In this document: positions 1-64,000 of the stretch, piece by piece | Layout: each line of letters opens with the position of its first letter | How positions within the stretch are numbered: position 1 is the stretch's first letter | NCBI GenBank assembly: GCA_022827685.1 | Contig: JAJEIH010000117.1 | Coordinates: 198 to 64,197, forward strand | DNA from: Alphaproteobacteria bacterium | Lineage (GTDB): Bacteria; Pseudomonadota; Alphaproteobacteria; Bin95 | Direction of reading: 5' to 3' | DNA length: 64,000 nt | The notes under the pieces: model-generated | What the model saw: only the letters and a program-made list of their open reading frames with translations | Told to the model about the DNA's origin: nothing | Databases searched by the model: none | Translations under genes and position numbers: made by a program

Positions 1-17
1 GGGAGTTCGCCCCCGAC

Positions 18-44
18 CATGACATCTCATGACATTCCATGACG
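18..44 (+). repeat. Three CATGAC(A) direct repeats at 10-bp period; 3' end of the dispersed intergenic element, whose upstream part lies outside the window
   Basis: CATGACATCT-CATGACATTC-CATGACG; the same array occurs at 12355-12381 (minus) and 54311-54380 (plus). Confidence 0.8.
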
Positions 45-75
45 TTTCGCCAGGGGCGCGCGGTCATCCCCATCC

Positions 76-101
76 GTCGCCCCGGATTGCGATCCGGGGC
101 C
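76..101. repeat. REP-like palindrome
   Basis: GTC-GCCCCGGAT-tgcg-ATCCGGGGC hairpin, similar to the GTCACCCCGGAC...ATCCGGGGTC unit at 55877-55911. Confidence 0.6.
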
Positions 102-117
102 TCAAGCGGCCGTCCGC

Positions 118-768
118 TCATCCGGAACGGCGCGCGCCCTGGAACAGCGGATGACCGAGGGCGGCTTCCAGATCGGCGAGCGCCTGCGCCTCGGTCTCGA
201 CCTTGATGGTCGCCATGCCCATGGCGCGGGCCGGCTTGAGGTTGATGCCGAGATCGTCGAGGAAGACGCAGGCCGCCGGCGCCACGCCAAGGCGCTCGCA
301 GGCGATGCGGTAGAAGGCCGGCTCCGGCTTGCGCACCCTGGCCTCGCGCGACTCGACCACCGCGTCGAACAGCGCCATCGCGTCTGCGATCTGGCGGGCC
401 CGGGGGCCGTCCTCGCCGGGCGCGCGCATATTGTTGGTGAGGCAGGCCGTCCGGTAGCGGGCCGCGACCGCCCGCAGCGCCGCCACCATGCGCGGCCGCA
501 CCGGGCCCTGGATGAGGTCGAGGATTTCGCCGGCATCGAGCCTGTAGCCGAGCGCCGCCGCCTCGGCCTCGAAGCGGTGGCAGAACGCCGCCCGGTCGAT
601 GTCGCTGCGCTCGAACAGCGCCCAGGCATTGCTGTCCGGATTGCGGCTGTTGATACGCCGGACCGTTCCTTCCGGCAGGCCTTTGGCGCGCTCGTAGCGG
701 GCGAAGGCGTCGAAGGGGCTCTCCGTCAGCACGCCGCCGAAATCCCAGAGCACCGCCTCGACGGTCAC
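118..768 (-). CDS. HAD-superfamily hydrolase/phosphatase (epoxide hydrolase N-terminal-like)
   Basis: AVLWDFGGVL, LTNN, KPEPAFY and FLDDLGINL motifs; GTG start overlaps the upstream stop (GTGA). Confidence 0.85.
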   Translation of the reverse strand: MTVEAVLWDFGGVLTESPFDAFARYERAKGLPEGTVRRINSRNPDSNAWALFERSDIDRAAFCHRFEAEAAALGYRLDAGEILDLIQGPVRPRMVAALRAVAARYRTACLTNNMRAPGEDGPRARQIADAMALFDAVVESREARVRKPEPAFYRIACERLGVAPAACVFLDDLGINLKPARAMGMATIKVETEAQALADLEAALGHPLFQGARRSG

Positions 769-1863
769 GGCGCGCCTCCCTGGCAGCGGGCCGGGCTCAA
801 GGCGGACTCTTCGAGGCCGAGGTCCCGGACTTCCCGCGGCAGACCTTCGCCCGCCGCCAGCGCCGCCACCGTCATCCCCATCGCCGGCGCGGTCTGGATG
901 CCGTAGCCGCCTTGCCCCGCACACCAGAAGAAGCCGGGGATACCGGGATCGAAACCCGCCACCAGCGTCTTGTCGGCGACGAAGCTGCGCAGGCCCGCCC
1001 AGCGCCGCTCGATGCGGCGGACGGCGAAGACCGTCGCGCGCTCGATCCGGTCCACCGCCATCGCCACGTCGATCTCCTCCGGCTGCGCATCGCAGGGCGG
1101 CGAAGGCGTCTCGTCGGCGAGCGAACCCAGCACGCGGCCCGATTCCGGCTTGAAGTAGAACTGCTCATCGACATCGACCGCCATCGGCCACGCGCCGGTT
1201 TCCGCCTCGAAGGTGAAGGCGGTCCGCCGCTTGGGCACGAGGCCTATGGGGGCCGCGCCGGCCAGTTCCCCGATCTCGTCGGCCCAGGCGCCGGCGGCGT
1301 TCACGACGATGCGCGCCTCCAGCGCGTCCCCGCCCCGGAGCGCCACCCGCCATCCGCGTCCGCTCCGTTCGAGCCCTTCCACCTCTGCATTGCGCCGGAG
1401 CGGCACGCCGCGAAGGAAGCCCCGGTGCAGGGCGTGAATGTCGATATCCGAAGCCTCCGGCTCGAAGACGCCCCCGGCCACATAGTCCGGCCGGAGCGCG
1501 GGAATCAGCCGGCAGACCTCGCCGCTGTCCAGCATCCGGATCTCCGGGACGAACCGCCGGCCGTCGCGGAAGGCGCCTTCCAGCGAGTCCGACTGGTCGG
1601 CGCGCCCGAACAGGACCAGGCCGCGGGGCGTCAGCAGCGGCACGTCCGGGAACCCCTCCGGGGGGCTGTCGAAAAACGGCTTCGAGGCGACTGTCAGCGC
1701 CCGGATCGCGGCGTTGCCATAGGCTTGGGTATAGAGCGCCGCCGAACGCCCTGTGGTGTGGTAGCCCGGCTGGTCTTCCTGCTCCAGCAGCAGCACGTCG
1801 AAGCGCCGGGCGAGGAAATGCGCGGCGGAGGCTCCGGCCATGCCGGCGCCGATGACGACGATG

Positions 1864-1871
<8 letters not shown>
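765..1871 (-). CDS. FAD-dependent oxidoreductase, DadA/DAO family (D-arginine dehydrogenase-like)
   Basis: DIVVIGAGMAG, GYHTTGRSAA, WAGLRSF and GQGGYGIQTAPA motifs. Confidence 0.85.
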
Positions 1872-3637
<1,766 letters not shown>

Positions 3638-3650
3638 GGGAGCCGCCTTC

Positions 3651-4517
3651 TTGCAGGAGCACCGCGCAGGGCCGGAGGTCAAAGCCGAAACGCCGGTTCA
3701 GGCGACCCTGCGCCGGGCCGTGTTCGCCCTGCTCGTTACCGTGTCCCTGGTCGCGCTGGTCGTCGGCAAGGCGGAAGTCTATGTCTTCGACTGGGTCAAG
3801 AGCGGTGTGGGAGACCTGCTGGCTCCCGTTCTGCAGACGGTGACCCTGCCGGTGCGGGCCGCTCGCGATATCGGCAGCAATCTCGGCCGGGTGGCGGCAT
3901 TGACCGAGGAAAATGCCCGGCTCCAGGAAGAGAATGCGCGCCTGCGCCAATGGCAGTCGCTCGCGCTGCGGCTGGATGGACAGAACCGCGAATTGCGCCG
4001 CCTGCTGCGTTTCGATCCGGGCGAGGAGGTTCGCACGGTTGCCGCGCGGGTCATCGCCGATACGGGCGGCCCCTACGCCCGCAGCATGCTGATGGATGCC
4101 GGCAGCCGCCAGGGCGTTCGCGCGGACCAGGCGGTGATCTCCGGCGAGGGACTGGTCGGACGGGTGATGTCGGCGGGCGCGCGCAGCGCGCGGGTGCTGC
4201 TGATTACCGACCGGCGCTCGCATATTCCGGTGCTGGCGGGTCCTGACCGTGTTCATGCCATCCTTGTCGGCAATAACAGCGCCCGGCCCGTTTTGCGCTT
4301 CCTGCCGCGCAACGCGGCTCTGGCGGCCGGAGATGTGATCGTCACGTCCGGTCGCGGCGGGGTATTTCCTCCCGGCCTTCCCGTCGGCGATGTCAGCGCT
4401 GCCGCGCACTCCGGCGGCGGCGTGGACGTTGTGCCGCATGTGGACTGGACGCGGCTGGAGTTCGTTCGGGTCGTTGACCGGGGCGCGCCGGACGTGGCCG
4501 CGCTTGCCGAGGAATAG
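3651..4517 (+). CDS. mreC: Rod shape-determining protein MreC
   Basis: N-terminal TM, coiled coil EENARL, GLVGRV, TSG.GGVFPPGLPVG; follows mreB; TTG start. Confidence 0.93.
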   Translation: MQEHRAGPEVKAETPVQATLRRAVFALLVTVSLVALVVGKAEVYVFDWVKSGVGDLLAPVLQTVTLPVRAARDIGSNLGRVAALTEENARLQEENARLRQWQSLALRLDGQNRELRRLLRFDPGEEVRTVAARVIADTGGPYARSMLMDAGSRQGVRADQAVISGEGLVGRVMSAGARSARVLLITDRRSHIPVLAGPDRVHAILVGNNSARPVLRFLPRNAALAAGDVIVTSGRGGVFPPGLPVGDVSAAAHSGGGVDVVPHVDWTRLEFVRVVDRGAPDVAALAEE

Positions 4518-5015
4518 ATGCTGGCGCATCTGGACCGGGCGGCCCGCGCGGCGGTTCCCGCAGCAAGCATTGCGGTGCTGCTGCTGATCTCGCTCGTGCC
4601 CTGGATCGGCGACCGCGCCGCGCCGGCCCTTGCCCTTGCGGCGGTCCATTACTGGGCCGGAAGGCGCCCGGACCTCGTGCCGGCGCCCTTCGTCTTTGCT
4701 GTCGGCCTTACGCATGACAGCGTCGCGGATGCGCCGTTCGGACTCATGGCGCTCGTCTATCTGTTCGTGCTCGGGGCTGCGCGCAGCCAGCGCTTTCTGG
4801 TGGTCGGCCAGCCCTTTGTCGCCGGCTGGGCGGTGTTCGCCGTCGTGGCGTGCGGGGCCAGCGCGATCGCGTGGATCGGCGCTTCCCTCTATTACGGCGC
4901 GGCGCTTTCGGTCGGAGCGCCCGTGGCCGTACTGCTGCTCACCGTGCTGACCTTCCCCGCCGTCGCGGGCGCGCTGGCCGTTCTGGATTCCGCGGCGTTG
5001 AAGCGGAGCGCCTGA
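4518..5015 (+). CDS. mreD: Rod shape-determining protein MreD
   Basis: Hydrophobic protein with YW..RRPDL motif, located between mreC and mrdA. Confidence 0.85.
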   Translation: MLAHLDRAARAAVPAASIAVLLLISLVPWIGDRAAPALALAAVHYWAGRRPDLVPAPFVFAVGLTHDSVADAPFGLMALVYLFVLGAARSQRFLVVGQPFVAGWAVFAVVACGASAIAWIGASLYYGAALSVGAPVAVLLLTVLTFPAVAGALAVLDSAALKRSA

Positions 5016-6826
5016 TGACGGGCGTCCGCAGCAGGACCCAGTTGATCCGCCGCCGCGCCCTGCTCGTCGGCGGCGTCCAGATCGGCCTGATCGGGTTGTT
5101 GGTAGGCCGCCTGGTGCAATTGCAGGTGCTGGAAGGCGAGCGCTATTCGCGTCGCGCCGAGGACAATCGCACCGCCGAACGCCTGCTGGCGCCCGAGCGC
5201 GGCGAGATTCTGGACCGCCGGGGCCGGCCGCTGGCCCGCAACCGGGAGACCTACCGCTTGCTGCTGGTTCCGGAAAAGGCCGGGCCTATCGATGCCGCGC
5301 TGGATGAAATCGGGCGCCTTGCGGCACTGGGCCCGACGGCCCGCGAGCGGGTCCGAAGAACGGTGCAAACGCAGCCGGGCTTCGAACCGGTTGTCGTCCT
5401 CGACGACATGTCATGGGAGGAAATGGCCCGTCTTTCTCTGGCAATTGCGGAACGCGAGGGCATTTTCACGAATGCCGCGCAGCGCCGGATCTATCCGCTC
5501 GGCCCGGCGGCAGCCCACGCCATCGGCTATGTCGGCCGCGTGTCGCGGAAGGACCTTGAGCGGTCCGACGGCGCCTCCCTGCTGCGTATGCCCGATTTCC
5601 GCATCGGGAAAACGGGCGTCGAGCGCACCCAGGACGAAACATTGCGAGGCGCGGCCGGCACGCGCCTGATGGAGATCACCTCCACCGGCCGCCAGCGGCG
5701 GGAGCTGGGCCGGCAGGAAGGCCTGTCCGGCGAAACGCTTCACCTCACGCTCGACGCCAATCTCCAGCGTTTCGCGGCCGGGCTGTTCGGGGAGGAGACC
5801 GGCGCAGCCATATTGATGGATATACGGAGCGGCGGCCTGCTGGCCACGGTGTCGGCGCCCAGTTTCGACCCCGGGGCGTTCCACGACGGAATCACGGACC
5901 GGCAGGAGTGGCTCTCTCTCGCCGGCGATCCGCTCCACCCGCTCAGCAATCGCGCCGTTTCCGGTCAGTATGCGCCGGGATCGACCTTCAAGATTGTCGT
6001 CGCGCTGGCAGCGCTCGAAGCGAGGGTGGTGTCGGCCGACCAGCGCTTCTTCTGCAACGGTGTCCACGAACTCGGCACCGGGCGGTTCCACTGCTGGCGC
6101 CGCGGCGGGCACGGGCATGTCGATCTCTTCAAGGCGCTCCAGCAGTCCTGCGACATCTACTTCTACGAAATCGCGCAGCGGACGGGCATCGACCGGATTG
6201 CGGCAATGGCGAGAAAGCTCGGTTTCGGGGCGGCAACCGGAGTCGAACTTCCCGGAGAGTACAACGGGCTCATTCCCACCAAGGCGTGGAAGCGCGAGGC
6301 GCGCGACGAATCCTGGCACGTCGGAGAGACGCTGCTCGCCGGAATCGGTCAGGGCTATGTGCTCGCCACGCCGATTCAATTGGCGACGATGACCGCCCGG
6401 CTCGCCAATGGCACCCACGCGATCCTTCCCAGGCTGATCGGCGGCGAGAGCCCTTCCGAGCTCGGGATCGACAGACGATTTCTGAGGATCGTGCGCAAAA
6501 GTCTGGCCGCCGTCACCGGTTCGCGGCGGGGCACCGCCTGGAATGCCCGGATCGCGGAAGCCGGGTTCGAGATGGCGGGCAAGACCGGCACCTCCCAGGT
6601 CAGGCGCATCTCCAGGCTCGAGCGCCGGCTTGGCGTTCGCAAGAACGAGGACCTGCCGCGGGAACAGCGCGACCATGCGCTCTTCGTCGGCTACGCGCCA
6701 GCCGACAAGCCGCGCTACGCCGCCGCCGTCGTCGTCGAGCATGGCAGCAGCGGGTCCAAGACCGCCGCGCCGATCGCGCGCGACCTGCTGCTGGCCGCCC
6801 AGAAGGCAGAGACCGTAGGGTCATGA
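5015..6826 (+). CDS. mrdA: Penicillin-binding protein 2
   Basis: PERGEILDR, YAPGSTFK (SxxK), SCDIYFY, MAGKTGTSQ (KTG); TGATG coupling to mreD. Confidence 0.96.
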   Translation: MTGVRSRTQLIRRRALLVGGVQIGLIGLLVGRLVQLQVLEGERYSRRAEDNRTAERLLAPERGEILDRRGRPLARNRETYRLLLVPEKAGPIDAALDEIGRLAALGPTARERVRRTVQTQPGFEPVVVLDDMSWEEMARLSLAIAEREGIFTNAAQRRIYPLGPAAAHAIGYVGRVSRKDLERSDGASLLRMPDFRIGKTGVERTQDETLRGAAGTRLMEITSTGRQRRELGRQEGLSGETLHLTLDANLQRFAAGLFGEETGAAILMDIRSGGLLATVSAPSFDPGAFHDGITDRQEWLSLAGDPLHPLSNRAVSGQYAPGSTFKIVVALAALEARVVSADQRFFCNGVHELGTGRFHCWRRGGHGHVDLFKALQQSCDIYFYEIAQRTGIDRIAAMARKLGFGAATGVELPGEYNGLIPTKAWKREARDESWHVGETLLAGIGQGYVLATPIQLATMTARLANGTHAILPRLIGGESPSELGIDRRFLRIVRKSLAAVTGSRRGTAWNARIAEAGFEMAGKTGTSQVRRISRLERRLGVRKNEDLPREQRDHALFVGYAPADKPRYAAAVVVEHGSSGSKTAAPIARDLLLAAQKAETVGS

Positions 6827-7998
6827 AGGCTTGGGAGGTGCGCCAGCCGGGGCTTGGAGTTGGCGGACTGCTGCTCCGGATAGACTGGGTGCTCGTCATT
6901 CTGCTGGCGCTCACGACCGCAGTCGGCTTCGCCATGCTCTATTCGGCGGCCGGAGGGAATATCCAGCCCTGGGCCGGTCCGCATGCCCTGCGTTTCGGGG
7001 CCGGCCTGGTGGTCATGATGGCCGTTGCGCTGATCGATATCCGGTTCTGGCTGCGTTGCGCCTATCCGATCTATGCCGCCTCCCTCCTGCTCGTCATCGG
7101 GGTGGAGTTTCTGGGCGAGGTCGGCATGGGGGCCCAGCGCTGGCTGAAGCTTGGCCCGCTGTCGGTCCAGCCGTCCGAATTCATGAAGATCGCCCTGGTG
7201 CTGGCGCTCGCCCGCCACTTCCACGCCCTCGACGAAAGGGAAGCGAACAGCTGGCCCTGGCTGCTGCTGGCGCTGGCGCTGATTGCGGCCCCGGCCCTGC
7301 TGGTCGCGCGGCAACCGGATCTCGGCACGGCGGCCATGATCGGGGCCGGCGGCGTGGCGCTGCTCTTTCTGGGCGGCGTCTCCTGGCGGCTGTTCGCGCT
7401 GTTCGGCATCGCGGCAGGGGCGCTTGTGCCGGCGGTCTGGTACGGGCTGAAGGACTATCAGCGCGACAGGGTGCTCACCTTCCTCGATCCCGAGCGAGAC
7501 CTGGCCGGCGCCGGCTATCACGGCTTCCAGTCGAAAATCGGCATCGGTTCGGGCGGCGAGTTCGGAAAGGGTTACCTGGAAGGCACGCAAAGCCATCTGG
7601 GCTTCCTGCCGGAAAGCCACACGGACTTCATTTTCGCCGTCATTTCCGAGGAATTCGGCCTTGCCGGCGGCCTCTTCGTCCTCGCGCTCTATCTTGCCGT
7701 CATGGGCTACGGTTTCGCCATCGGCTTCATGGCGCGGAACGATTTCGCCCGGCTCCTCGCTTTCGGCGTCACCTTCACCTTCTTCCTGTTCGTGTTCGCC
7801 AATGTCGCCATGGTTGCCGGCCTGATCCCGGTGGTCGGCGTGCCGCTGCCGTTCATTTCCTATGGCGGCACGGCGATGCTGACGCTCCAGATCGGCTTCG
7901 GCCTCGTGCTCTCGGCCAAGGTTTACCGGGATGTCGAAATGGAGGAGGACGCCGCCGGGCGACCGGCGGGGCCGGGATCGATCGCCGCGATGCGCTGA
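6823..7998 (+). CDS. rodA: SEDS peptidoglycan polymerase RodA
   Basis: GAQRW, QPSEFMK, QPDLGTA, FLPESHTDFIF, GVPLPFISYGG; ATGA coupling. Confidence 0.96.
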   Translation: MKAWEVRQPGLGVGGLLLRIDWVLVILLALTTAVGFAMLYSAAGGNIQPWAGPHALRFGAGLVVMMAVALIDIRFWLRCAYPIYAASLLLVIGVEFLGEVGMGAQRWLKLGPLSVQPSEFMKIALVLALARHFHALDEREANSWPWLLLALALIAAPALLVARQPDLGTAAMIGAGGVALLFLGGVSWRLFALFGIAAGALVPAVWYGLKDYQRDRVLTFLDPERDLAGAGYHGFQSKIGIGSGGEFGKGYLEGTQSHLGFLPESHTDFIFAVISEEFGLAGGLFVLALYLAVMGYGFAIGFMARNDFARLLAFGVTFTFFLFVFANVAMVAGLIPVVGVPLPFISYGGTAMLTLQIGFGLVLSAKVYRDVEMEEDAAGRPAGPGSIAAMR

Positions 7999-8459
7999 AC
8001 CATCTTCGGGCCTTCCATCCGGCCATGCTCATAGGCCAGCACGACAAGGCGGCCGGCGACCGCCTGGAGCAATTCGCCCGGCCGCAGAAGGAAGTCCGGA
8101 TTGCGGGGACGCCCGAAGGCCTCCTGGCCCTGGGCGAATGTTTCGTAGAGCAGGAGGCCGCCCGGCGCGACGAGCGAAACCGTGGCGGCAAGCGTCGGGC
8201 GGTGGAGGTAGTTGACGACCACCACCACCCCGAACCGCCGGTTGGCGAAAGGCCAGGGGCTGCCGTCCTCGAGGTCCCAGGCAAGGCCGCCCGGCAGCCG
8301 GGAAATGTCCCTGTCCACCGCGAGCACCGGATGGCCGCGGGCGGCGAAGAACCGCGTATGCCGGCCTCTGCCGGCAGCCAGGTCGAGCACGGGCGCGCCG
8401 GGCGGCGCGAGATCGGCGAAGCGCGCGATCCAGGCCGAGACTGGCGTCGGTTCCTTCAT
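7923..8459 (-). CDS. Class I SAM-dependent methyltransferase
   Basis: VLDLAAGRGRH, VNYLHRP, GGLLLYETF, GRPRNPDFLL. Confidence 0.85.
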   Translation of the reverse strand: MKEPTPVSAWIARFADLAPPGAPVLDLAAGRGRHTRFFAARGHPVLAVDRDISRLPGGLAWDLEDGSPWPFANRRFGVVVVVNYLHRPTLAATVSLVAPGGLLLYETFAQGQEAFGRPRNPDFLLRPGELLQAVAGRLVVLAYEHGRMEGPKMVQRIAAIDPGPAGRPAASSSISTSR

Positions 8460-8476
8460 GGCACTATATGTGAGGC

Positions 8477-8899
8477 ATGATCGTTTACCGGCTCACCTGC
8501 GCGAACGAGCACGAGTTCGAGGCCTGGTTCCGCGACAGCGCCGCCTGCGACGCGCAGATCGCCGAGGGCAAGGTGATGTGCCCGCATTGCGGCGACAGCT
8601 CGGCGCGCAAGAGCCTGATGACGCCCAATGTGGCGCCCAAGGGAACGGACAGCGCCGCCGACGGGCCGTCGGCGCGCCGGGCCGCCATGATGCGGGGGCT
8701 CCGGGAACTGCGCCGCAAGGTCGAGGAAAACTGCGACTATGTCGGGCCCCGCTTCGCGGAGGAAGCGCGCCGCATCCATTACGGCGAGGCCGACAGCCAT
8801 GCGATCTACGGCGAAACGACGCTCGAGGAAGCCAGGGCGCTGACCGACGAGGGCATCGAATTCGGCCGCATCCCCTGGGCGCCCAGGCTGGACAGCTGA
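8477..8899 (+). CDS. DUF1178 family protein
   Basis: MIVYRLTC..HEFEAWF, CPHCG, DYVG.RFAEEARRIHYGE..IYGE. Confidence 0.9.
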   Translation: MIVYRLTCANEHEFEAWFRDSAACDAQIAEGKVMCPHCGDSSARKSLMTPNVAPKGTDSAADGPSARRAAMMRGLRELRRKVEENCDYVGPRFAEEARRIHYGEADSHAIYGETTLEEARALTDEGIEFGRIPWAPRLDS

Positions 8900-8919
8900 G
8901 CGGCCCGCCCGCCCCGTCC

Positions 8920-10257
8920 TCATCGCCCCCCGACCGTCATGGCCTCGACCCGCAGGGTGGGGGCGTTCGCCGAGCCGCGGAACACCAGGTCATCGGCGGC
9001 GTCGAGGCCGAGCAGCATGTCGCGCAGCTCCCCGGCTATGGTGATTTCGCTCACCGGCTCGGCGATCTTGCCCCCCCGAATCGCGAAACCCGCCGCGCCC
9101 TGGCTGTAGCGCCCGGCGACGAGATCGACGCCGTGCCCCATGAGCGCGGTCACGAACAGGCCGTTTTCGATCTCGCCGATCATGTCCTCCGGCGAGCGGC
9201 GGCCCGGCTCAAGGTAGAGATTGGACGATGCGGGACCGGGAGCGGACCCGGCGCCGCGGGAGGCGTGGCCGGTCGGCGGCAGGCCGAGCTGGCGGGCCGA
9301 GCGCAGGTCCAGCAACCATGAACGGAGCACGCCGTCCTCGACCAGCGCCCGGCGCCGGCATGGCAGGCCTTCGGCGTCGAACGGGCGCGAGCCGAGTCCC
9401 CGCCTGCGGCCCGGATCGTCGATCAGGTTCATGCCGTCCTTCAGCACTGCCTCGCCCATGGCGTCCTTGAGGAAGCTTGTGCCGCGCGCGACGGCGGCGC
9501 CGTTGATGGCGCCGGCAAGCGCGCCGACCAGCCCGCCGGCAAGGCGCTGCTCGAAGACCACCGGCATCACGGCCGTCTCGGGCTTGACGGGCCCGAGCCG
9601 TTTCACCGCGCGCTCGCCGGCGCTGCGGCCCACCGCCGCCGGCTCCGCGAGGTCCGAAGCGTGGACGGCGCGGGACCAGTCATATCCGCTTTCCATCGCC
9701 GTGCCCTCGCCCGCCAGGACGGACACGGACAGCCCGCATCCCGACCTCCGGTAGCCGCCTGCGAACCCGTTGCTCGAGACGAGCGCGACATGGGTCTCGC
9801 TGCGGCTGGCGCCGGCGCCCTCGGAATTGGTGACGCCCGCGACGTCGAGCGCCGCCGCCTCCGCTTCCAGGGCGCCGCGGACAAGGTCTTCCGAAGCCGG
9901 GCGGGCGTCGTCATAGAGGTCGAGTTCCGGCCAATCCTCTGCCAGAAGCGCCGGCTCCGCCAGCCCGGCATGGGGGTCTTCGGGCGCGGCCCGCGCCATG
10001 GCGACCGCCCGCCCGACCAGCGCGGACGCCGTTTCCGCCTGCCGGTCGGCGGTGGCGACGATCGCCTGACGGCGCCCGACCAGCACACGCAGCCCGGTCT
10101 TGCGCAGCTCGGAGCGCTCCATGTGCTCGATCTTGCCGAGCCGTACCGCCGCATCCAGCGAGCGGCTGTCGATATCGACGGCGTCGGCCTCGTCGGCGCC
10201 CCGGGCGCGGGCTTCGCGCACAAGGTCGCCCAGGAAGTTCAGGACATCGTTTGCCAT
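8920..10257 (-). CDS. pmbA: TldD/PmbA family protein (PmbA/TldE)
   Basis: GVTNSEGAG, GLGSRPFDAEG, TGHASRG, PVSEITIAG, APTL. Confidence 0.9.
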   Translation of the reverse strand: MANDVLNFLGDLVREARARGADEADAVDIDSRSLDAAVRLGKIEHMERSELRKTGLRVLVGRRQAIVATADRQAETASALVGRAVAMARAAPEDPHAGLAEPALLAEDWPELDLYDDARPASEDLVRGALEAEAAALDVAGVTNSEGAGASRSETHVALVSSNGFAGGYRRSGCGLSVSVLAGEGTAMESGYDWSRAVHASDLAEPAAVGRSAGERAVKRLGPVKPETAVMPVVFEQRLAGGLVGALAGAINGAAVARGTSFLKDAMGEAVLKDGMNLIDDPGRRRGLGSRPFDAEGLPCRRRALVEDGVLRSWLLDLRSARQLGLPPTGHASRGAGSAPGPASSNLYLEPGRRSPEDMIGEIENGLFVTALMGHGVDLVAGRYSQGAAGFAIRGGKIAEPVSEITIAGELRDMLLGLDAADDLVFRGSANAPTLRVEAMTVGGR

Positions 10258-10270
10258 GGCGGCCCGAACA

Positions 10271-10539
10271 TAGCCCGCATTTCTCACCGGGGTCACGGTC
10301 TGCGTCGCGTCCAGGCGTTCGATCCGCAAGGAGCGGGCCGAAAAGCGTAGCGGCGCTTACGCTTGAGGCCCACGACGCCGCGGGCGGACGCCTGGGCGCG
10401 ACCCGAAGGGCGGCGCTGTCGGGCCGTCAGGCTGCGTCGATCCGCTTGCCCGATGCCCCGCATCGCGCTGCGCGGCTCTCCTACCCTGACGGCCCGACAG
10501 CGCCGCGCAGACCATGACCCCGGTGAGAAATGCGGGCTA
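10271..10539. mobile_element. MITE-like non-autonomous element with 34-bp terminal inverted repeats (including flanking TA)
   Basis: 10271-10304 vs reverse complement of 10506-10539 match at 33/34 nt; perfect internal 22-bp IR 10410-10431/10485-10506; no ORF resembling a transposase. Confidence 0.8.
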
Positions 10540-10612
10540 GCCCACGGGACCGTTCCCGTCTCGCCGCCGGCGCGGTCCCGTGCGGCGCGGAAGCGGCATA
10601 TCGCAATGCAAC

Positions 10613-10644
10613 AAAAAAGGGCCGCCCCCTTTCGGGAGCGGCCC
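10613..10644 (-). terminator. Rho-independent terminator of the phasin gene
   Basis: Minus strand GGGCCGCTCCC-GAAA-GGGGGCGGCCC followed by T6. Confidence 0.85.
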
Positions 10645-10669
10645 GGCGCGAAGGGGAGGAACTACGCGC

Positions 10670-11125
10670 CTATGATTTTGCGGGTGCGGCCTTCTCGGCG
10701 GGCTTTGCCGGCGGGACGACCATGGCGGCCGTCTCGTCCATGGCCTCGCGAACGCGCTTGTCGATCAGGCCGAACACCTCGCGGCCGGTTTTGGCCGACA
10801 TGTCCGCAAGTTCCCCGGTTCCCGCGACCGCCGAGTCCCAGGCGCCCCTGGCGAAGGCCGCGCCGCGCTCCGCCTTGTCCTCGAAGCTCGCATCGCCGAA
10901 GAACAGGTTCATGTTGGCGGCGGAGGCTTCGACCGCCTCGCGCGCCAGCTCGCCCTGCCGGCGCATGAAGGCGCCCGCGCCTTCGAACGCCGTCTGGCCG
11001 GCGGCGGTCATGGCCTCGACATTCTTGCGGTGCAGCGCCATGGCGCCCTCGGCGTCGAAGGCCGGGATCCTGAAATCGGCCATGAACCGGGCCGGGTCGA
11101 AGTCGGCGAAGGGCATCTTGTACAT
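10670..11125 (-). CDS. phaP: Phasin (PHA granule-associated protein)
   Basis: FDP.RFMADFRIP, HRKNVEAMTAAGQTAFEG..RRQ.E, ELADM..K...EVF..I.KR pattern of alphaproteobacterial phasins. Confidence 0.85.
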   Translation of the reverse strand: MYKMPFADFDPARFMADFRIPAFDAEGAMALHRKNVEAMTAAGQTAFEGAGAFMRRQGELAREAVEASAANMNLFFGDASFEDKAERGAAFARGAWDSAVAGTGELADMSAKTGREVFGLIDKRVREAMDETAAMVVPPAKPAEKAAPAKS

Positions 11126-11197
11126 CGGTCTCGTGGTCTCCGTTCCAGTATCGGGAGCCGCTTGCCGCAGGAGCCTGCGACCATCGTCTCGCAACGC

Positions 11198-11249
11198 AAT
11201 ATGATTATGCTGCGATGCAGCGTCAAGTCTTTTTTTGTGCGGCGCACAA
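11198..11249 (-). promoter_or_regulatory. Phasin sigma70-type promoter with PhaR-type operator sites
   Basis: Minus strand TTGACG(11226-11221)-N17-CATATT; TGCGATGCA (11211-11219) and TGCGGCGCACAA (11238-11249) fit the TGCRNYGCA PhaR-type motif. Confidence 0.7.
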
Positions 11250-11254
11250 ATTTT

Positions 11255-11812
11255 TCAGCAGCGCCGTCCTTCCAGCATGGGCGCCCACCGCTTCAGGGCC
11301 TTGTCCAGACTGGCCATGGTGCGGCCGAGATCCTCGCTGTCGTCCCGCAGCCAGACCCGCATCACGGAGAGGTGGATGCCGGCCAGCAGCTTCACACGCA
11401 GCAGGTCGAAGGGCCTGCGCGGCGGCGCGCCGGCGGCTTCCAGCATCCAGGACATGGACCGGGCGAGCGCCGGCGCCAGCGGCGCGCCGGACAACGGGTC
11501 GCGCCGAAGGTCGCGCCAGCAGGCTTCGATAGCCGCGCGATGCGGCTTGAGCGCGTCATAACGGCGCATCAACAGGTCGAAGAGCCGGTCGCGGAACGAC
11601 TCGTCCTTGCCACCGGCATCGGTCTCCGACAACACCGCCGCGTCGATGCGCGCGACCGCCGCTCTCATGACCGCGCCCTTCGACGGGAAGTGGCGATAGA
11701 CGTCCGCGAGGCCGCATCCGGCCTGCGCCGCAATATCGGAGAGCGTCGCCTGGCGCCAGCCGCGTTCGGCGGCGACCGCGAGCGCCGCGTCAAGAATGGT
11801 ATCGGCATCCAT
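11255..11812 (-). CDS. TetR/AcrR family transcriptional regulator
   Basis: ILDAALAVAAERGWRQATLSDIA..VYRHFPSK HTH; RDRLFDLLMRRYDAL; GAAGGAGG SD. Confidence 0.88.
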   Translation of the reverse strand: MDADTILDAALAVAAERGWRQATLSDIAAQAGCGLADVYRHFPSKGAVMRAAVARIDAAVLSETDAGGKDESFRDRLFDLLMRRYDALKPHRAAIEACWRDLRRDPLSGAPLAPALARSMSWMLEAAGAPPRRPFDLLRVKLLAGIHLSVMRVWLRDDSEDLGRTMASLDKALKRWAPMLEGRRC

Positions 11813-11872
11813 GACATATCCTCCTTCAGGCCCCAATATGGGGCGCAGCCGCGGCCAAGGGGAGGGCGGACC

Positions 11873-12268
11873 ATGAGTTTTCGCATCCGTCATCTGGACC
11901 ATGTCGTGCTCCGGGTCCGCGACATGGACGCGGCAATCGCCTTCTACACCGGCGTGCTCGGCTGCCGGGAGGAGCGGCGGCTGGAGGAAATCGGCCTCGT
12001 GCAATTGCGCGCCGGCGCCAGCTTGATCGACCTCGTGCCGGGCGAGCCGGACGCCTCCGGCGCCAATATGGACCACTTCGCGGTCCGCATCGCGCCCTTC
12101 GACGAGGCCAGCCTCCGCGCCTGGCTGGCGGAGCACGGCATCGAGACGGAAGCACCGCTTCCGCGCTACGGCGCCGAAGGCACCGGCCCGTCGATCTATA
12201 TCCGCGACCCGGACGGCAATACCGTCGAACTGAAGGGGCCGCCCACGGGCCTGGGCACTGCCGCATAG
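11873..12268 (+). CDS. VOC/glyoxalase family protein
   Basis: LDHVVLRVRD, NMDHFA, RYGAEG.GPSIYIRDPDGNTVELK. Confidence 0.9.
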   Translation: MSFRIRHLDHVVLRVRDMDAAIAFYTGVLGCREERRLEEIGLVQLRAGASLIDLVPGEPDASGANMDHFAVRIAPFDEASLRAWLAEHGIETEAPLPRYGAEGTGPSIYIRDPDGNTVELKGPPTGLGTAA

Positions 12269-12354
12269 GACCCTGGCCCTCACAGTCGCTCTTCCCGGGA
12301 AAGAGGGCTTTCTTCCCCGCCCGACTGTCGGAGCCGGGGGCCACTCCGGCGACC

Positions 12355-12929
12355 TGTCATAGAATGTCATGTTTTGTCATGTTCCGCATGACGGGGATTC
12401 ATATCCTGTAGCCGGTTCAGGCATGAAGATGCCACTGCTTCGTCCCTTTCATTGCCTCCCCGAGCCCCTTTCGTCTCCCCTGTGAAGGCAGGGGGCCATC
12501 CTCGACCCGCGATGCCACCGCAGCCGTTCGGCACCGGGCCGGGCCGCCGAGGCTGCCGGGAGAGCCGGGGCTGGTCCGGATCGGGGGCTTCCTGCATGTC
12601 GTTCCTTCATCTCGTTTCGTTCCACTCCGTTCCGTTCTCCCCGCCGCCGGCCTGTCCGGCAGCGGATCCCTGTTTCGCGCGTATCCTGCGCGGGCGCCCG
12701 TGCGCGTGCCGGCGCGCGTATCGCGGCGGCGCGGCTCGTGCGCCTGATTGCGCGCGCGAGTCGCAGGGCGCACCTCTCCTGTGCGTTTCTCCGGGGTTTT
12801 TTCGCGCCGGCGCGCACGGCGAAACGAAGCGGCCTCGCGAATGCCGCTTCCTTCCTTCATCCTAATCTAGCATAAAATTTCGATATGTCAATGTCATTAT
12901 CAGAAATATTACCAAAATTTTATGAACAA
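12355..12929 (-). repeat. Dispersed intergenic element, copy A (putative promoter-driven structured RNA or non-autonomous element)
   Basis: Colinear similarity to 53716-54381 from TTGACA-N16-TAGATT (12891-12864) through the GC core to three ATGACA repeats (12355-12380). Confidence 0.8.
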
Positions 12930-12936
12930 AGGCATC

Positions 12937-14115
12937 TCAAGCAGTCACTCCACGCTCCGGCTCCCGCCTGCCTTCGGGAACGCGGCGGCAATGGAAGCGG
13001 TCGAGATCGATGGTCGCAAAGCCTCCGTCGAGAATCAGTTCCGAGAGCGCCCGGCCCGTCGCCGGCGCGTGCTGGAGGCCATGGCCGGAAAATCCGGTCG
13101 CGATGAGGAAATTCTCCGGTGCGCCCGGCCATGCGCCGATGATCATGTTGCCGTCGAAGGTGTTGTAGGCGTAGTGGCAGGCCCAGGCGTTCCGGAGCCG
13201 GATCGCCTCGAACGCGGGCACCCGGCGCGCGAGGCGCGGCCACGCCTGGCTCTCGAACCCCTCCAGGTCCGGCTCCCAGTCGAAATCGCCGGTGCGGGCG
13301 TAGTCGGATATGCCCGCGATGAAGCCCGCGCCTTCGGGCCGGAACCCGATCGACTGGCCGTTCGCGGCGTCCGTGGTGAGCGGCAGCGGCTCGATTTCCG
13401 CCCGGCAGTCGAAGAACCAGGTCGTGCGCGGCATCGGGCGGACCGGAATGTCGAGGCCGGCCATCGCGCAGATTTCGTGCGCCCAGGCGCCGGCATTGTT
13501 GACGAACCGGTCGCCCTCCAGCACCTCGCCGCTTTCGAGCGCGGCCGAACGGACGAGGCCGGAAGAGACATTCAGTCCGGCCACCGAGCCCGCGATGTAG
13601 CTGACGCCGAGCGACCGCGCCTTGCGCCTGAGCGCCGTCAGCGCGCCGTGCGAATCGATCCAGCCGTCGTCGGGGGAGTGGGTCGCGCAGAGCACATCGT
13701 CCGTGCGGAGCGAGGGAAAGCGGGCCGCCGTCCCGGCCGCATCGAGGAGGTCGACATGGCAGCCGAGGCGTCTCTGGAGCGCATGATTGGCGCGCATGCT
13801 CTCGGCCATATCGGGCGAAGTCGCGATATGCAGATAGCCCTGACGGCGAAAGGACACGGTGGCCTCCTCGCCGTCCACGGTCATCGTCCGCTCATAGCCC
13901 CGGTAGAACTCGTGGCCGTATTGCGACATGCGCACATTCTCTTCCTGCGAGAACATGACCCGCACGCCGGCCGTCGAGCGGATCGAGGCGGCATGCTCAT
14001 AGGCCGGGTCGCGCTCGACCACCGCGATGCGAAGCCCCGGCTCGCGGACGGCCAGGTGATACGCCGTGCTGCTGCCATGCAGCCCGCCGCCGATGATGAT
14101 GACGTCATATTTCAT
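12937..14115 (-). CDS. FAD-dependent oxidoreductase (DAO/FOXRED1/sarcosine oxidase beta-like)
   Basis: YDVIIIGGGLHG, VERDPAY, WACHYAYNTFD.N.IIG, ATGFSGHGLQHAPA. Confidence 0.88.
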   Translation of the reverse strand: MKYDVIIIGGGLHGSSTAYHLAVREPGLRIAVVERDPAYEHAASIRSTAGVRVMFSQEENVRMSQYGHEFYRGYERTMTVDGEEATVSFRRQGYLHIATSPDMAESMRANHALQRRLGCHVDLLDAAGTAARFPSLRTDDVLCATHSPDDGWIDSHGALTALRRKARSLGVSYIAGSVAGLNVSSGLVRSAALESGEVLEGDRFVNNAGAWAHEICAMAGLDIPVRPMPRTTWFFDCRAEIEPLPLTTDAANGQSIGFRPEGAGFIAGISDYARTGDFDWEPDLEGFESQAWPRLARRVPAFEAIRLRNAWACHYAYNTFDGNMIIGAWPGAPENFLIATGFSGHGLQHAPATGRALSELILDGGFATIDLDRFHCRRVPEGRREPERGVTA

Positions 14116-14146
14116 AGGCCCGCCCCGCTTGTCCCCCGCTGCCTGG

Positions 14147-14215
14147 CGCATCATAAACACGAGAAAGGCCAATGCCCGTGAACGAGAGCTCTATGCCTCC
14201 CGATTCCGACGATGA
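14147..14215 (+). pseudogene. 3' remnant of a BrnT-type toxin gene
   Basis: Translates RIINTRKANARERELYASRFRR*, resembling the BrnT C-terminal RIISARKA..RE..Y; overlaps the brnA start; no 5' part. Confidence 0.6.
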
Positions 14216-14417
14216 CCTGCCGGATTTCAGCACACCCGAATAGCAGGCGAAGTTCGCCAGGGCTCCGCTGCGCCGCGGCCAGCCGAAATCCGATGTGACG
14301 AAGGTTCGAACCACCCTCCGTCTCGATCCCGATGTCCTTGCCGCCTTCCACTCCGGCGGGCCCGGACGGCAAACCCGCATCAACGACGCGCTCCGAAAGG
14401 CCGTGGGGCTTCTCTGA
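14172..14417 (+). pseudogene. brnA: BrnA-family antitoxin with internal stop
   Basis: DDLPDFSTPE*QAKF..RRGQPKSDVTKVRTTLRLDPDVLAAFHSGGPGRQTRINDALRKA; TAG at 14241-14243. Confidence 0.82.
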
Positions 14418-14444
14418 CGTTTATCCGCCGCCAGGGACCGGTTT

Positions 14445-15761
14445 TCAGAACAGCGCGCCGTAGGTATCCAGGATGTCCTCGAAAGCCGAGGTCAGGCCGT
14501 CGAATTCCTCCGGGCCCATGGGCAGGGAGAGGACCATCATGCCGCGGCGCGAGACATAGTGGGCGCGGGCCATCATCTCCAGGTGGAAGAGGGCGCGGGC
14601 TTCCTTCGGCACGGCGTCGGTGTCCTTCGGGCCTGTGAGGTCGGCGTCGGTCGGGTGGAACATCATCATCGAGCCGCAGCCGGTGACCTGAGCGGGCAGG
14701 TTGCGCGCCTCGATGGCGTCGTTGAGGCGCTGGCGCAGCAGGTCGCCCTCGGCGTTGATCTCCACTGCCGCCTGCTCGGTGAACACCTCGCTCATGCCCG
14801 CAATCGCGGCCTGCATGGTCAGCACATTGTTGTTGAAGGTGCCGGCATGGCCGAAATGCCCGGCCTCGCGCGGGTCGAAGCGCGACATCACCTCCGCCTT
14901 GCCGCCGAACGCGCCGAAGGTGAGGCCGCCGCCGATATACTTGCCGAAGGAGGTCATGTCCGGGGTGATGCCATGCTCCTTCTGCAGGCCGCCGGGGCCG
15001 AGGCGCGAGGTCATCACTTCGTCGAATTGCAGCAGGATGCCGTGCTCGTCAGCCGCATCGCGCAGCATCTGCAGGAATTCGGGCTCGGCCGGGATGCAGC
15101 CGCCGCTGCCGGTCATCGGCTCGATGATGATGGCCGCCAGCCTGTCCCTGTTCTCCTCGATGAGCGCGCGCGTGCCCTCCATGTCGTTGTAGCGCCCCAT
15201 GATCCACTCGAAGGGCACGTTCATCCGGTTCCCATAGGCGCCGAAGGACAGTACGCTGCCGTGGTAGCTGCCCTCGAAGGCGAGAATGGCGGTGCGCCCG
15301 GTGAAGGCGCGCGCCGCGCTCAGCGCCATCAGGTTCGCCTCGGTGCCGGAGTTGGTGAAGCGCACCATGTCGAGCGAGGGGAAGCGCTCGCACATGATCT
15401 CCGCCAGCCGGCCCTCGCGCGGCGTCGGGCCGCCCAAGGTGATGCCCTGGGCGAGCGCGGAGGAGATCGCCCGCTGGATGGCGGGCTCGGAATGGCCGTA
15501 AATGCCGGCGGTCTGCTCGACGACGAAATCCGCATAGCGGTGGCCGTCGGCGTCCTCGACATAGCAGCCGTCGCCGCGCGCGAGCGAGACCGGGAAGGGC
15601 GGGTAGTAGAGCACGGTGCGGGTGTTGCCGCCCGGCATGGCGCGGCAGGCCTGCTCGTAGAGGCCGGCGCTGGTGGGATTGGCCTCGGCGAAGCGGGCCT
15701 CGGCGTCCTCCAGCGCGGCGGCGAGGTCGAAATTCGTGCGGTCGGCGGGGGTATCCGGCAT
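14445..15761 (-). CDS. Class III PLP-dependent aminotransferase (GSA-aminomutase-like)
   Basis: MPGGNTRT, RFTNSGTEAN, FEGSYHG, FDEVMTSRL, TSFGKYIGGG, GHAGTFNNN. Confidence 0.9.
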   Translation of the reverse strand: MPDTPADRTNFDLAAALEDAEARFAEANPTSAGLYEQACRAMPGGNTRTVLYYPPFPVSLARGDGCYVEDADGHRYADFVVEQTAGIYGHSEPAIQRAISSALAQGITLGGPTPREGRLAEIMCERFPSLDMVRFTNSGTEANLMALSAARAFTGRTAILAFEGSYHGSVLSFGAYGNRMNVPFEWIMGRYNDMEGTRALIEENRDRLAAIIIEPMTGSGGCIPAEPEFLQMLRDAADEHGILLQFDEVMTSRLGPGGLQKEHGITPDMTSFGKYIGGGLTFGAFGGKAEVMSRFDPREAGHFGHAGTFNNNVLTMQAAIAGMSEVFTEQAAVEINAEGDLLRQRLNDAIEARNLPAQVTGCGSMMMFHPTDADLTGPKDTDAVPKEARALFHLEMMARAHYVSRRGMMVLSLPMGPEEFDGLTSAFEDILDTYGALF

Positions 15762-15822
15762 GGGCGTGTCTCCGGGGCTGGCTGCCGCAGGCGGCGGGGC
15801 GCATTCAACCCCGTTCGCCCTC

Positions 15823-16695
15823 TCAGGGCAAATCGCGCAGGAAGCGGATGACGGCGGTGTTGAAGGCGTCGTTCCGGTCCCCGGCGACCATGTGGCCCGC
15901 GCCCGAGACATCGACGAAACGCGCATGCGGCACGAGGTCGAGAAAGGCGCGCGCCTCGGTCTCGGTCACCAGGTCGCTGCTGCCGCCGCGCACAAGCAGG
16001 GTCGGGGTGCGCCGGCGGGCCAGCACGCGCGCGCAGGCTTCCAGCCGCTCCGGGTCGCGGTCCTCCTGCCGGTCGCGCACGTCCGTGACGAAGGCGGGGT
16101 CCCAGTGCCAGTACCAGCGCCCGTCCGCGCCCTCGCGCAGGTTCTTGCGCAGCCCCGAGAGGTCGCGCGGGCGCCGGCGGTTCGGCAGATAGGCGGCGAC
16201 CGCGTCGGCGGCTTCCTCCAGCGAGCCGAAGCCGGTCTCGACATGGGCCTTCATGAACTCGACGACGCGCGCCGCCCCCTCCGGGCGCACGCGGGGCGTG
16301 ATGTCCACCAGCACGACGGCGCGCAGCACCGGCTCCGGCGACTCGCCCTCGGCGATGAGCGAGGCGATGCCGCCGAGCGAGGCGCCGACCGCGACCGGCC
16401 GGTCGAGCTGCCGGGCGACGGCGCGCAGATCCGCCCCGAAATGCCCGATCAGGTAGCGCCCGTCGGGCGAGCGGTCGCTGTCGCCGTGGCCGCGCTGGTC
16501 GAGGCTCACCGCCCGCCAGCCCCGAAGCGCCAGCGCCAGGGCCGCCCCGCCCCAGGCATGGCGCGTCTGCCCGCCGCCATGGGCCAGCAGCACGGTCGGC
16601 CGGTCTTCGTCGCCCAGTATGTCGGCGGCGAGCGAAAGCCCCTCCGCGCCTTCGAAGCGCTCGAAGCGCGGCGGGATCGGTCCGGGATCGGTCAT
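15823..16695 (-). CDS. Alpha/beta fold hydrolase
   Basis: HGGGQTRHAW, DQRGHGDS, GASLGG nucleophile elbow, AGHMVAGD. Confidence 0.9.
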   Translation of the reverse strand: MTDPGPIPPRFERFEGAEGLSLAADILGDEDRPTVLLAHGGGQTRHAWGGAALALALRGWRAVSLDQRGHGDSDRSPDGRYLIGHFGADLRAVARQLDRPVAVGASLGGIASLIAEGESPEPVLRAVVLVDITPRVRPEGAARVVEFMKAHVETGFGSLEEAADAVAAYLPNRRRPRDLSGLRKNLREGADGRWYWHWDPAFVTDVRDRQEDRDPERLEACARVLARRRTPTLLVRGGSSDLVTETEARAFLDLVPHARFVDVSGAGHMVAGDRNDAFNTAVIRFLRDLP

Positions 16696-16735
16696 CGGGC
16701 CTCGGTCGGGTGACGGTCGGGTGCTGCTGCGGCGG

Positions 16736-17227
16736 TCATCCGGCGCGGAGCGGGGCGAGCGCCTGCCGGAGCGCTTCCGCAACCTCCACCCGCTCCCAGG
16801 GGGCCAGGAACGCGCCCACGGTCTCGCGCCGGCCGTGCGTGGCCAGGGTCAGCGGTCCCGGCCGCTCGCCGCTCTGGTCGATCTCGACGCGGAGCCACCA
16901 GGGCGGCAGGCGCACCTGCTCCACCGCGCCGGCCGGGCTCATGCGCTCCAGGGTGAGCGCGTCGGGGGTGAGCCGCAGCCGCTCGCGCTGCCGCCCCTGG
17001 CGGTAGTTCACATGGAAGCACCAGGCGAGCAGCGCAATGTCGAGGCCGAAAAAGCCCAGAACCGGCCAGGCGCCGAGCAGGAGAAACGCGATGCCCGCCG
17101 CCAGGCCGATCAGCACGAGCGCGCCGATCAGCAGCCGGAAGCCGGCAGGCGGCAGGGAGCGGTGCGGCGTCAGCACCGCGTCGAACAGCACGGGGTCCGC
17201 GCCGGACAAGGACCCGGCGCGGGTCAA
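16736..17227 (-). CDS. DUF2244 family membrane protein
   Basis: FDAVLTPHRSL, GAWPVLGFFGLD, VGAFL..ER; TTG start overlapping the gloB stop (start uncertain). Confidence 0.85.
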   Translation of the reverse strand: MTRAGSLSGADPVLFDAVLTPHRSLPPAGFRLLIGALVLIGLAAGIAFLLLGAWPVLGFFGLDIALLAWCFHVNYRQGRQRERLRLTPDALTLERMSPAGAVEQVRLPPWWLRVEIDQSGERPGPLTLATHGRRETVGAFLAPWERVEVAEALRQALAPLRAG

Positions 17228-17988
17228 AAATTGTCCTTGCGGCGGCGGATTTCCGCGAAGACGGCGTCGGGCGCCTCGCCCTCCATGCCGACCAGGCGCT
17301 GCATTTCCGGCAGGTCGGCGCGCAGGAAGGGGTTGGCGCGCTTCTCCTCGCCGAGCTCGGAGGGGATGGTGCGCTCGCCGCGCGAGCGCAGCTCGTCGAT
17401 GCGCCGGCAGGCCGCCTGGAGCGCCTCGTTGTCCGGGTCCACCGAAATGGCGAAGCGGGCATTGGACTGGGTGTATTCGTGCCCGCAATAGATGCGGGTG
17501 TCGTCCGGGAGCGCGCGCAGCTTGCCGAGCGAGGACCAGAACTGCTCCGGCGTGCCCTCGAACATCCGCCCGCAGCCGAGCGCGAACAGCGTGTCGCCGC
17601 AGAACAGCGCGCGGCTCTCCTCGAACCAGAAGGCGATATGGCCGCTGGTGTGGCCCGGCACGTCGAAGACCCGCGCCGTCTGCGTGCCGACCGTGTAGCT
17701 GTCGCCCTCGCCGACCTCGACATCGAGGCCCGGAATGCGCGCCGCGTCCGCCCTCGGCCCGATCACCGGCGCGCCGTAGCGCTCGACCAGTTCGGCATTG
17801 CCGCCGATATGGTCGAAATGGTGGTGGGTGTTGAGGATATGCGTGAGCTGCAGCCCCCGCCGCTCGAGCGCCGCGATAACCGGCGGGGCCTCGGCCGGGT
17901 CCACCACGGCGGTGGCGCCGGCGGCGGCGTCATGCGCGATATAGACGTAATTGTCCGACAGCGCGGGGACGATCTCGATCTCGAACAT
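17224..17988 (-). CDS. gloB: Hydroxyacylglutathione hydrolase (glyoxalase II)
   Basis: DNY, THHHFDHIGG, PGHTSGH, FCGDTLFALGCGR, YCGHEYT, RRRKDNF. Confidence 0.95.
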   Translation of the reverse strand: MFEIEIVPALSDNYVYIAHDAAAGATAVVDPAEAPPVIAALERRGLQLTHILNTHHHFDHIGGNAELVERYGAPVIGPRADAARIPGLDVEVGEGDSYTVGTQTARVFDVPGHTSGHIAFWFEESRALFCGDTLFALGCGRMFEGTPEQFWSSLGKLRALPDDTRIYCGHEYTQSNARFAISVDPDNEALQAACRRIDELRSRGERTIPSELGEEKRANPFLRADLPEMQRLVGMEGEAPDAVFAEIRRRKDNF

Positions 17989-18126
17989 GGGGCGCGGCAC
18001 CTCCGGCACAGGGTCTTCGGAATGCTAAAGGGAAATACCCCCGGGCGGAAGGACCCGGACGCCTGCCGGACCGCTTTGCCGCAGCGGCGTGACGAGGTGT
18101 CCGGGCTGCGATATGGAGAGGCGGTG

Positions 18127-18771
18127 ATGCTCCGCTTCGCCCTGCTGGCCGCCGTGCTGCTCGCCGCCCTGCCGCTCCGCGCGGAGCCGCTCGTGCTGGG
18201 CCGCTTTTCGGCCGGCGACACGGAAGGCTGGCAGCTCCGCCATTTCGAGGGCGAGACGCGCTACCGGATCGTCGAAGACGGCGGGACCAGGGTGCTGGAG
18301 GCTGAAAGCGACGGCGCCGCGTCCAGCTTCTATCTCGAGCGGGAGATCGACCTTACGGCGCGCCCGGTGCTGGAATGGCGCTGGCGGGTGGAAGCGCCGC
18401 TCCGGGTCCCCGACGAGCGCGTCAGGGCGGGCGACGACTTCGCGGCGCGCGTCTATGTCGTGGCGCCGGGCGAGGGGCTGTTCGCGCTGCCGGTCGCGAT
18501 CTCCTATGTCTGGTCCGGCAGCGCGCCCGTCGGTGCGGACTGGCCCAACCCGTTCACCTCCAAGGTGCGGATGGTCGCGGTCGAGTCCGGCACGGCCCGT
18601 GCCGGCGAATGGCGCAGCCACCGCCGCAATCTGCGCGAGGATTTCCGCCGCCTGTTCGGCCGCGAGGTGGACCGGCTGGAGGGCGTCGCGGTGATGACCG
18701 ACGCCGACAACAGCCGCCAGCGCGCCCGCGCCCGGTACGGCGATATCGTGTTGCGGGAGGAGGGCGGCTGA
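18127..18771 (+). CDS. DUF3047 family exported protein
   Basis: Signal peptide; PVLEWRWRV, GDDFAARVYV, ISYVWS, AVMTDADN..YGDI. Confidence 0.88.
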   Translation: MLRFALLAAVLLAALPLRAEPLVLGRFSAGDTEGWQLRHFEGETRYRIVEDGGTRVLEAESDGAASSFYLEREIDLTARPVLEWRWRVEAPLRVPDERVRAGDDFAARVYVVAPGEGLFALPVAISYVWSGSAPVGADWPNPFTSKVRMVAVESGTARAGEWRSHRRNLREDFRRLFGREVDRLEGVAVMTDADNSRQRARARYGDIVLREEGG

Positions 18772-18786
18772 GGGGTTATCGCGCTG

Positions 18787-21124
<2,338 letters not shown>

Positions 21125-21137
<13 letters not shown>

Positions 21138-21643
21138 GCCTTGTTGATCGCCTTGTAGGCGGCGGTAAAGCCCCTGAGCGAATAGCTGTCGGTGACCACC
21201 GTGCCGCGCGCCGAAGTCGCGGTGAAGGCCATCGTGCTGCCGGCCTTCATCGCCTCCACCACGGGCGCGTTCTTCTGATCGACCACCCAGGCGGAGCTGT
21301 CCTTGACGAAGAAGCGGAAGTCCTGCGTCTTCTTCTTGACCCTGACGCGCGCCCGGGGCCGGCTGTTCGGCTTAAGCGGATAGCCGACCTCGACATGGAT
21401 CTCGCCCCTCAGGTTCCGGCCCGGAAAATGCGCCACCTGGAAATAGGCCGGGTCCCGGTTGATGCCCTTGGGCTTCCAGCCGGTCGGACTGGAGGCGATG
21501 TAGCAGATCTTGTCGTCGCCCGACCCGTACACATAGGCCACCCAGTCACGATGCGCGGCAATGCGCTTCGGCTCCTGCGCCGCGGCGGGAACGGCCAGGA
21601 GCATCGACAAAACGATCAGCGGGCGCGCCAACATTCTCGACAT
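21125..21643 (-). CDS. Invasion-associated locus B (IalB) family exported protein
   Basis: Signal peptide, DW..Y....[35 protein letters not shown]; usual neighbour of rlmN in alphaproteobacteria. Confidence 0.8.
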
Positions 21644-21695
21644 TCCGATTGATATTTCCGCACACTCCAGACGGCGGACCATAGCGCCGTTCGCC

Positions 21696-22934
21696 CTACG
21701 GGCCAAGACTTCCGGGCTGGCCGTCGGGGCCCCTGACCACGCCTTCGTCGTGCAGGCGCCCGATCTCGGCATCGGGCAGGCCCAGTATGCCGGCCAGAAT
21801 CTCGTCCGTGTGCTCGCCAAGGCGCGGCGCGGGCCGCGGCCGGCCACGCGCGAGGCCGGCGAAATCGAGCGGCGCGCCCGGCACCGGCCAGGCGCCCATG
21901 CCCGGCTGTTCGATGCGCTCGAAGAGCGGATTGTCCCCGACCAGCCCCGGGTCGTCCGCCATCTCGCGGAAAGTCAGGTAGGGGCCCCACAACACGCCAT
22001 GCGCATCGAAGGCTTCGGCCACCGCGGCGCGCGGGCGCGCGGCGATCCAGGGCTCGACGGCGGCGGCAATCTCCTCGCGCAGGCGCCAGCGGTCCGCCTC
22101 GTCGTTCAGGTCCGCGCCGTGCTCCGCCTCGATCCGGCTGAAGGCGAGGCCCAGATCGGCCGCCTCGGCGATTCCCCGGAGGTTGCGCGATGTGAACAGG
22201 CAGACCATGACGTCGCGCCCGTCGGCGGTGCGGAAATCCCGGCCGAAGGTGCCGAAGATATGGTTCCCGACCCGCGGCCGGTCCTCGCCATTGACCACCG
22301 CCTCGCCGACATAGCCGAGCGTCGCCGTCGCCCAGAGCGCGACATCGAGCAGCGGCAGGCGGATGAGCCCGCCTTCGCCCGTGCGCGCCCGGCGGCGCTC
22401 GGCCGCGAGCAGCCCGGCGGCGGCGGTCATCCCGGTCGCGATATCCCAGGCGGGAAGCACGTTGTTGACCGGGCCTTCCCGGCCTTCCGGCCCGGTGACA
22501 TAGGGGAAGCCGACCGAGGCGTTGACGGTGTAGTCCACCTGCGGGGCGCCGCTGCGGGCGCCGGTCACGTTCAGCAGGATGAGGTCCGCCCGCATGGCCG
22601 AGAGCGCCTCGTAGCCGAGCCAGCCGCGGGCGGGCAGGTTGGTGAGGAAGATGCCGCCCTCCGGCCCCGACGCGGTGATGAGCGCCTGCACCAGTTCGCG
22701 CCCGCGGGGGCTGCGGATATCGACGCGGAAGGACCGCTTGCCCTTGTTGAGCCCCGCCCAGTAGAGGCTGTCGCCCTTGTCGGTCACCGGCCAGCGGCGG
22801 TAGTCGAGCCCGCCCTCCAGCGCGTCGAAGCGAATCACGTCGGCGCCGAGCTGGCCAAGCGCCATGCCGCCGAGCGGCGCGGCGACGAAGGCCGACCCCT
22901 CCACGATGCGCAGGCCTTCCAGCAGGTCGTACAT
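21696..22934 (-). CDS. mct: CaiB/BaiF family CoA transferase, 2-methylfumaryl-CoA (mesaconyl-CoA C1-C4) isomerase-like
   Basis: EGSAFVAAPLGGM, GGLDYRRWP, SLYWAGLNKGKRS, VDYTVN, PVNNVLPAWD. Confidence 0.75.
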   Translation of the reverse strand: MYDLLEGLRIVEGSAFVAAPLGGMALGQLGADVIRFDALEGGLDYRRWPVTDKGDSLYWAGLNKGKRSFRVDIRSPRGRELVQALITASGPEGGIFLTNLPARGWLGYEALSAMRADLILLNVTGARSGAPQVDYTVNASVGFPYVTGPEGREGPVNNVLPAWDIATGMTAAAGLLAAERRRARTGEGGLIRLPLLDVALWATATLGYVGEAVVNGEDRPRVGNHIFGTFGRDFRTADGRDVMVCLFTSRNLRGIAEAADLGLAFSRIEAEHGADLNDEADRWRLREEIAAAVEPWIAARPRAAVAEAFDAHGVLWGPYLTFREMADDPGLVGDNPLFERIEQPGMGAWPVPGAPLDFAGLARGRPRPAPRLGEHTDEILAGILGLPDAEIGRLHDEGVVRGPDGQPGSLGP

Positions 22935-23011
22935 GCCTTCCCCCTCCAGGCAACGGGCGCGGGACGGCGGAACCGATATATCGGCAGGGACGGAAAGGGA
23001 AGCGGGGAAGG

Positions 23012-23037
23012 AAAACCCCGGAGGCGACCCTCCGGGG
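23012..23037 (-). terminator. Rho-independent terminator after the lipoprotein gene
   Basis: CCCCGGAGG/CCTCCGGGG stem followed by TTTT on the minus strand. Confidence 0.7.
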
Positions 23038-23069
23038 CTTCGTGGATTTCCCGTGCAAGCGCCGGGCGG

Positions 23070-23765
23070 TCAGGCCGGCGGCTCCAGACGGATGAGTTCG
23101 CGGTGGTAGCGGCTGCTCTTCTTGCCCGGCAGCGGCGCCTTGGAGGATATGACCGTGGACCCCAACTCGGGCGAGAACCAGTAGTCGTAACGCGCGGACA
23201 TTTCCCTGCAGATCACGTGATAGGTGTCGAAATTGCCTGCCGGGACCGTGACATTGGCCGTTCCCGCCACCTTGCAGCTTCTTGTGCCGGACCAGGTATT
23301 CCCCTTGTCGTTCCGGCCGCTGTATTTCCAGCTCTCGGTGTTGCCTACGGCAAGCGGGAACAGACGGCCGGACCGTTTATCTATCTTGTGGGAGCCGGTG
23401 TGTCCCGAACAATCGCGCCATCCCAGCGAAGGCGAGTAGCTGGACAGGTCCGTTACGGCCTTGCACCCGTTGGAGCCGTGAACTTCCGCAATCGAGCCGT
23501 CCAGCTTCACGGTTTTCCAGGCCAGTTCCTTGCCGCCCCGCTGCTTCCAGACGGACTTGTCGCCGACCGCCAGCGCCCTGCGTACGCCCGGGGGCAGTTC
23601 GGCTTTGGCGGGCGCGGTTTCCACCTTGGCGGCGGGGGTCCATGCGGCCTTTTGCGCCTTCGCCGGAGCTTCGGGCCCGCCTCCGGCCTTGCATCCGGCA
23701 AGCGCAAGCGCGAGGGCCGCGGCGGGGAGGACGAACGCGCATTTGCGCAAGGCGGAAAGAGTCAT
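23070..23765 (-). CDS. Hypothetical lipoprotein
   Basis: Lipobox LAGC; Ala/Pro/Lys linker; four further Cys in the mature domain; VTVPAGNFD beta motif. Confidence 0.75.
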   Translation of the reverse strand: MTLSALRKCAFVLPAAALALALAGCKAGGGPEAPAKAQKAAWTPAAKVETAPAKAELPPGVRRALAVGDKSVWKQRGGKELAWKTVKLDGSIAEVHGSNGCKAVTDLSSYSPSLGWRDCSGHTGSHKIDKRSGRLFPLAVGNTESWKYSGRNDKGNTWSGTRSCKVAGTANVTVPAGNFDTYHVICREMSARYDYWFSPELGSTVISSKAPLPGKKSSRYHRELIRLEPPA

Positions 23766-23862
23766 CGGGTATTCCTCATGTCATTGCGTAGGGAAGGTAT
23801 GCGGGAGGCGGCGCCGGACGGGGAGGCGCCGCTCCTCCGCCCGGCCGCCGCGGCGGTCGCCG

Positions 23863-24648
23863 TCAGCCGCTCTTTTCGGCCATCTCCATCGCCGGCTGCG
23901 GCAGGGCCACAAGCGGGCTGGCGATGGTGTGGATGACGCTGCCGTCCGGCGCGGTCAGGGTCCGGTCCAGCGTGACGCCGTTGACCTTGACGCTGCCGTC
24001 GCCGCTGAGCGCGTAGAACGAAAGCGGCGGGGCCGTCGTCTGCCAGCCGCCGGCGAGCGTCCACACCTTGCCGTTGGCGTTCTGGAAGGCGCTCTTCGCC
24101 ATCGGTTCGTTCAGCGCGTGCGAGCCGGCCGCCGCCGCGACCTCGGCCATGACCGCGTCACGCATCTCCTCGTCCTTCATGGCCTTGGCGAGAGCATCCA
24201 CGACAGGAGCCAGAACGGAGTCGGGAAGCGCGAACACCGTGCCGGGCGCGCCCATCAACGTGTCGCCGAAGCCCGCCGCCTCCAGAAGGGTCGCCATCAG
24301 GGAGAAGGTTTCCCTGTGGACTTCCATGACGGCCTCGCCCGTCTCCTCATCCATAACCGGAGCGCCGTCCTCGCCCATCTTGGGCGCCTCGTATTCGTAG
24401 TAGTAGGTGCGGAGCGTGGAGAGCACGTCCGTCGGGCAGTCCTGGTCCTGGACTTTCGGGACCTCGATGCCCGCCAGCATGCAGACCTCGGCTTCCATCT
24501 TTTCGGCCTCGGCCGCCTTGGCCTGCGTCTGGGCCGCAGCAGGCGTCCCCAGGGCCAGGGCCGCCAGGGCGGACGCACCGACGAGGCCGCCCAGCAACCT
24601 GCGGGAGCGGGTCCTCTCATCGGATGGAATTACAGGGGGGATAGGCAT
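23863..24648 (-). CDS. Exported Met/Glu-rich protein with a divergent fasciclin (FAS1)-like domain
   Basis: SRRLL Tat-like signal; FSLMATLLEAAGFGDTL..TVFALPD (H1-like) and VKVNG..DGSVIHTIASPL (H2-like). Confidence 0.65.
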   Translation of the reverse strand: MPIPPVIPSDERTRSRRLLGGLVGASALAALALGTPAAAQTQAKAAEAEKMEAEVCMLAGIEVPKVQDQDCPTDVLSTLRTYYYEYEAPKMGEDGAPVMDEETGEAVMEVHRETFSLMATLLEAAGFGDTLMGAPGTVFALPDSVLAPVVDALAKAMKDEEMRDAVMAEVAAAAGSHALNEPMAKSAFQNANGKVWTLAGGWQTTAPPLSFYALSGDGSVKVNGVTLDRTLTAPDGSVIHTIASPLVALPQPAMEMAEKSG

Positions 24649-24779
24649 TGCGCGTTTCCTTTCTCGCTCCGGTGCGCGGCTCCACCGGGTGTCGGCCGCG
24701 CCGGTTGACAATAAATGAATATGCCACCTCAAAGGCGCATGGTCAATATGCGCGTCTTCGGCCTCGTATCGTGCAATAT

Positions 24780-25090
24780 TAGACAGTCTGATTGACGTCG
24801 TACAATGCAGCGGCCGGCCTATTTCGGGACGGACCGGGACCGGCCGCGAAGTTCGCGCCGCAAGCTGCCGCCGCTTCGCCTACCGCTCCCGCCTCGCGTG
24901 CGTCCGGGCTGCGAAGGTGTACGGGACGCTTCGGGATGTCCACGCCGATCCAGCGTCGGAGCGGGAGCAAATTAGACTGTCCTGAAGGTATCAATTCACT
25001 CGAAATAGGACAAGTAGATGCAGCAAAAAATGTTTGTATTACAAGCCGTTAAGTGGGCAGATTCCATTGTCATTCAGTGTAGACTGTCTA
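24780..25090. promoter_or_regulatory. Three TAGAC(A/T)GTC operator-like sites between the divergent FAS1-like and GntR genes
   Basis: TAGACAGTCTG 24780, TAGACTGTCCT 24973, palindromic TAGACTGTCTA 25080. Confidence 0.55.
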
Positions 25091-25135
25091 GAGTCCGGTA
25101 CTGCAAAGTGGTTGGAACGCGAGAGGGTCGGAAAG

Positions 25136-25894
25136 TTGGAAAGACCGGCGCCAGCTCACTCCCGCATCTACGATCATTTCTCCGAACGGATTCGGCAGGG
25201 ACGGATCGAAACCGGAGAACAGCTTCCCACGGAAGCCGATATTGCGGCCATGTTCGGCGTCAGCCGCGCGACGGTGCAGTTCGCCATGTCCCGGCTGGCA
25301 TGGGAGGGCTGGATCGAGCGGTTTCCGGGTCGGGGCACCTTCGCCAGCACCGGGGCGGCCCGGTCCGGCGGCGGACAGGCGGCGGACCCGGATTTCAGTG
25401 TCGATATGCACAGTCTGCCGGCGTTCGACGACGAGGCCGCGCCGGGGGAGGACGACATTACTTACCGGCTGATGGCATTCGGCCGAAAGAAGGCGCCGTC
25501 CGATGTATCGAGAGCGCTGAATATCGAGTCGGACGAACCGGTTTTCGTGCTGGAAAGGCTGCGGTTTATCAGGGAAGAGGCGGTGGAGGCGGAGAGTTGC
25601 TTCTTTCCTCCGGACGTATTTCCCAAATTCGATACGTCGGCCCTGGACCGCGTACCTACCGAGGAGCTTCTGGTCGAAGAGAATCTCGGCTTCAGGATCG
25701 GCCGGATCGAAACCAGAATTCAGCCCGCCAATGCCGATTCCAGCGAGGCGAGGCTGTTGAACGCGGACGGCGACCGGGCGCTGCTCATGCTCTCGCAAAA
25801 ACACTTCTCGGAGGGCGACCGACCGGTCGTCTACACCGACCGCATTTGCGTTTCGCCCATCGGCTTTAGCTACACGACGCACGCCGCCGGATAG
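25136..25894 (+). CDS. GntR family regulator, HutC/UTRA type
   Basis: QLPTEADIAAMFGVSRATV..GRGTF wHTH followed by a UTRA-like domain; TTG start uncertain. Confidence 0.85.
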   Translation: MERPAPAHSRIYDHFSERIRQGRIETGEQLPTEADIAAMFGVSRATVQFAMSRLAWEGWIERFPGRGTFASTGAARSGGGQAADPDFSVDMHSLPAFDDEAAPGEDDITYRLMAFGRKKAPSDVSRALNIESDEPVFVLERLRFIREEAVEAESCFFPPDVFPKFDTSALDRVPTEELLVEENLGFRIGRIETRIQPANADSSEARLLNADGDRALLMLSQKHFSEGDRPVVYTDRICVSPIGFSYTTHAAG

Positions 25895-26113
25895 AAGGCG
25901 GGCGGGGAATGGCGGAACACCGGGCCGGTGCAGCCCACGGATATATCGGCAGTCGCGGAACGGGAAGCGGGTGTCCCGCCTTGGCGGCCGGAGGGGCGCA
26001 CTGGAACGCGCTTCCGGTCCTGAGTCGTGCGCCCTCTCGCCCTTCCGATGGAGAGCACAAGTAGAAGGATTCGGGCGCTTTCAGCACAGGTTTGAGCGCG
26101 TAGCGGTCGTGGC

Positions 26114-27058
26114 TTACCCCCAGGCGAGCTCGGCGAAGGCTTCCAGGCGGCGGGTGCAGGTGTCCTCGTCGGGGCTTTCGTAACCGACGATCAGGGTGTC
26201 CAGGCCGGCTTCGGCGAAAGCCGCGAGATCGTCGCGGATGGCGGGGCGGTCCCCGGTGAACGGCCGGCGGTTGCCCTCCTCGTCGAGGACCGTCTCGCCC
26301 GGCATGATCCACATGGCGTAGAGGCTGCCTGTAGGCGGCGGCCTTCCGGCTTCCTCCGCCGTCTTCCGCACCTGTGCAAGGCCGGCGGCGTAGCGTTCCG
26401 GCGTGTTGAACCGCCAGCGCGGGTGGTTGCCGAGCGGATACCAGGCGTCGCCCAGCCTCCCGGCGCGGCGCCGCGCCGCCGGGCTCTCGCCGCCGACCCA
26501 GATCGGCGGATGCGGCTTCTGCGCGGGCTTCGGCGAAAACAGGAGGTTGTCGAAGGCCACATGCTCCCCGGCATAGGCGGGCGCAGGCCCGGTCCAGAGA
26601 TTGCGAAAGGCCTCCAGCGTCTCGTTCGCCGCCCGGCCCCGGCTCGCGAATTCCGGGGCGTGGGGCAGCAGGGCGAATTCTTCCTGCAGCCAGCCGACGC
26701 CGACGCCGAGCGTCAGCCTGCCGCCGGAGAGCACATCGGCCGTCGCCAGCATCTTCGCGGCCAGCATGGGCGGGCGGTGGCCCAGCACCATGACGGAGGT
26801 GAGCAGCCGGATGCGCTCGGTCGCGGCTGCGAGGAACCCCACCGTCGTTACCTGCTCCAGGCATTCGCCCGTATCCTCGGCGAACCAGCGCCCGTCCTTC
26901 GTATAGGGATAGGCGGTGCCGGGATTGCGGGCGATCACCACATGGTCGCTGACGCCGAGATAGCCATAGCCGGCGGCCTCCGCGCGCCGGGCCATGCGGG
27001 CGAGAGAGTCCGGCTTTCCCGCGGGGCCGCGCAGGCCGAGGTGAAGTCCGAATTGCAT
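26114..27058 (-). CDS. LLM-class (luciferase-like) oxidoreductase, probable F420-dependent subfamily
   Basis: SDHVV, AAATERIRL.TSV, LSGGRLTLGVGVGWLQEEF, PKPAQKPHPPIWVGGES. Confidence 0.85.
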   Translation of the reverse strand: MQFGLHLGLRGPAGKPDSLARMARRAEAAGYGYLGVSDHVVIARNPGTAYPYTKDGRWFAEDTGECLEQVTTVGFLAAATERIRLLTSVMVLGHRPPMLAAKMLATADVLSGGRLTLGVGVGWLQEEFALLPHAPEFASRGRAANETLEAFRNLWTGPAPAYAGEHVAFDNLLFSPKPAQKPHPPIWVGGESPAARRRAGRLGDAWYPLGNHPRWRFNTPERYAAGLAQVRKTAEEAGRPPPTGSLYAMWIMPGETVLDEEGNRRPFTGDRPAIRDDLAAFAEAGLDTLIVGYESPDEDTCTRRLEAFAELAWG

Positions 27059-27090
27059 GGGGGCTGGCCTCCCCTTGTTCGTTGCGGGCC

Positions 27091-28350
27091 TCAGATACTC
27101 TTCACGGTCAGCCAGGCGCGGAAGGCGGTCTCGAAGGCGGCGGCGCGCAGCGGGCGCAAGCGGTCGCTGCCGGCTTCATGGACCGGGACCGGCGGCGGCT
27201 CGCCGCCCAGCGCCGCGTCGGCGAGCCAGCGCCCGAGCACCGTGCCGGGGCCGATGCCGCGCCCGTTATAGCCCATCACCGCCCAGAGGCCGGGTGCCGG
27301 GGTGAGCAGGCGGGGCAGGTGGTCGCGGGTGAGCGCGATGCGGCCGTGCCAGGCGCATTCCCACTCCAGCTTGCCCAGCGCCGGAAACAGCCGGCGCGCC
27401 GCCCGGTCGGCCCAGCGCTCGGACAGCCGCCCGGCAAGGCGGCCCATGCTGCCGAGGATGAGCCGTCCGGCCCTGTCCCGGCGGACCGAGGTCATCACCG
27501 GCGCCGTGTCCCACACGCCCTGCCTGCCCGGCATGATGTCCGCGCCCGCCTCGCCGAGCGGCCTGCTGGCGACCTGGAAATAGTGGATCGGCGTATAGGC
27601 CGCATCCGCTCCGAGCCCGCCGCCATAGGCATTGGTCGCAAGCAGCACCTTGTCGGCGCGCACCCGGCCGCGCGGGGTCTCGACAAGCCATCCCGTTCCG
27701 CTCGGCGAAACGCCTGAAACCGGCGTGCCGGCGAAGAGGCGCGCCCCCGCATTGCGCCCGTCCGCGCGGGCGGCGGCATGGGCGAGCCCGCGCGCATAGC
27801 CGAGCGGATTGATGGTGCCGGCCCGCCGGTCGAGCAGCCCGCCGTGAAAGGCGCGCGTTCCGATGGCGCTCGCGGCCCCGTCGCGGTCGAGCAGTTCCAC
27901 CGGCGCGCCGAGCGCCGACCAGGCGCCGTGGCGCTCTTTCAGTTCGCGCTGTCCGGCGGGGCTGTGCGCGGCGTGGATCGTGCCGTTGTGCGTGGCCTCG
28001 CAATCGATGCCGTGCCGGTCGATCAGTCCGAACACCTGCCCGGGCGCTTCGGAAAGGGCGGAGACCAGCCGCTCGCCCTTCTCCCTGCCGAGCGCGGCTT
28101 CGATCCTGTCGGGCGGCAGCCAGAGCCCGGCATTGACGAGGCCGACATTGCGCCCGGAGCCGCCAAAGCCGATCTCCTCCGCCTCCAGCACGCAGCAGGA
28201 GATGCCCTGCTCCGAGAGGCGCAAGGCGGCGGAGAGGCCGGTGAACCCCGCGCCGACAATCGCGACGTCCGTCTCGGTATCGCCGTCGAGCGGCGGACAG
28301 TCGGGGCCGGGCGGCGCCGTCCGCGCCCAGAGCGAATCCAGCCTAGACAA
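27091..28350 (-). CDS. FAD-dependent oxidoreductase (L-pipecolate oxidase-like, DAO family)
   Basis: DVAIVGAGFTGLSAA, GFGGSGRNVGLVNAG, INPLGYARGLA, GYNGRGIGPGT. Confidence 0.85.
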   Translation of the reverse strand: MSRLDSLWARTAPPGPDCPPLDGDTETDVAIVGAGFTGLSAALRLSEQGISCCVLEAEEIGFGGSGRNVGLVNAGLWLPPDRIEAALGREKGERLVSALSEAPGQVFGLIDRHGIDCEATHNGTIHAAHSPAGQRELKERHGAWSALGAPVELLDRDGAASAIGTRAFHGGLLDRRAGTINPLGYARGLAHAAARADGRNAGARLFAGTPVSGVSPSGTGWLVETPRGRVRADKVLLATNAYGGGLGADAAYTPIHYFQVASRPLGEAGADIMPGRQGVWDTAPVMTSVRRDRAGRLILGSMGRLAGRLSERWADRAARRLFPALGKLEWECAWHGRIALTRDHLPRLLTPAPGLWAVMGYNGRGIGPGTVLGRWLADAALGGEPPPVPVHEAGSDRLRPLRAAAFETAFRAWLTVKSI

Positions 28351-29509
28351 CCGACACGTCCGCCGGGTGGCCCATCAGGAAGGCGCCGACCGTGCGGAAA
28401 TGGGACTTGCGGCCCTGGAGCTGCTGCGTGACGGAGTGGAGGTCCCGGAAGCGCCGTTCGAAATCCGCCCCGGCGAAGATCGCGCTGGCGCCCGCCGCGT
28501 CGTAGAGCATATCGGCCGCGGTCTTCGCTTCGTGGATGGCGAAGGTGGAGGCGAGGCGGATGCGGACCCGGTCCTCGATCTCCAGCCGTTCGGCGTTCTG
28601 CGCGCCGTCCCAGATATCCTCGACCTCGGAAAGCACGAAGGCGCGCGCCGAGCGGATGCGCGCGACGGCCTGCGCGGTGTCGTAATGGACGAGGTCGTTG
28701 TCCGCGAGGCGGGACTTGTGGAGGCGCGGCGTCTTGTCCTGCGCCAGCGCCAGAAAGGCGTCCAGCACGCCCTCGGCGATGCCGAGCGCCGTGCCGGCAA
28801 AGCCCATGGCATACATGTTCATGCTGAGGAACAGGTAGAGCGGCGCCTCGTATTGCCGCCAGTCCTCATGGTCGCGAACGGTCGTATAGGCCTCCGGCAC
28901 GAAGCGGTCCTTCAGCGTGTAGCCGTCGCTCGCCGTGCCGCGCAGGCCGATCGTGTCCCAGATGTCCTCGATCTCGATTGTGGACGCCGGCATCAGGAAG
29001 GTGCGGACGAGTGTCGAGCCGTCGGCCATGCGCTGGCGCTCGCCGCTATCGTCCATCACCGGCATATGCGCGCCGAGCCAGGTGGCGTGGCGGGCGCCGC
29101 TGGCAAACGCGATCTTGGCGTCGGCCCGGTATCCGCCCTCGACGATGCGGGCTTCGGCCGGCCCCGGCCCCCAGGCGAGCACGGCCGCCGGGTCGCCGCC
29201 CCACATTTCCTCCGCGATCTCGGGCGCCAGATAGGCGGCGGCCATGGCGCAGCCATTCGCCTGGCAGAGGCACCAGGCGGTGCTGCCGTCATGGCGCGCG
29301 ACTTCCGAGATCGTCTTGAAGAAGGTCGGCGGGGGCGTCTCCAGCCCGCCATAGGGCCTCGGCAGCAGCATCCGGAACAATTTGTGCTCGTGCAGCGCAT
29401 CGAGCAGGCCAGCCGGCAGGCGCCGCCGCCGGTCGATTTCCGGCGCCGCGGCCCGGATCTCGGGGCCGAGGCCGCGCGCCGCCTCGAGCACGCCGTCCGG
29501 GCGCAGCAT
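28343..29509 (-). CDS. Acyl-CoA dehydrogenase-fold flavin-dependent monooxygenase (HsaA-like hydroxylase)
   Basis: LFRMLLPRPYGG, DGSTAWC, FASGARHATW, WDTIGLRGTAS, ERRFRDLH; TGATG coupling. Confidence 0.85.
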   Translation of the reverse strand: MLRPDGVLEAARGLGPEIRAAAPEIDRRRRLPAGLLDALHEHKLFRMLLPRPYGGLETPPPTFFKTISEVARHDGSTAWCLCQANGCAMAAAYLAPEIAEEMWGGDPAAVLAWGPGPAEARIVEGGYRADAKIAFASGARHATWLGAHMPVMDDSGERQRMADGSTLVRTFLMPASTIEIEDIWDTIGLRGTASDGYTLKDRFVPEAYTTVRDHEDWRQYEAPLYLFLSMNMYAMGFAGTALGIAEGVLDAFLALAQDKTPRLHKSRLADNDLVHYDTAQAVARIRSARAFVLSEVEDIWDGAQNAERLEIEDRVRIRLASTFAIHEAKTAADMLYDAAGASAIFAGADFERRFRDLHSVTQQLQGRKSHFRTVGAFLMGHPADVSVV

Positions 29510-30588
29510 CAGAACATGATGACGCTGCGCGCCACGCTGCCGGATTTCATGTCGTCGAAGGCCTGGTTGATGTCCTTGAGCTCGATGCGCTGCGAGATCA
29601 TCTCGTCGAGGCGCAGCTTGCCGTTCAGGTAGAAATCGACCAGACGGGGCATATCGACCCGGAACCGGTTGGAGCCCATGGTCGAGCCCTGGATGCGCTT
29701 CTCGCGCAGGAACTCCGGCCCGTGCAGCTCGATCTTGGTGCCGACCGGCACCATGCCGACGATCGTCGCCGTGCCGCCGGGGCGGATCATGCGGAAGGCG
29801 TTCTCGGAGGTCGATTTGAGGCCGATGCACTCGATGGCGTGGTGGACGCCGCCGCCGGTGATCTCCCGCACCTCGCCGACCATGTCCTGCCCGGTGGCGT
29901 CGATCACATGCGTCGCGCCGAACTCCTTGGCGAGATTCAGCTTCGAGCCCACGGTGTCGATGGCGATGATGCGCCCGGCGCCCGCAATGGCCGCGCCGTT
30001 GACGGCCGAGAGGCCGACGCCGCCGCAACCGATGATCGCCACATCCATGCCGGGCTCCACCTTCGCGGTGTGGAAGACGGCGCCCACGCCCGTCATCACG
30101 CCGCAGCCGATGAGCGCGGCGCGGTCGAGCGGCATGTCCTCGCGCACCTTCACCAGCGCATGCTCGTGCACCAGCATCATCTCGGCGTAGGAGGAGAGGT
30201 TGGCGAACTGCGTCATCGGCGCGCCGCCCTTGGCGAGCCGCGGCTCCTCGTCCGCCCGGCGCTGCAGGTCCGGGTTGTCGCAAAGCGACATATGGCCGGT
30301 CAGGCAGTATTCGCACTCGCCGCAGAAGGCGGAGAGGCAGGTGATGATATGGTCGCCCTTCTTCACATAGGTGACCTGCTCGCCGACTTCCTCGACGATG
30401 CCCGCGCTCTCGTGGCCCAGCACGATGGGCAGCTTCGCCGGGTAGAGGCCCTCGACGAAATGGAGGTCGGAATGGCACACGCCCGCCGCCGCGGTGCGCA
30501 CCAGCACCTCGCGCGGGCCCGGCTTGGATATCTGCACGTCCTCGACTTCGAGCGGCTTGCCGACTTCACGGAATACGGCGGCTTTCAT
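29509..30588 (-). CDS. Zn-dependent alcohol dehydrogenase
   Basis: GVCHSD, GHESAGIV, CGECEYC..C, GCGGVG. Confidence 0.92.
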   Translation of the reverse strand: MKAAVFREVGKPLEVEDVQISKPGPREVLVRTAAAGVCHSDLHFVEGLYPAKLPIVLGHESAGIVEEVGEQVTYVKKGDHIITCLSAFCGECEYCLTGHMSLCDNPDLQRRADEEPRLAKGGAPMTQFANLSSYAEMMLVHEHALVKVREDMPLDRAALIGCGVMTGVGAVFHTAKVEPGMDVAIIGCGGVGLSAVNGAAIAGAGRIIAIDTVGSKLNLAKEFGATHVIDATGQDMVGEVREITGGGVHHAIECIGLKSTSENAFRMIRPGGTATIVGMVPVGTKIELHGPEFLREKRIQGSTMGSNRFRVDMPRLVDFYLNGKLRLDEMISQRIELKDINQAFDDMKSGSVARSVIMF

Positions 30589-30658
30589 GGGCGTCGTCCC
30601 CTCCGGGTGGTCTTCTGTCCTCAGGGGCGATGATGCCCCAAGCCGGGCGCCGGCGGAA

Positions 30659-31678
30659 TCAGTTCTTGGAGCGGTCAACCAGCGCGTTCTCCGCGATCCA
30701 CGGCATCATGCCGCGCAGGCGCGCGCCGACCTCTTCCACCGGATGCTCCGCTGCGCGCCGGCGCATGGCCTTGAAGCTCGCCTGTCCGGCGGCGTTCTCC
30801 AGCACCCATTCGCGCGCGAAGGCGCCGGACTGGATTTCGGCCAGAATGGTCTTCATCCGCTCCTTCACGCTCTCGTCCACAACGCGGGGCCCGCGGCTGT
30901 AGTCGCCGTATTCCGCCGTGTTCGAGACCGAATAGCGCATCTGCGCGAGGCCGCCCTCATAGATGAGGTCCACGATCAGCTTCACCTCGTGGACGCATTC
31001 GAAATAGGCCATTTCAGGGGCGTAGCCGGCCTCGCAGAGCGTCTCGTAGCCCGCCTGGATCAGCGAGGTGATGCCGCCGCAAAGCACGGTCTGCTCGCCG
31101 AACAGGTCCGTCTCGCACTCCTCCTTCATGGTCGTCTCGATGACGCCGGCCCGGCCCGCGCCGAGGCCGCAGGCATAGGAGAGGCCGAGCTCCTGGCAGT
31201 TGCCGGAGGCGTTCCTGTGGACGGCGAGCAGGCTCGGCACGCCGGCGCCGCGCACATATTCGGAGCGCACCAGGTGGCCGGGGCCCTTCGGCGCGACCAT
31301 GAACACGTCAAGGTCCGAGCGCGGCTCGATGAGGTTGAAGTGGATCGAGAGCCCGTGCGCGACGGCGAGTGCGGCGCCTTCCTTCATGTTGCCGGCGAGG
31401 TCGCCGGAATAGAGTGCCGAATGGCCCTCGTCGGGGGTCAGCATCATCACCACGTCGGCCGTGCGGGCGGCCGCGTCGGGCGTCATCACCGTGAAGCCGG
31501 CGCCCTCGGCCTTCGGCCGGCTGCCGGAGCCTTCGCGCAGGCCGACGATGACATTCTCGACGCCGCTTTCGCGCAGGTTGTTGGCGTGGGCATGGCCCTG
31601 GCTGCCATAGCCCAGTATGGCGACGGTCCGCGACTTGATGAGGTTGAGGTCGGCGTCGCGATCGTAATAGACGCGCAT
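30659..31678 (-). CDS. ilvC: Ketol-acid reductoisomerase
   Basis: [41 protein letters not shown]. Confidence 0.97.
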
Positions 31679-31721
31679 GGGGCGGGCTTCCTTTCTTCGG
31701 TCGAACTTTCGTTGCGGGCGT

Positions 31722-32237
31722 TCACATGCCCTCGGCGCCGCGCGCGATGGCGACGACGCCGGTGCGGGCGAGGTCGGTCATGCCGAGAGGGCGCATCAGG
31801 TCGATGAAGGCGTCGATCTTCTCGGTCGAGCCGGTGACCTCGAACACGAAGGAGCGGTGGGTGCTGTCCACCACGCGGGCGCGGAAGATGTCGGCGATGC
31901 GCAGCGCCTCGATGCGCCGGGCGCCGCCGCCCGCGACCTTGACCAGCACCAGCTCCCGCTCGACATGCGGTCCCTCCTGGGTGAGGTCGGACACGCGGTG
32001 GACGGGCACAAGCCGGCCGAGCTGGGCCTTGATCTGCTCCAGCACCATCAGCGTCCCGGACGTGACGATGGTGATGCGCGACAGATGGCCGGTCGGGTCG
32101 GTCTCGGCGACGGTCAGGCTCTCGATATTGTAGCCGCGGCCGGAGAACAGGCCGATGACGCGCGCCAGCACACCGGGCTCGTTGTCCACGACCACGGCGA
32201 AGATTCGCCTTTCCTGCTGGTGCTCCGTGGCGGCCAA
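31722..32237 (-). CDS. ilvN: Acetolactate synthase small subunit
   Basis: [28 protein letters not shown] domain, [19 protein letters not shown]. Confidence 0.95.
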
Positions 32238-32281
32238 TTGGGTCTCTCCTCGCGCCGGACGGCCGGAAGTCAGGGCCGATC

Positions 32282-34045
32282 CTAGACGAGGACCATGCCT
32301 TCGGCGTCGATCTTTGCTTCCGGCTCTTCCGTGCCGCTCAGGATCATCTCGTTATGCGCCTTGCCCGACGGAATCATCGGGAAGCAGTTTTCCATCTGCG
32401 CGACCTGCACATCGACGATCACGGGACCGTCGGCGGCGATCATGGCGTCGATCACGCCGTCCATCTCTTCCGGGCGCTCCGCGCGCAGCCCCGTCCAGCC
32501 GAAGGCTTCGGCGAGGCGCACGAAATCCGGCAGGCTGTCCGTGTAGCTCTCGGAATAGCGCTCGCCATGCAGCAGTTCCTGCCACTGGCGCACCATGCCC
32601 ATCCACTGGTTGTTCAGGATGAAGAGCTTGACCGGCAGCCGGTATTGCGAGGCGGTGGAAAGCTCCTGGATGTTCATCAGGATGGACGCCTCGCCGGCGA
32701 CATCGATCACCAGCGCATCGGGATGGGCGACCTGCACGCCGATGGCGGCCGGCAGCCCGTAGCCCATCGTGCCGAGGCCGCCGGAGGTCATCCAGTGGTT
32801 CGGGCGCTCGAAACGGAGGAACTGCGCGGCCCACATCTGGTGCTGGCCGACCTCCGTGGTGAAGAAAACGTCATTGCGGCCCGCGACCTTCGCCTGCAGG
32901 CGCTCGAGCGCATATTGCGGCTTGATGACCTTGTCGTCCTGTTCGTATTTCAGGCAGTCGCGCTTGCGCCATTTGGCGATCTCGCGCCACCATTTTTCGA
33001 CCGCGCGGTAGTTCGTTCGCCCGCCGCGCGCCGACCAGCGCCGGCGGATGGCCTCGATCGCCTTGCCCGCATCCGCCACCACCGGCACATCGACCACGAC
33101 GTTCTTGTTGATCGAGGACGGATCGATGTCGATATGCACCTTCTTCGCATCGGGAGCGAAACCGGAGAGGAGGCCGGTCACCCGGTCGTCGAAGCGCGCG
33201 CCGACGGCAAGGATGAGGTCCGCGCCGTGCATGGCGAGATTGGCCTCGTAGAGGCCGTGCATGCCGAGCATCCCGAGGGACTGCGGGTGCGAAGCCGGGA
33301 AGGCGCCGAGCCCCATCAGCGTCTGCGTGCAGGGGAAGCCGGTCTCCTGCACCAGGCGGAGCAGCCCGCGCGCCGCGGCCGGCCCCGAATTGATCACGCC
33401 GCCGCCGACATAGACCACCGGCCGCTTCGCGGTCTCGATGAGGGCCACGGCCTCTTCCACCGCCTGCGGGTCGGGGCGCGTGCGCGGCTTGTAGCTCCGG
33501 TGCTTCACTTCTTCCGGCGGCCGGTAGGCCCCCTCGGCGAATTGCACGTCCTTCGGCACATCCACCACCACCGGCCCCGGCCGGCCGCTGCGCGCGACAT
33601 AGAACGCCTCATGGATCGTCGAGGCGACTTCGTCCACGCTCCTGATGAGGTAGTTGTGCTTGGTGCAGGGCCGGGTGATGCCGGTCGTGTCCGCTTCCTG
33701 GAAAGCGTCATTGCCGATGAGGTGCGTCGGCACCTGGCCGGTCAGGCAGACGACGGGAATGCTGTCCATGAGCGCGTCGGTGAGGCCGGTCACGGCGTTG
33801 GTCGCGCCCGGCCCGGAGGTCACGAGCACGACGCCGACCTTGCCGGTCGAGCGGGCATAGCCTTCCGCGGCATGGACCGCGCCGCCTTCCTGGCGGACGA
33901 GGTAATGGCGCAGCCGGTTCTGCTTGAAGATCTCGTCATAGATCGGCAGCACGGCGCCGCCCGGATAGCCGAAGACCGCCTCGACGCCCTGATCGACGAG
34001 GGCTTTGACGATCATTTCGGCGCCAGTCATGGTCCTGACGGTCAT
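32282..34045 (-). CDS. ilvB: Acetolactate synthase large subunit
   Basis: [44 protein letters not shown]. Confidence 0.97.
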
Positions 34046-34078
34046 GGGCCTGTTTTCCGCATCCGGGGAAAGCGCGCG

Positions 34079-34107
34079 ACCCTAAACACCGGCAAACCGC
34101 CGGTCAA
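34079..34107 (-). promoter_or_regulatory. Putative sigma70 promoter of the ilv operon
   Basis: Minus strand TTGACC-N17-TAGGGT, 33 nt upstream of the ATG. Confidence 0.5.
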
Positions 34108-34601
34108 CAGGCAGAAAGCCAACATTCCCGGTGAGGAAATCGCGCCGGAGAAGGCCCGCAACCGCGAGTTCCGGACCGGACGGGCAAGCTGCGCCTGTCT
34201 GCGTAGGCGGCAGCGGTAAAAGCAGTTTGTTCGAAAGATAATGAAATAATACTACTTTTTCATTTGAATTAAAAATAATCCCAATGGAATAGATCAGCAG
34301 GAGAGGAACGGAATTCGTAGGATTGCTCCATTTCCCGTGTCCCGCCGCACGGACGAGTCGGCGGTGCGAGGTGTGGAACGAAAAGGGCTCGAAAGGAGAG
34401 GGCCATGCCGAACGCGCAAGGCCGGGGAAACGGAGCGGAATGCCCGGAGCACGATCCGTTCTGACAGACCCGCGTTCGGGTCCGAACCCGGACGCATCGC
34501 CCCGGCCCCCCTGTCCACCGTCAAATTGCCGCGCGGCTATGGACCGGCCCGGCCCGGCGCGCGACTATCCTTTCCGCGCTGCCTCAACCGGGGGTGTATC
34601 G

Positions 34602-35144
34602 ATGTCCGAGAGCGCGGGCCGATGCGGGACGACGCTGCTGACGCCGCTGGCCCTCCTGTCGCTCCTGTTTTCCGGGGCGATGTTCGGCTTCTTCTTCGCC
34701 TGGGTCTGCTCGACCATGTGGGGGCTGGACGCGGCGGACCCCAATACCGCCATCGCCGCCATGCAGGCCATGAATGCGAGCGTGCGCAACTGGGTCTTCG
34801 CGCCGGCATTCTTCGGCACGCCCGTGCTGTTGATGTTCACGGCGCTGGCCGCCCTGAGGGTCGGGGAGCGGCGGGCCGCAGCCGGCTTCGCGCTCGCCGG
34901 CCTCCTCTACGTCCTGGGTGCGATGGTCCCGACGATGACCGTCAATGTGCCGTTGAACGAGGCGCTGGCGCTGGTCGAGACGCCGCTCCACCCCACGGAA
35001 GCCGGGGAGGCGTGGCGGGCCTATTCCGGGCCCTGGCAGGTCTGGAACGCCGTTCGCGCCGTGGCCGCGGGCTTCGTCCTCGCGCTGGCGGGCTGGAGTA
35101 TCCGGGGCGCCGGCACCTTTCCGGTCAGGCGCGCCGGCGGATGA
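34602..35144 (+). CDS. DUF1772 (anthrone oxygenase-like) membrane protein
   Basis: AMQAMNASVRN..FFG, T.TVNVPLNEAL, W..WN.VR. Confidence 0.85.
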   Translation: MSESAGRCGTTLLTPLALLSLLFSGAMFGFFFAWVCSTMWGLDAADPNTAIAAMQAMNASVRNWVFAPAFFGTPVLLMFTALAALRVGERRAAAGFALAGLLYVLGAMVPTMTVNVPLNEALALVETPLHPTEAGEAWRAYSGPWQVWNAVRAVAAGFVLALAGWSIRGAGTFPVRRAGG

Positions 35145-35973
35145 GCCAGACGCCGGCCATGGCGAGCGCGAAACCGGGCCACATGGCGGCGGGAAGGTCC
35201 TCGCCGAGAAAGGCCCAGGCGAGCAGCGCGGTCACCCCCGGGATCAGGTAGAAGTTGGACGCGGCGCGGCCCGCCTCGCCGTGGCGGAGCATGTAGAGCA
35301 GCAGCGCCATGGCGCCGAGCGAGACGCCGAAGGTCAGATAGGCGAGCGCGGCGACCATGCCGGGCGTCCAGACGGCATGCGGCGTCTCGAATGCCCAGGT
35401 GAACGCCCATGCCGCGGCCGCCGCCGATGCGAGCTGCACCGTATTGGCCCCGATGAGCGGCGCTTCCCGGCAGAAGCGCGCATGGTAGAGCGTGCCGGCG
35501 GCGAGCGCGGCGATGGAGCCGACCGCCCAGGCGATGCCCGCCGGGCGGCCGAGGTCGAAGGCGCCGATGCCCGCAACCAGCGCGACGCCGCCGGCGCCCA
35601 GCAGGAAGCCCGCCCATTGCCGGCCCCGGAAGCGTTCGCCGAGCAGCGGGCCGGCAACCAGCGCCGTCGCGATCGGGTGCAGCGCGCCGATCAGCGCCAT
35701 GGTGGCGCCGCGGATCTCGGTCATGGCGAGATAGGCGCCGCCCAGATAGACGGCATTGATGACGGCGCCCGAGAACGCCAGATGGGCCAGCCCCCGGAGC
35801 CCTGGCCGCCAGTCCCGCACCAGGAAGGCCGCGGCGACCGCCAGCACCGCTGCCGCGACGGTGAAGCGGATCGCCAGGAAATAGAACGGCGTGATGTCCG
35901 GCAGGCCGGCGCGGACCGCGACGAATGCGCCGCTCCAGATCAGGACGAAGAGGAACGGGGCGAGGCGGGTCAG
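35125..35973 (-). CDS. DMT/EamA family transporter
   Basis: FVLIWSGAF, LAIRF, HPIATA..LLGER, YLIPGVTALLAWAFLGE; apparent CTG start overlapping the upstream TGA. Confidence 0.85.
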   Translation of the reverse strand: MTRLAPFLFVLIWSGAFVAVRAGLPDITPFYFLAIRFTVAAAVLAVAAAFLVRDWRPGLRGLAHLAFSGAVINAVYLGGAYLAMTEIRGATMALIGALHPIATALVAGPLLGERFRGRQWAGFLLGAGGVALVAGIGAFDLGRPAGIAWAVGSIAALAAGTLYHARFCREAPLIGANTVQLASAAAAAWAFTWAFETPHAVWTPGMVAALAYLTFGVSLGAMALLLYMLRHGEAGRAASNFYLIPGVTALLAWAFLGEDLPAAMWPGFALAMAGVWLIRRRA

Positions 35974-36731
35974 CTTGCGCTGTCCTCGATCACCTCGCCG
36001 CCGAGTTCCTCGACGAAAGCGTAGATCTCGGTTGCCGCCGCATCGATGCGTGCGCGGTCCGCCCCGCGCACGACCAGCGCGACGCCCGTGCCCTTGTCCG
36101 TGTTGTAGAAGGGGTAGGAGCCGAGATCGAGCTCCGGGAAGCGCTGCTGCACCGCGCCCAGCCCCTTCGCCAGCACGCCCTCCACCAGACGGGTCGAGAG
36201 CGACCGGGAATGGATTACCGTGCCGCGCCGGAGCGAGGGTTTGGCGGCCTCGAACATGGACTGCATGATCTGCGGCACGCCGGCGAACACGAACACGTTC
36301 TCCATGCGGAAGCCGGGCGCGATGGACACGGCGTTGTCCACGAGTTCCGCGCCGACCGGCGTGATCGTCATGCGCTTGCGCGCCTCGGTGAACTCCTGCC
36401 CGCGGCGGTCGTACCATTCGGCCATCCGGCGGTAGCTCTCCGGGTGGTAGTGCCAGTCCGTCCCGAAGGCGGCGGCGACGGACTCCGGCGTGATGTCGTC
36501 ATGGGTCGGCCCGATGCCGCCGGTGGTGAACACATAGTCGTAGCGCGCCCTGAGCGCGTTGACGGCTTCGACGATCTCCTCGCGGATATCGGGCACGATG
36601 CGCACTTCGCTGAGCTGGATGCCGATCTCGTTGAGGCCGTTGCCGAGAAAGGCGATGTTCCTGTCCTGGGTGCGGCCCGAGAGGATCTCGTTGCCGATGA
36701 CGCAGAGCGCGGCGGTAACCGTGGAAGCCAT
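35970..36731 (-). CDS. CinA-like molybdopterin-binding-domain protein
   Basis: IGNEILSGRTQDRN, TTGGIGPTHDDIT, APGF..ENV, GSYPFY. Confidence 0.9.
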   Translation of the reverse strand: MASTVTAALCVIGNEILSGRTQDRNIAFLGNGLNEIGIQLSEVRIVPDIREEIVEAVNALRARYDYVFTTGGIGPTHDDITPESVAAAFGTDWHYHPESYRRMAEWYDRRGQEFTEARKRMTITPVGAELVDNAVSIAPGFRMENVFVFAGVPQIMQSMFEAAKPSLRRGTVIHSRSLSTRLVEGVLAKGLGAVQQRFPELDLGSYPFYNTDKGTGVALVVRGADRARIDAAATEIYAFVEELGGEVIEDSAS

Positions 36732-36865
36732 GGAGGTTTGTCCTCGGGCGGCGGGCGGGCGGAGGATAGCCCCGCCGGGCGCGCTCTTGAAGACAGCGCG
36801 GTTGGCGGGACGAAATGCTATGCTGGGTGCCGAGTCCTGTCCGTCAGCACCTGTCCGGAGCCTCG

Positions 36866-37684
36866 ATGCAGCTCAAGCGCCAACAGACCCGCCGCCGGGA
36901 AGACGAGATCGCGATCCACACCGAGGACGACCTTGCGGCCATGCGCAGGGCCGGGCGGCTTGCGGCGGAAGTGCTGGACCATGTGACGCCGCATGTCGCG
37001 CCCGGCGCGACGACGGAGGAACTCAACACCATCTGCCACGACTTCATCCTTGCGCATGGGGCCGTGCCGGCGCCGCTCAACTACAGGGGCTTCCCGAAGT
37101 CGATCTGCACGTCGATCAACCATGTCGTCTGCCACGGCATTCCGGGGCCGCGCCGGCTGCGCGACGGCGACATCATGAATATCGACATCACCGTCATACT
37201 TAACGGCTGGTACGGCGACACCAGCCGCATGTTCCTGGTCGGCGAGCGCGTCGGCGTGAAGGCGCGCCGGCTGGTCTCGGCTACGCATGAGGCCCTGATG
37301 CGCGGCATCGAGACGGTCCGTCCGGGCGCCTATCTCGGCGATATAGGCCACGCCATCCAGGCTTATGTCGAGCCGATGGGCTACTCCGTGGTGCGGGATT
37401 TCTGCGGCCACGGCCTCGGGCGCGAGTTCCACCAGCCGCCGAGCGTGCTGCATTACGGCCGGCCGGGCGACGGCCCGATGCTGCGCGAAGGCATGTTCTT
37501 CACCATCGAGCCGATGATCAATGCCGGCCGGTTCCATGTGAAGATTCTGGCGGACAACTGGACGGCCGTCACCAAGGACAAGTCGCTCTCGGCCCAGTTC
37601 GAGCACACGGTCGCGGTGGTGCCGGACGGCGTGGAAGTGCTGACCTATTCGCCGAAGGGGTGGGACAGGCCGCCCTATGCGTGA
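36866..37684 (+). CDS. map: Methionine aminopeptidase type I
   Basis: YRGFPKSICTSINHVVCHGIP, GDTSRM, FCGHGLG, FTIEPMIN, SAQFEHT. Confidence 0.96.
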   Translation: MQLKRQQTRRREDEIAIHTEDDLAAMRRAGRLAAEVLDHVTPHVAPGATTEELNTICHDFILAHGAVPAPLNYRGFPKSICTSINHVVCHGIPGPRRLRDGDIMNIDITVILNGWYGDTSRMFLVGERVGVKARRLVSATHEALMRGIETVRPGAYLGDIGHAIQAYVEPMGYSVVRDFCGHGLGREFHQPPSVLHYGRPGDGPMLREGMFFTIEPMINAGRFHVKILADNWTAVTKDKSLSAQFEHTVAVVPDGVEVLTYSPKGWDRPPYA

Positions 37685-38486
37685 CGGGCCCGCCAACGGG
37701 GGCGACGACAAGGTCGTGCCGCTCTTCGGCGCGCAGGCGCCTGCCCGGAAGCCTGCGGGCCGCCGGAAGGGTGGCGAGATTTCGGACGCCGAGGAGCGGA
37801 CCAGGAAACGGGAACAGCAGAAGGGTCATCGGGAGCGTCTGCGCCGGCATTTCCTGAAAAACCTGAGCAACGAAGGCAGCATGAAGGACTACGAGCTGCT
37901 GGAATTGCTGCTGTTCGGTGCCTATTCCCGGCGCGATGTGCAACAGATCGCCCGGGACCTGATCCAGGCCTTCGGCTCGCTCGCGGGCGTGCTGGCCGCC
38001 GAGCCGGCGGCGCTGCTCAAGGTCCGGGATGTGGGCGAGTCCGCCGTCTCGCTCATCAAGGTCGCCGAGGCGCTCGGGATCGAGCTTGCCCGCGAGGCCG
38101 CGGTCGCCGGCGAGATGCTGAATGACTACGACGCCCTGGCCGCCTATTGCCGCGCCCGCATGGGCCGGCTGCCGGTGGAGGAGTTCCGCATCCTGTTCCT
38201 GAACAAGAGGAACCGCCTGATCCTGGACGAACGCCAGTCCAGCGGCACGATCGACAGCGCCCCGGCCTATCCCCGCGAAGTCTGCAGGCGGGCGCTCGAT
38301 GTCGGCGCGGCCTCCATCATCCTGGTCCACAACCATCCGAGCGGCGACCCGACCCCGTCGGGGGCGGATGTCGAGCTTACCCGGCGCATCCAGGCGGCTG
38401 CGAAGACGCTCAACATCTCCGTGTTCGACCATCTTGTGGTCACGCGCGGCCAGATCCTGAGCTTCCGTTCGAGAGGCCTGCTGTGA
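37677..38486 (+). CDS. radC: RadC-like JAB domain protein
   Basis: GHRERLR, DYELLELLL, EEFRILFL, HNHPSGDPTPS..D, FDHLVV. Confidence 0.93.
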   Translation: MRDGPANGGDDKVVPLFGAQAPARKPAGRRKGGEISDAEERTRKREQQKGHRERLRRHFLKNLSNEGSMKDYELLELLLFGAYSRRDVQQIARDLIQAFGSLAGVLAAEPAALLKVRDVGESAVSLIKVAEALGIELAREAAVAGEMLNDYDALAAYCRARMGRLPVEEFRILFLNKRNRLILDERQSSGTIDSAPAYPREVCRRALDVGAASIILVHNHPSGDPTPSGADVELTRRIQAAAKTLNISVFDHLVVTRGQILSFRSRGLL

Positions 38487-38564
38487 CACCGGCGCCGGCC
38501 CTGTGAACCGATAAGCCTGCGGCCGGGCTCCGGCACGGGCGCGGCGATGCAGCTGCCGGAAGCG

Positions 38565-38699
38565 TTGGAGCGCACTCCATTCGGATTGAAACGATATTGG
38601 GGCCAAGTCCGAAATTGTCGCCACGGCCCCCGAGCCGGGGCCCGGCACCGCCGGCAAAGCATAGCAAAGACCTCGACAGGCTGGACCCCGGATCTCCGC
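38565..38699 (+). repeat. Truncated copy of the composite palindromic repeat at 55824-56019
   Basis: TTGGAGCGCACTCCATTCGGATTGAA end plus ~88 nt (38612-38699) nearly identical to the reverse complement of 55896-55983. Confidence 0.85.
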
Positions 38700-38733
38700 G
38701 CCGACCCGCCTGCCGCGGACGGTTGCGCCGCAC

Positions 38734-39960
38734 CTATCGGCACGCGGCGTCCGCCGGTTTTGTTGCGACTTCGCGACGCGGCCCTTTTTCCGTCAATGTT
38801 TCGAGAAAGGCGACGAGATCGGCCCGTTCGCGCGCGCTCAGGTCCAGGCGGCGCAGGATCCGTTCGCCTCCGGCGTGCAGCCGGTCCTCGTCGATCGTCG
38901 AATAGTGGCGGACGACATCGGCGAGCGTCCCGAGGCTCCCGGCATGCATGTAGGGCGCGGTGAGCGCGGCGTTGCGCAGGCCCGGCACCCGGAACTCGCC
39001 GAAATTGCTTTGGCGCAGGCGGACATAGCGGGTCTTGGCGGCGGTGGAGCGCTGCGCGTCGTCGTTGAAGGCGCCCAGCAGGGTGTACGGGCTCCGGCGC
39101 AGTTTGCGGATGCCGCCCAGCCGGCCGGGATCGACCCGGCCGGGTTCGACGAAATGCGGCACGCCGGCATCGGCGAACTCGCCGTTGGTGAAGGCCGGGC
39201 CGAAATGGCAGAAGGCGCAATTGCCCCGGCCGATGAACAGGCGCAGGCCGCGCCTGGCGGCGGCGGGATAGCGGGCCTGGCCGGCCGCATCGCCCCGCGC
39301 GAGCGCGTCGCGGAAATCGTCGAACGGCGTGCGCCCGGTGACCTGCGTTTCCAGGAACGATGCAAGCGCCTTGCCGAGATCGACGAATACCCGTTCGTCG
39401 TCTGCGCCGGGCGCTTCTCCGAAAGCGCGCCGGTAGCCGCAGGAAAGCCGCCGGTCCGCGTGCACCAGCCGCGCCGCGCCGCCGGGGCCGATACCCATTT
39501 CGCGCCGGTCGAGGAGGGGCCGCAGGTTTTGCGCCCAAAGCGTGTCCTGCGCGCCGTCCCAGCCGAACCAGCGGTTGAAGCGCAGGTTGAACAGGCTGAG
39601 CGCGTTGCGGTCGACGGTCCGGCGCCCGCGGCTGCGCGGCAGGCCGTCGGTCCAGGCGCGGTCGGGCGCGTGGCAGGTTGCGCAGGAGACCGCGCCGGAC
39701 AAGGACAGGCGCGCATCGAAGAACAGCGCCCGGCCGAAGGCGATGGCGTCCGGTTTGCCGGAAACCCGGTTGCTCGGATCGGGCGCCGATGCCGGCGGCC
39801 ACGGGCCGTGGCGCAGGATCCGACGCTTTTCCTCGGCGGTGAAGTCGAACGCCGGCGACGGCGCGGCAATGCCGGGAAGCATGGAGAATGCAATCGCAAA
39901 ACCAGCGAGCCAGGCGGCCGGTCTGGCGGCGGCGGACACGCCGGAGCGCCGGGCCGTCAC
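38734..39960 (-). CDS. Di-heme cytochrome c peroxidase (MauG/bCCP family)
   Basis: GRALFFDARLS..CATCH, WFGWDG, GNCAFCH, FRVPGLRN..TAPYMH.G; GTGA coupling. Confidence 0.9.
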   Translation of the reverse strand: MTARRSGVSAAARPAAWLAGFAIAFSMLPGIAAPSPAFDFTAEEKRRILRHGPWPPASAPDPSNRVSGKPDAIAFGRALFFDARLSLSGAVSCATCHAPDRAWTDGLPRSRGRRTVDRNALSLFNLRFNRWFGWDGAQDTLWAQNLRPLLDRREMGIGPGGAARLVHADRRLSCGYRRAFGEAPGADDERVFVDLGKALASFLETQVTGRTPFDDFRDALARGDAAGQARYPAAARRGLRLFIGRGNCAFCHFGPAFTNGEFADAGVPHFVEPGRVDPGRLGGIRKLRRSPYTLLGAFNDDAQRSTAAKTRYVRLRQSNFGEFRVPGLRNAALTAPYMHAGSLGTLADVVRHYSTIDEDRLHAGGERILRRLDLSARERADLVAFLETLTEKGPRREVATKPADAACR

Positions 39961-40367
39961 TCCGGGACCGTTTCGCCGACCAGCTTTTCCCGGCCCGCCG
40001 CGCCGCGGACATCCAGTATCAGCTGCCAGCGCCCCGGCATGTGGAACAGCAGGCCTTCGGCCGTTCCGGACGCGCCGTTCAGGGTCACAGCGGGCCGGTA
40101 GTTCATGCCGTGCCGGTGGTCCGGCATCCAGCCGCGCACCTGGACCCGGCCGACCGGCGGCCCGCACAGATGGAAACGGACGGAAAAATGGTCGCCGACC
40201 GGGATGGGCGCGGGTTCCGGCCGCCACCATGCCGACCATAGCTCGCCGGCGATACTCCCGGCGCCTGCCCAGCCCTGCGGAGGGGGGCATGCGGCCGCCT
40301 GGCCGGCTGTCAAAACGAGCGCAAGCGCGGCCGCCAGGGCCGGTCCTGCGAGGCGCCGCCGGGCCAC
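39957..40367 (-). CDS. Exported YtkA/FixH-like putative metal-binding protein
   Basis: Signal peptide; WMPDHRHGMNYRP and GLLFHMPGRWQL motifs. Confidence 0.7.
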   Translation of the reverse strand: MARRRLAGPALAAALALVLTAGQAAACPPPQGWAGAGSIAGELWSAWWRPEPAPIPVGDHFSVRFHLCGPPVGRVQVRGWMPDHRHGMNYRPAVTLNGASGTAEGLLFHMPGRWQLILDVRGAAGREKLVGETVPE

Positions 40368-40369
40368 GG

Positions 40370-41212
40370 CTATTTTCCGAGGTTTGCGAGGTGCGGCCGG
40401 ATCATTGCCTCGCCGTTGCGCCAGGCGATCCTTTCGGCGAGGCCGGGCGGCAGGTCGGCCAGCCATTGCCGGGTCCAGTCGGCATGCTCGACGACATGGT
40501 ACCAGCGCTCCGGCGTGAAGGTATCGGTGCCGACCATGACGCGGTCCGGGAAGGCGGTGAACAGGCTGCGCCAGTCGTCATCGACCCGGCCGCGATAGGC
40601 ATGTTCGTTGCGGAAGGCCAGGTCGGTCCACAGGTTCGCGTGTTTTGCGAGCATCGGGCCGACGATATCCGGGCCGACAAAGCCGGCATGGGCCCAGAGC
40701 ACCCGCGCTTCCGGCCATTGGGCGAAGATCGCGTCCACCGCGCCGGCGTCCGAATGGGCGTGCAGGAGAAGATTGTGCTGCCGCGCCAGATCGACCATGC
40801 GCCGCGGCACGGCCTTGCCGGTCTGCGAGGCGAAGAGGTGGAATTCGCCGACCGCGACCCACCTGAAACGCCTCACACGATCCTCGAGGAAGTCGATCAC
40901 CGACGGATCGTCCACCCAGCTGCCGGTCTCGCCGCGCCGGCGGTAGGGGCGCAGGCTCGGCAGGACGAGGTCCGGCGCCGCGGCGTAGAGCGCGCGGGTG
41001 CCGGCGTCGCCGGAACTCGACACCAGCGCCCGCTTCAGCCCCGCCTTGACCAGAATGGCGGCGGCTTCGCCGGCGGCGAGAAGCGCGGCCGCGTCATGGC
41101 TGAAATGGATATGGGCGTCGAAGATCGGCATGGGCGCACCGACGGCGCGGACCGCCGAGGGCGACAGCGCCACGGCGGCCGAGCTTGCGAGAAAGCGGCG
41201 GCGCGAAATTAT
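40370..41212 (-). CDS. Tat-exported amidohydrolase family protein
   Basis: SRRRFL signal, FDAHIH, GEFHL, HAH, WAHAG, GTDT; apparent ATA start 7 nt after GGAAGGAG. Confidence 0.82.
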   Translation of the reverse strand: MISRRRFLASSAAVALSPSAVRAVGAPMPIFDAHIHFSHDAAALLAAGEAAAILVKAGLKRALVSSSGDAGTRALYAAAPDLVLPSLRPYRRRGETGSWVDDPSVIDFLEDRVRRFRWVAVGEFHLFASQTGKAVPRRMVDLARQHNLLLHAHSDAGAVDAIFAQWPEARVLWAHAGFVGPDIVGPMLAKHANLWTDLAFRNEHAYRGRVDDDWRSLFTAFPDRVMVGTDTFTPERWYHVVEHADWTRQWLADLPPGLAERIAWRNGEAMIRPHLANLGK

Positions 41213-41350
41213 GGCGGAGCTCCTTCCTGCCGGTACCCCCGGAATTCTGTCACTCCCGGCGGCGGCAAGGCAAGCCCGCGTGCCGTTTCTCCCGGTCCTG
41301 TCCGCCTGTGGATTTCCCGCCATATAGGGAACGCCGGCGTCGGACGGCCG

Positions 41351-42106
41351 TCAGCCGAGCAGGTATCGGGCGGCGAGGACGGCGCCCAGCAGGATCAGGA
41401 ACGCCAGCACGGCCTTGCGGAAGGTCTCGGCCGGAAGGCGGCGGCGCAGCGCCTCGCCGAGCTTCACGCCTGCCCAGACCGGCAGCAGGCCCAGCACCGA
41501 GACCGCGGCCGCCGGCCCGGTCAGCAGCCCCGCTTCCGACAGCCCCACCGCCATGGCGAGGCTGGAGAAGGTGAAGACGCAGTTGATGGCCTGCACGAAG
41601 CGGTTCGGGTCCAGTTGCAGAGCCAGCAGATAGGGCAGCAGCGGCATCACCTGCGAGCCGGTGAGGCCGTTCACCGTGCCGTTGATGAGCCCGACGGGCC
41701 ATTGCAGCGGACGCTCCAGACGCGGCGGCAGCATGAGCGCCGGGCGCGCCAGCGCGAAGGCGGCATAGCCCGCAAGCACCGCCCCGAGCACGGCCCCGGC
41801 GGCCAGCGGATCGACCCAGACCAGAAGCATGACGCCGAGCGCAATGCCCGGCAGCACCGCCAGGCAGAGCGGCCAGAACCGCCGCGCCGTCTCGCGGAAA
41901 TGGCCCGCCCCGCGCATCACCAGAAGATTGCTCGCAATCGACGGCGCCAGCACCAGCGGCAGCGCCTCGCGTATGCCGATGGAGAGCGCAAGCAGCGGCA
42001 GCGCGCAGGTCGAGAAGCCGAGCCCGGTCGCCCCCTTGACGAAAGCGGCGATGAGGAAAGCGGCGGTGACGGCGGCGAGCGTTTCCGGCGCCGCCGGGTC
42101 AATCAT
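41351..42106 (-). CDS. TauE/SafE family (sulfite exporter-like) membrane protein
   Basis: AAFVKGATGLGF, G...GLTG, multiple TM segments. Confidence 0.85.
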   Translation of the reverse strand: MIDPAAPETLAAVTAAFLIAAFVKGATGLGFSTCALPLLALSIGIREALPLVLAPSIASNLLVMRGAGHFRETARRFWPLCLAVLPGIALGVMLLVWVDPLAAGAVLGAVLAGYAAFALARPALMLPPRLERPLQWPVGLINGTVNGLTGSQVMPLLPYLLALQLDPNRFVQAINCVFTFSSLAMAVGLSEAGLLTGPAAAVSVLGLLPVWAGVKLGEALRRRLPAETFRKAVLAFLILLGAVLAARYLLG

Positions 42107-42989
42107 GCGCGTAGCCCTGCCGCGCGAGCGGGACCGGCTCTCCCGCCGCGTCGAGGACCGTCACGCCCCCGCCCGCAACGATGCGCCCGACGGGAATGGC
42201 CGCGCTCTCCCGCGCGGCGAAAACCAGTTCGTAGTCGTCGCCGCCGGTCAGCGCCTCCAGCCGCGCTTGCGTTCCGAGCGCGGCCACCTCCGGCGAGAGC
42301 GGCACGGCTTCGAGCTCGATGACGGCGCCGACGCCGGAAGCCCGGCAGATATGGCCGAGATCGGCAATGAGCCCGTCGGAGATGTCGGCAGCCGCGGTGG
42401 CGCCCTCGGCCGCGCCGAAACGCGGCGTGGGCAGCCAGTAGCGCTCCGCGAGGCGCGGCGCCTCGAGTTCGCCGCGGACGGCTTTCAGCCCGAAACAGCC
42501 GTCGCCGACCGGCCCGGTGACGAACACGCGGTCGCCGGGCCTGGCGCCGGAGCGTCGAACCGGGGCGGCCGCCGAGCCGAATGCGGTCACCGTGAGCGTG
42601 AGCGCGCCCGGCGTCGCCACCGTGTCGCCGCCGAACAGCGAGAGGCCGAACGCCTCCTGGTCCGCGGCGAGGCCGGCCGCGAAGCCTTCCAGCCACGGGT
42701 CGTCGATCCGCTCGGGAAGGGCGAGGTTGAGCAGGTAGCCTTCCGGCCGCGCGGCCATGGCGGCGAGGTCGGAAAGGTTGGTCCGCAGGAGCCGGCGCGC
42801 GATCAGGCCGGGCGGGCCGCCGCCGGGGAAATGCACGCCTTCCACCATGCTGTCCGTCGTCACGACCAGCCGTGCTTCTCCGGGCGGGTCGAGAAGCGCG
42901 GCGTCGTCTTCGAGGCCGCCCGCGCCGGGGGCGGTGGCGAGCGGCGCCAGGAAGCGGCGGATCAGCTCGAATTCGCCCGACCGGCTCAT
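42099..42989 (-). CDS. thiL: Thiamine-phosphate kinase
   Basis: GEFELIRRFL, DDAA, DSMVEGVHF, NLSDLAAM, GGDT, DISDGL, GGDDYEL. Confidence 0.95.
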   Translation of the reverse strand: MSRSGEFELIRRFLAPLATAPGAGGLEDDAALLDPPGEARLVVTTDSMVEGVHFPGGGPPGLIARRLLRTNLSDLAAMAARPEGYLLNLALPERIDDPWLEGFAAGLAADQEAFGLSLFGGDTVATPGALTLTVTAFGSAAAPVRRSGARPGDRVFVTGPVGDGCFGLKAVRGELEAPRLAERYWLPTPRFGAAEGATAAADISDGLIADLGHICRASGVGAVIELEAVPLSPEVAALGTQARLEALTGGDDYELVFAARESAAIPVGRIVAGGGVTVLDAAGEPVPLARQGYAHD

Positions 42990-43501
42990 GCCGCCGGGCC
43001 GTCGAGTTCGCCGGGCCGCGCGCTGCGGGCGATCCGGTCGAACACGGCCGTCGCGAAGCGGGCCTGGGGCTCGTCGAAGAAATCGCCCACAAGGTCCGTA
43101 TATTCGCGGATCGCGACGCGGGGCGGCACCTCGGTCCGGTAGAGCAGTTCGGCCGCCCCCAGCCTGAGCGCGGCGCGGAGCACCGGCTCCAGCCGTCCGA
43201 GCCCGTTGTCCCTGGAGAGCGCCGCCGAGACCGCGCTGTCGATGTCGCGCCGATGCTCCGCCACGGACCGGATCAGGAGGTCGAAGAAGCGCCGGTCGGC
43301 GTCGAGCCTGATGCCTTCGAGGTTCTTGCCGAGGCGGTGGCGCCGGAACTGGTCCGACACCGCCTCCGCCGTCTCGCGGTTCATTTCCGCCTGGTAGAGC
43401 GCCTGGAGGGCGGCGAGGCGCGCCAGCCGCCGCCGGCTCGGAGGCGCCTCGCCGGCGTCTTCGGCCTCCCGGGGCCCGGACTCGGGGTCGCCGGGCGTCA
43501 A
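42986..43501 (-). CDS. nusB: Transcription antitermination factor NusB
   Basis: RRLARLAALQALYQ, LRAALRLGAAEL, VPPRVAIREY; TTG start overlapping the ribH stop (uncertain). Confidence 0.9.
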   Translation of the reverse strand: MTPGDPESGPREAEDAGEAPPSRRRLARLAALQALYQAEMNRETAEAVSDQFRRHRLGKNLEGIRLDADRRFFDLLIRSVAEHRRDIDSAVSAALSRDNGLGRLEPVLRAALRLGAAELLYRTEVPPRVAIREYTDLVGDFFDEPQARFATAVFDRIARSARPGELDGPAA

Positions 43502-43932
43502 TCCGCCCGCCCGAGCGCCTGCTTCAGCACGATGGTCTTGAGGCAGGCATGGGCCGCCTCGGCACCCTTGTTCTTGCCGGAAACGCTGGCGCGGACGCGC
43601 GCCTGGTCGCCGTTCTCGCAGGTGAGCAGGCCGAAGCCGAGCGCCAGCTTGCGCTCGACCGCCAGCGTCTGCAGCGCGCGGCTCACCTCCGTGCAGAGAT
43701 GGTCGTAATGGGTCGTCTCGCCGCGAATGACGCAGCCGATGGCGATGAAGCCGTCGAAGCGCTTCGGCGAATCGAGCGCAATCGAGATCGCGACCGGAAG
43801 CTCGAACGCGCCGGCGACCTCGTAGCGGTCCCAGCTGTGGCCGGCCTCCTCGATGACGGCGGCGGCCCCGGCAATCATCTCGTCGCAGATGTCCTCGTAA
43901 TAGGGCGCGACGACCATCATGATGTGGGCCAC
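43498..43932 (-). CDS. ribH: 6,7-dimethyl-8-ribityllumazine synthase
   Basis: GAFELP, IGCVIRGETTHYD, GFGLLT, KNKGAEAA. Confidence 0.95.
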   Translation of the reverse strand: MAHIMMVVAPYYEDICDEMIAGAAAVIEEAGHSWDRYEVAGAFELPVAISIALDSPKRFDGFIAIGCVIRGETTHYDHLCTEVSRALQTLAVERKLALGFGLLTCENGDQARVRASVSGKNKGAEAAHACLKTIVLKQALGRAD

Positions 43933-45077
43933 AGGCTCTCCTCCTTCGGGATCGGGCGCCGGCCGGCAATGTGCAGGTCGTAGCCGTCGAGGCCGACGAT
44001 ATGCCGGTCGCTGTCGGACAGAAGAATCATGTTGACGACGCCGAGGTCGCGCAGGATCTGCGCGCCGACGCCGTAGTCGCGCAGCGGCGGCCGTCCCCGC
44101 GTTTCGCGGCTGTCGATCTCCGCCTTGATCCGCGCCGAGAGCAGCGACGAGTGGCGCTCGCGAAGCAGCATCACCACGCCCCGGCCCTCCCGGCCGATGG
44201 CCATCATGGAGCGCTGCAACTCGCCGCCGCGGCCCCGGTGCTGGTCGCCCAGCAGATCTTCGAGGATGTTGAAGGCGTGCGCGCGGACGAGCACCGGCTC
44301 ATCGCCCGAAAGCTCGCCCTTCACCAGCACCTGGTGTTCCACGCCGTCGATCTTGTTGCGGTAGATGATGAGCCTGAAATGCCCTCCGTAACGGCTTTCG
44401 AACTCCGACTCGACGACCTGCTCGACCAGGATGTCCTGCCGCCGGCGCCAGGCGATCAGGTCCTCAATGGCGCCGATCCTGAGATTGTGGAACTGGGCGA
44501 AAGGAATGAGGTCCGGCAGCCGCGCCATGTTGCCGTCATCGTTCATGATCTCGCAGATCACCCCGGCCGGGTTGAGCCCGGCGAGGCGCGCGATATCGAC
44601 GGCGGCCTCGGTGTGGCCGGCGCGGACCAGCACGCCGCCCTCGCGCGCCTCCAGCGGGAAGACATGGCCCGGCGTGGAAAGGTCGCCGCCGTCCCGGTCC
44701 GGGTCGATGGCGACCGCGATGGTGCGGGCGCGGTCCGGGGCCGAGATGCCGGTGGTCACGCCTTCCTTGGCCTCGATGGACACGGTGAAGGCGGTGGACT
44801 GGCGCTGCTCGTTCTCGCGCGGCATCAGCGGCAGGCGCAGCTCCTTCACGCGCGCCGGGGTCAGCGCCAGGCAGATGAGCCCGCGCCCGTATTTCGCCAT
44901 GAAGTTGATCGCGTCCGGCGTCGCCATCTGCGCCGGGATCACGAGGTCGCCCTCGTTCTCGCGGTCCTCGTCATCGACCAGGATGAACATGCGCCCGTTG
45001 CGGGCTTCCTCGATGATCTCCTCGATGGACGAGAGATAGCCGAGGTCGTCCGTCGTGCGCGGTGCCGGCGCCCGCAT
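43917..45077 (-). CDS. ribB: DHBP synthase fused to a degenerate GTP cyclohydrolase II-like domain (RibBX type)
   Basis: VDDEDRENEGD, TAFTVSIEA, TTGISA.DR, RAGHTEA; C-terminal domain lacks the Zn-binding Cys residues. Confidence 0.93.
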   Translation of the reverse strand: MRAPAPRTTDDLGYLSSIEEIIEEARNGRMFILVDDEDRENEGDLVIPAQMATPDAINFMAKYGRGLICLALTPARVKELRLPLMPRENEQRQSTAFTVSIEAKEGVTTGISAPDRARTIAVAIDPDRDGGDLSTPGHVFPLEAREGGVLVRAGHTEAAVDIARLAGLNPAGVICEIMNDDGNMARLPDLIPFAQFHNLRIGAIEDLIAWRRRQDILVEQVVESEFESRYGGHFRLIIYRNKIDGVEHQVLVKGELSGDEPVLVRAHAFNILEDLLGDQHRGRGGELQRSMMAIGREGRGVVMLLRERHSSLLSARIKAEIDSRETRGRPPLRDYGVGAQILRDLGVVNMILLSDSDRHIVGLDGYDLHIAGRRPIPKEESLWPTS

Positions 45078-45090
45078 CAGCCCGTCGAGA

Positions 45091-45690
45091 TTACTTGCCA
45101 CGGCCCAGATCCTCCAATTGGCGGGCAAGGTAGCGCGCCAGCATGTCGATTTCCATGTTGACCGCATCTCCGGGCTGAAGTTCGCCCAGGGTCGTGTGCG
45201 AGAGGGTGTGCGGGATGATGTTGACGCCGAAGCGCGCGCCGTCCACCTCGTTGACGGTCAGCGACACGCCGTCGAGCGCGACCGAGCCCTTGGAGGCGAC
45301 GAACCGGGCGAGCGCCTCCGGGGCCTCGAAGGTGAAGCGCACGCTGTCCCCTTCCGGACGGCGCGACACCGTTCCGGCGACGCCGTCCACATGGCCCGAG
45401 ACGATATGCCCGCCGAGCTCGTCGCCGACGCAAAGCGCGCGTTCGAGGTTGACCGCGCTTCCCTCGCGCCAGCCGCCGAGCGTGGTGCAGGCAAGCGTCT
45501 CGGCCGAGGCCTCGACGGCGAACGCGCCCGGCCGGACGGCAACGACCGTCAGGCACGCTCCGGAGCAGGAGATCGAGGCGCCGAGCGCGATGCCCGAGGT
45601 ATCCCAGGCCGTCGCGATCTCGAACCGGGTGTCGCCGTGGCACTCGACGGCCGCCACGCGCCCGATATCGGTGACTATTCCGGTGAACAT
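45091..45690 (-). CDS. ribE: Riboflavin synthase (alpha chain)
   Basis: MFTGIV, GACLTV, VNLERAL, GGHIVSGHVD, KGSVALDGVSLT. Confidence 0.96.
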   Translation of the reverse strand: MFTGIVTDIGRVAAVECHGDTRFEIATAWDTSGIALGASISCSGACLTVVAVRPGAFAVEASAETLACTTLGGWREGSAVNLERALCVGDELGGHIVSGHVDGVAGTVSRRPEGDSVRFTFEAPEALARFVASKGSVALDGVSLTVNEVDGARFGVNIIPHTLSHTTLGELQPGDAVNMEIDMLARYLARQLEDLGRGK

Positions 45691-46790
45691 CGCCGCCAGA
45701 CCTCCCAGGTGTCGCCGCCGGCCTCGCGCCGGGCATGAAGGCGGAAGCGCGGCGCGTCGCCGGGGTTCTCCGCGCCGAGCGCCGCCACGGCAGGCGCGCC
45801 GTCGCCGCCCATCACCGCGGGCGCGCGGAACCAGTGGATGCGGTCCACCAGGTCCGCCTTCAGCAGCGCCGCCGCCAGCATGCCGCCGCCCTCCACCAGC
45901 AGGCGGGTGAGGCCCGCTTCGCCGAGCCGCCGGAGGCCGGCCGCCAGGTCCATCCGCCCGTCCTCGCCGGCGGGCACGCGGATGAGCCGGACGCCGGCAT
46001 CCTCCAGCCGGCTTGCGCGGTCCCGGTCCGCATCCTCCCGGCAGAGCGCCCAGCAGGGCCGGCCGTCGGCGGCCAGATGGTGCGTCGGCGGCAGGCCGAG
46101 GCCGCCATCCGCCACGATGCGGAGCGGCGAGCGGTCCCGCAGCCCGTCCAGCCGGCAGTCGAGGCGCGGATTGTCGAGCAGCGCCGTGCGCGCGCCCACC
46201 ATGACCGCGTCATGGCCGGCCCTCAGCCTGTGCGCGGCCGCGCGGGCGGCCGGGCCGGTGATCCAGCGGCTCTCGCCGCTCTGCGCCGCGATCCGCCCGT
46301 CCAGGGTCGTCGCGGTCTTGAGCGCGACCAGCGGCCGGCCCGAGGCGACACGGGTGAGGAAGCCCGCATTGTCGAACCGCGCCTCCGCCTCGCCGGGCCC
46401 CGTTTCCACCGCAATGCCCGCCGCCTCCAACCGCGCGAAGCCCCGCCCGGCGACGCGCGGGTCCGGGTCCCCGGTCGCGGCGACGACGCGGGCGATTCCG
46501 GCCTCGATGAGCGCGTCGGCGCAGGGCGGCGTGCGGCCGTGATGGCTGCACGGCTCAAGCGTCACATAGCAGGCGGCGCCCCTGGCGGCCGCGCCGGCGC
46601 GGGCCAGCGCCTCGGCTTCGGCATGGGGGCGGCCGCCGGGCTGCGTCCAGCCCCGCGCGACGACCCGGGGCCCGTGCGCGATCACGCAGCCGACCGCGGG
46701 GTTGGGCCAGACCGTGCCCAGGCCCCGCCGGCCGAGCGCGAGCGCGGCGCCCATATGCGCCCCGTCAACGCTGCGAGCGTCCGTCGTCAT
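45675..46790 (-). CDS. ribD: Bifunctional riboflavin biosynthesis deaminase/reductase
   Basis: [38 protein letters not shown]. Confidence 0.96.
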
Positions 46791-47241
46791 CCTGATCGGC
46801 AAGCTGTCCGACAAACTCCTCGAAGTCCTTGGCCTCCCGGAAATCGCGGTAAACGGAGGCGAAACGGACATAGGCGACCTGGTCGAGGTCGGCGAGCATC
46901 TCCATCACCATTTCGCCGAGCCGGTCCGAGGGGAACTCGCCCTGTCCCGAGGCTTCGAGCTGGCGCACCAGGCTGGAGATCATGCGCTCCAGCCGGGCGT
47001 CGTCCACCGGCCGCTTGCGCAGTGCGACCGCCACGGAGCGCTTGAGCTTCTCGCGGTCGAACGCCTCGCGCCGGCCGCTGGACTTCAGGATCGTGAGGTC
47101 GCGCAGTTGCACCCGCTCGAAGGTGGTGAAGCGCGCATTGCAGGCGGGGCAGGAGCGGCGGCGGCGGATGACGGCGTTGTCCTCCGTCGGCCGGCTGTCC
47201 TTCACCTGCGTGTCTTCATGGGCGCAGAACGGGCAACGCAT
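46765..47241 (-). CDS. nrdR: Transcriptional repressor NrdR
   Basis: [40 protein letters not shown]. Confidence 0.97.
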
Positions 47242-47245
47242 CGCA

Positions 47246-48508
47246 CTACCTCCCCGGGGCCGCCCCGTAGATCGGGAAGCGCGCCAGCAGCGCCCCGACC
47301 CGCGCCGCCGCGCGCGCCTCCGCCGCCTCGCCGCCCTTCAGCACCTCCACGATGAGCCGCCCCACCTCCCGGAACGCCTCCTCGTCGAAGCCGCGCGTGG
47401 TCGCCGCTGGCGAGCCGAGGCGCAGGCCCGAGGTGACGGTCGGCTTCTCCGGGTCGAACGGGATGCCGTTCTTGTTGCAGGTGATGCGCGCGCGCTCCAG
47501 CGCCTTCTCGGCGACATCGCCGGTGAGGCCGAGCGGGCGCAGATCGACCAGCAGCAGGTGTGTGTCCGTGCCGCCCGAGACGATCTCCAGCCCGCCTTCC
47601 CGCAGCGTCTGGGCAAGCGCGCGGGCATTGGCGACCACGGCCTCGGCATAGTCGCGGAACCCGGGCTGGAGCGCCTCGCCGAAGGCGACCGCCTTGGCGG
47701 CGATGACATGCATCAGCGGGCCGCCCTGGAGGCCGGGGAACACCGCCGAGTCGATCCGCCGGCCGAGCGTCGCGTCATTGGTGAGGATCATGCCGCCGCG
47801 CGGGCCCCGCAGCGTCTTGTGGGTGGTGGTGGTGACGATGTCGGCCCAGGGCAGCGGGCTCGGATGCACGCCGGCCGCCACCAGCCCGGCGAAATGCGCC
47901 ATATCGACCATGAACTTCGCGCCCGAGGCGTCGGCGATCTCGCGGAAGGGGCGGAAGTCGATCTCGCGCGGATAGGCCGAGCCGCCCGCGATGATGAGCG
48001 CCGGCCGGCGTTCCTCCGCCAGCCGCGCGACCTCGTCGAAGTCGATCCGGCTGTCCTGTCGGCGCACGCCGTATTGCACGGCGTCGAACCACTTGCCGGA
48101 GAGGTTGGGCGCCGCGCCGTGCGTCAGGTGCCCGCCGGCGGCGAGCGACATGCCGAGCACCGTGTCGCCCGGCTTGCAGAGCGCCATGAAGGCCGCCTGG
48201 TTCGCCTGCGCGCCGGAATGCGGCTGGACATTGACATGCGCCGCGCCGAACAGCTGCTTCGCCCGCTCGATGGCGAGCCGCTCCGCCCGGTCCACCCATT
48301 CGCAGCCGCCATAGTAGCGCCGCCCCGGATAGCCCTCGGCATATTTATTGGTCAGCACCGAGCCCTGCGCCTCCAGCACGGCGCGCGAGACGATGTTCTC
48401 CGAGGCGATCAGCTCGATCTGGTCGCGCTGGCGGCCCAGCTCCCCGCCGATGGCGGCAGAGAGGTCCGGGTCGGCGTCGGCCAGCGGCGCGGTGAAGAAA
48501 TCGGCCAT
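47246..48508 (-). CDS. glyA: Serine hydroxymethyltransferase
   Basis: [38 protein letters not shown]. Confidence 0.97.
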
Positions 48509-48634
48509 GCGCGAGGGGCTCCCGAATCCAGCCCCCAGCCCATAGCAAATCCCGCCCCCGCCCGCCATAGCGCGCGGCGGAACGGCGGCCGGGGCGCTAT
48601 CGGCTATCCGCCGACCGCGGGCCCCGCGGCCCCG

Positions 48635-48799
48635 TCAGTTCGTCTCCCGCTTGATGAAGCCCTCGAACAGTCCTTCCAGACGGGCCATGCGCTCGCGCAA
48701 CTCGCCGACATCGCGATGCACGCGGTCGATCTGGCTCCAGAGGAACGCAAAGCCCGCGATCAGGATGGCGGGCGTTATCCACGGTTCGAGCGTTTCCAC
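48635..48799 (-). CDS. Small TM + coiled-coil protein (54 aa), not in the ORF track
   Basis: GTG start after AGAGG; METLEPWITPAILIAGFAFLWSQIDRVHRDVGELRERMARLEGLFEGFIKRETN. Confidence 0.7.
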   Translation of the reverse strand: METLEPWITPAILIAGFAFLWSQIDRVHRDVGELRERMARLEGLFEGFIKRETN

Positions 48800-49107
48800 C
48801 GGCAGCCTCTTGCTTCGTCGGTAGGGAACAAAGCTGACACGCTCCGGGCGGCTTCACAAGCACAAACCCGCCATAGCGCGCGGCCCATGTCGCCCTTGCA
48901 TTGATCTTTCCGAAAACGCAGACTGCTTCTCGCAAGCAATACGCGGACACCCGCTTTGTCGGGCCGCCCGCTGAATAGAACAGCCTGATACCCGGCAAGG
49001 GAGTAGCTACCCGAGCCCGGCGAATAGGCGGGGCTTTACGCATCCGCGTGTTGCTTGCAACGGCCCGACGCCAGCTTCGGGCCTTTGTGTCGAAGCGAGG
49101 CGCGGGA

Positions 49108-49899
49108 ATGGCCCAACTGCCTGTCTATGTCATCAATCTCGACCGGCGGCCGGACCGCTGGGCGGCCATGTCCGCGCAGATGGGCCGGCTCGGCATCGAG
49201 GCGGTGCGCATCCCCGCAATCGACAGGGACAGCCTGGCGGGCGATCCGGCGCTTCTAAGGATGGGCGCGGGCCATGTCGCCTGCGCCCGCAGCCATTACA
49301 GGGCCATGCAGGCCCTGGTCGATTGCGGCGCGCCCGCCGCGCTCGTCCTCGAAGACGATGTCGAGGTCGGCGGGGAAGTCCCGGCGCTTGTCGCGTCGCT
49401 GGAATGGTGGCCCGGCGAACACGGGCTGGTGAAGCTGCAAAGCACGATCGCGCCCGACAGGCGGATATGGCTGGGCCCCGCCGTCGGCGCCACGCCGAGC
49501 GGCCGCTCCCTCAGGCCGATCCTGGGCAGCCATCTGGGCGCATACGGATATCTGATCGACCACGACGCCGCCCTGGAGGCGCTGGAGACCGCCCCGGCGA
49601 CACCCATGCCGATCGACCATCTGCTGTTCAATCTCGGCAACTCGCGTCTCGCGCACAGCCTCGCCCCGCTGCAGATGACGCCGGGCGCAATCCGCCATCT
49701 GCCCTACGGGATGTTCGGCTCGGACACGGGAGAGCACCGGGTCGAAGGGCGGAAGCTCTGGAAGCCCGGCTACGCGACCCGCCTGTCGCTCAAGAAGACA
49801 TGGATGTGGGCCGCGGCGAGGGGCCGGTGCGAGCGCACCGGCGTCGGATACTGCCCCGGCCCGAAGGCGAACCGGACCGCCGGGGCCGCGGCCGGGTGA
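49108..49899 (+). CDS. Glycosyltransferase family 25
   Basis: YVINLDRRPDR, AC..SH, ALVLEDD, PIDH. Confidence 0.88.
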   Translation: MAQLPVYVINLDRRPDRWAAMSAQMGRLGIEAVRIPAIDRDSLAGDPALLRMGAGHVACARSHYRAMQALVDCGAPAALVLEDDVEVGGEVPALVASLEWWPGEHGLVKLQSTIAPDRRIWLGPAVGATPSGRSLRPILGSHLGAYGYLIDHDAALEALETAPATPMPIDHLLFNLGNSRLAHSLAPLQMTPGAIRHLPYGMFGSDTGEHRVEGRKLWKPGYATRLSLKKTWMWAAARGRCERTGVGYCPGPKANRTAGAAAG

Positions 49900-50723
49900 T
49901 GCTGCCCGTTTTCATCATCAATCTCGACCGCCGCCCGGACCGTTGGGCGGCGATGTCCGCGCAAATGGACCGCCTCGGCATCGAGGCGGTGCGCATCCCG
50001 GCGGTCGATGCCCGCCTGCTGGCGGCGCAGGAGGAATGGGAGCGAACGACGAACGGCAATCCGCCCTTCTGGCGCATCAATCTGGGCTCGGCGGCCAACA
50101 TGCTCGGCCACGGCAGGGCCATGAGCGAACTGCTCGGGTCGGACGCCCCGGCGGCGCTGATTCTGGAAGACGATGCGGCGCTCGCTCCCGATACGCCTTC
50201 ATTGCTGGAGTCGGTGGACTGGTGGCCTTCCGGCGCGCATGTCGTGCGGCTGGAAGCCAGCCTTCCGTCGGGCCCCCGGTGGCGCAAGGCCGCGCCGCTG
50301 TGGCGGTCGTCGGGCAGGACGCCGAGCGGGCGCGGGCTGCACCGTCTGGAACGATGGTGCAGCGGGTCCGCGGCCTATCTGATCGACCGGCGCGGGGCGC
50401 AAATCGCGCTCGCGGCGTTCGCCGACCCCGACCACACGGTTGACCAGACGCTGTTCGATTTCCGGCGTTCCAGGGTGGCCCGCCGGCTGCGGACCGTGCA
50501 GGTGCTGCCGGCGATGGCGCGCCAGCGCGAAGAGGACGGAAGCGACCAGGCGTCGTGGCGCCAGGCGGCGGAATTGCGGGGCCGGAAAAGGCGCGTCCAT
50601 CGCTTGCGGAGGAACCTTCGCGCCCTGCCGTACAAGGCGCGCGTGCAGGCGCTGTTCGCCCTCGGGATGGTGCGGAAGGTCCGTATTTCCTACAGCGACG
50701 ATCCGCCGGAGCGTCCGTGCTGA
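49899..50723 (+). CDS. Glycosyltransferase family 25
   Basis: FIINLDRRPDR, AVD, ALILEDD, GSAAYLI; TGATG coupling. Confidence 0.88.
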   Translation: MLPVFIINLDRRPDRWAAMSAQMDRLGIEAVRIPAVDARLLAAQEEWERTTNGNPPFWRINLGSAANMLGHGRAMSELLGSDAPAALILEDDAALAPDTPSLLESVDWWPSGAHVVRLEASLPSGPRWRKAAPLWRSSGRTPSGRGLHRLERWCSGSAAYLIDRRGAQIALAAFADPDHTVDQTLFDFRRSRVARRLRTVQVLPAMARQREEDGSDQASWRQAAELRGRKRRVHRLRRNLRALPYKARVQALFALGMVRKVRISYSDDPPERPC

Positions 50724-50728
50724 ACGCC

Positions 50729-51445
50729 ATGCCGCCGATCTTCGTGGTCTCTCTGGTCCGGGAGACCGGACGCCGCGCCCGCATGCGGAAGGAGCTGAAG
50801 GCGCAGCAGCTCGATTTCGAGTTTTTCGACGCGGTGGACGGGGCCGGGCTGCCCGAGGACTGCTACCGCCACCGGATGCAGGAGCAGTGGTGGCGCATCA
50901 TGCGGGGCCGCCGGCTGTCGCCCGGCGAGATCGGCTGCTTCCTGTCCCACTACGCGCTCTGGCGGCATCTGGTCGATACCGGGACGCCGTATGCCGTCGT
51001 TCTTGAGGACGATGCGGCGCTGGAGGACGGCTTCCCGGCCCTCATCGACGCCGTTCTGAGGACGGACCTCGACTGGGATGTCGTTCTGCTGTCGCCGAGG
51101 AAGCGCTATCGGGTTCACCGGGAAATGGCAATGCTGGACGGCCGGCGCTCCCTCGTCCGCTATCGCCGCCGCGTCGGAGGCTGCGTCGGCTATCTCGTCC
51201 GGCTGGAAGCGGCGAGGGCGCTGCTTCACTACTGCTGGCGCATCCGCGCGCCCATAGACTGGCTCTACGCGGAATGGTGGCGCAACGGGCTGGCCTTCTA
51301 CGCCGTCGATCCGGCCATCGTCATCCATACCGGAGTCCGGTCCACCATCCAGACGCTGCCGAAGGGGCGGCGAACCGCGCTGGAGCACACGGCGGCGGCC
51401 AGCCACCGCCTGGCGGACTGGCTCTATCTGCGCAGCACGGCTTAG
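50729..51445 (+). CDS. Glycosyltransferase family 25
   Basis: FVVSL..RR, FFDAVDG, LSPGEIGCFLSH..LW, VLEDD, PID; alternative GTG start at 50717. Confidence 0.9.
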   Translation: MPPIFVVSLVRETGRRARMRKELKAQQLDFEFFDAVDGAGLPEDCYRHRMQEQWWRIMRGRRLSPGEIGCFLSHYALWRHLVDTGTPYAVVLEDDAALEDGFPALIDAVLRTDLDWDVVLLSPRKRYRVHREMAMLDGRRSLVRYRRRVGGCVGYLVRLEAARALLHYCWRIRAPIDWLYAEWWRNGLAFYAVDPAIVIHTGVRSTIQTLPKGRRTALEHTAAASHRLADWLYLRSTA

Positions 51446-51554
51446 AGCGAAAGCCTTCGGATTGCATGGCCCCCTTCTGCCACCCCGCCCGAAGCGTAGC
51501 GGCGAGGCGACGGGACGGCGTAGCCCGGCGGCCGTGTGCAGGGAGATATGAGGC

Positions 51555-52856
51555 ATGAATATCGGTCGATCGATCCGCAGCCGGCATTTGCCGCGCATCG
51601 GCATGGTGCTGCCGGACCTGGCAGGCGGCGGCGCCGAAAGGGTAGTGTTGACGCTGGCGGGCGCTCTTCTCGAACGAGGATTCCCCGTTGACCTGGTTCT
51701 TCTGCGTCTGAGCGGTTCCTACAAGCACACGATACCGGACGGGATTCGGATATATTATCGGCGGCGCAAAAGAACTACCGACCCGAACCTTCTTGCACAC
51801 TGCCGCGAGCGCCGGATCGAAATGCGTCCGCTTGCTGTCAATCTGCTGGCTACGTGCAGTGCATGGCGGCCCCTGCAAAAGCTCCATTCCGGTGTTCGCC
51901 TGAACTTGGCGCAAATACGCGCGGCAGTCGCCGTCGCCCGCTATATACGCGAGGCGCGACCTCAAATGCTGTTTGCGGCTCTGCCGCCTGCGAATTGTGC
52001 GGCGATACTCGGCGCGGAATTGGCGAAGATCCTCATTCCCGTCATAACGTCTATTCGTAACAACGTCGATATCAGTGAGAGCTACAAGGGACGGGGGAGG
52101 GAGATTGCTAGATCGACCGATCCCGGAGCCGACGCAGTAGTGGCGATTTCTCAAGGCGTGGCCAGAACCGTGATCGATACTTTGGGCGTCGATGCGCGAA
52201 AAACTCATGTGATTTACAATCCTGCTCCTGTGTCGGAAATACGCCGTTTGGCCGAACAGGAAGTCCGGCACCCCTGGTTTCGGGATTCCGGCATCCCGAT
52301 CGTTCTCAGCGTACTTGCTGAGAAAAAACAGAAAGACTGGCGCACACTCGTTTCGGCATTTGGATCGGTGCGCCGTAAGGCGAACGCCCGTCTCGCAATT
52401 CTAGGAGATCTGTCGGCCGATTACCGCAGCCGAATTACATCTCTGGCCCGGGAAATGGGCGTAGAAGCCGACATCGCCTTTCTGGGCTTCGTCGAGAACC
52501 CGTTCAGTTACATGCGGCGTGCCGCGCTGTTCGTGTTGTCGTCGAGATACGAAGGCCTGGCGAATGTCCTCATCGAGGCAATGGCCTGCGGCACCCCGGT
52601 TGTCAGCACCGATGCACCATACGGGCCGGCGGAGATTCTCGAAGGAGGCCGGTGGGGTCCGCTGGTGCCGGTCGGCGATGCGGAGGCGCTGGCCGCCGCG
52701 ATCGTCGGGTGTCTGAATGGCGGCGCGGTTTCCACGGCGGAACTCGAACGGCGCGCCGATGACTTTTCCGTGGAGCGCCTTGTTCCCGTCTATGAGGATT
52801 TGTTCAGGAGGATGATTGAGAAAGGGAAGGGCGCAACGGTCCAGGAGCGAGTTTGA
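51555..52856 (+). CDS. Glycosyltransferase family 4
   Basis: GGGAERV, VIYNP, FLGFVENPF.YM, SSRYEGLANVLIEAMACGTPVVSTD. Confidence 0.9.
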   Translation: MNIGRSIRSRHLPRIGMVLPDLAGGGAERVVLTLAGALLERGFPVDLVLLRLSGSYKHTIPDGIRIYYRRRKRTTDPNLLAHCRERRIEMRPLAVNLLATCSAWRPLQKLHSGVRLNLAQIRAAVAVARYIREARPQMLFAALPPANCAAILGAELAKILIPVITSIRNNVDISESYKGRGREIARSTDPGADAVVAISQGVARTVIDTLGVDARKTHVIYNPAPVSEIRRLAEQEVRHPWFRDSGIPIVLSVLAEKKQKDWRTLVSAFGSVRRKANARLAILGDLSADYRSRITSLAREMGVEADIAFLGFVENPFSYMRRAALFVLSSRYEGLANVLIEAMACGTPVVSTDAPYGPAEILEGGRWGPLVPVGDAEALAAAIVGCLNGGAVSTAELERRADDFSVERLVPVYEDLFRRMIEKGKGATVQERV

Positions 52857-52991
52857 GCGGGAACGCCCGACCGATGGGAACCGGCAGAGGAAACCTCTTG
52901 GGCTTCCGCCCGCCGGCTGCCCCCCCTTCGCACAAGGCGGAAGGCGCTCGCGGCAGGGCGCGGGCGAAGGAGCGGCCGGCAGTCGGGCGTG

Positions 52992-53250
52992 CTACCGGGC
53001 CGGGGGCAGCCGGCCGGCGATGTCGTCCAGCCTGCCGTTCAGCCTGCCTTCCACCGTCCGGATATCCCCCCGGACCTGCTCCAGGCCTGCCTCCAGCTTC
53101 TCCTGGCCTTCCTCCAGCACGATCAGGCGGGTCTCGACGACGCCGAGCCGCGCGTTCATCTCATGGATGGACAGCGCGGTCCAGCCAAGCAGCCCCAGCA
53201 GGGCGACCGCCAGCACGGGATACAGCCGGTCCGGGCGAGGCGGCCGCCAT
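52992..53250 (-). pseudogene. Internally deleted, frameshifted tandem duplicate of the 53260-53628 gene (may re-initiate at GTG 53216)
   Basis: ATGGCGGCCGCCTCGCCCG joined directly to GACCGGCTGTATCCC; 95 nt of the paralogue's head missing; TM/coiled-coil part nearly identical. Confidence 0.7.
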
Positions 53251-53259
53251 GCAGTCCGC

Positions 53260-53628
53260 TCACCGCCGGGCGAGATCGTCCACCTTCCGGTCCAGAACCC
53301 GGAGGTCTCCCCGGACCTGCGCCAGCCCGGCGGCCAGCGCCTGCCGCTCCTCCCGCGCCCGCTCCAGACCGGCCGCCAGCGTCTCTTGGCCTTCCTCCAG
53401 CACGATCAGGCGGGTCTCGACGACGCCGAGCCGCGCGTTCATCTCGTGGATGGATAGCGCGATCCAGCCAAGCAGCCCCAGCAGGGCGACCGCCAGCACG
53501 GGATACAGCCAGTCCCGCTGCGCCAATGGCCGCCGGGCGGCGGACTCCGCCAGGGCGGCCGCGGCGTCGGGCCGGACGCCGGCCTGCTCCAGCGCGCTGC
53601 GGATCTGTTCGGGCGATGCGGTCGCCAT
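53260..53628 (-). CDS. Small protein with N-terminal helical head, one TM helix and a C-terminal coiled coil (122 aa)
   Basis: GAGAGGA SD; EQIRSALEQAGVRPDAAAALA head, VLAVALLGLLGWIALSI TM, heptad tail RLGVVETRLIVLEEGQETL. Confidence 0.78.
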   Translation of the reverse strand: MATASPEQIRSALEQAGVRPDAAAALAESAARRPLAQRDWLYPVLAVALLGLLGWIALSIHEMNARLGVVETRLIVLEEGQETLAAGLERAREERQALAAGLAQVRGDLRVLDRKVDDLARR

Positions 53629-53715
53629 GATGTCCTCTCGCCGACGGCCGGCAACACCATAGCCCGCCCGGGTCCGGCCGTCCACAACGGGCCGGACGCC
53701 ATGCGGGATAGTGGC

Positions 53716-54381
53716 AGGAATAAGAACATTCCAGAAAATTATCTCTATTCATACTTGACATCCCGGCGGCCTGCTCCCAGATTGCGGCGGGTGGAAGGGG
53801 ACGGCGATCCGGAAGCCGCCCCGCCTTGCGCCGGCGCGGGAAAGGCCCCGGGGAGCGGACGGGCGAGGTGCGTCCCGCGTCCGGCTCGCGCGTGCGGGCG
53901 CACAGGCGCAATCAGGCGCGCGAACCGCGCCGCCGCGATACGCGCGCCGGCGGGCGCGGGCGCGCGCAGGATACGCGCGAATCAGGGTCCCGCCGCCAGG
54001 GCAGGCCGGCGGTGGGGAGAGCGGAACGAAAGGGAACGAACCGGGATGAAGGAACGAGATTCATACCGAGGAGCGCAATGCAGAACCGATGTCCTGGGGG
54101 TGCTCCATTGTGCTCCCCTCCCGCTCGGCGGGAGGGGTTGGGGGAGGGCCTCTCGGTGTGACGGGCCGTTGCCGGGCTTCGCCCGCCGCCGCTTCCGCCA
54201 GCGCGGAAGCGGCCCCCCACCCGGCCTCCCCCGCAAGCGGGGGAGGAGCTTTTCGGCATCGGCCCTCATGCCCGAACGGGCCACCGCCTATGCACCGGCG
54301 GCATGCGGATCATGACATCTCATGACATATGGCGCTGTCTCCCGCCGGGCCGCATGACAAAACATGACATCCCATGACATG
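53716..54381 (+). repeat. Dispersed intergenic element, copy B
   Basis: TTGACA(53755)-N17-CAGATT, hairpin, GC core homologous to copy A, GGAACG decamers, five CATGACA repeats (54311, 54321, 54353, 54363, 54373). Confidence 0.8.
54112..54249. repeat. REP-like double-hairpin repeat nested in element copy B
   Basis: CCCCTCCCGC/GCGGGAGGGG and CCTCCCCCGC/GCGGGGGAGG hairpins bounded by GCTCC...GGAGC. Confidence 0.7.
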
Positions 54382-54419
54382 CCCGTGGGGTGGGCCCCCG
54401 GGCCGGGAGCCGGTCCGGC

Positions 54420-54995
54420 TTACGCCGCCTGCCCCTCGCGGCGGAAGGCGGCGCCGGCGTGTTCGGGCTGGTCGGTGCGGAAGACGAGGTCGTCCACGGG
54501 CGCGCCCGATTCGTAGCGGGCCAGCAGCTCGTCCGGGTCGAAGAGCTGGCCGACGGGATCGCGCGCGAAGGTTTCGCTGCGCATGAATTCGCCGGCCTGG
54601 GCCAGGTCCATCATGTCGATCTGGAACTCCAGCCCGTTGCCGTCCGGGTCGCGGTAATACATCGAGAGCGTGAGCCCGTGGCGGATCGGCCGGTAGGGCA
54701 GGATGCCCATGCCCTTCAGCCGCTTGTAGGTGTCGAGCAGCTCGCCCAGGTCCCGCCAGGTGTAGGCGACATGGTGGACGCCCGCCTCGTCCGGCCGGCG
54801 CGCCGCCGCGCCCTCCGGCGCGGGCCCGAGATTGATGAAGGCGAAGCGGTGGTGCTCGTCGTCATAGGTCAGGAACGCCAGCCGCTCGTCCCGGTGCTGG
54901 ATGCGCGCCTCGAAGACGCGGGCATACCAGTCGATCATCTCCTCATGGCGGTGGGTGTTGTAAACGATATGGGCGAACTTGCTGGGCGCGACCAT
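54420..54995 (-). CDS. VOC family protein (single-domain, biphenyl-2,3-diol dioxygenase III-like)
   Basis: PSKFAHIVY.T, FLTYDDEHHR, HHVAYT, HGLTLSMYYRDPDGN.LEFQID. Confidence 0.85.
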   Translation of the reverse strand: MVAPSKFAHIVYNTHRHEEMIDWYARVFEARIQHRDERLAFLTYDDEHHRFAFINLGPAPEGAAARRPDEAGVHHVAYTWRDLGELLDTYKRLKGMGILPYRPIRHGLTLSMYYRDPDGNGLEFQIDMMDLAQAGEFMRSETFARDPVGQLFDPDELLARYESGAPVDDLVFRTDQPEHAGAAFRREGQAA

Positions 54996-55022
54996 CTCCG
55001 CCTCCCTCCCTGCGTTCGGGTA

Positions 55023-55718
55023 TCAGGCCGTCTCCCGGACCCTGACCGGCGGGTCCGTCTCGCTCGTCGCCAGCATCTCCGCATCGGTCATGGCGAGTAT
55101 CGTCTCGTAGCGGCCGGGCGGATAGTTGGTCATGTGCGGGCCCGGCGCATCGGGGCCGGGCTGCGGCACCGCGCCGCCGCTGTCCGCGAAGTCCGAGGAC
55201 CGCTTGTAGCGCGCGAGCTCGTCCGCGCCGATGCCGGCGAGCGCGACCACTTCCGGGTCGATCCACGCCTCGGCGTCTATCGGCGCCTCGGAATAGGACA
55301 GCTCCAGCGCGAGGTTCTCCGGCCCGGCGAAATAGATCGACTTGCAGAAGCCGTGGTCCCTGGGCCCGATCACCGGCACGCCCTTGGCGCGCAGGCGGTC
55401 CTTCATCGCCATCAGCTCCTCCTCGCCCTGCACGCGGAAGGCGACATGCTGCATGGTCCCGGCGGCGCTGTTGGCGCCGGGATTGCCGGCATGCGTGCGC
55501 CCGACCTCGGCCGGGATGTCCCCGATGGCGTCGTTCTGCACCAGCGCGATGGCGCTTTCGTCATTCAGGCGCAGGAAGCCGTGGAAGGTGTTCTCCACCC
55601 CGTGCATCCAGTAGAGCGCGACCAGCTCCATGCCGAGCTTGTCGGTGAAGAACTCGATCTGGGTCTTGATGTCGGCGGTGGTGATGGCGAGGTGGTGCAG
55701 GCCTTCGAGCTTGTTCAT
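55023..55718 (-). CDS. VOC/glyoxalase family protein
   Basis: GLHHLAI, LYWMHG, MQHVAF, DHGFCKSIYFAGPENL.LE. Confidence 0.85.
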   Translation of the reverse strand: MNKLEGLHHLAITTADIKTQIEFFTDKLGMELVALYWMHGVENTFHGFLRLNDESAIALVQNDAIGDIPAEVGRTHAGNPGANSAAGTMQHVAFRVQGEEELMAMKDRLRAKGVPVIGPRDHGFCKSIYFAGPENLALELSYSEAPIDAEAWIDPEVVALAGIGADELARYKRSSDFADSGGAVPQPGPDAPGPHMTNYPPGRYETILAMTDAEMLATSETDPPVRVRETA

Positions 55719-55823
55719 GGCGTCTCTCCCGATATGTCCGGCGGCTGCGCGCGGAGGGGATGGCTCAGCGATAACATCGCCCGGCGCGTCCCGATTTCCA
55801 ACCCGCAATCCTGCGCCGGTCCC

Positions 55824-56019
55824 CTGGAACACGATCCGTTCGGGTTGCAACGGCGCCGAACGGGCAACCCCGATTGTCACCCCGGACGGAGAGAAGCGGA
55901 GATCCGGGGTCCAGCCTGTCGAGGTCTTTGCCATGCTTTGCCGGCGGTGCTGGGCCCCGGCTCGGAGGCCGGGGCGACAAATTCGGGCCGGGATTCAATT
56001 CGAAAGGACTCTGCTCTAG
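55824..56019. repeat. Composite palindromic repeat: degenerate CTAGAGC-type terminal IRs enclosing a REP doublet
   Basis: Left CTGGAACACGATCCGTTCGGGTTG vs right (rc) CTAGAGCAGAGTCCTTTCGAATTG; inner GTCACCCCGGAC..ATCCGGGGTCCAG and CTGGGCCCCGGCTCGGAGGCCGGGGCGAC. Confidence 0.8.
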
Positions 56020-57229
56020 CAGAGGTCCGGCGCCTCGGCGGCCGCCGCCGCTTCCGCCGCTTCGAGGTCGAAAGCGTCGTAGCTGTAGAGCCATTCGAGC
56101 GTGCGGCTGCGCGACGCGCCGAGCGTGCGGTTGCGTTCGGCCGCCGCCTCGCCGCGCATGTGGAACAGCTCCGCATTGCGGCGCGAGCCGGTCTGGATGC
56201 GGGCCGACCGGGCCCGGCGCAGGTCCTCGTAGCGTTTCAGGCCGGCCGCGACATCCCCGTCCGCCGCCAGGCATTCCGCCAGCACGGCGCCGTCCTCGAT
56301 GGCCATGGCCGCGCCCTGGGCCATGAAGGGCAGCGTCGCATGGCAGGCGTCGCCCAAGAGCGTCACCCGGCCCTTGCCCCATCGCGGCATGGGCGGCCGG
56401 TCGAACAGCGCCCACTTGTAGCAGGCGTCCGGGTCCATGGCCCCGATCAGCCGGCGCACGCCGTCATGCCAGCCGGCGAAGTCGGCCTTGAGCTCCTCGA
56501 TATCGCCGCGCTCGGTCCAGGATTCGCGCTCCCAGCCTTCCTTCTCGACCACGCAGACGCAGTTCACCAGCGCGCCGCTGCGGACATAGTAGTGGACGAC
56601 ATGCCCGCCCGGCCCCAGCCAGTTGGAGGAGACCGGGCGCACGAAGCCCTCCGGCAGCCGGGCCGCCGGCACCAGGCCGCGCCAGGCGACCGTGCCGGTG
56701 AAGGCCGGCGCCTCCGGGCCGAACAGGAAGGCGCGCACCGCCGAATGGATGCCGTCCGCGCCGACCAGCGCCCGGCCCCGGTAGCGCCTGCCGCCCGCCG
56801 AAAGCGAGACCCCGCCGGCGGACTGCTCGATGCCGCCCGCTTCGGCGGCGGTGTGCAGCGCGATTCGCGGCTCCGCCCGGGCGGCGTCCGCCAGCGCGCC
56901 GATCAGGTCCGCGCGGTGGATATGGTAGTAGGGATAGCCGTAGCGCCGGCGCAGCCCGTCGCCCAGCTCCACCTCGTGGATGGTCCCGCCGCTCGCCCAG
57001 TCGCGCATCTGGCCCGCGACCGGCAGGAAGGCGGCCGCCTCCAGCGCCTCCGCCAGGCCGAGCCGGTGCAGCACCCGGTTGCAATTGGGGCTGAGCTGGA
57101 TGCCCGCGCCGATCTCGCCGAACGCCGGCGCCGCCTCGAACACGCGCACACTCAAGCCCTTCGCGGCGAGGCAGAGCGCCGCCGTCAGCCCGCCGATACC
57201 GCCGCCGGCAATCAGGATGTCATCGCCGG

Positions 57230-57233
<4 letters not shown>
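56016..57233 (-). CDS. FAD-dependent monooxygenase (salicylate hydroxylase/UbiH family)
   Basis: [13 protein letters not shown] lies upstream of the ORF-track start; [36 protein letters not shown]; apparent ATA start. Confidence 0.88.
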
Positions 57234-58702
<1,469 letters not shown>

Positions 58703-58759
58703 GGGGCTATGCTAAGGAACCTCGCTCCTGTTCCGCAACCGCAGGAAAGGCCGCCGCCC

Positions 58760-59539
58760 ATGCCGCGTTTCGCCGCCAATCTCTCGATGCTCTTCACCGA
58801 ACACGGGTTCCTGGACCGCTTCGACGCCGCCGCCAGGGTCGGCTTCAGGGCGGTCGAGTTCCTGTTCCCCTACGACTTCGCGCCGGAGGAGGTGGCGAAA
58901 GCGAAGGCGGATGCCGGGGTCGAGGTCGTGCTGTTCAACATGCCGCCGGGAGACTGGGAGGCGGGCGAGCGCGGGCTGGCCGCCGTGCCGGGGCGCGAGG
59001 CGGCGTTCGCGGACGCGCTGGAGACGGCGGCGGCGTGGGCCGGTGTGCTGGAAAGCCCGCGCGTGCATGTCATGGCCGGCATTCCGGGCGAGGACGCCGA
59101 GGCGGAGGCCGAGGCGGTCTATGCGGCGAACCTGAAACGCGCCGCCGCCCGGCTGGACACGCGCCAGGTCTCCATCGAGCCGATCAACCGGCGGGACATT
59201 CCGGGCTTCTTCCTCAACCGGCAGGACGAGGCGCACCGCATCCGCGCCGCCGTCGGGGCGGAGACGGTCAAGGTGCAGATGGACCTCTACCACTGTCAGA
59301 TCGTCGAGGGCGATGTCGCCATGCGGTTGCGCGAATGGCTGCCGGGCGGCGGCGTCGGCCACATGCAGATCGCCGGCGTGCCGGAGCGCCACGAGCCTTC
59401 CGTCGGCGAGATGCACTACCCCTATCTGTTCAGGCTGATCGACGAGCTTGGCTATGAAGGCTGGATCGGCTGCGAATACCGCCCGCGCGCCGGCACCGTG
59501 GAAGGGCTCGGCTGGGCGAAGGCCTACGGGATCGGCTGA
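58760..59539 (+). CDS. hyi: Hydroxypyruvate isomerase family protein (Hyi/OtnI)
   Basis: [53 protein letters not shown]. Confidence 0.85.
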
Positions 59540-59578
59540 CCCGCCTCCGCCGCATCCGCAGCGGAGACGGGTTCCGGA

Positions 59579-60961
59579 TCAGTCGAGCAACACCCTCGGC
59601 AGCCAGAGCGCGATATCGGGCCAGGCCAGCACGAAGCCGAGGCCGACAAGCTGCAGGCACACAAACGGGATGATGCCCCGGTAGATCGACACCAGCTGCA
59701 CCTCCGGCGGCGCCACGCCCTTCATGTAGAACAGCGCGAAGCCGAAAGGCGGCGTCAGGAAGGAGGTCTGCAGGTTGACCGCCACCAGCAGCGCGAACCA
59801 GTAGATCTTCTCGGCGTCGATGACGTGCTCGCCGAAATCCAGCTCCTGCACGATCGGCGTGAAGACCGGCAGCACGATCAGCGTGATTTCCAGGAAGTCG
59901 AAGAAGAAGCCGAGGAAGAAGACCGTCGCCATCAGCACGATCAGCAGGCCCCAATTGCCCAGACCGAGCGAGAAGATGAGTTCCTCCACCACATCGTCGC
60001 CGCCGAGCGAGCGGAACACGTAGGAGAAGGCCGTCGCGCCGATGAAGACGAAGAAGATCATCGCCACGGTGAGCGAGGTGCGGTTCAGCACGTCGCCCAG
60101 CGCCTCCAGCGTGAGGTTCCGGTTGATGACTGCCAGCAGGGTCGCGCCGAACGCACCGACCGCCGCCGCCTCGGACGGCGTTGCCCAGCCCGCGATGATC
60201 GACCCCAGGACCAGCACGATCAGGAAAACCGGCGGGATGAAGCCGCGCAGCACCATGGTCCCCAGCTCGGCCATGCTGCCGGGGCCGCGCTCGTCCGGCA
60301 GCGGCGGACCCAATTGCGGCCAGATCAGGGTGAGCAGCATGATATAGACGAAGTAGAGGCCGGAAAGCAGCAGGCCGGGGAACACCGCCGCCACGAACAG
60401 GTTGCCGACCGAGATCGACAGCAGATCGGCCATGATGACCAGCATGATGCTCGGCGGGATCAGGATGCCGAGCGTGCTGGCGGCGGCGATCGTGCCGGTG
60501 GCGAGCTCCTGGTTGTATCTGCGCTCCAGCATGATCGGCAGCGCCATCAGGGTGATCATCACCACAGAAGCGCCGATAATGCCGGTGCTGGCCGCCATGA
60601 TGGTGCCCATGACGGTGACGCCGAGGGCGAGGCCGCCGGGGACGCGGCGCAGCAACACCTGGAGGCAGTGCAGGAGGTCATGGGCGACGCCCGACCGCTC
60701 CAGCATGGTGCCCATGAAGACGAACAGCGGCACCGCGACCAGCACGAGGTTTTCCGCCGCTCCGCCCCAGACGCGCGGCAGGATGTTGAAGAACTCGATG
60801 GGCGCGAACACATCCAGAGCGGTACCGATCAGGCCGAATGCGAGCGAGGCGCCGCCGAGCGCAAACGCGACCGGAAAACCGGTGAACAACAGGCAGCCCA
60901 GCCCGATGAACATGTAGATCGCGATATATTCCTGGAGGTGCCAGTAGATTTCCTGCCACAT
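59579..60961 (-). CDS. dctM: TRAP transporter large permease
   Basis: GFPVAFALGG, LVAVPLFVFMG.MLERSG, GILIPPSI, NLQTSFLTPPFGFALFY. Confidence 0.93.
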   Translation of the reverse strand: MWQEIYWHLQEYIAIYMFIGLGCLLFTGFPVAFALGGASLAFGLIGTALDVFAPIEFFNILPRVWGGAAENLVLVAVPLFVFMGTMLERSGVAHDLLHCLQVLLRRVPGGLALGVTVMGTIMAASTGIIGASVVMITLMALPIMLERRYNQELATGTIAAASTLGILIPPSIMLVIMADLLSISVGNLFVAAVFPGLLLSGLYFVYIMLLTLIWPQLGPPLPDERGPGSMAELGTMVLRGFIPPVFLIVLVLGSIIAGWATPSEAAAVGAFGATLLAVINRNLTLEALGDVLNRTSLTVAMIFFVFIGATAFSYVFRSLGGDDVVEELIFSLGLGNWGLLIVLMATVFFLGFFFDFLEITLIVLPVFTPIVQELDFGEHVIDAEKIYWFALLVAVNLQTSFLTPPFGFALFYMKGVAPPEVQLVSIYRGIIPFVCLQLVGLGFVLAWPDIALWLPRVLLD

Positions 60962-60964
60962 GGT

Positions 60965-61597
60965 TCAGCGGTCCTCCGCCTGCGCGCCGCCCGAAGCGAT
61001 TACGACCCGTTCGGTCATCGGTTCCTGCACTGTGAGCAGGGGGACATTCAGGCCGGGCGGCCCGAACAGGTAAGCGGTCTTGCGCAGCCAGACGCTGATA
61101 CCGGCAAGCAGGGCGAAGACGAACCCGAGGAACAGGATGCCCTTGATGATCCAGCGGTTGCTGAGACCGACCAGGGAATAGGAAATCTCGTTCTGGATAT
61201 AGGACTTGTAGGCGAAATCCCAGGAAAACCAGATCAGCACGCAGCAATAGGGGATCATGGCGATGGTTACGCCGATCCACTCGATCCACGCCTGCTTGCG
61301 GATCGGCAGGCGCTCGCGAATCACATCCACCCGGACATGGCTGTTCGCCACATAGCCGTAACCGAGCGCGGAAGCGAACAGCGCGGTGTGGAAATGCCAC
61401 TCCCACTCCTGGAGCACGGTCGATTCGAGTTGGTCGCCCAGCGTCTCGATGATCCATATCTGGAACGTGGTGAACTTGCGTGTCACGACATCCCACATCG
61501 TCACGATGATCAACGGGATGATGGCGATTGAGCCCAGCCTGCCGACAAAGGACACGATCTTGTTCAGCCGGTCGCTGATCTGCACGAGCTTTTCCAT
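60965..61597 (-). CDS. dctQ: TRAP transporter small permease
   Basis: QEWEWH, HVRVDVI, four TM segments; located between dctP and dctM. Confidence 0.9.
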   Translation of the reverse strand: MEKLVQISDRLNKIVSFVGRLGSIAIIPLIIVTMWDVVTRKFTTFQIWIIETLGDQLESTVLQEWEWHFHTALFASALGYGYVANSHVRVDVIRERLPIRKQAWIEWIGVTIAMIPYCCVLIWFSWDFAYKSYIQNEISYSLVGLSNRWIIKGILFLGFVFALLAGISVWLRKTAYLFGPPGLNVPLLTVQEPMTERVVIASGGAQAEDR

Positions 61598-61680
61598 CGG
61601 ATTCGCCCGCAACCTCCCTGGAAATCCCCGAATGCCGAAACCGGCTCTCGGGCAACCTGCCGGAACGGGGGCCGGCAGGC

Positions 61681-61720
61681 AAGAGAAACCGCCGGGGCGG
61701 GTTCAGCCCCGCCCCGGCGG
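61681..61720 (-). terminator. Hairpin between dctP and dctQ (partial terminator or mRNA stabiliser)
   Basis: CCGCCGGGGCGGG/CCCGCCCCGGCGG 13-bp stem followed by TTTCTCTT on the minus strand. Confidence 0.7.
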
Positions 61721-61764
61721 CAAGTCGGTCCCTTGCAGGACCGGTTGGCTAGTCGGTCCGACGG

Positions 61765-62814
61765 TCAGTCGAGATAACCGTGTTCCTTCCAGATCGCGTA
61801 TTTGTCGCGGAAGGCCTGGTAGGAAGCGTGGAACTTGGCGAAGATCGGGTCGGCTGCGTTCTCCTCGGCCACGACCTCGTCCCAGGCCTTGGAGAGCTTG
61901 GCGAGATCGTCGTCGCTCCAGCGCACGCTTTCGACGCCCTTTTCCTTAAGCTTCAGCATCGCCTCGAACTGGAAGGCCTCGGAGCGCACGAACGACCAGG
62001 TGATCGACGCATCGCACGCATGGCGAATGATCGCCTGATGCTGGCCGGACAGCGCCTCGAACGCCGACTTCTTCATCAGCAGTTCGCCGATCGACGACTG
62101 CTGGTGCCAGCCCGGGAAGTAGTTGAACTTCGCGATCTGGTAGAAACCGAGGTCGAGGTCGATCGACGGCATGGAGAACTCGGTCGCGTCGATGACGCCG
62201 CGCTCGAGCGCGGGATAGATGTCCGCGCCGGCCAGAAGCTGGGTGGAGACGCCGAGCTTGGTCATCACCTTCGCGCCCAGACCGAAGAAGCGCATCTTCT
62301 TGCCCTTCAGGTCGTCGATCGAGTTCAGCCTGGAGCGGAACCAGCCGGAGGTCTCCGGAGCGATCGCCGCGCAGTGTAGGCCGATCAGGTCATGCTTGGC
62401 ATACAGCTCGTTGTAGAGCTCGTCGCCGCCGCCATAGCCCATCCAGGCCAGCAGTTCGCCGGCGCGCGGGCCGAACGGCACCGCGGTGAAGAAGGAGAGC
62501 GCGGGATATTTGCCGGTGTGGTAGCCGGCGGTGCCCCACATGGCGTCGACAGAGCCCGCCTCGACGGCGTCGAAGCCCTGGAGCGTCGGCACAAGCGCGC
62601 CCGGCTCATAGAACTTGATGGTCAGGTCGCCGGCGGACATGTCCTTGACGATGTCCTCGTAGCGCGCCGCAACCTCGCCGATGATCGAGAGCTTGGACCC
62701 GAAGGCGCTCTGCATTTTCCAGCGCACTTTCTGCGCTTCGGCGTCGCCAGCCGCGCCGAATGCCGCGGCGCCGACAAGTCCGGCTGCGGCTACTGTGAGG
62801 AGTTTCTTGAACAA
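61765..62814 (-). CDS. dctP: TRAP transporter substrate-binding protein (TakP-like)
   Basis: Signal peptide, VRWKMQS, FYEPGALVP, GWFR, KMRFFGLG, LERGVIDATEF, YFPGWHQ; TTG start after GGGAGG. Confidence 0.92.
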   Translation of the reverse strand: MFKKLLTVAAAGLVGAAAFGAAGDAEAQKVRWKMQSAFGSKLSIIGEVAARYEDIVKDMSAGDLTIKFYEPGALVPTLQGFDAVEAGSVDAMWGTAGYHTGKYPALSFFTAVPFGPRAGELLAWMGYGGGDELYNELYAKHDLIGLHCAAIAPETSGWFRSRLNSIDDLKGKKMRFFGLGAKVMTKLGVSTQLLAGADIYPALERGVIDATEFSMPSIDLDLGFYQIAKFNYFPGWHQQSSIGELLMKKSAFEALSGQHQAIIRHACDASITWSFVRSEAFQFEAMLKLKEKGVESVRWSDDDLAKLSKAWDEVVAEENAADPIFAKFHASYQAFRDKYAIWKEHGYLD

Positions 62815-62970
62815 GTGTGTGCCTCCCTGGTGCCAGTCAGTTAAAGCGCCTCCCTTGCGTCTGCGCAGGAGCGCAACGGTGCCTGAATAACAGAAAAAAA
62901 TTCCATGCGCGACTCTGTAGGCGGCGCGTTCCGTCGCAGTCGCATGACCGACCTGCGCGCTCGACCGTCG

Positions 62971-63138
62971 TCAGGCGGCGTGGCGGCCCGCAATGGCCTC
63001 GCGAAACCCGGCCTGCAACACGCCCCGCAAACTCGCCTCCAACTGGGCGCGGTCTTCCTTCGCCGCGCGCTGCCCCTGCCAGATCAGCACGGCCAGACTC
63101 GCGCCAACCGCCAGAATCGCGATCATCTTAGGCGTCAT
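62971..63138 (-). CDS. Small N-terminal TM + helical protein (55 aa), possibly frameshifted; not in the ORF track
   Basis: MTPKMIAILAVGASLAVLIWQGQRAAKEDRAQLEASLRGVLQAGFREAIAGRHAA; another frame continues RLTTVER. Confidence 0.55.
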   Translation of the reverse strand: MTPKMIAILAVGASLAVLIWQGQRAAKEDRAQLEASLRGVLQAGFREAIAGRHAA

Positions 63139-63237
63139 TCACCCATGGCTCCATCGAACCCGCCGCTCATGGCCGACAACGCCGGCATATCGGCGGGAGG
63201 CCGCTGGGCAAGCGCGCTTCTGGCTGCTGCCGCCGGC

Positions 63238-63594
63238 TCAGAGGCGCTCCGCGACATCGGCGCCGGGGTCGCCTGCAGCACGGTAGAAGCCGGGCGGTCC
63301 ACCGGCTTCGGCGAGTTCGACAATTCGGGGCACGAGCGGTTGCAAATTCTGGACATTCAGCCGGCGTGCGACCAGTACGATCACGGGAATCGGTACTGTT
63401 TCCCGGTTCTGCTGATACTCCATGTTCCGGTCCGTCGTGACGAGTGCCTGGAACCCGTGGTCCGCCGCCAGCCGCAACAACTGCCCGTTTCCGATACCCG
63501 CCCAGCCCATTTGCTGAACGGTGCGCGTCTCGAAGCGTTCCGGGAAATACCGACGGAGCGGCGCCGGGATCGATTCGTCAAGCAGCAGCCTCAC
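63238..63594 (-). CDS. DUF5615 PIN-like toxin (VapC45-like)
   Basis: MRLLLDESIP, MGWAGI.NG.LL, LVTTDRN..YQQN. Confidence 0.88.
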   Translation of the reverse strand: MRLLLDESIPAPLRRYFPERFETRTVQQMGWAGIGNGQLLRLAADHGFQALVTTDRNMEYQQNRETVPIPVIVLVARRLNVQNLQPLVPRIVELAEAGGPPGFYRAAGDPGADVAERL

Positions 63595-63802
63595 CCGGTT
63601 CCCCGATCAGCAGGGCTTTGGCTTGTTCGAGCACTTCGACAGCCTGGCTGCGCGAAACCGTCGGGAAGCACTCCAGAAAGACATCGAGGGAAGCCCCGTC
63701 TTCCAGATATTCGATGAGAATCTGCACAGGCACCCTGGTTCCCGCGAATACCGGCGTCCCGCTCATAATGTCGGGGTTCGTCTCGATCGGGCTATCCGCC
63801 AT
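63578..63802 (-). CDS. DUF433 family antitoxin
   Basis: PDIMSGTPVFAGTRVPV..L.EYLEDG.SLD.FLE.FPTV; overlaps the PIN gene. Confidence 0.9.
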   Translation of the reverse strand: MADSPIETNPDIMSGTPVFAGTRVPVQILIEYLEDGASLDVFLECFPTVSRSQAVEVLEQAKALLIGEPGEAAA

Positions 63803-64000
63803 TGCGGCCTCCCTGCACGCGGTTGCGTCTCCACTGCAACAACTTAGGAGACAGTGCCGTATGTGCCAAGGCCAAGAAATTTGCGCTGTGGTGTTTTTTG
63901 GCTCTCGGTTGCCCATTGGTGAGGTCGGTTTGGTCTTGTGTTCGGGCGTTCGGGGCGAGGGCAGCGGCTGATTTTCAGGCGGAAGCGGATTGGCGCAGCC

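Follow-up and report, generated by a model that had tools for sequence, protein, structure and literature searches.

The intergenic copies A and B, which lie in the window (the whole stretch of DNA analysed, 64,000 nt), belong to a genus-specific repeat family of dispersed single-gene units and gene-less members. The short copies are internal-deletion derivatives of longer gene-bearing members with which they share both ends. A complete unit encodes a protein of 305-345 aa whose N-terminal half is a small terminase of the SPP1/SF6 type (HTH DNA-binding domain and helical core). With about even confidence, copies A and B are taken to be non-autonomous members without an ORF, and their conserved ends to be DNA sites that act in cis, most probably for the TerS-like protein of the family. 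The original prediction had left two alternatives, a transcribed structured RNA family or a non-autonomous element spread by an enzyme whose gene lies elsewhere; the second fitted best, and the gene-bearing units were found. The family appears to be new to science, and no account of such elements was found in the literature on small terminases in sponge symbionts or as multi-copy intergenic repeats.

When the copies were counted, as had been proposed with the prediction, a profile HMM of the promoter and core gave 106 matches at about 100 loci (63 full length) in this 4.3-Mb sponge-symbiont genome, and blastn detected 60 core loci, so the likeness of copies A and B is far beyond chance. The two copies were colinear homologues, as predicted, with 76% mean column identity over 722 columns, and the core of about 150 nt, judged by eye to be 80-85% identical, showed 86% identity over its central 155 nt. 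The DNA core was present in 14 of 16 congeners and in none of 14 genomes outside the genus, while TerS-like matches without stops numbered 6-14 per genome in 12 of the 16 congeners. Genomes G001, G003 and G013 were without the TerS-like protein and gave no core matches or only two marginal ones, and G008 gave weaker core matches and was likewise without the protein.

From 5' to 3', the family anatomy comprises an AT-rich tract, a CTTGACAT (-35-like) box, a covarying hairpin, a GC-rich leader of about 270 nt, a Shine-Dalgarno sequence with ATG (SD+ATG), a variable body and CATGACA repeats in 10-bp phase. Unit lengths range from 480 to 1500 nt, complete units being about 1.4 kb. Every feature predicted for copy A (12355-12930, minus strand) and copy B (53716-54404, plus strand) was found in its place. 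The features are as follows.

12864-12930, minus strand: AT-rich tract (12930-12892), TTGACA (12891-12886) and TAGATT (12869-12864) of copy A
12826-12850, minus strand: 5' hairpin of copy A, GAAGCGGC/GCCGCTTC (inverted repeat)
12598-12857, minus strand: leader (core) of copy A, up to AAGGAACGAC; profile positions 23-374, score 316
12367-12597, minus strand: 76-codon ORF of copy A, from the family SD+ATG (ATG 12597-12595) to a TGA within the repeats
12381-12428, minus strand: conserved 3' module of copy A, CTTCATGCCTGAACC...CATGCGGAAC
12355-12380, minus strand: three ATGACA repeats of copy A, at 12380, 12370 and 12360, with a 10-bp period
53716-53754, plus strand: AT-rich upstream tract of copy B with the family motif GTTC..GAAATAATTC, before the -35 box
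53755-53783, plus strand: promoter-like region of copy B, TTGACA (53755-53760), 17-nt spacer, CAGATT (53778-53783)
53797-53822, plus strand: 5' hairpin of copy B, GGGGACGGC/GCCGCCCC, with one A-C mismatch, just past the predicted transcription start
53790-54057, plus strand: GC-rich leader (core) of copy B, conserved in sequence, with GCAATCAGG/GAATCAGG and two occurrences of GATACGCGCG (at 53937 and 53970)
54050-54161, plus strand: SD-like AAGGAACGA and altered start region of copy B
about 54105-54262, plus strand: GC-rich palindromic repeat from another family, inserted in copy B, with hairpins at 54115-54137 and 54225-54246
54263-54311, plus strand: conserved 3' module of copy B, CTCATGCCCGAAC...ATGC-loop-GCATGCGGATC
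54312-54379, plus strand: CATGACA arrays of copy B, at 54312 and 54322, then a 26-nt spacer, then at 54354, 54364 and 54374, with a 10-bp period
54380-54404, plus strand: 3' tail TGCCCGTGGGGTGGGCCCCCGGGCC of copy B, also present in several other copies and almost unchanged in the orthologue from G005

The promoter that had been proposed for the element was upheld for the -35 box, while the -10 box proved weaker. CTTGACA was matched at at least 5 of 7 positions in 87 of the 107 copies, the -10 zone was nearly free of C (C at 2-4 of 87) despite the GC-rich genome, and AT-rich composition began some 40 nt ahead of the -35 box (73 ungapped copies). The promoter-like region of copy A had a 16-nt spacer and a consensus score of 10/12 with an extended TG, for which shuffles expect 0.1 such sites. 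The strict sigma-70 consensus scan of copy B gave no site, its -10 box failing, and across the family 19 of the 107 copies passed the strict test, compared with 112 of 2140 shuffles. A mobile-promoter role was rejected since no orientation bias toward downstream genes was seen (25 co-directional, 23 convergent and 14 undecided) among the intergenic copies. Motif strands counted by eye, with the origin position not fixed, were 9 plus and 6 minus then 5 plus and 14 minus in G015, and 14 plus and 17 minus then 16 plus and 6 minus in G007; these counts were not significant and a replichore bias was rejected.

The covariation predicted for the hairpin stem was borne out across the family. The helix was 90% paired over 59 distinct copies, with double changes at 4 of its 8 pairs and AU-GC exchanges at two pairs (in 8 and 10 copies). 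The double-change cells numbered 26; shuffled data gave 12.8 +/- 2.9, and none of the 500 shuffles reached 26. Together with the recurrent promoter-like architecture, the position of this hairpin directly after the predicted start speaks for a functional RNA, the copies being independently transcribed structured leader or sRNA genes, or a cis-regulatory 5'UTR in intact units; ORF-less copies would be kept for regulation, for titration of an RNA-binding protein or for a guide-like variable body. The SD+ATG kept in most short copies and the absence of any terminator inside the element also agree with such a role. RNA structure outside the 5' hairpin was, however, not supported, the core being conserved as sequence and not as structure. 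RNAalifold on the core of 60 copies gave -16.7 kcal/mol and 19 pairs with 0 compensatory pairs, and a second tested helix was mostly invariant or changed on one side. Two RNAalifold runs on the GC-rich core gave differing, weak structures, and all helices except the two tested were dropped. The idea of a structured RNA family kept its 5' hairpin but overall was only weakly supported.

Searches of Rfam agreed with the prediction that no known RNA class would be matched, as nothing in the whole window reached the gathering score. The region 53700-54420, scanned at E <= 1, gave a single match, SAM-SAH (17.4 bits against a cut-off of 40), a chance match to the minus strand within the unrelated insert. 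The sequencing runs numbered 20, one of them RNA; its contigs overlapped the window only at 54373-54700 (neighbouring gene), and contigs cannot show transcript starts. A functional RNA also leaves the co-retention of the CATGACA array unexplained, and as the main account of the copies it is considered unlikely.

No conserved ORF had been predicted in copies A and B, and neither copy matched the terS-like ORF or the ORF2 described below, though both ends were kept. The 76-codon ORF of copy A was without relatives and unconserved. In copy B the family start position was changed to ATT (54058-60), and the ATG of the ATGCAG at 54078 begins a 27-codon ORF without relatives. The predicted variable spacer before the repeats held as a variable body, which is the former site of the family's gene; in copy B it contains the unrelated GC-rich palindromic repeat, which has about 30-40 copies of its own. 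The core is not a decayed protein-coding gene, since copies differ in it by 2-nt indels and, in intact units, it precedes the start codon.

A 31-aa ORF (MPKTRSRRNRMEYPEP...) recurred in about a dozen copies. The same 3' module was read in another frame in other copies, in 41-aa ORFs ending ...HADHDIS, so a conserved small peptide was rejected; the reading of the module in two frames and the unconserved small ORFs also count against a functional RNA. Copies A, B and some others had in common a short N-terminal peptide pattern, M-R/Q-x-A-G/D..SFGG, for longer versions of which there was 1 match in five complete genomes. The reverse complement of the repeats, TGTCAT-N4-TGTCAT, was compared with Pho boxes, which have an 11-bp period; the 10-bp period of the repeats speaks against a Pho-box identity.

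Longer copies with an ORF, which the original prediction had suggested looking for, were found in two classes. Among 30 loci retrieved by way of the TerS-like protein, 22 had the same promoter and leader ahead of the terS-like ORF, the other 8 being cut by contig ends. In these 22 the ORF ended within the CATGACA repeats, which overlap the stop codon. The flanks of 15 full-length units were unrelated host DNA. The second class encodes ORF2, a protein of no known kind, which gave no match on PADLOC or NCBIfam and had no similarity to the TerS-like protein, though the ends are shared.

The family protein carries a TerS-type domain. Pfam Terminase_2 (PF03592) matched the copies on C18, C37, C45 and C68 of this genome with 46-48 bits (cut-off 26.1). 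The model of the protein was all-helical, and its best Foldseek matches were to the SF6 small terminase: 4zc3 (SF6 DNA-binding domain) gave TM 0.85, rmsd 1.3 A and 42% identity over 55 columns, and 4zc3 and 2cmp together spanned TM 0.85-0.86 and 40-42% identity. Pfam, PHROGs, NCBIfam and PADLOC returned only Terminase_2/small-terminase HTH for the protein and no transposase or recombinase domain, with no match at all on PADLOC or NCBIfam. The intact copy C87 of this genome scored only 13 bits for Terminase_2 because of an 18-aa deletion in its HTH. ESM Atlas searches of the family proteins were uninformative (scores <=0.83). In a profile search of 1.84 billion representatives, the long form occurred in only a handful of 50%-identity clusters and most matches covered only positions ~10-115 of the profile. 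IMG/VR viral contigs pointed to no phage source, as just 3 loci matched there, at 34% identity across the HTH. None of 17 genomes contained Terminase_3 or TerL_ATPase, Terminase_6N gave 0 matches in this genome, and an HK97-type capsid was present in 2 of 17 genomes, so a packaging role would need an infecting phage.

The two ends are retained together. Of 110 ATGACA-array sites, 74 had a core upstream on the same strand, 22 were too near a contig end, and 14 were orphans; 11 of the orphans were 2-repeat matches, leaving 2-3 arrays of at least 3 repeats without a core. The short copies C66 and C83 retained the first terS codons and the tail, and ORF2-type copies formed nested deletions. The -35 box CTTGACAT and the 3' repeat CATGACAT differ by one base, and in copy B the -35 region ACTTGACATCCC and the 3' repeat unit ACATGACATCCC were identical at 11 of 12 positions (direct repeat). 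The one-base difference, together with the sequence-level conservation of the core, argues for the ends being DNA sites.

The family copies are old, with a median pairwise identity of 78% and a nearest-neighbour identity of 86.7% (median) and 96.6% (maximum); no near-identical copies were found, and many copies sit at orthologous sites in other species. This age is what would be expected if the copies were inert remnants, left by an old burst of terS-like and ORF2 units, decaying by internal deletion, homogenised by gene conversion and with ends of no function. The same may be said of other insertion sequences sitting inside elements and of the G005 orthologue of copy B, in which the flanks were 99% identical, the interior was different, and the promoter and most of the core were lost. 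Inert remnants are nevertheless quite improbable given that solo ends are rare and that nearly all profile matches uncut by contig ends (about one third of the matches stop at one) start at the promoter region. Conservation was also specific to motifs (-35 box, C-free -10 zone, compensated hairpin) while adjoining spacer positions vary, something that blanket gene conversion would not bring about, and the terS-like ORFs were intact and strongly conserved across paralogues, with 65% mean column identity and about 100 invariant columns.

The swapped interior of copy B in G005 was counted as evidence of recombination, as were the flanks of copy A, which in three relatives were inverted and separated, by 130 kb in G005 and by about 10 kb in G007 and G012. 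Further synteny breaks coincided with elements. Under the favoured reading, the conserved ends would be platforms for the TerS-like protein, supplied in trans by intact copies, recombination between copies would keep the units alike and reshuffle them, and the units would act as breakpoints of genome rearrangement. We infer that the TerS-like protein may bind the ends, with a possible packaging, transduction or regulatory consequence.

Several results were counted against TerS sites. The leader of about 270 nt is far longer than the promoter-to-gene interval of SPP1, the ORF2 class shares the ends without TerS similarity, and the intact copy C87 has the HTH deletion. The lack of a detected large terminase, the age of the copies and the 19 of 107 passing the strict promoter test weigh in the same direction. 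The SF6 paper reports little sequence preference in the binding of pac DNA by the isolated SF6 DNA-binding domain.

For insertion, one presence/absence site was examined, in which the copy at C46:33.2 kb was absent from G005, G007 and G014. This clear case showed no target duplication and no clean junction, the junction carrying additional unique sequence (about 105 nt and 50 nt), which was counted against active spread. An 860-nt difference at C46:22.5 kb was an ordinary unique gene. An IS110-family element was inserted exactly within a CATGACA array of this genome, and the same IS end follows an array in G012. MITE-like movement by an unlinked transposase or recombinase (e.g. the adjoining IS110-family or DDE elements), with terS-like and ORF2 genes as cargo, would account for this insertion, for the copy absent from three relatives and for deletion derivatives that keep both ends as in non-autonomous transposons, but it is very unlikely, as no inverted pair joins the two ends of copy A or B (terminal inverted repeats were absent, as predicted), neither a target-site duplication nor a clean empty site was seen, near-identical copies are lacking, the single IS110 copy assembled in this genome uses the array as its target without sharing ends with the element, and TerS-type and ORF2-type leaders cluster separately, so that cargo lineages co-diverge with leaders, which argues against shuffled cargo.

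Known systems resemble the family in part. According to PMC6316719 and PMC4737164, the SPP1 pac region extends over the terS promoters, the RBS and the start of the gene, and direct repeats lie within it. The SPP1 small terminase binds this region, which includes its own promoters, and represses its own synthesis. The family protein has the same DNA-binding domain as the SPP1/SF6 small terminase (G1P/gp1), and the ORF-less copies keep the part that matches SPP1 pac from promoter to gene start, a resemblance in position only. Unlike in SPP1/SF6, family units occur singly among host genes, with about 100 in each genome, in a genus with no large terminase found and almost no capsid genes. The family protein has double the length and possesses an additional conserved helical region as well as acidic or basic tails, and the unit has its long leader and a second repeat array at the gene's 3' end.

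MITEs and other non-autonomous IS derivatives likewise have many short gene-less copies with both ends of longer members, and the family is similarly intergenic, in either orientation and at rearrangement breakpoints. The family differs in having neither terminal inverted repeats nor target duplication, a parent without a transposase-like domain, old copies, and a promoter-like region in every copy. In satellites of the PICI/SaPI type, a TerS homologue redirects helper phage packaging to the element's own pac site. Like PICI, SaPI and PICMI satellites, the family is a chromosomal element encoding a TerS homologue without TerL, but the unit has no integrase, replication or regulatory modules and no known helper, and there are about 100 copies rather than one. 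To our knowledge, the 1.4-kb unit is several-fold smaller than any satellite. REP sequences are targets of the IS110 family, and like REP/BIME-type repeats the family is high-copy and intergenic and draws site-specific IS110-family insertion. It is far longer (480-1500 nt) and without a simple palindrome, has promoter-like signals, and derives from a protein-coding unit.

A bolder form of the favoured reading, which we regard as doubtful, is that the family is a new kind of element, a minimal 'terS plus pac' unit without integrase, transposase or structural genes, whose TerS-like protein marks about 100 sites. The roughly 10 intact copies would supply a small-terminase-like protein that marks the promoter-leader regions and the phased CATGACA arrays, while copies A and B, which lack the ORF, would hitch-hike as pac alone. 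Such marking might capture the packaging motor of infecting phages, with adjoining host DNA transduced in situ and genome-wide lateral transduction and/or a decoy defence as the outcome, or it might drive the units' own copying.

The elements matter for assembling and comparing genomes of this genus, since inversions and replicon exchanges between species have their breakpoints at them and short-read assemblies break there too. The CATGACA arrays are a natural IS110-family target and offer a defined target for studying the site choice of that recombinase. If the favoured reading is true, units centred on a phage DNA-recognition protein have come to occupy about 1-2% of the genome in a sponge-symbiont genus without a recognisable packaging enzyme or capsid. 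The family would then be a tractable system in which to study either a selfish element of new design or the use of pac-like sites by the host, and the latter, if true, would bear on gene exchange and phage resistance in uncultured symbionts.

Two intergenic regions, copy A and copy B, had been described as look-alikes in the original prediction, and both were present in the window with the features listed for them. Alignment showed that the copies were colinear, with a mean column identity of 76% over 722 columns.

Features of copies A and B in the window
53716-53754, plus: copy B, AT-rich tract
53755-53760, plus: copy B, TTGACA, followed by a 17-nt spacer
53778-53783, plus: copy B, CAGATT
53797-53822, plus: copy B, hairpin GGGGACGGC/GCCGCCCC
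Copy B, plus: GC-rich core with GCAATCAGG and two occurrences of GATACGCGCG
54078, plus: copy B, ATGCAG
54312, 54322 and 54354, 54364, 54374, plus: copy B, 3' end, five CATGACA repeats in two groups
12891-12886, minus: copy A, TTGACA, followed by a 16-nt spacer
12869-12864, minus: copy A, TAGATT
12850-12826, minus: copy A, hairpin GAAGCGGC/GCCGCTTC
12597, minus: copy A, ATG
12380-12355, minus: copy A, three ATGACA repeats

Copy B also held an inserted, separate GC-rich palindromic repeat at window positions 54105-54262 (CTCCCCTCCCGC..GCGGGAGGGG ... CCTCCCCCGC..GCGGGGGAGG), which had about 30-40 genome matches by blastn and recurred in the bodies of several other units of the family.

The copy count by blastn, with copy B as query, gave 60 core-covering loci with 67-87% identity in the source genome (G000, a 4.3 Mb assembly in 167 contigs). 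A profile HMM made from an alignment of 48 copies gave 106 matches, 63 of which extended over the whole profile, promoter region to start codon; about a third stopped where a contig ended, so the assembly breaks at the repeats. DNA searches showed the core in 14 of the 16 other species of the genus (with G-number handles) and in none of 14 genomes from outside the genus, 2 of them from the same family and 12 from others. Public records with the core were MAGs named "Alphaproteobacteria bacterium", "Defluviicoccus sp." or "Rhodospirillales bacterium". A full-length leader on a contig filed as a "Bryobacterales bacterium" MAG (L073, CBDBZZ010000043.1) is probably a binning error, since every other record with the core was alphaproteobacterial. 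The sequencing runs with the best share of the window (0.39-0.67) were labelled sponge metagenomes. Five complete genomes of the genus contained the exact 22-nt core motif 53, 34, 30, 5, and 1 times, and its reversed control had 0 occurrences in the same five. Counted by eye and with the origin position not known, the motif strands on G015:C1 were 9+/6- to 1.9 Mb, none from 1.9 to 2.8 Mb, and 5+/14- past 2.8 Mb, and those on G007:C3 were 14+/17- and then 16+/6-, an unevenness that was not significant.

From 5' to 3', AT-rich composition started ~40 nt upstream of a CTTGACAT box that hardly varied, with 87 of 107 copies agreeing at five or more of its 7 positions; in the -10-like zone C was almost excluded (2-4 of 87), the sequence being otherwise variable. 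A strict sigma-70 test was passed by 19 of 107 copies vs 112 of 2140 shuffles, and a relaxed test by 37 of 107 copies. Each copy had been predicted to have its own promoter; the consensus scan supported this for copy A (10/12, with TG) and did not accept the promoter of copy B. The -35 box region almost duplicates the 3' repeat unit, and in copy B the two (ACTTGACATCCC and ACATGACATCCC) were identical at 11 of 12 positions. Downstream of the -10-like zone came a hairpin and then a ~270-nt leader conserved in sequence, with the motifs GCGCCGGCGCGAAAAAA, CGCGCAATCAGGCGCGCGAACCGCGCCG, GATACGCGCG (twice), GAATCAGGGTCCCGCCGC and purine-rich GGAACGA repeats. The leader was followed by an SD-like AAGGA with ATG, a body of 0 to ~960 nt, and a 3' end of ATGACA repeats with a 10-bp period, typically two repeats, a 26-nt spacer and three repeats. 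Unit orientation showed no bias relative to the downstream gene (25 co-directional, 23 convergent, 14 undecided).

Some units carried a ~200-nt module (...GCGCGCATTATGCGCG...CCTTGCAAACGA...) between the 2-repeat and 3-repeat arrays, as seen at L192:1761-1958 (G000:C118:5260-5457) and at L140, the G005 orthologue of copy B. Its presence varied at orthologous units and its junctions had a 17-nt overlap; it looks like a small insertion targeting the arrays. At G000:C4:11860-13000, a 195-aa ORF, by eye a putative isochorismatase-family hydrolase, had a leader on one side and a 3-repeat CATGACA array on the other, and may be a host gene caught within one unit or between remnants of two. In G007 (L205:767-5848), two CATGACA arrays enclosed a 1694-aa ORF with Calx-beta and He_PIG domains; it lay downstream of a unit that has a single array in G000. 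A unit of full length at L162 (G015:C1:4125617-4129531) had an upstream stretch of 478 nt that recurred directly downstream of the unit with 92% identity.

The structured RNA of the original prediction was supported in its 5' hairpin. In the hairpin, 90% of cells paired (36-67% in slid controls), two pairs switched between AU and GC in 8 and 10 copies, and 26 double-change cells were found vs 12.8 +/- 2.9 in shuffles, with none of 500 shuffles reaching 26. The stem ahead of the SD was mostly invariant. The core did not follow: the RNAalifold consensus of 60 copies had -16.7 kcal/mol and 0 compensatory pairs. An Rfam scan gave no match, and 2-nt indels between copies marked the core as non-coding and not as a decayed gene. 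The core is therefore conserved as sequence, a pattern that fits recognition of DNA or RNA by a protein better than it fits a fold. As a rival explanation, a functional RNA has the support of the hairpin and lacks that of the core.

The longer, ORF-bearing copies that had been proposed as a check were found, and these long-body units carried real genes. The main class encoded a TerS-like protein of 305-345 aa (intact source-genome copy, C87:73-1068). A word-index search, with 8000 candidates scored, gave 325 relatives at E <= 0.001; among the 120 matches listed, nearly all had Pfam PF03592, and some were named "terminase small subunit" by NCBI. Four G000 copies passed the Terminase_2 cut-off (46-48 bits vs 26.1) over model positions 1-64 only, and the C87 copy scored only 13 bits because 18 HTH residues are missing. 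The AlphaFold model (42 sequences) was all-helical, with a mean pLDDT of 64.9 and residues 11-60 above 90. Its best Foldseek matches were the SF6 (SPP1-like) small terminase (full-length 3zqq, E 2e-3), and comparison with the SF6 DNA-binding domain 4zc3 gave TM 0.85, rmsd 1.3 A and 42% identity over 55 columns. Among proteins already characterised, the SPP1/SF6 small terminase stands nearest to the TerS-like protein.

The first ~260 residues were strongly conserved among paralogues, and the tail was variable, acidic or basic; the C-terminal end ...APDHD(K/R)T is encoded by the first ATGACA repeats. Stop-free matches numbered 6-14 per genome in 12 of the 16 congeners, and the protein was not found in G001, G003, G008, and G013, where the DNA core gave no match (G001, G003), weaker matches (G008) or two marginal ones (G013). 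The leader lay upstream of the ORF in 22 of 30 fetched loci, the remaining 8 being cut earlier by contig ends, and the flanks of 15 full-length units had nothing in common except other small repeats. The long form was not found in 300 other alphaproteobacterial genomes of 253 genera (E <= 1e-25), and matches in IMG/VR were limited to the HTH, distant and with 34% identity. The second class encoded ORF2, with 106 relatives, all "hypothetical" and several per genome; it belonged to no family in Pfam, NCBIfam or PADLOC and showed no similarity to the TerS-like protein. The contig that holds the window begins, at G000:C1:11-202, with a C-terminal fragment of a terS-like gene; this lies immediately ahead of window position 1, so the window is bordered by a third unit.

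Both A and B derive from longer, gene-bearing units. Neither matched the TerS-like protein or ORF2 by tblastn and, as predicted, neither held a conserved ORF, the ORFs from the family start having 76 and 27 codons and no relatives. The small ORFs of short copies were rejected as conserved proteins, since the reading frame through the 3' module is one of two, depending on the copy. The route of derivation is documented by the short copies on C66 and C83, in which the first terS codons are joined to the tail, and by ORF2-type copies with nested deletions and inserted foreign repeats. Both unit ends are retained together. A same-strand core lay <=1.6 kb upstream of 74 of the 110 ATGACA-array sites in G000; 22 sites were too near a contig end to be judged and 14 were orphans (11 were 2-repeat matches and one an artefact of overlapping coordinates). 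Nearly all profile matches uncut by contig ends started in the promoter region. Non-autonomous derivatives of a dispersed unit are a known kind of thing.

The copies were old, with a median pairwise identity of 78% and a nearest-neighbour median of 86.7% (maximum 96.6%), and leader lineages tracked cargo class. A rival explanation takes them as inert remnants homogenised by gene conversion. Many copies were held at orthologous sites. The B site was occupied in G005 with flanks ~99% identical, by a copy without the promoter and most of the core and with a different module between the arrays. The copy A flanks were separated by 130 kb and inverted in G005, where each adjoined a terS fragment, and by about 10 kb, again inverted, in G007 and G012; other elements fell at breaks between replicons or at extra DNA in relatives. 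Classical MITEs moved by an unlinked enzyme are a further rival. No terminal inverted repeat was found, in agreement with the original prediction, and the proposed search for a clean empty site or target duplication gave neither at C46:33.2 kb, where the element is missing in G005, G007, and G014.

A 1.48-kb IS110-family IS (DEDD_Tnp_IS110 + Transposase_20; L189:15001-16478, G000:C90:22500-23978) was inserted exactly between CATGACA repeats three and four. It was assembled once in G000, was missing at this site in G005 and G007, had an 84%-identical copy elsewhere in G007, and at L156 (G012) its end followed the third ATGACA of an array. In G005, a ~2-kb element with a 619-aa DDE_Tnp_1 transposase gene (L206:497-2353 and L207:342-2198) interrupted the leaders of two units at profile position ~295-304 in opposite orientations.

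Searches for packaging machinery gave 0 Terminase_6N matches in G000, 0 of 17 genomes of the genus with Terminase_3 or TerL_ATPase, and an HK97-type capsid match in only 2 of 17; control genomes were positive in every large-terminase and capsid search. In SPP1, according to PMC6316719, the pac site shares sequence with the PL1/PL2 promoters, the RBS and the start of gene 1, and gp1 binds pacL and pacR; a title in its reference list states that the terminase represses its own synthesis. PMC4737164 describes a pac whose direct repeats fall into three sets, and an isolated SF6 DNA-binding domain with little sequence preference. The ORF-less copies keep promoter, leader, RBS, start codon, and phased direct repeats. 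This likeness to the extent of SPP1 pac suggests that the conserved unit ends act in cis, as sites where the TerS-like protein from intact copies would bind.

A terS-like unit is multiplied about 100-fold in genomes without a detected large terminase and nearly without capsid genes. Nothing on such elements was found in the literature, and the parent, a terS-like gene standing alone with a promoter-leader and a repeat array of its own, is not known as a kind of element. The predicted binding may serve autoregulation or a copying route, or it may capture the motor of an infecting phage, with in-situ transduction or decoy defence as the outcome.
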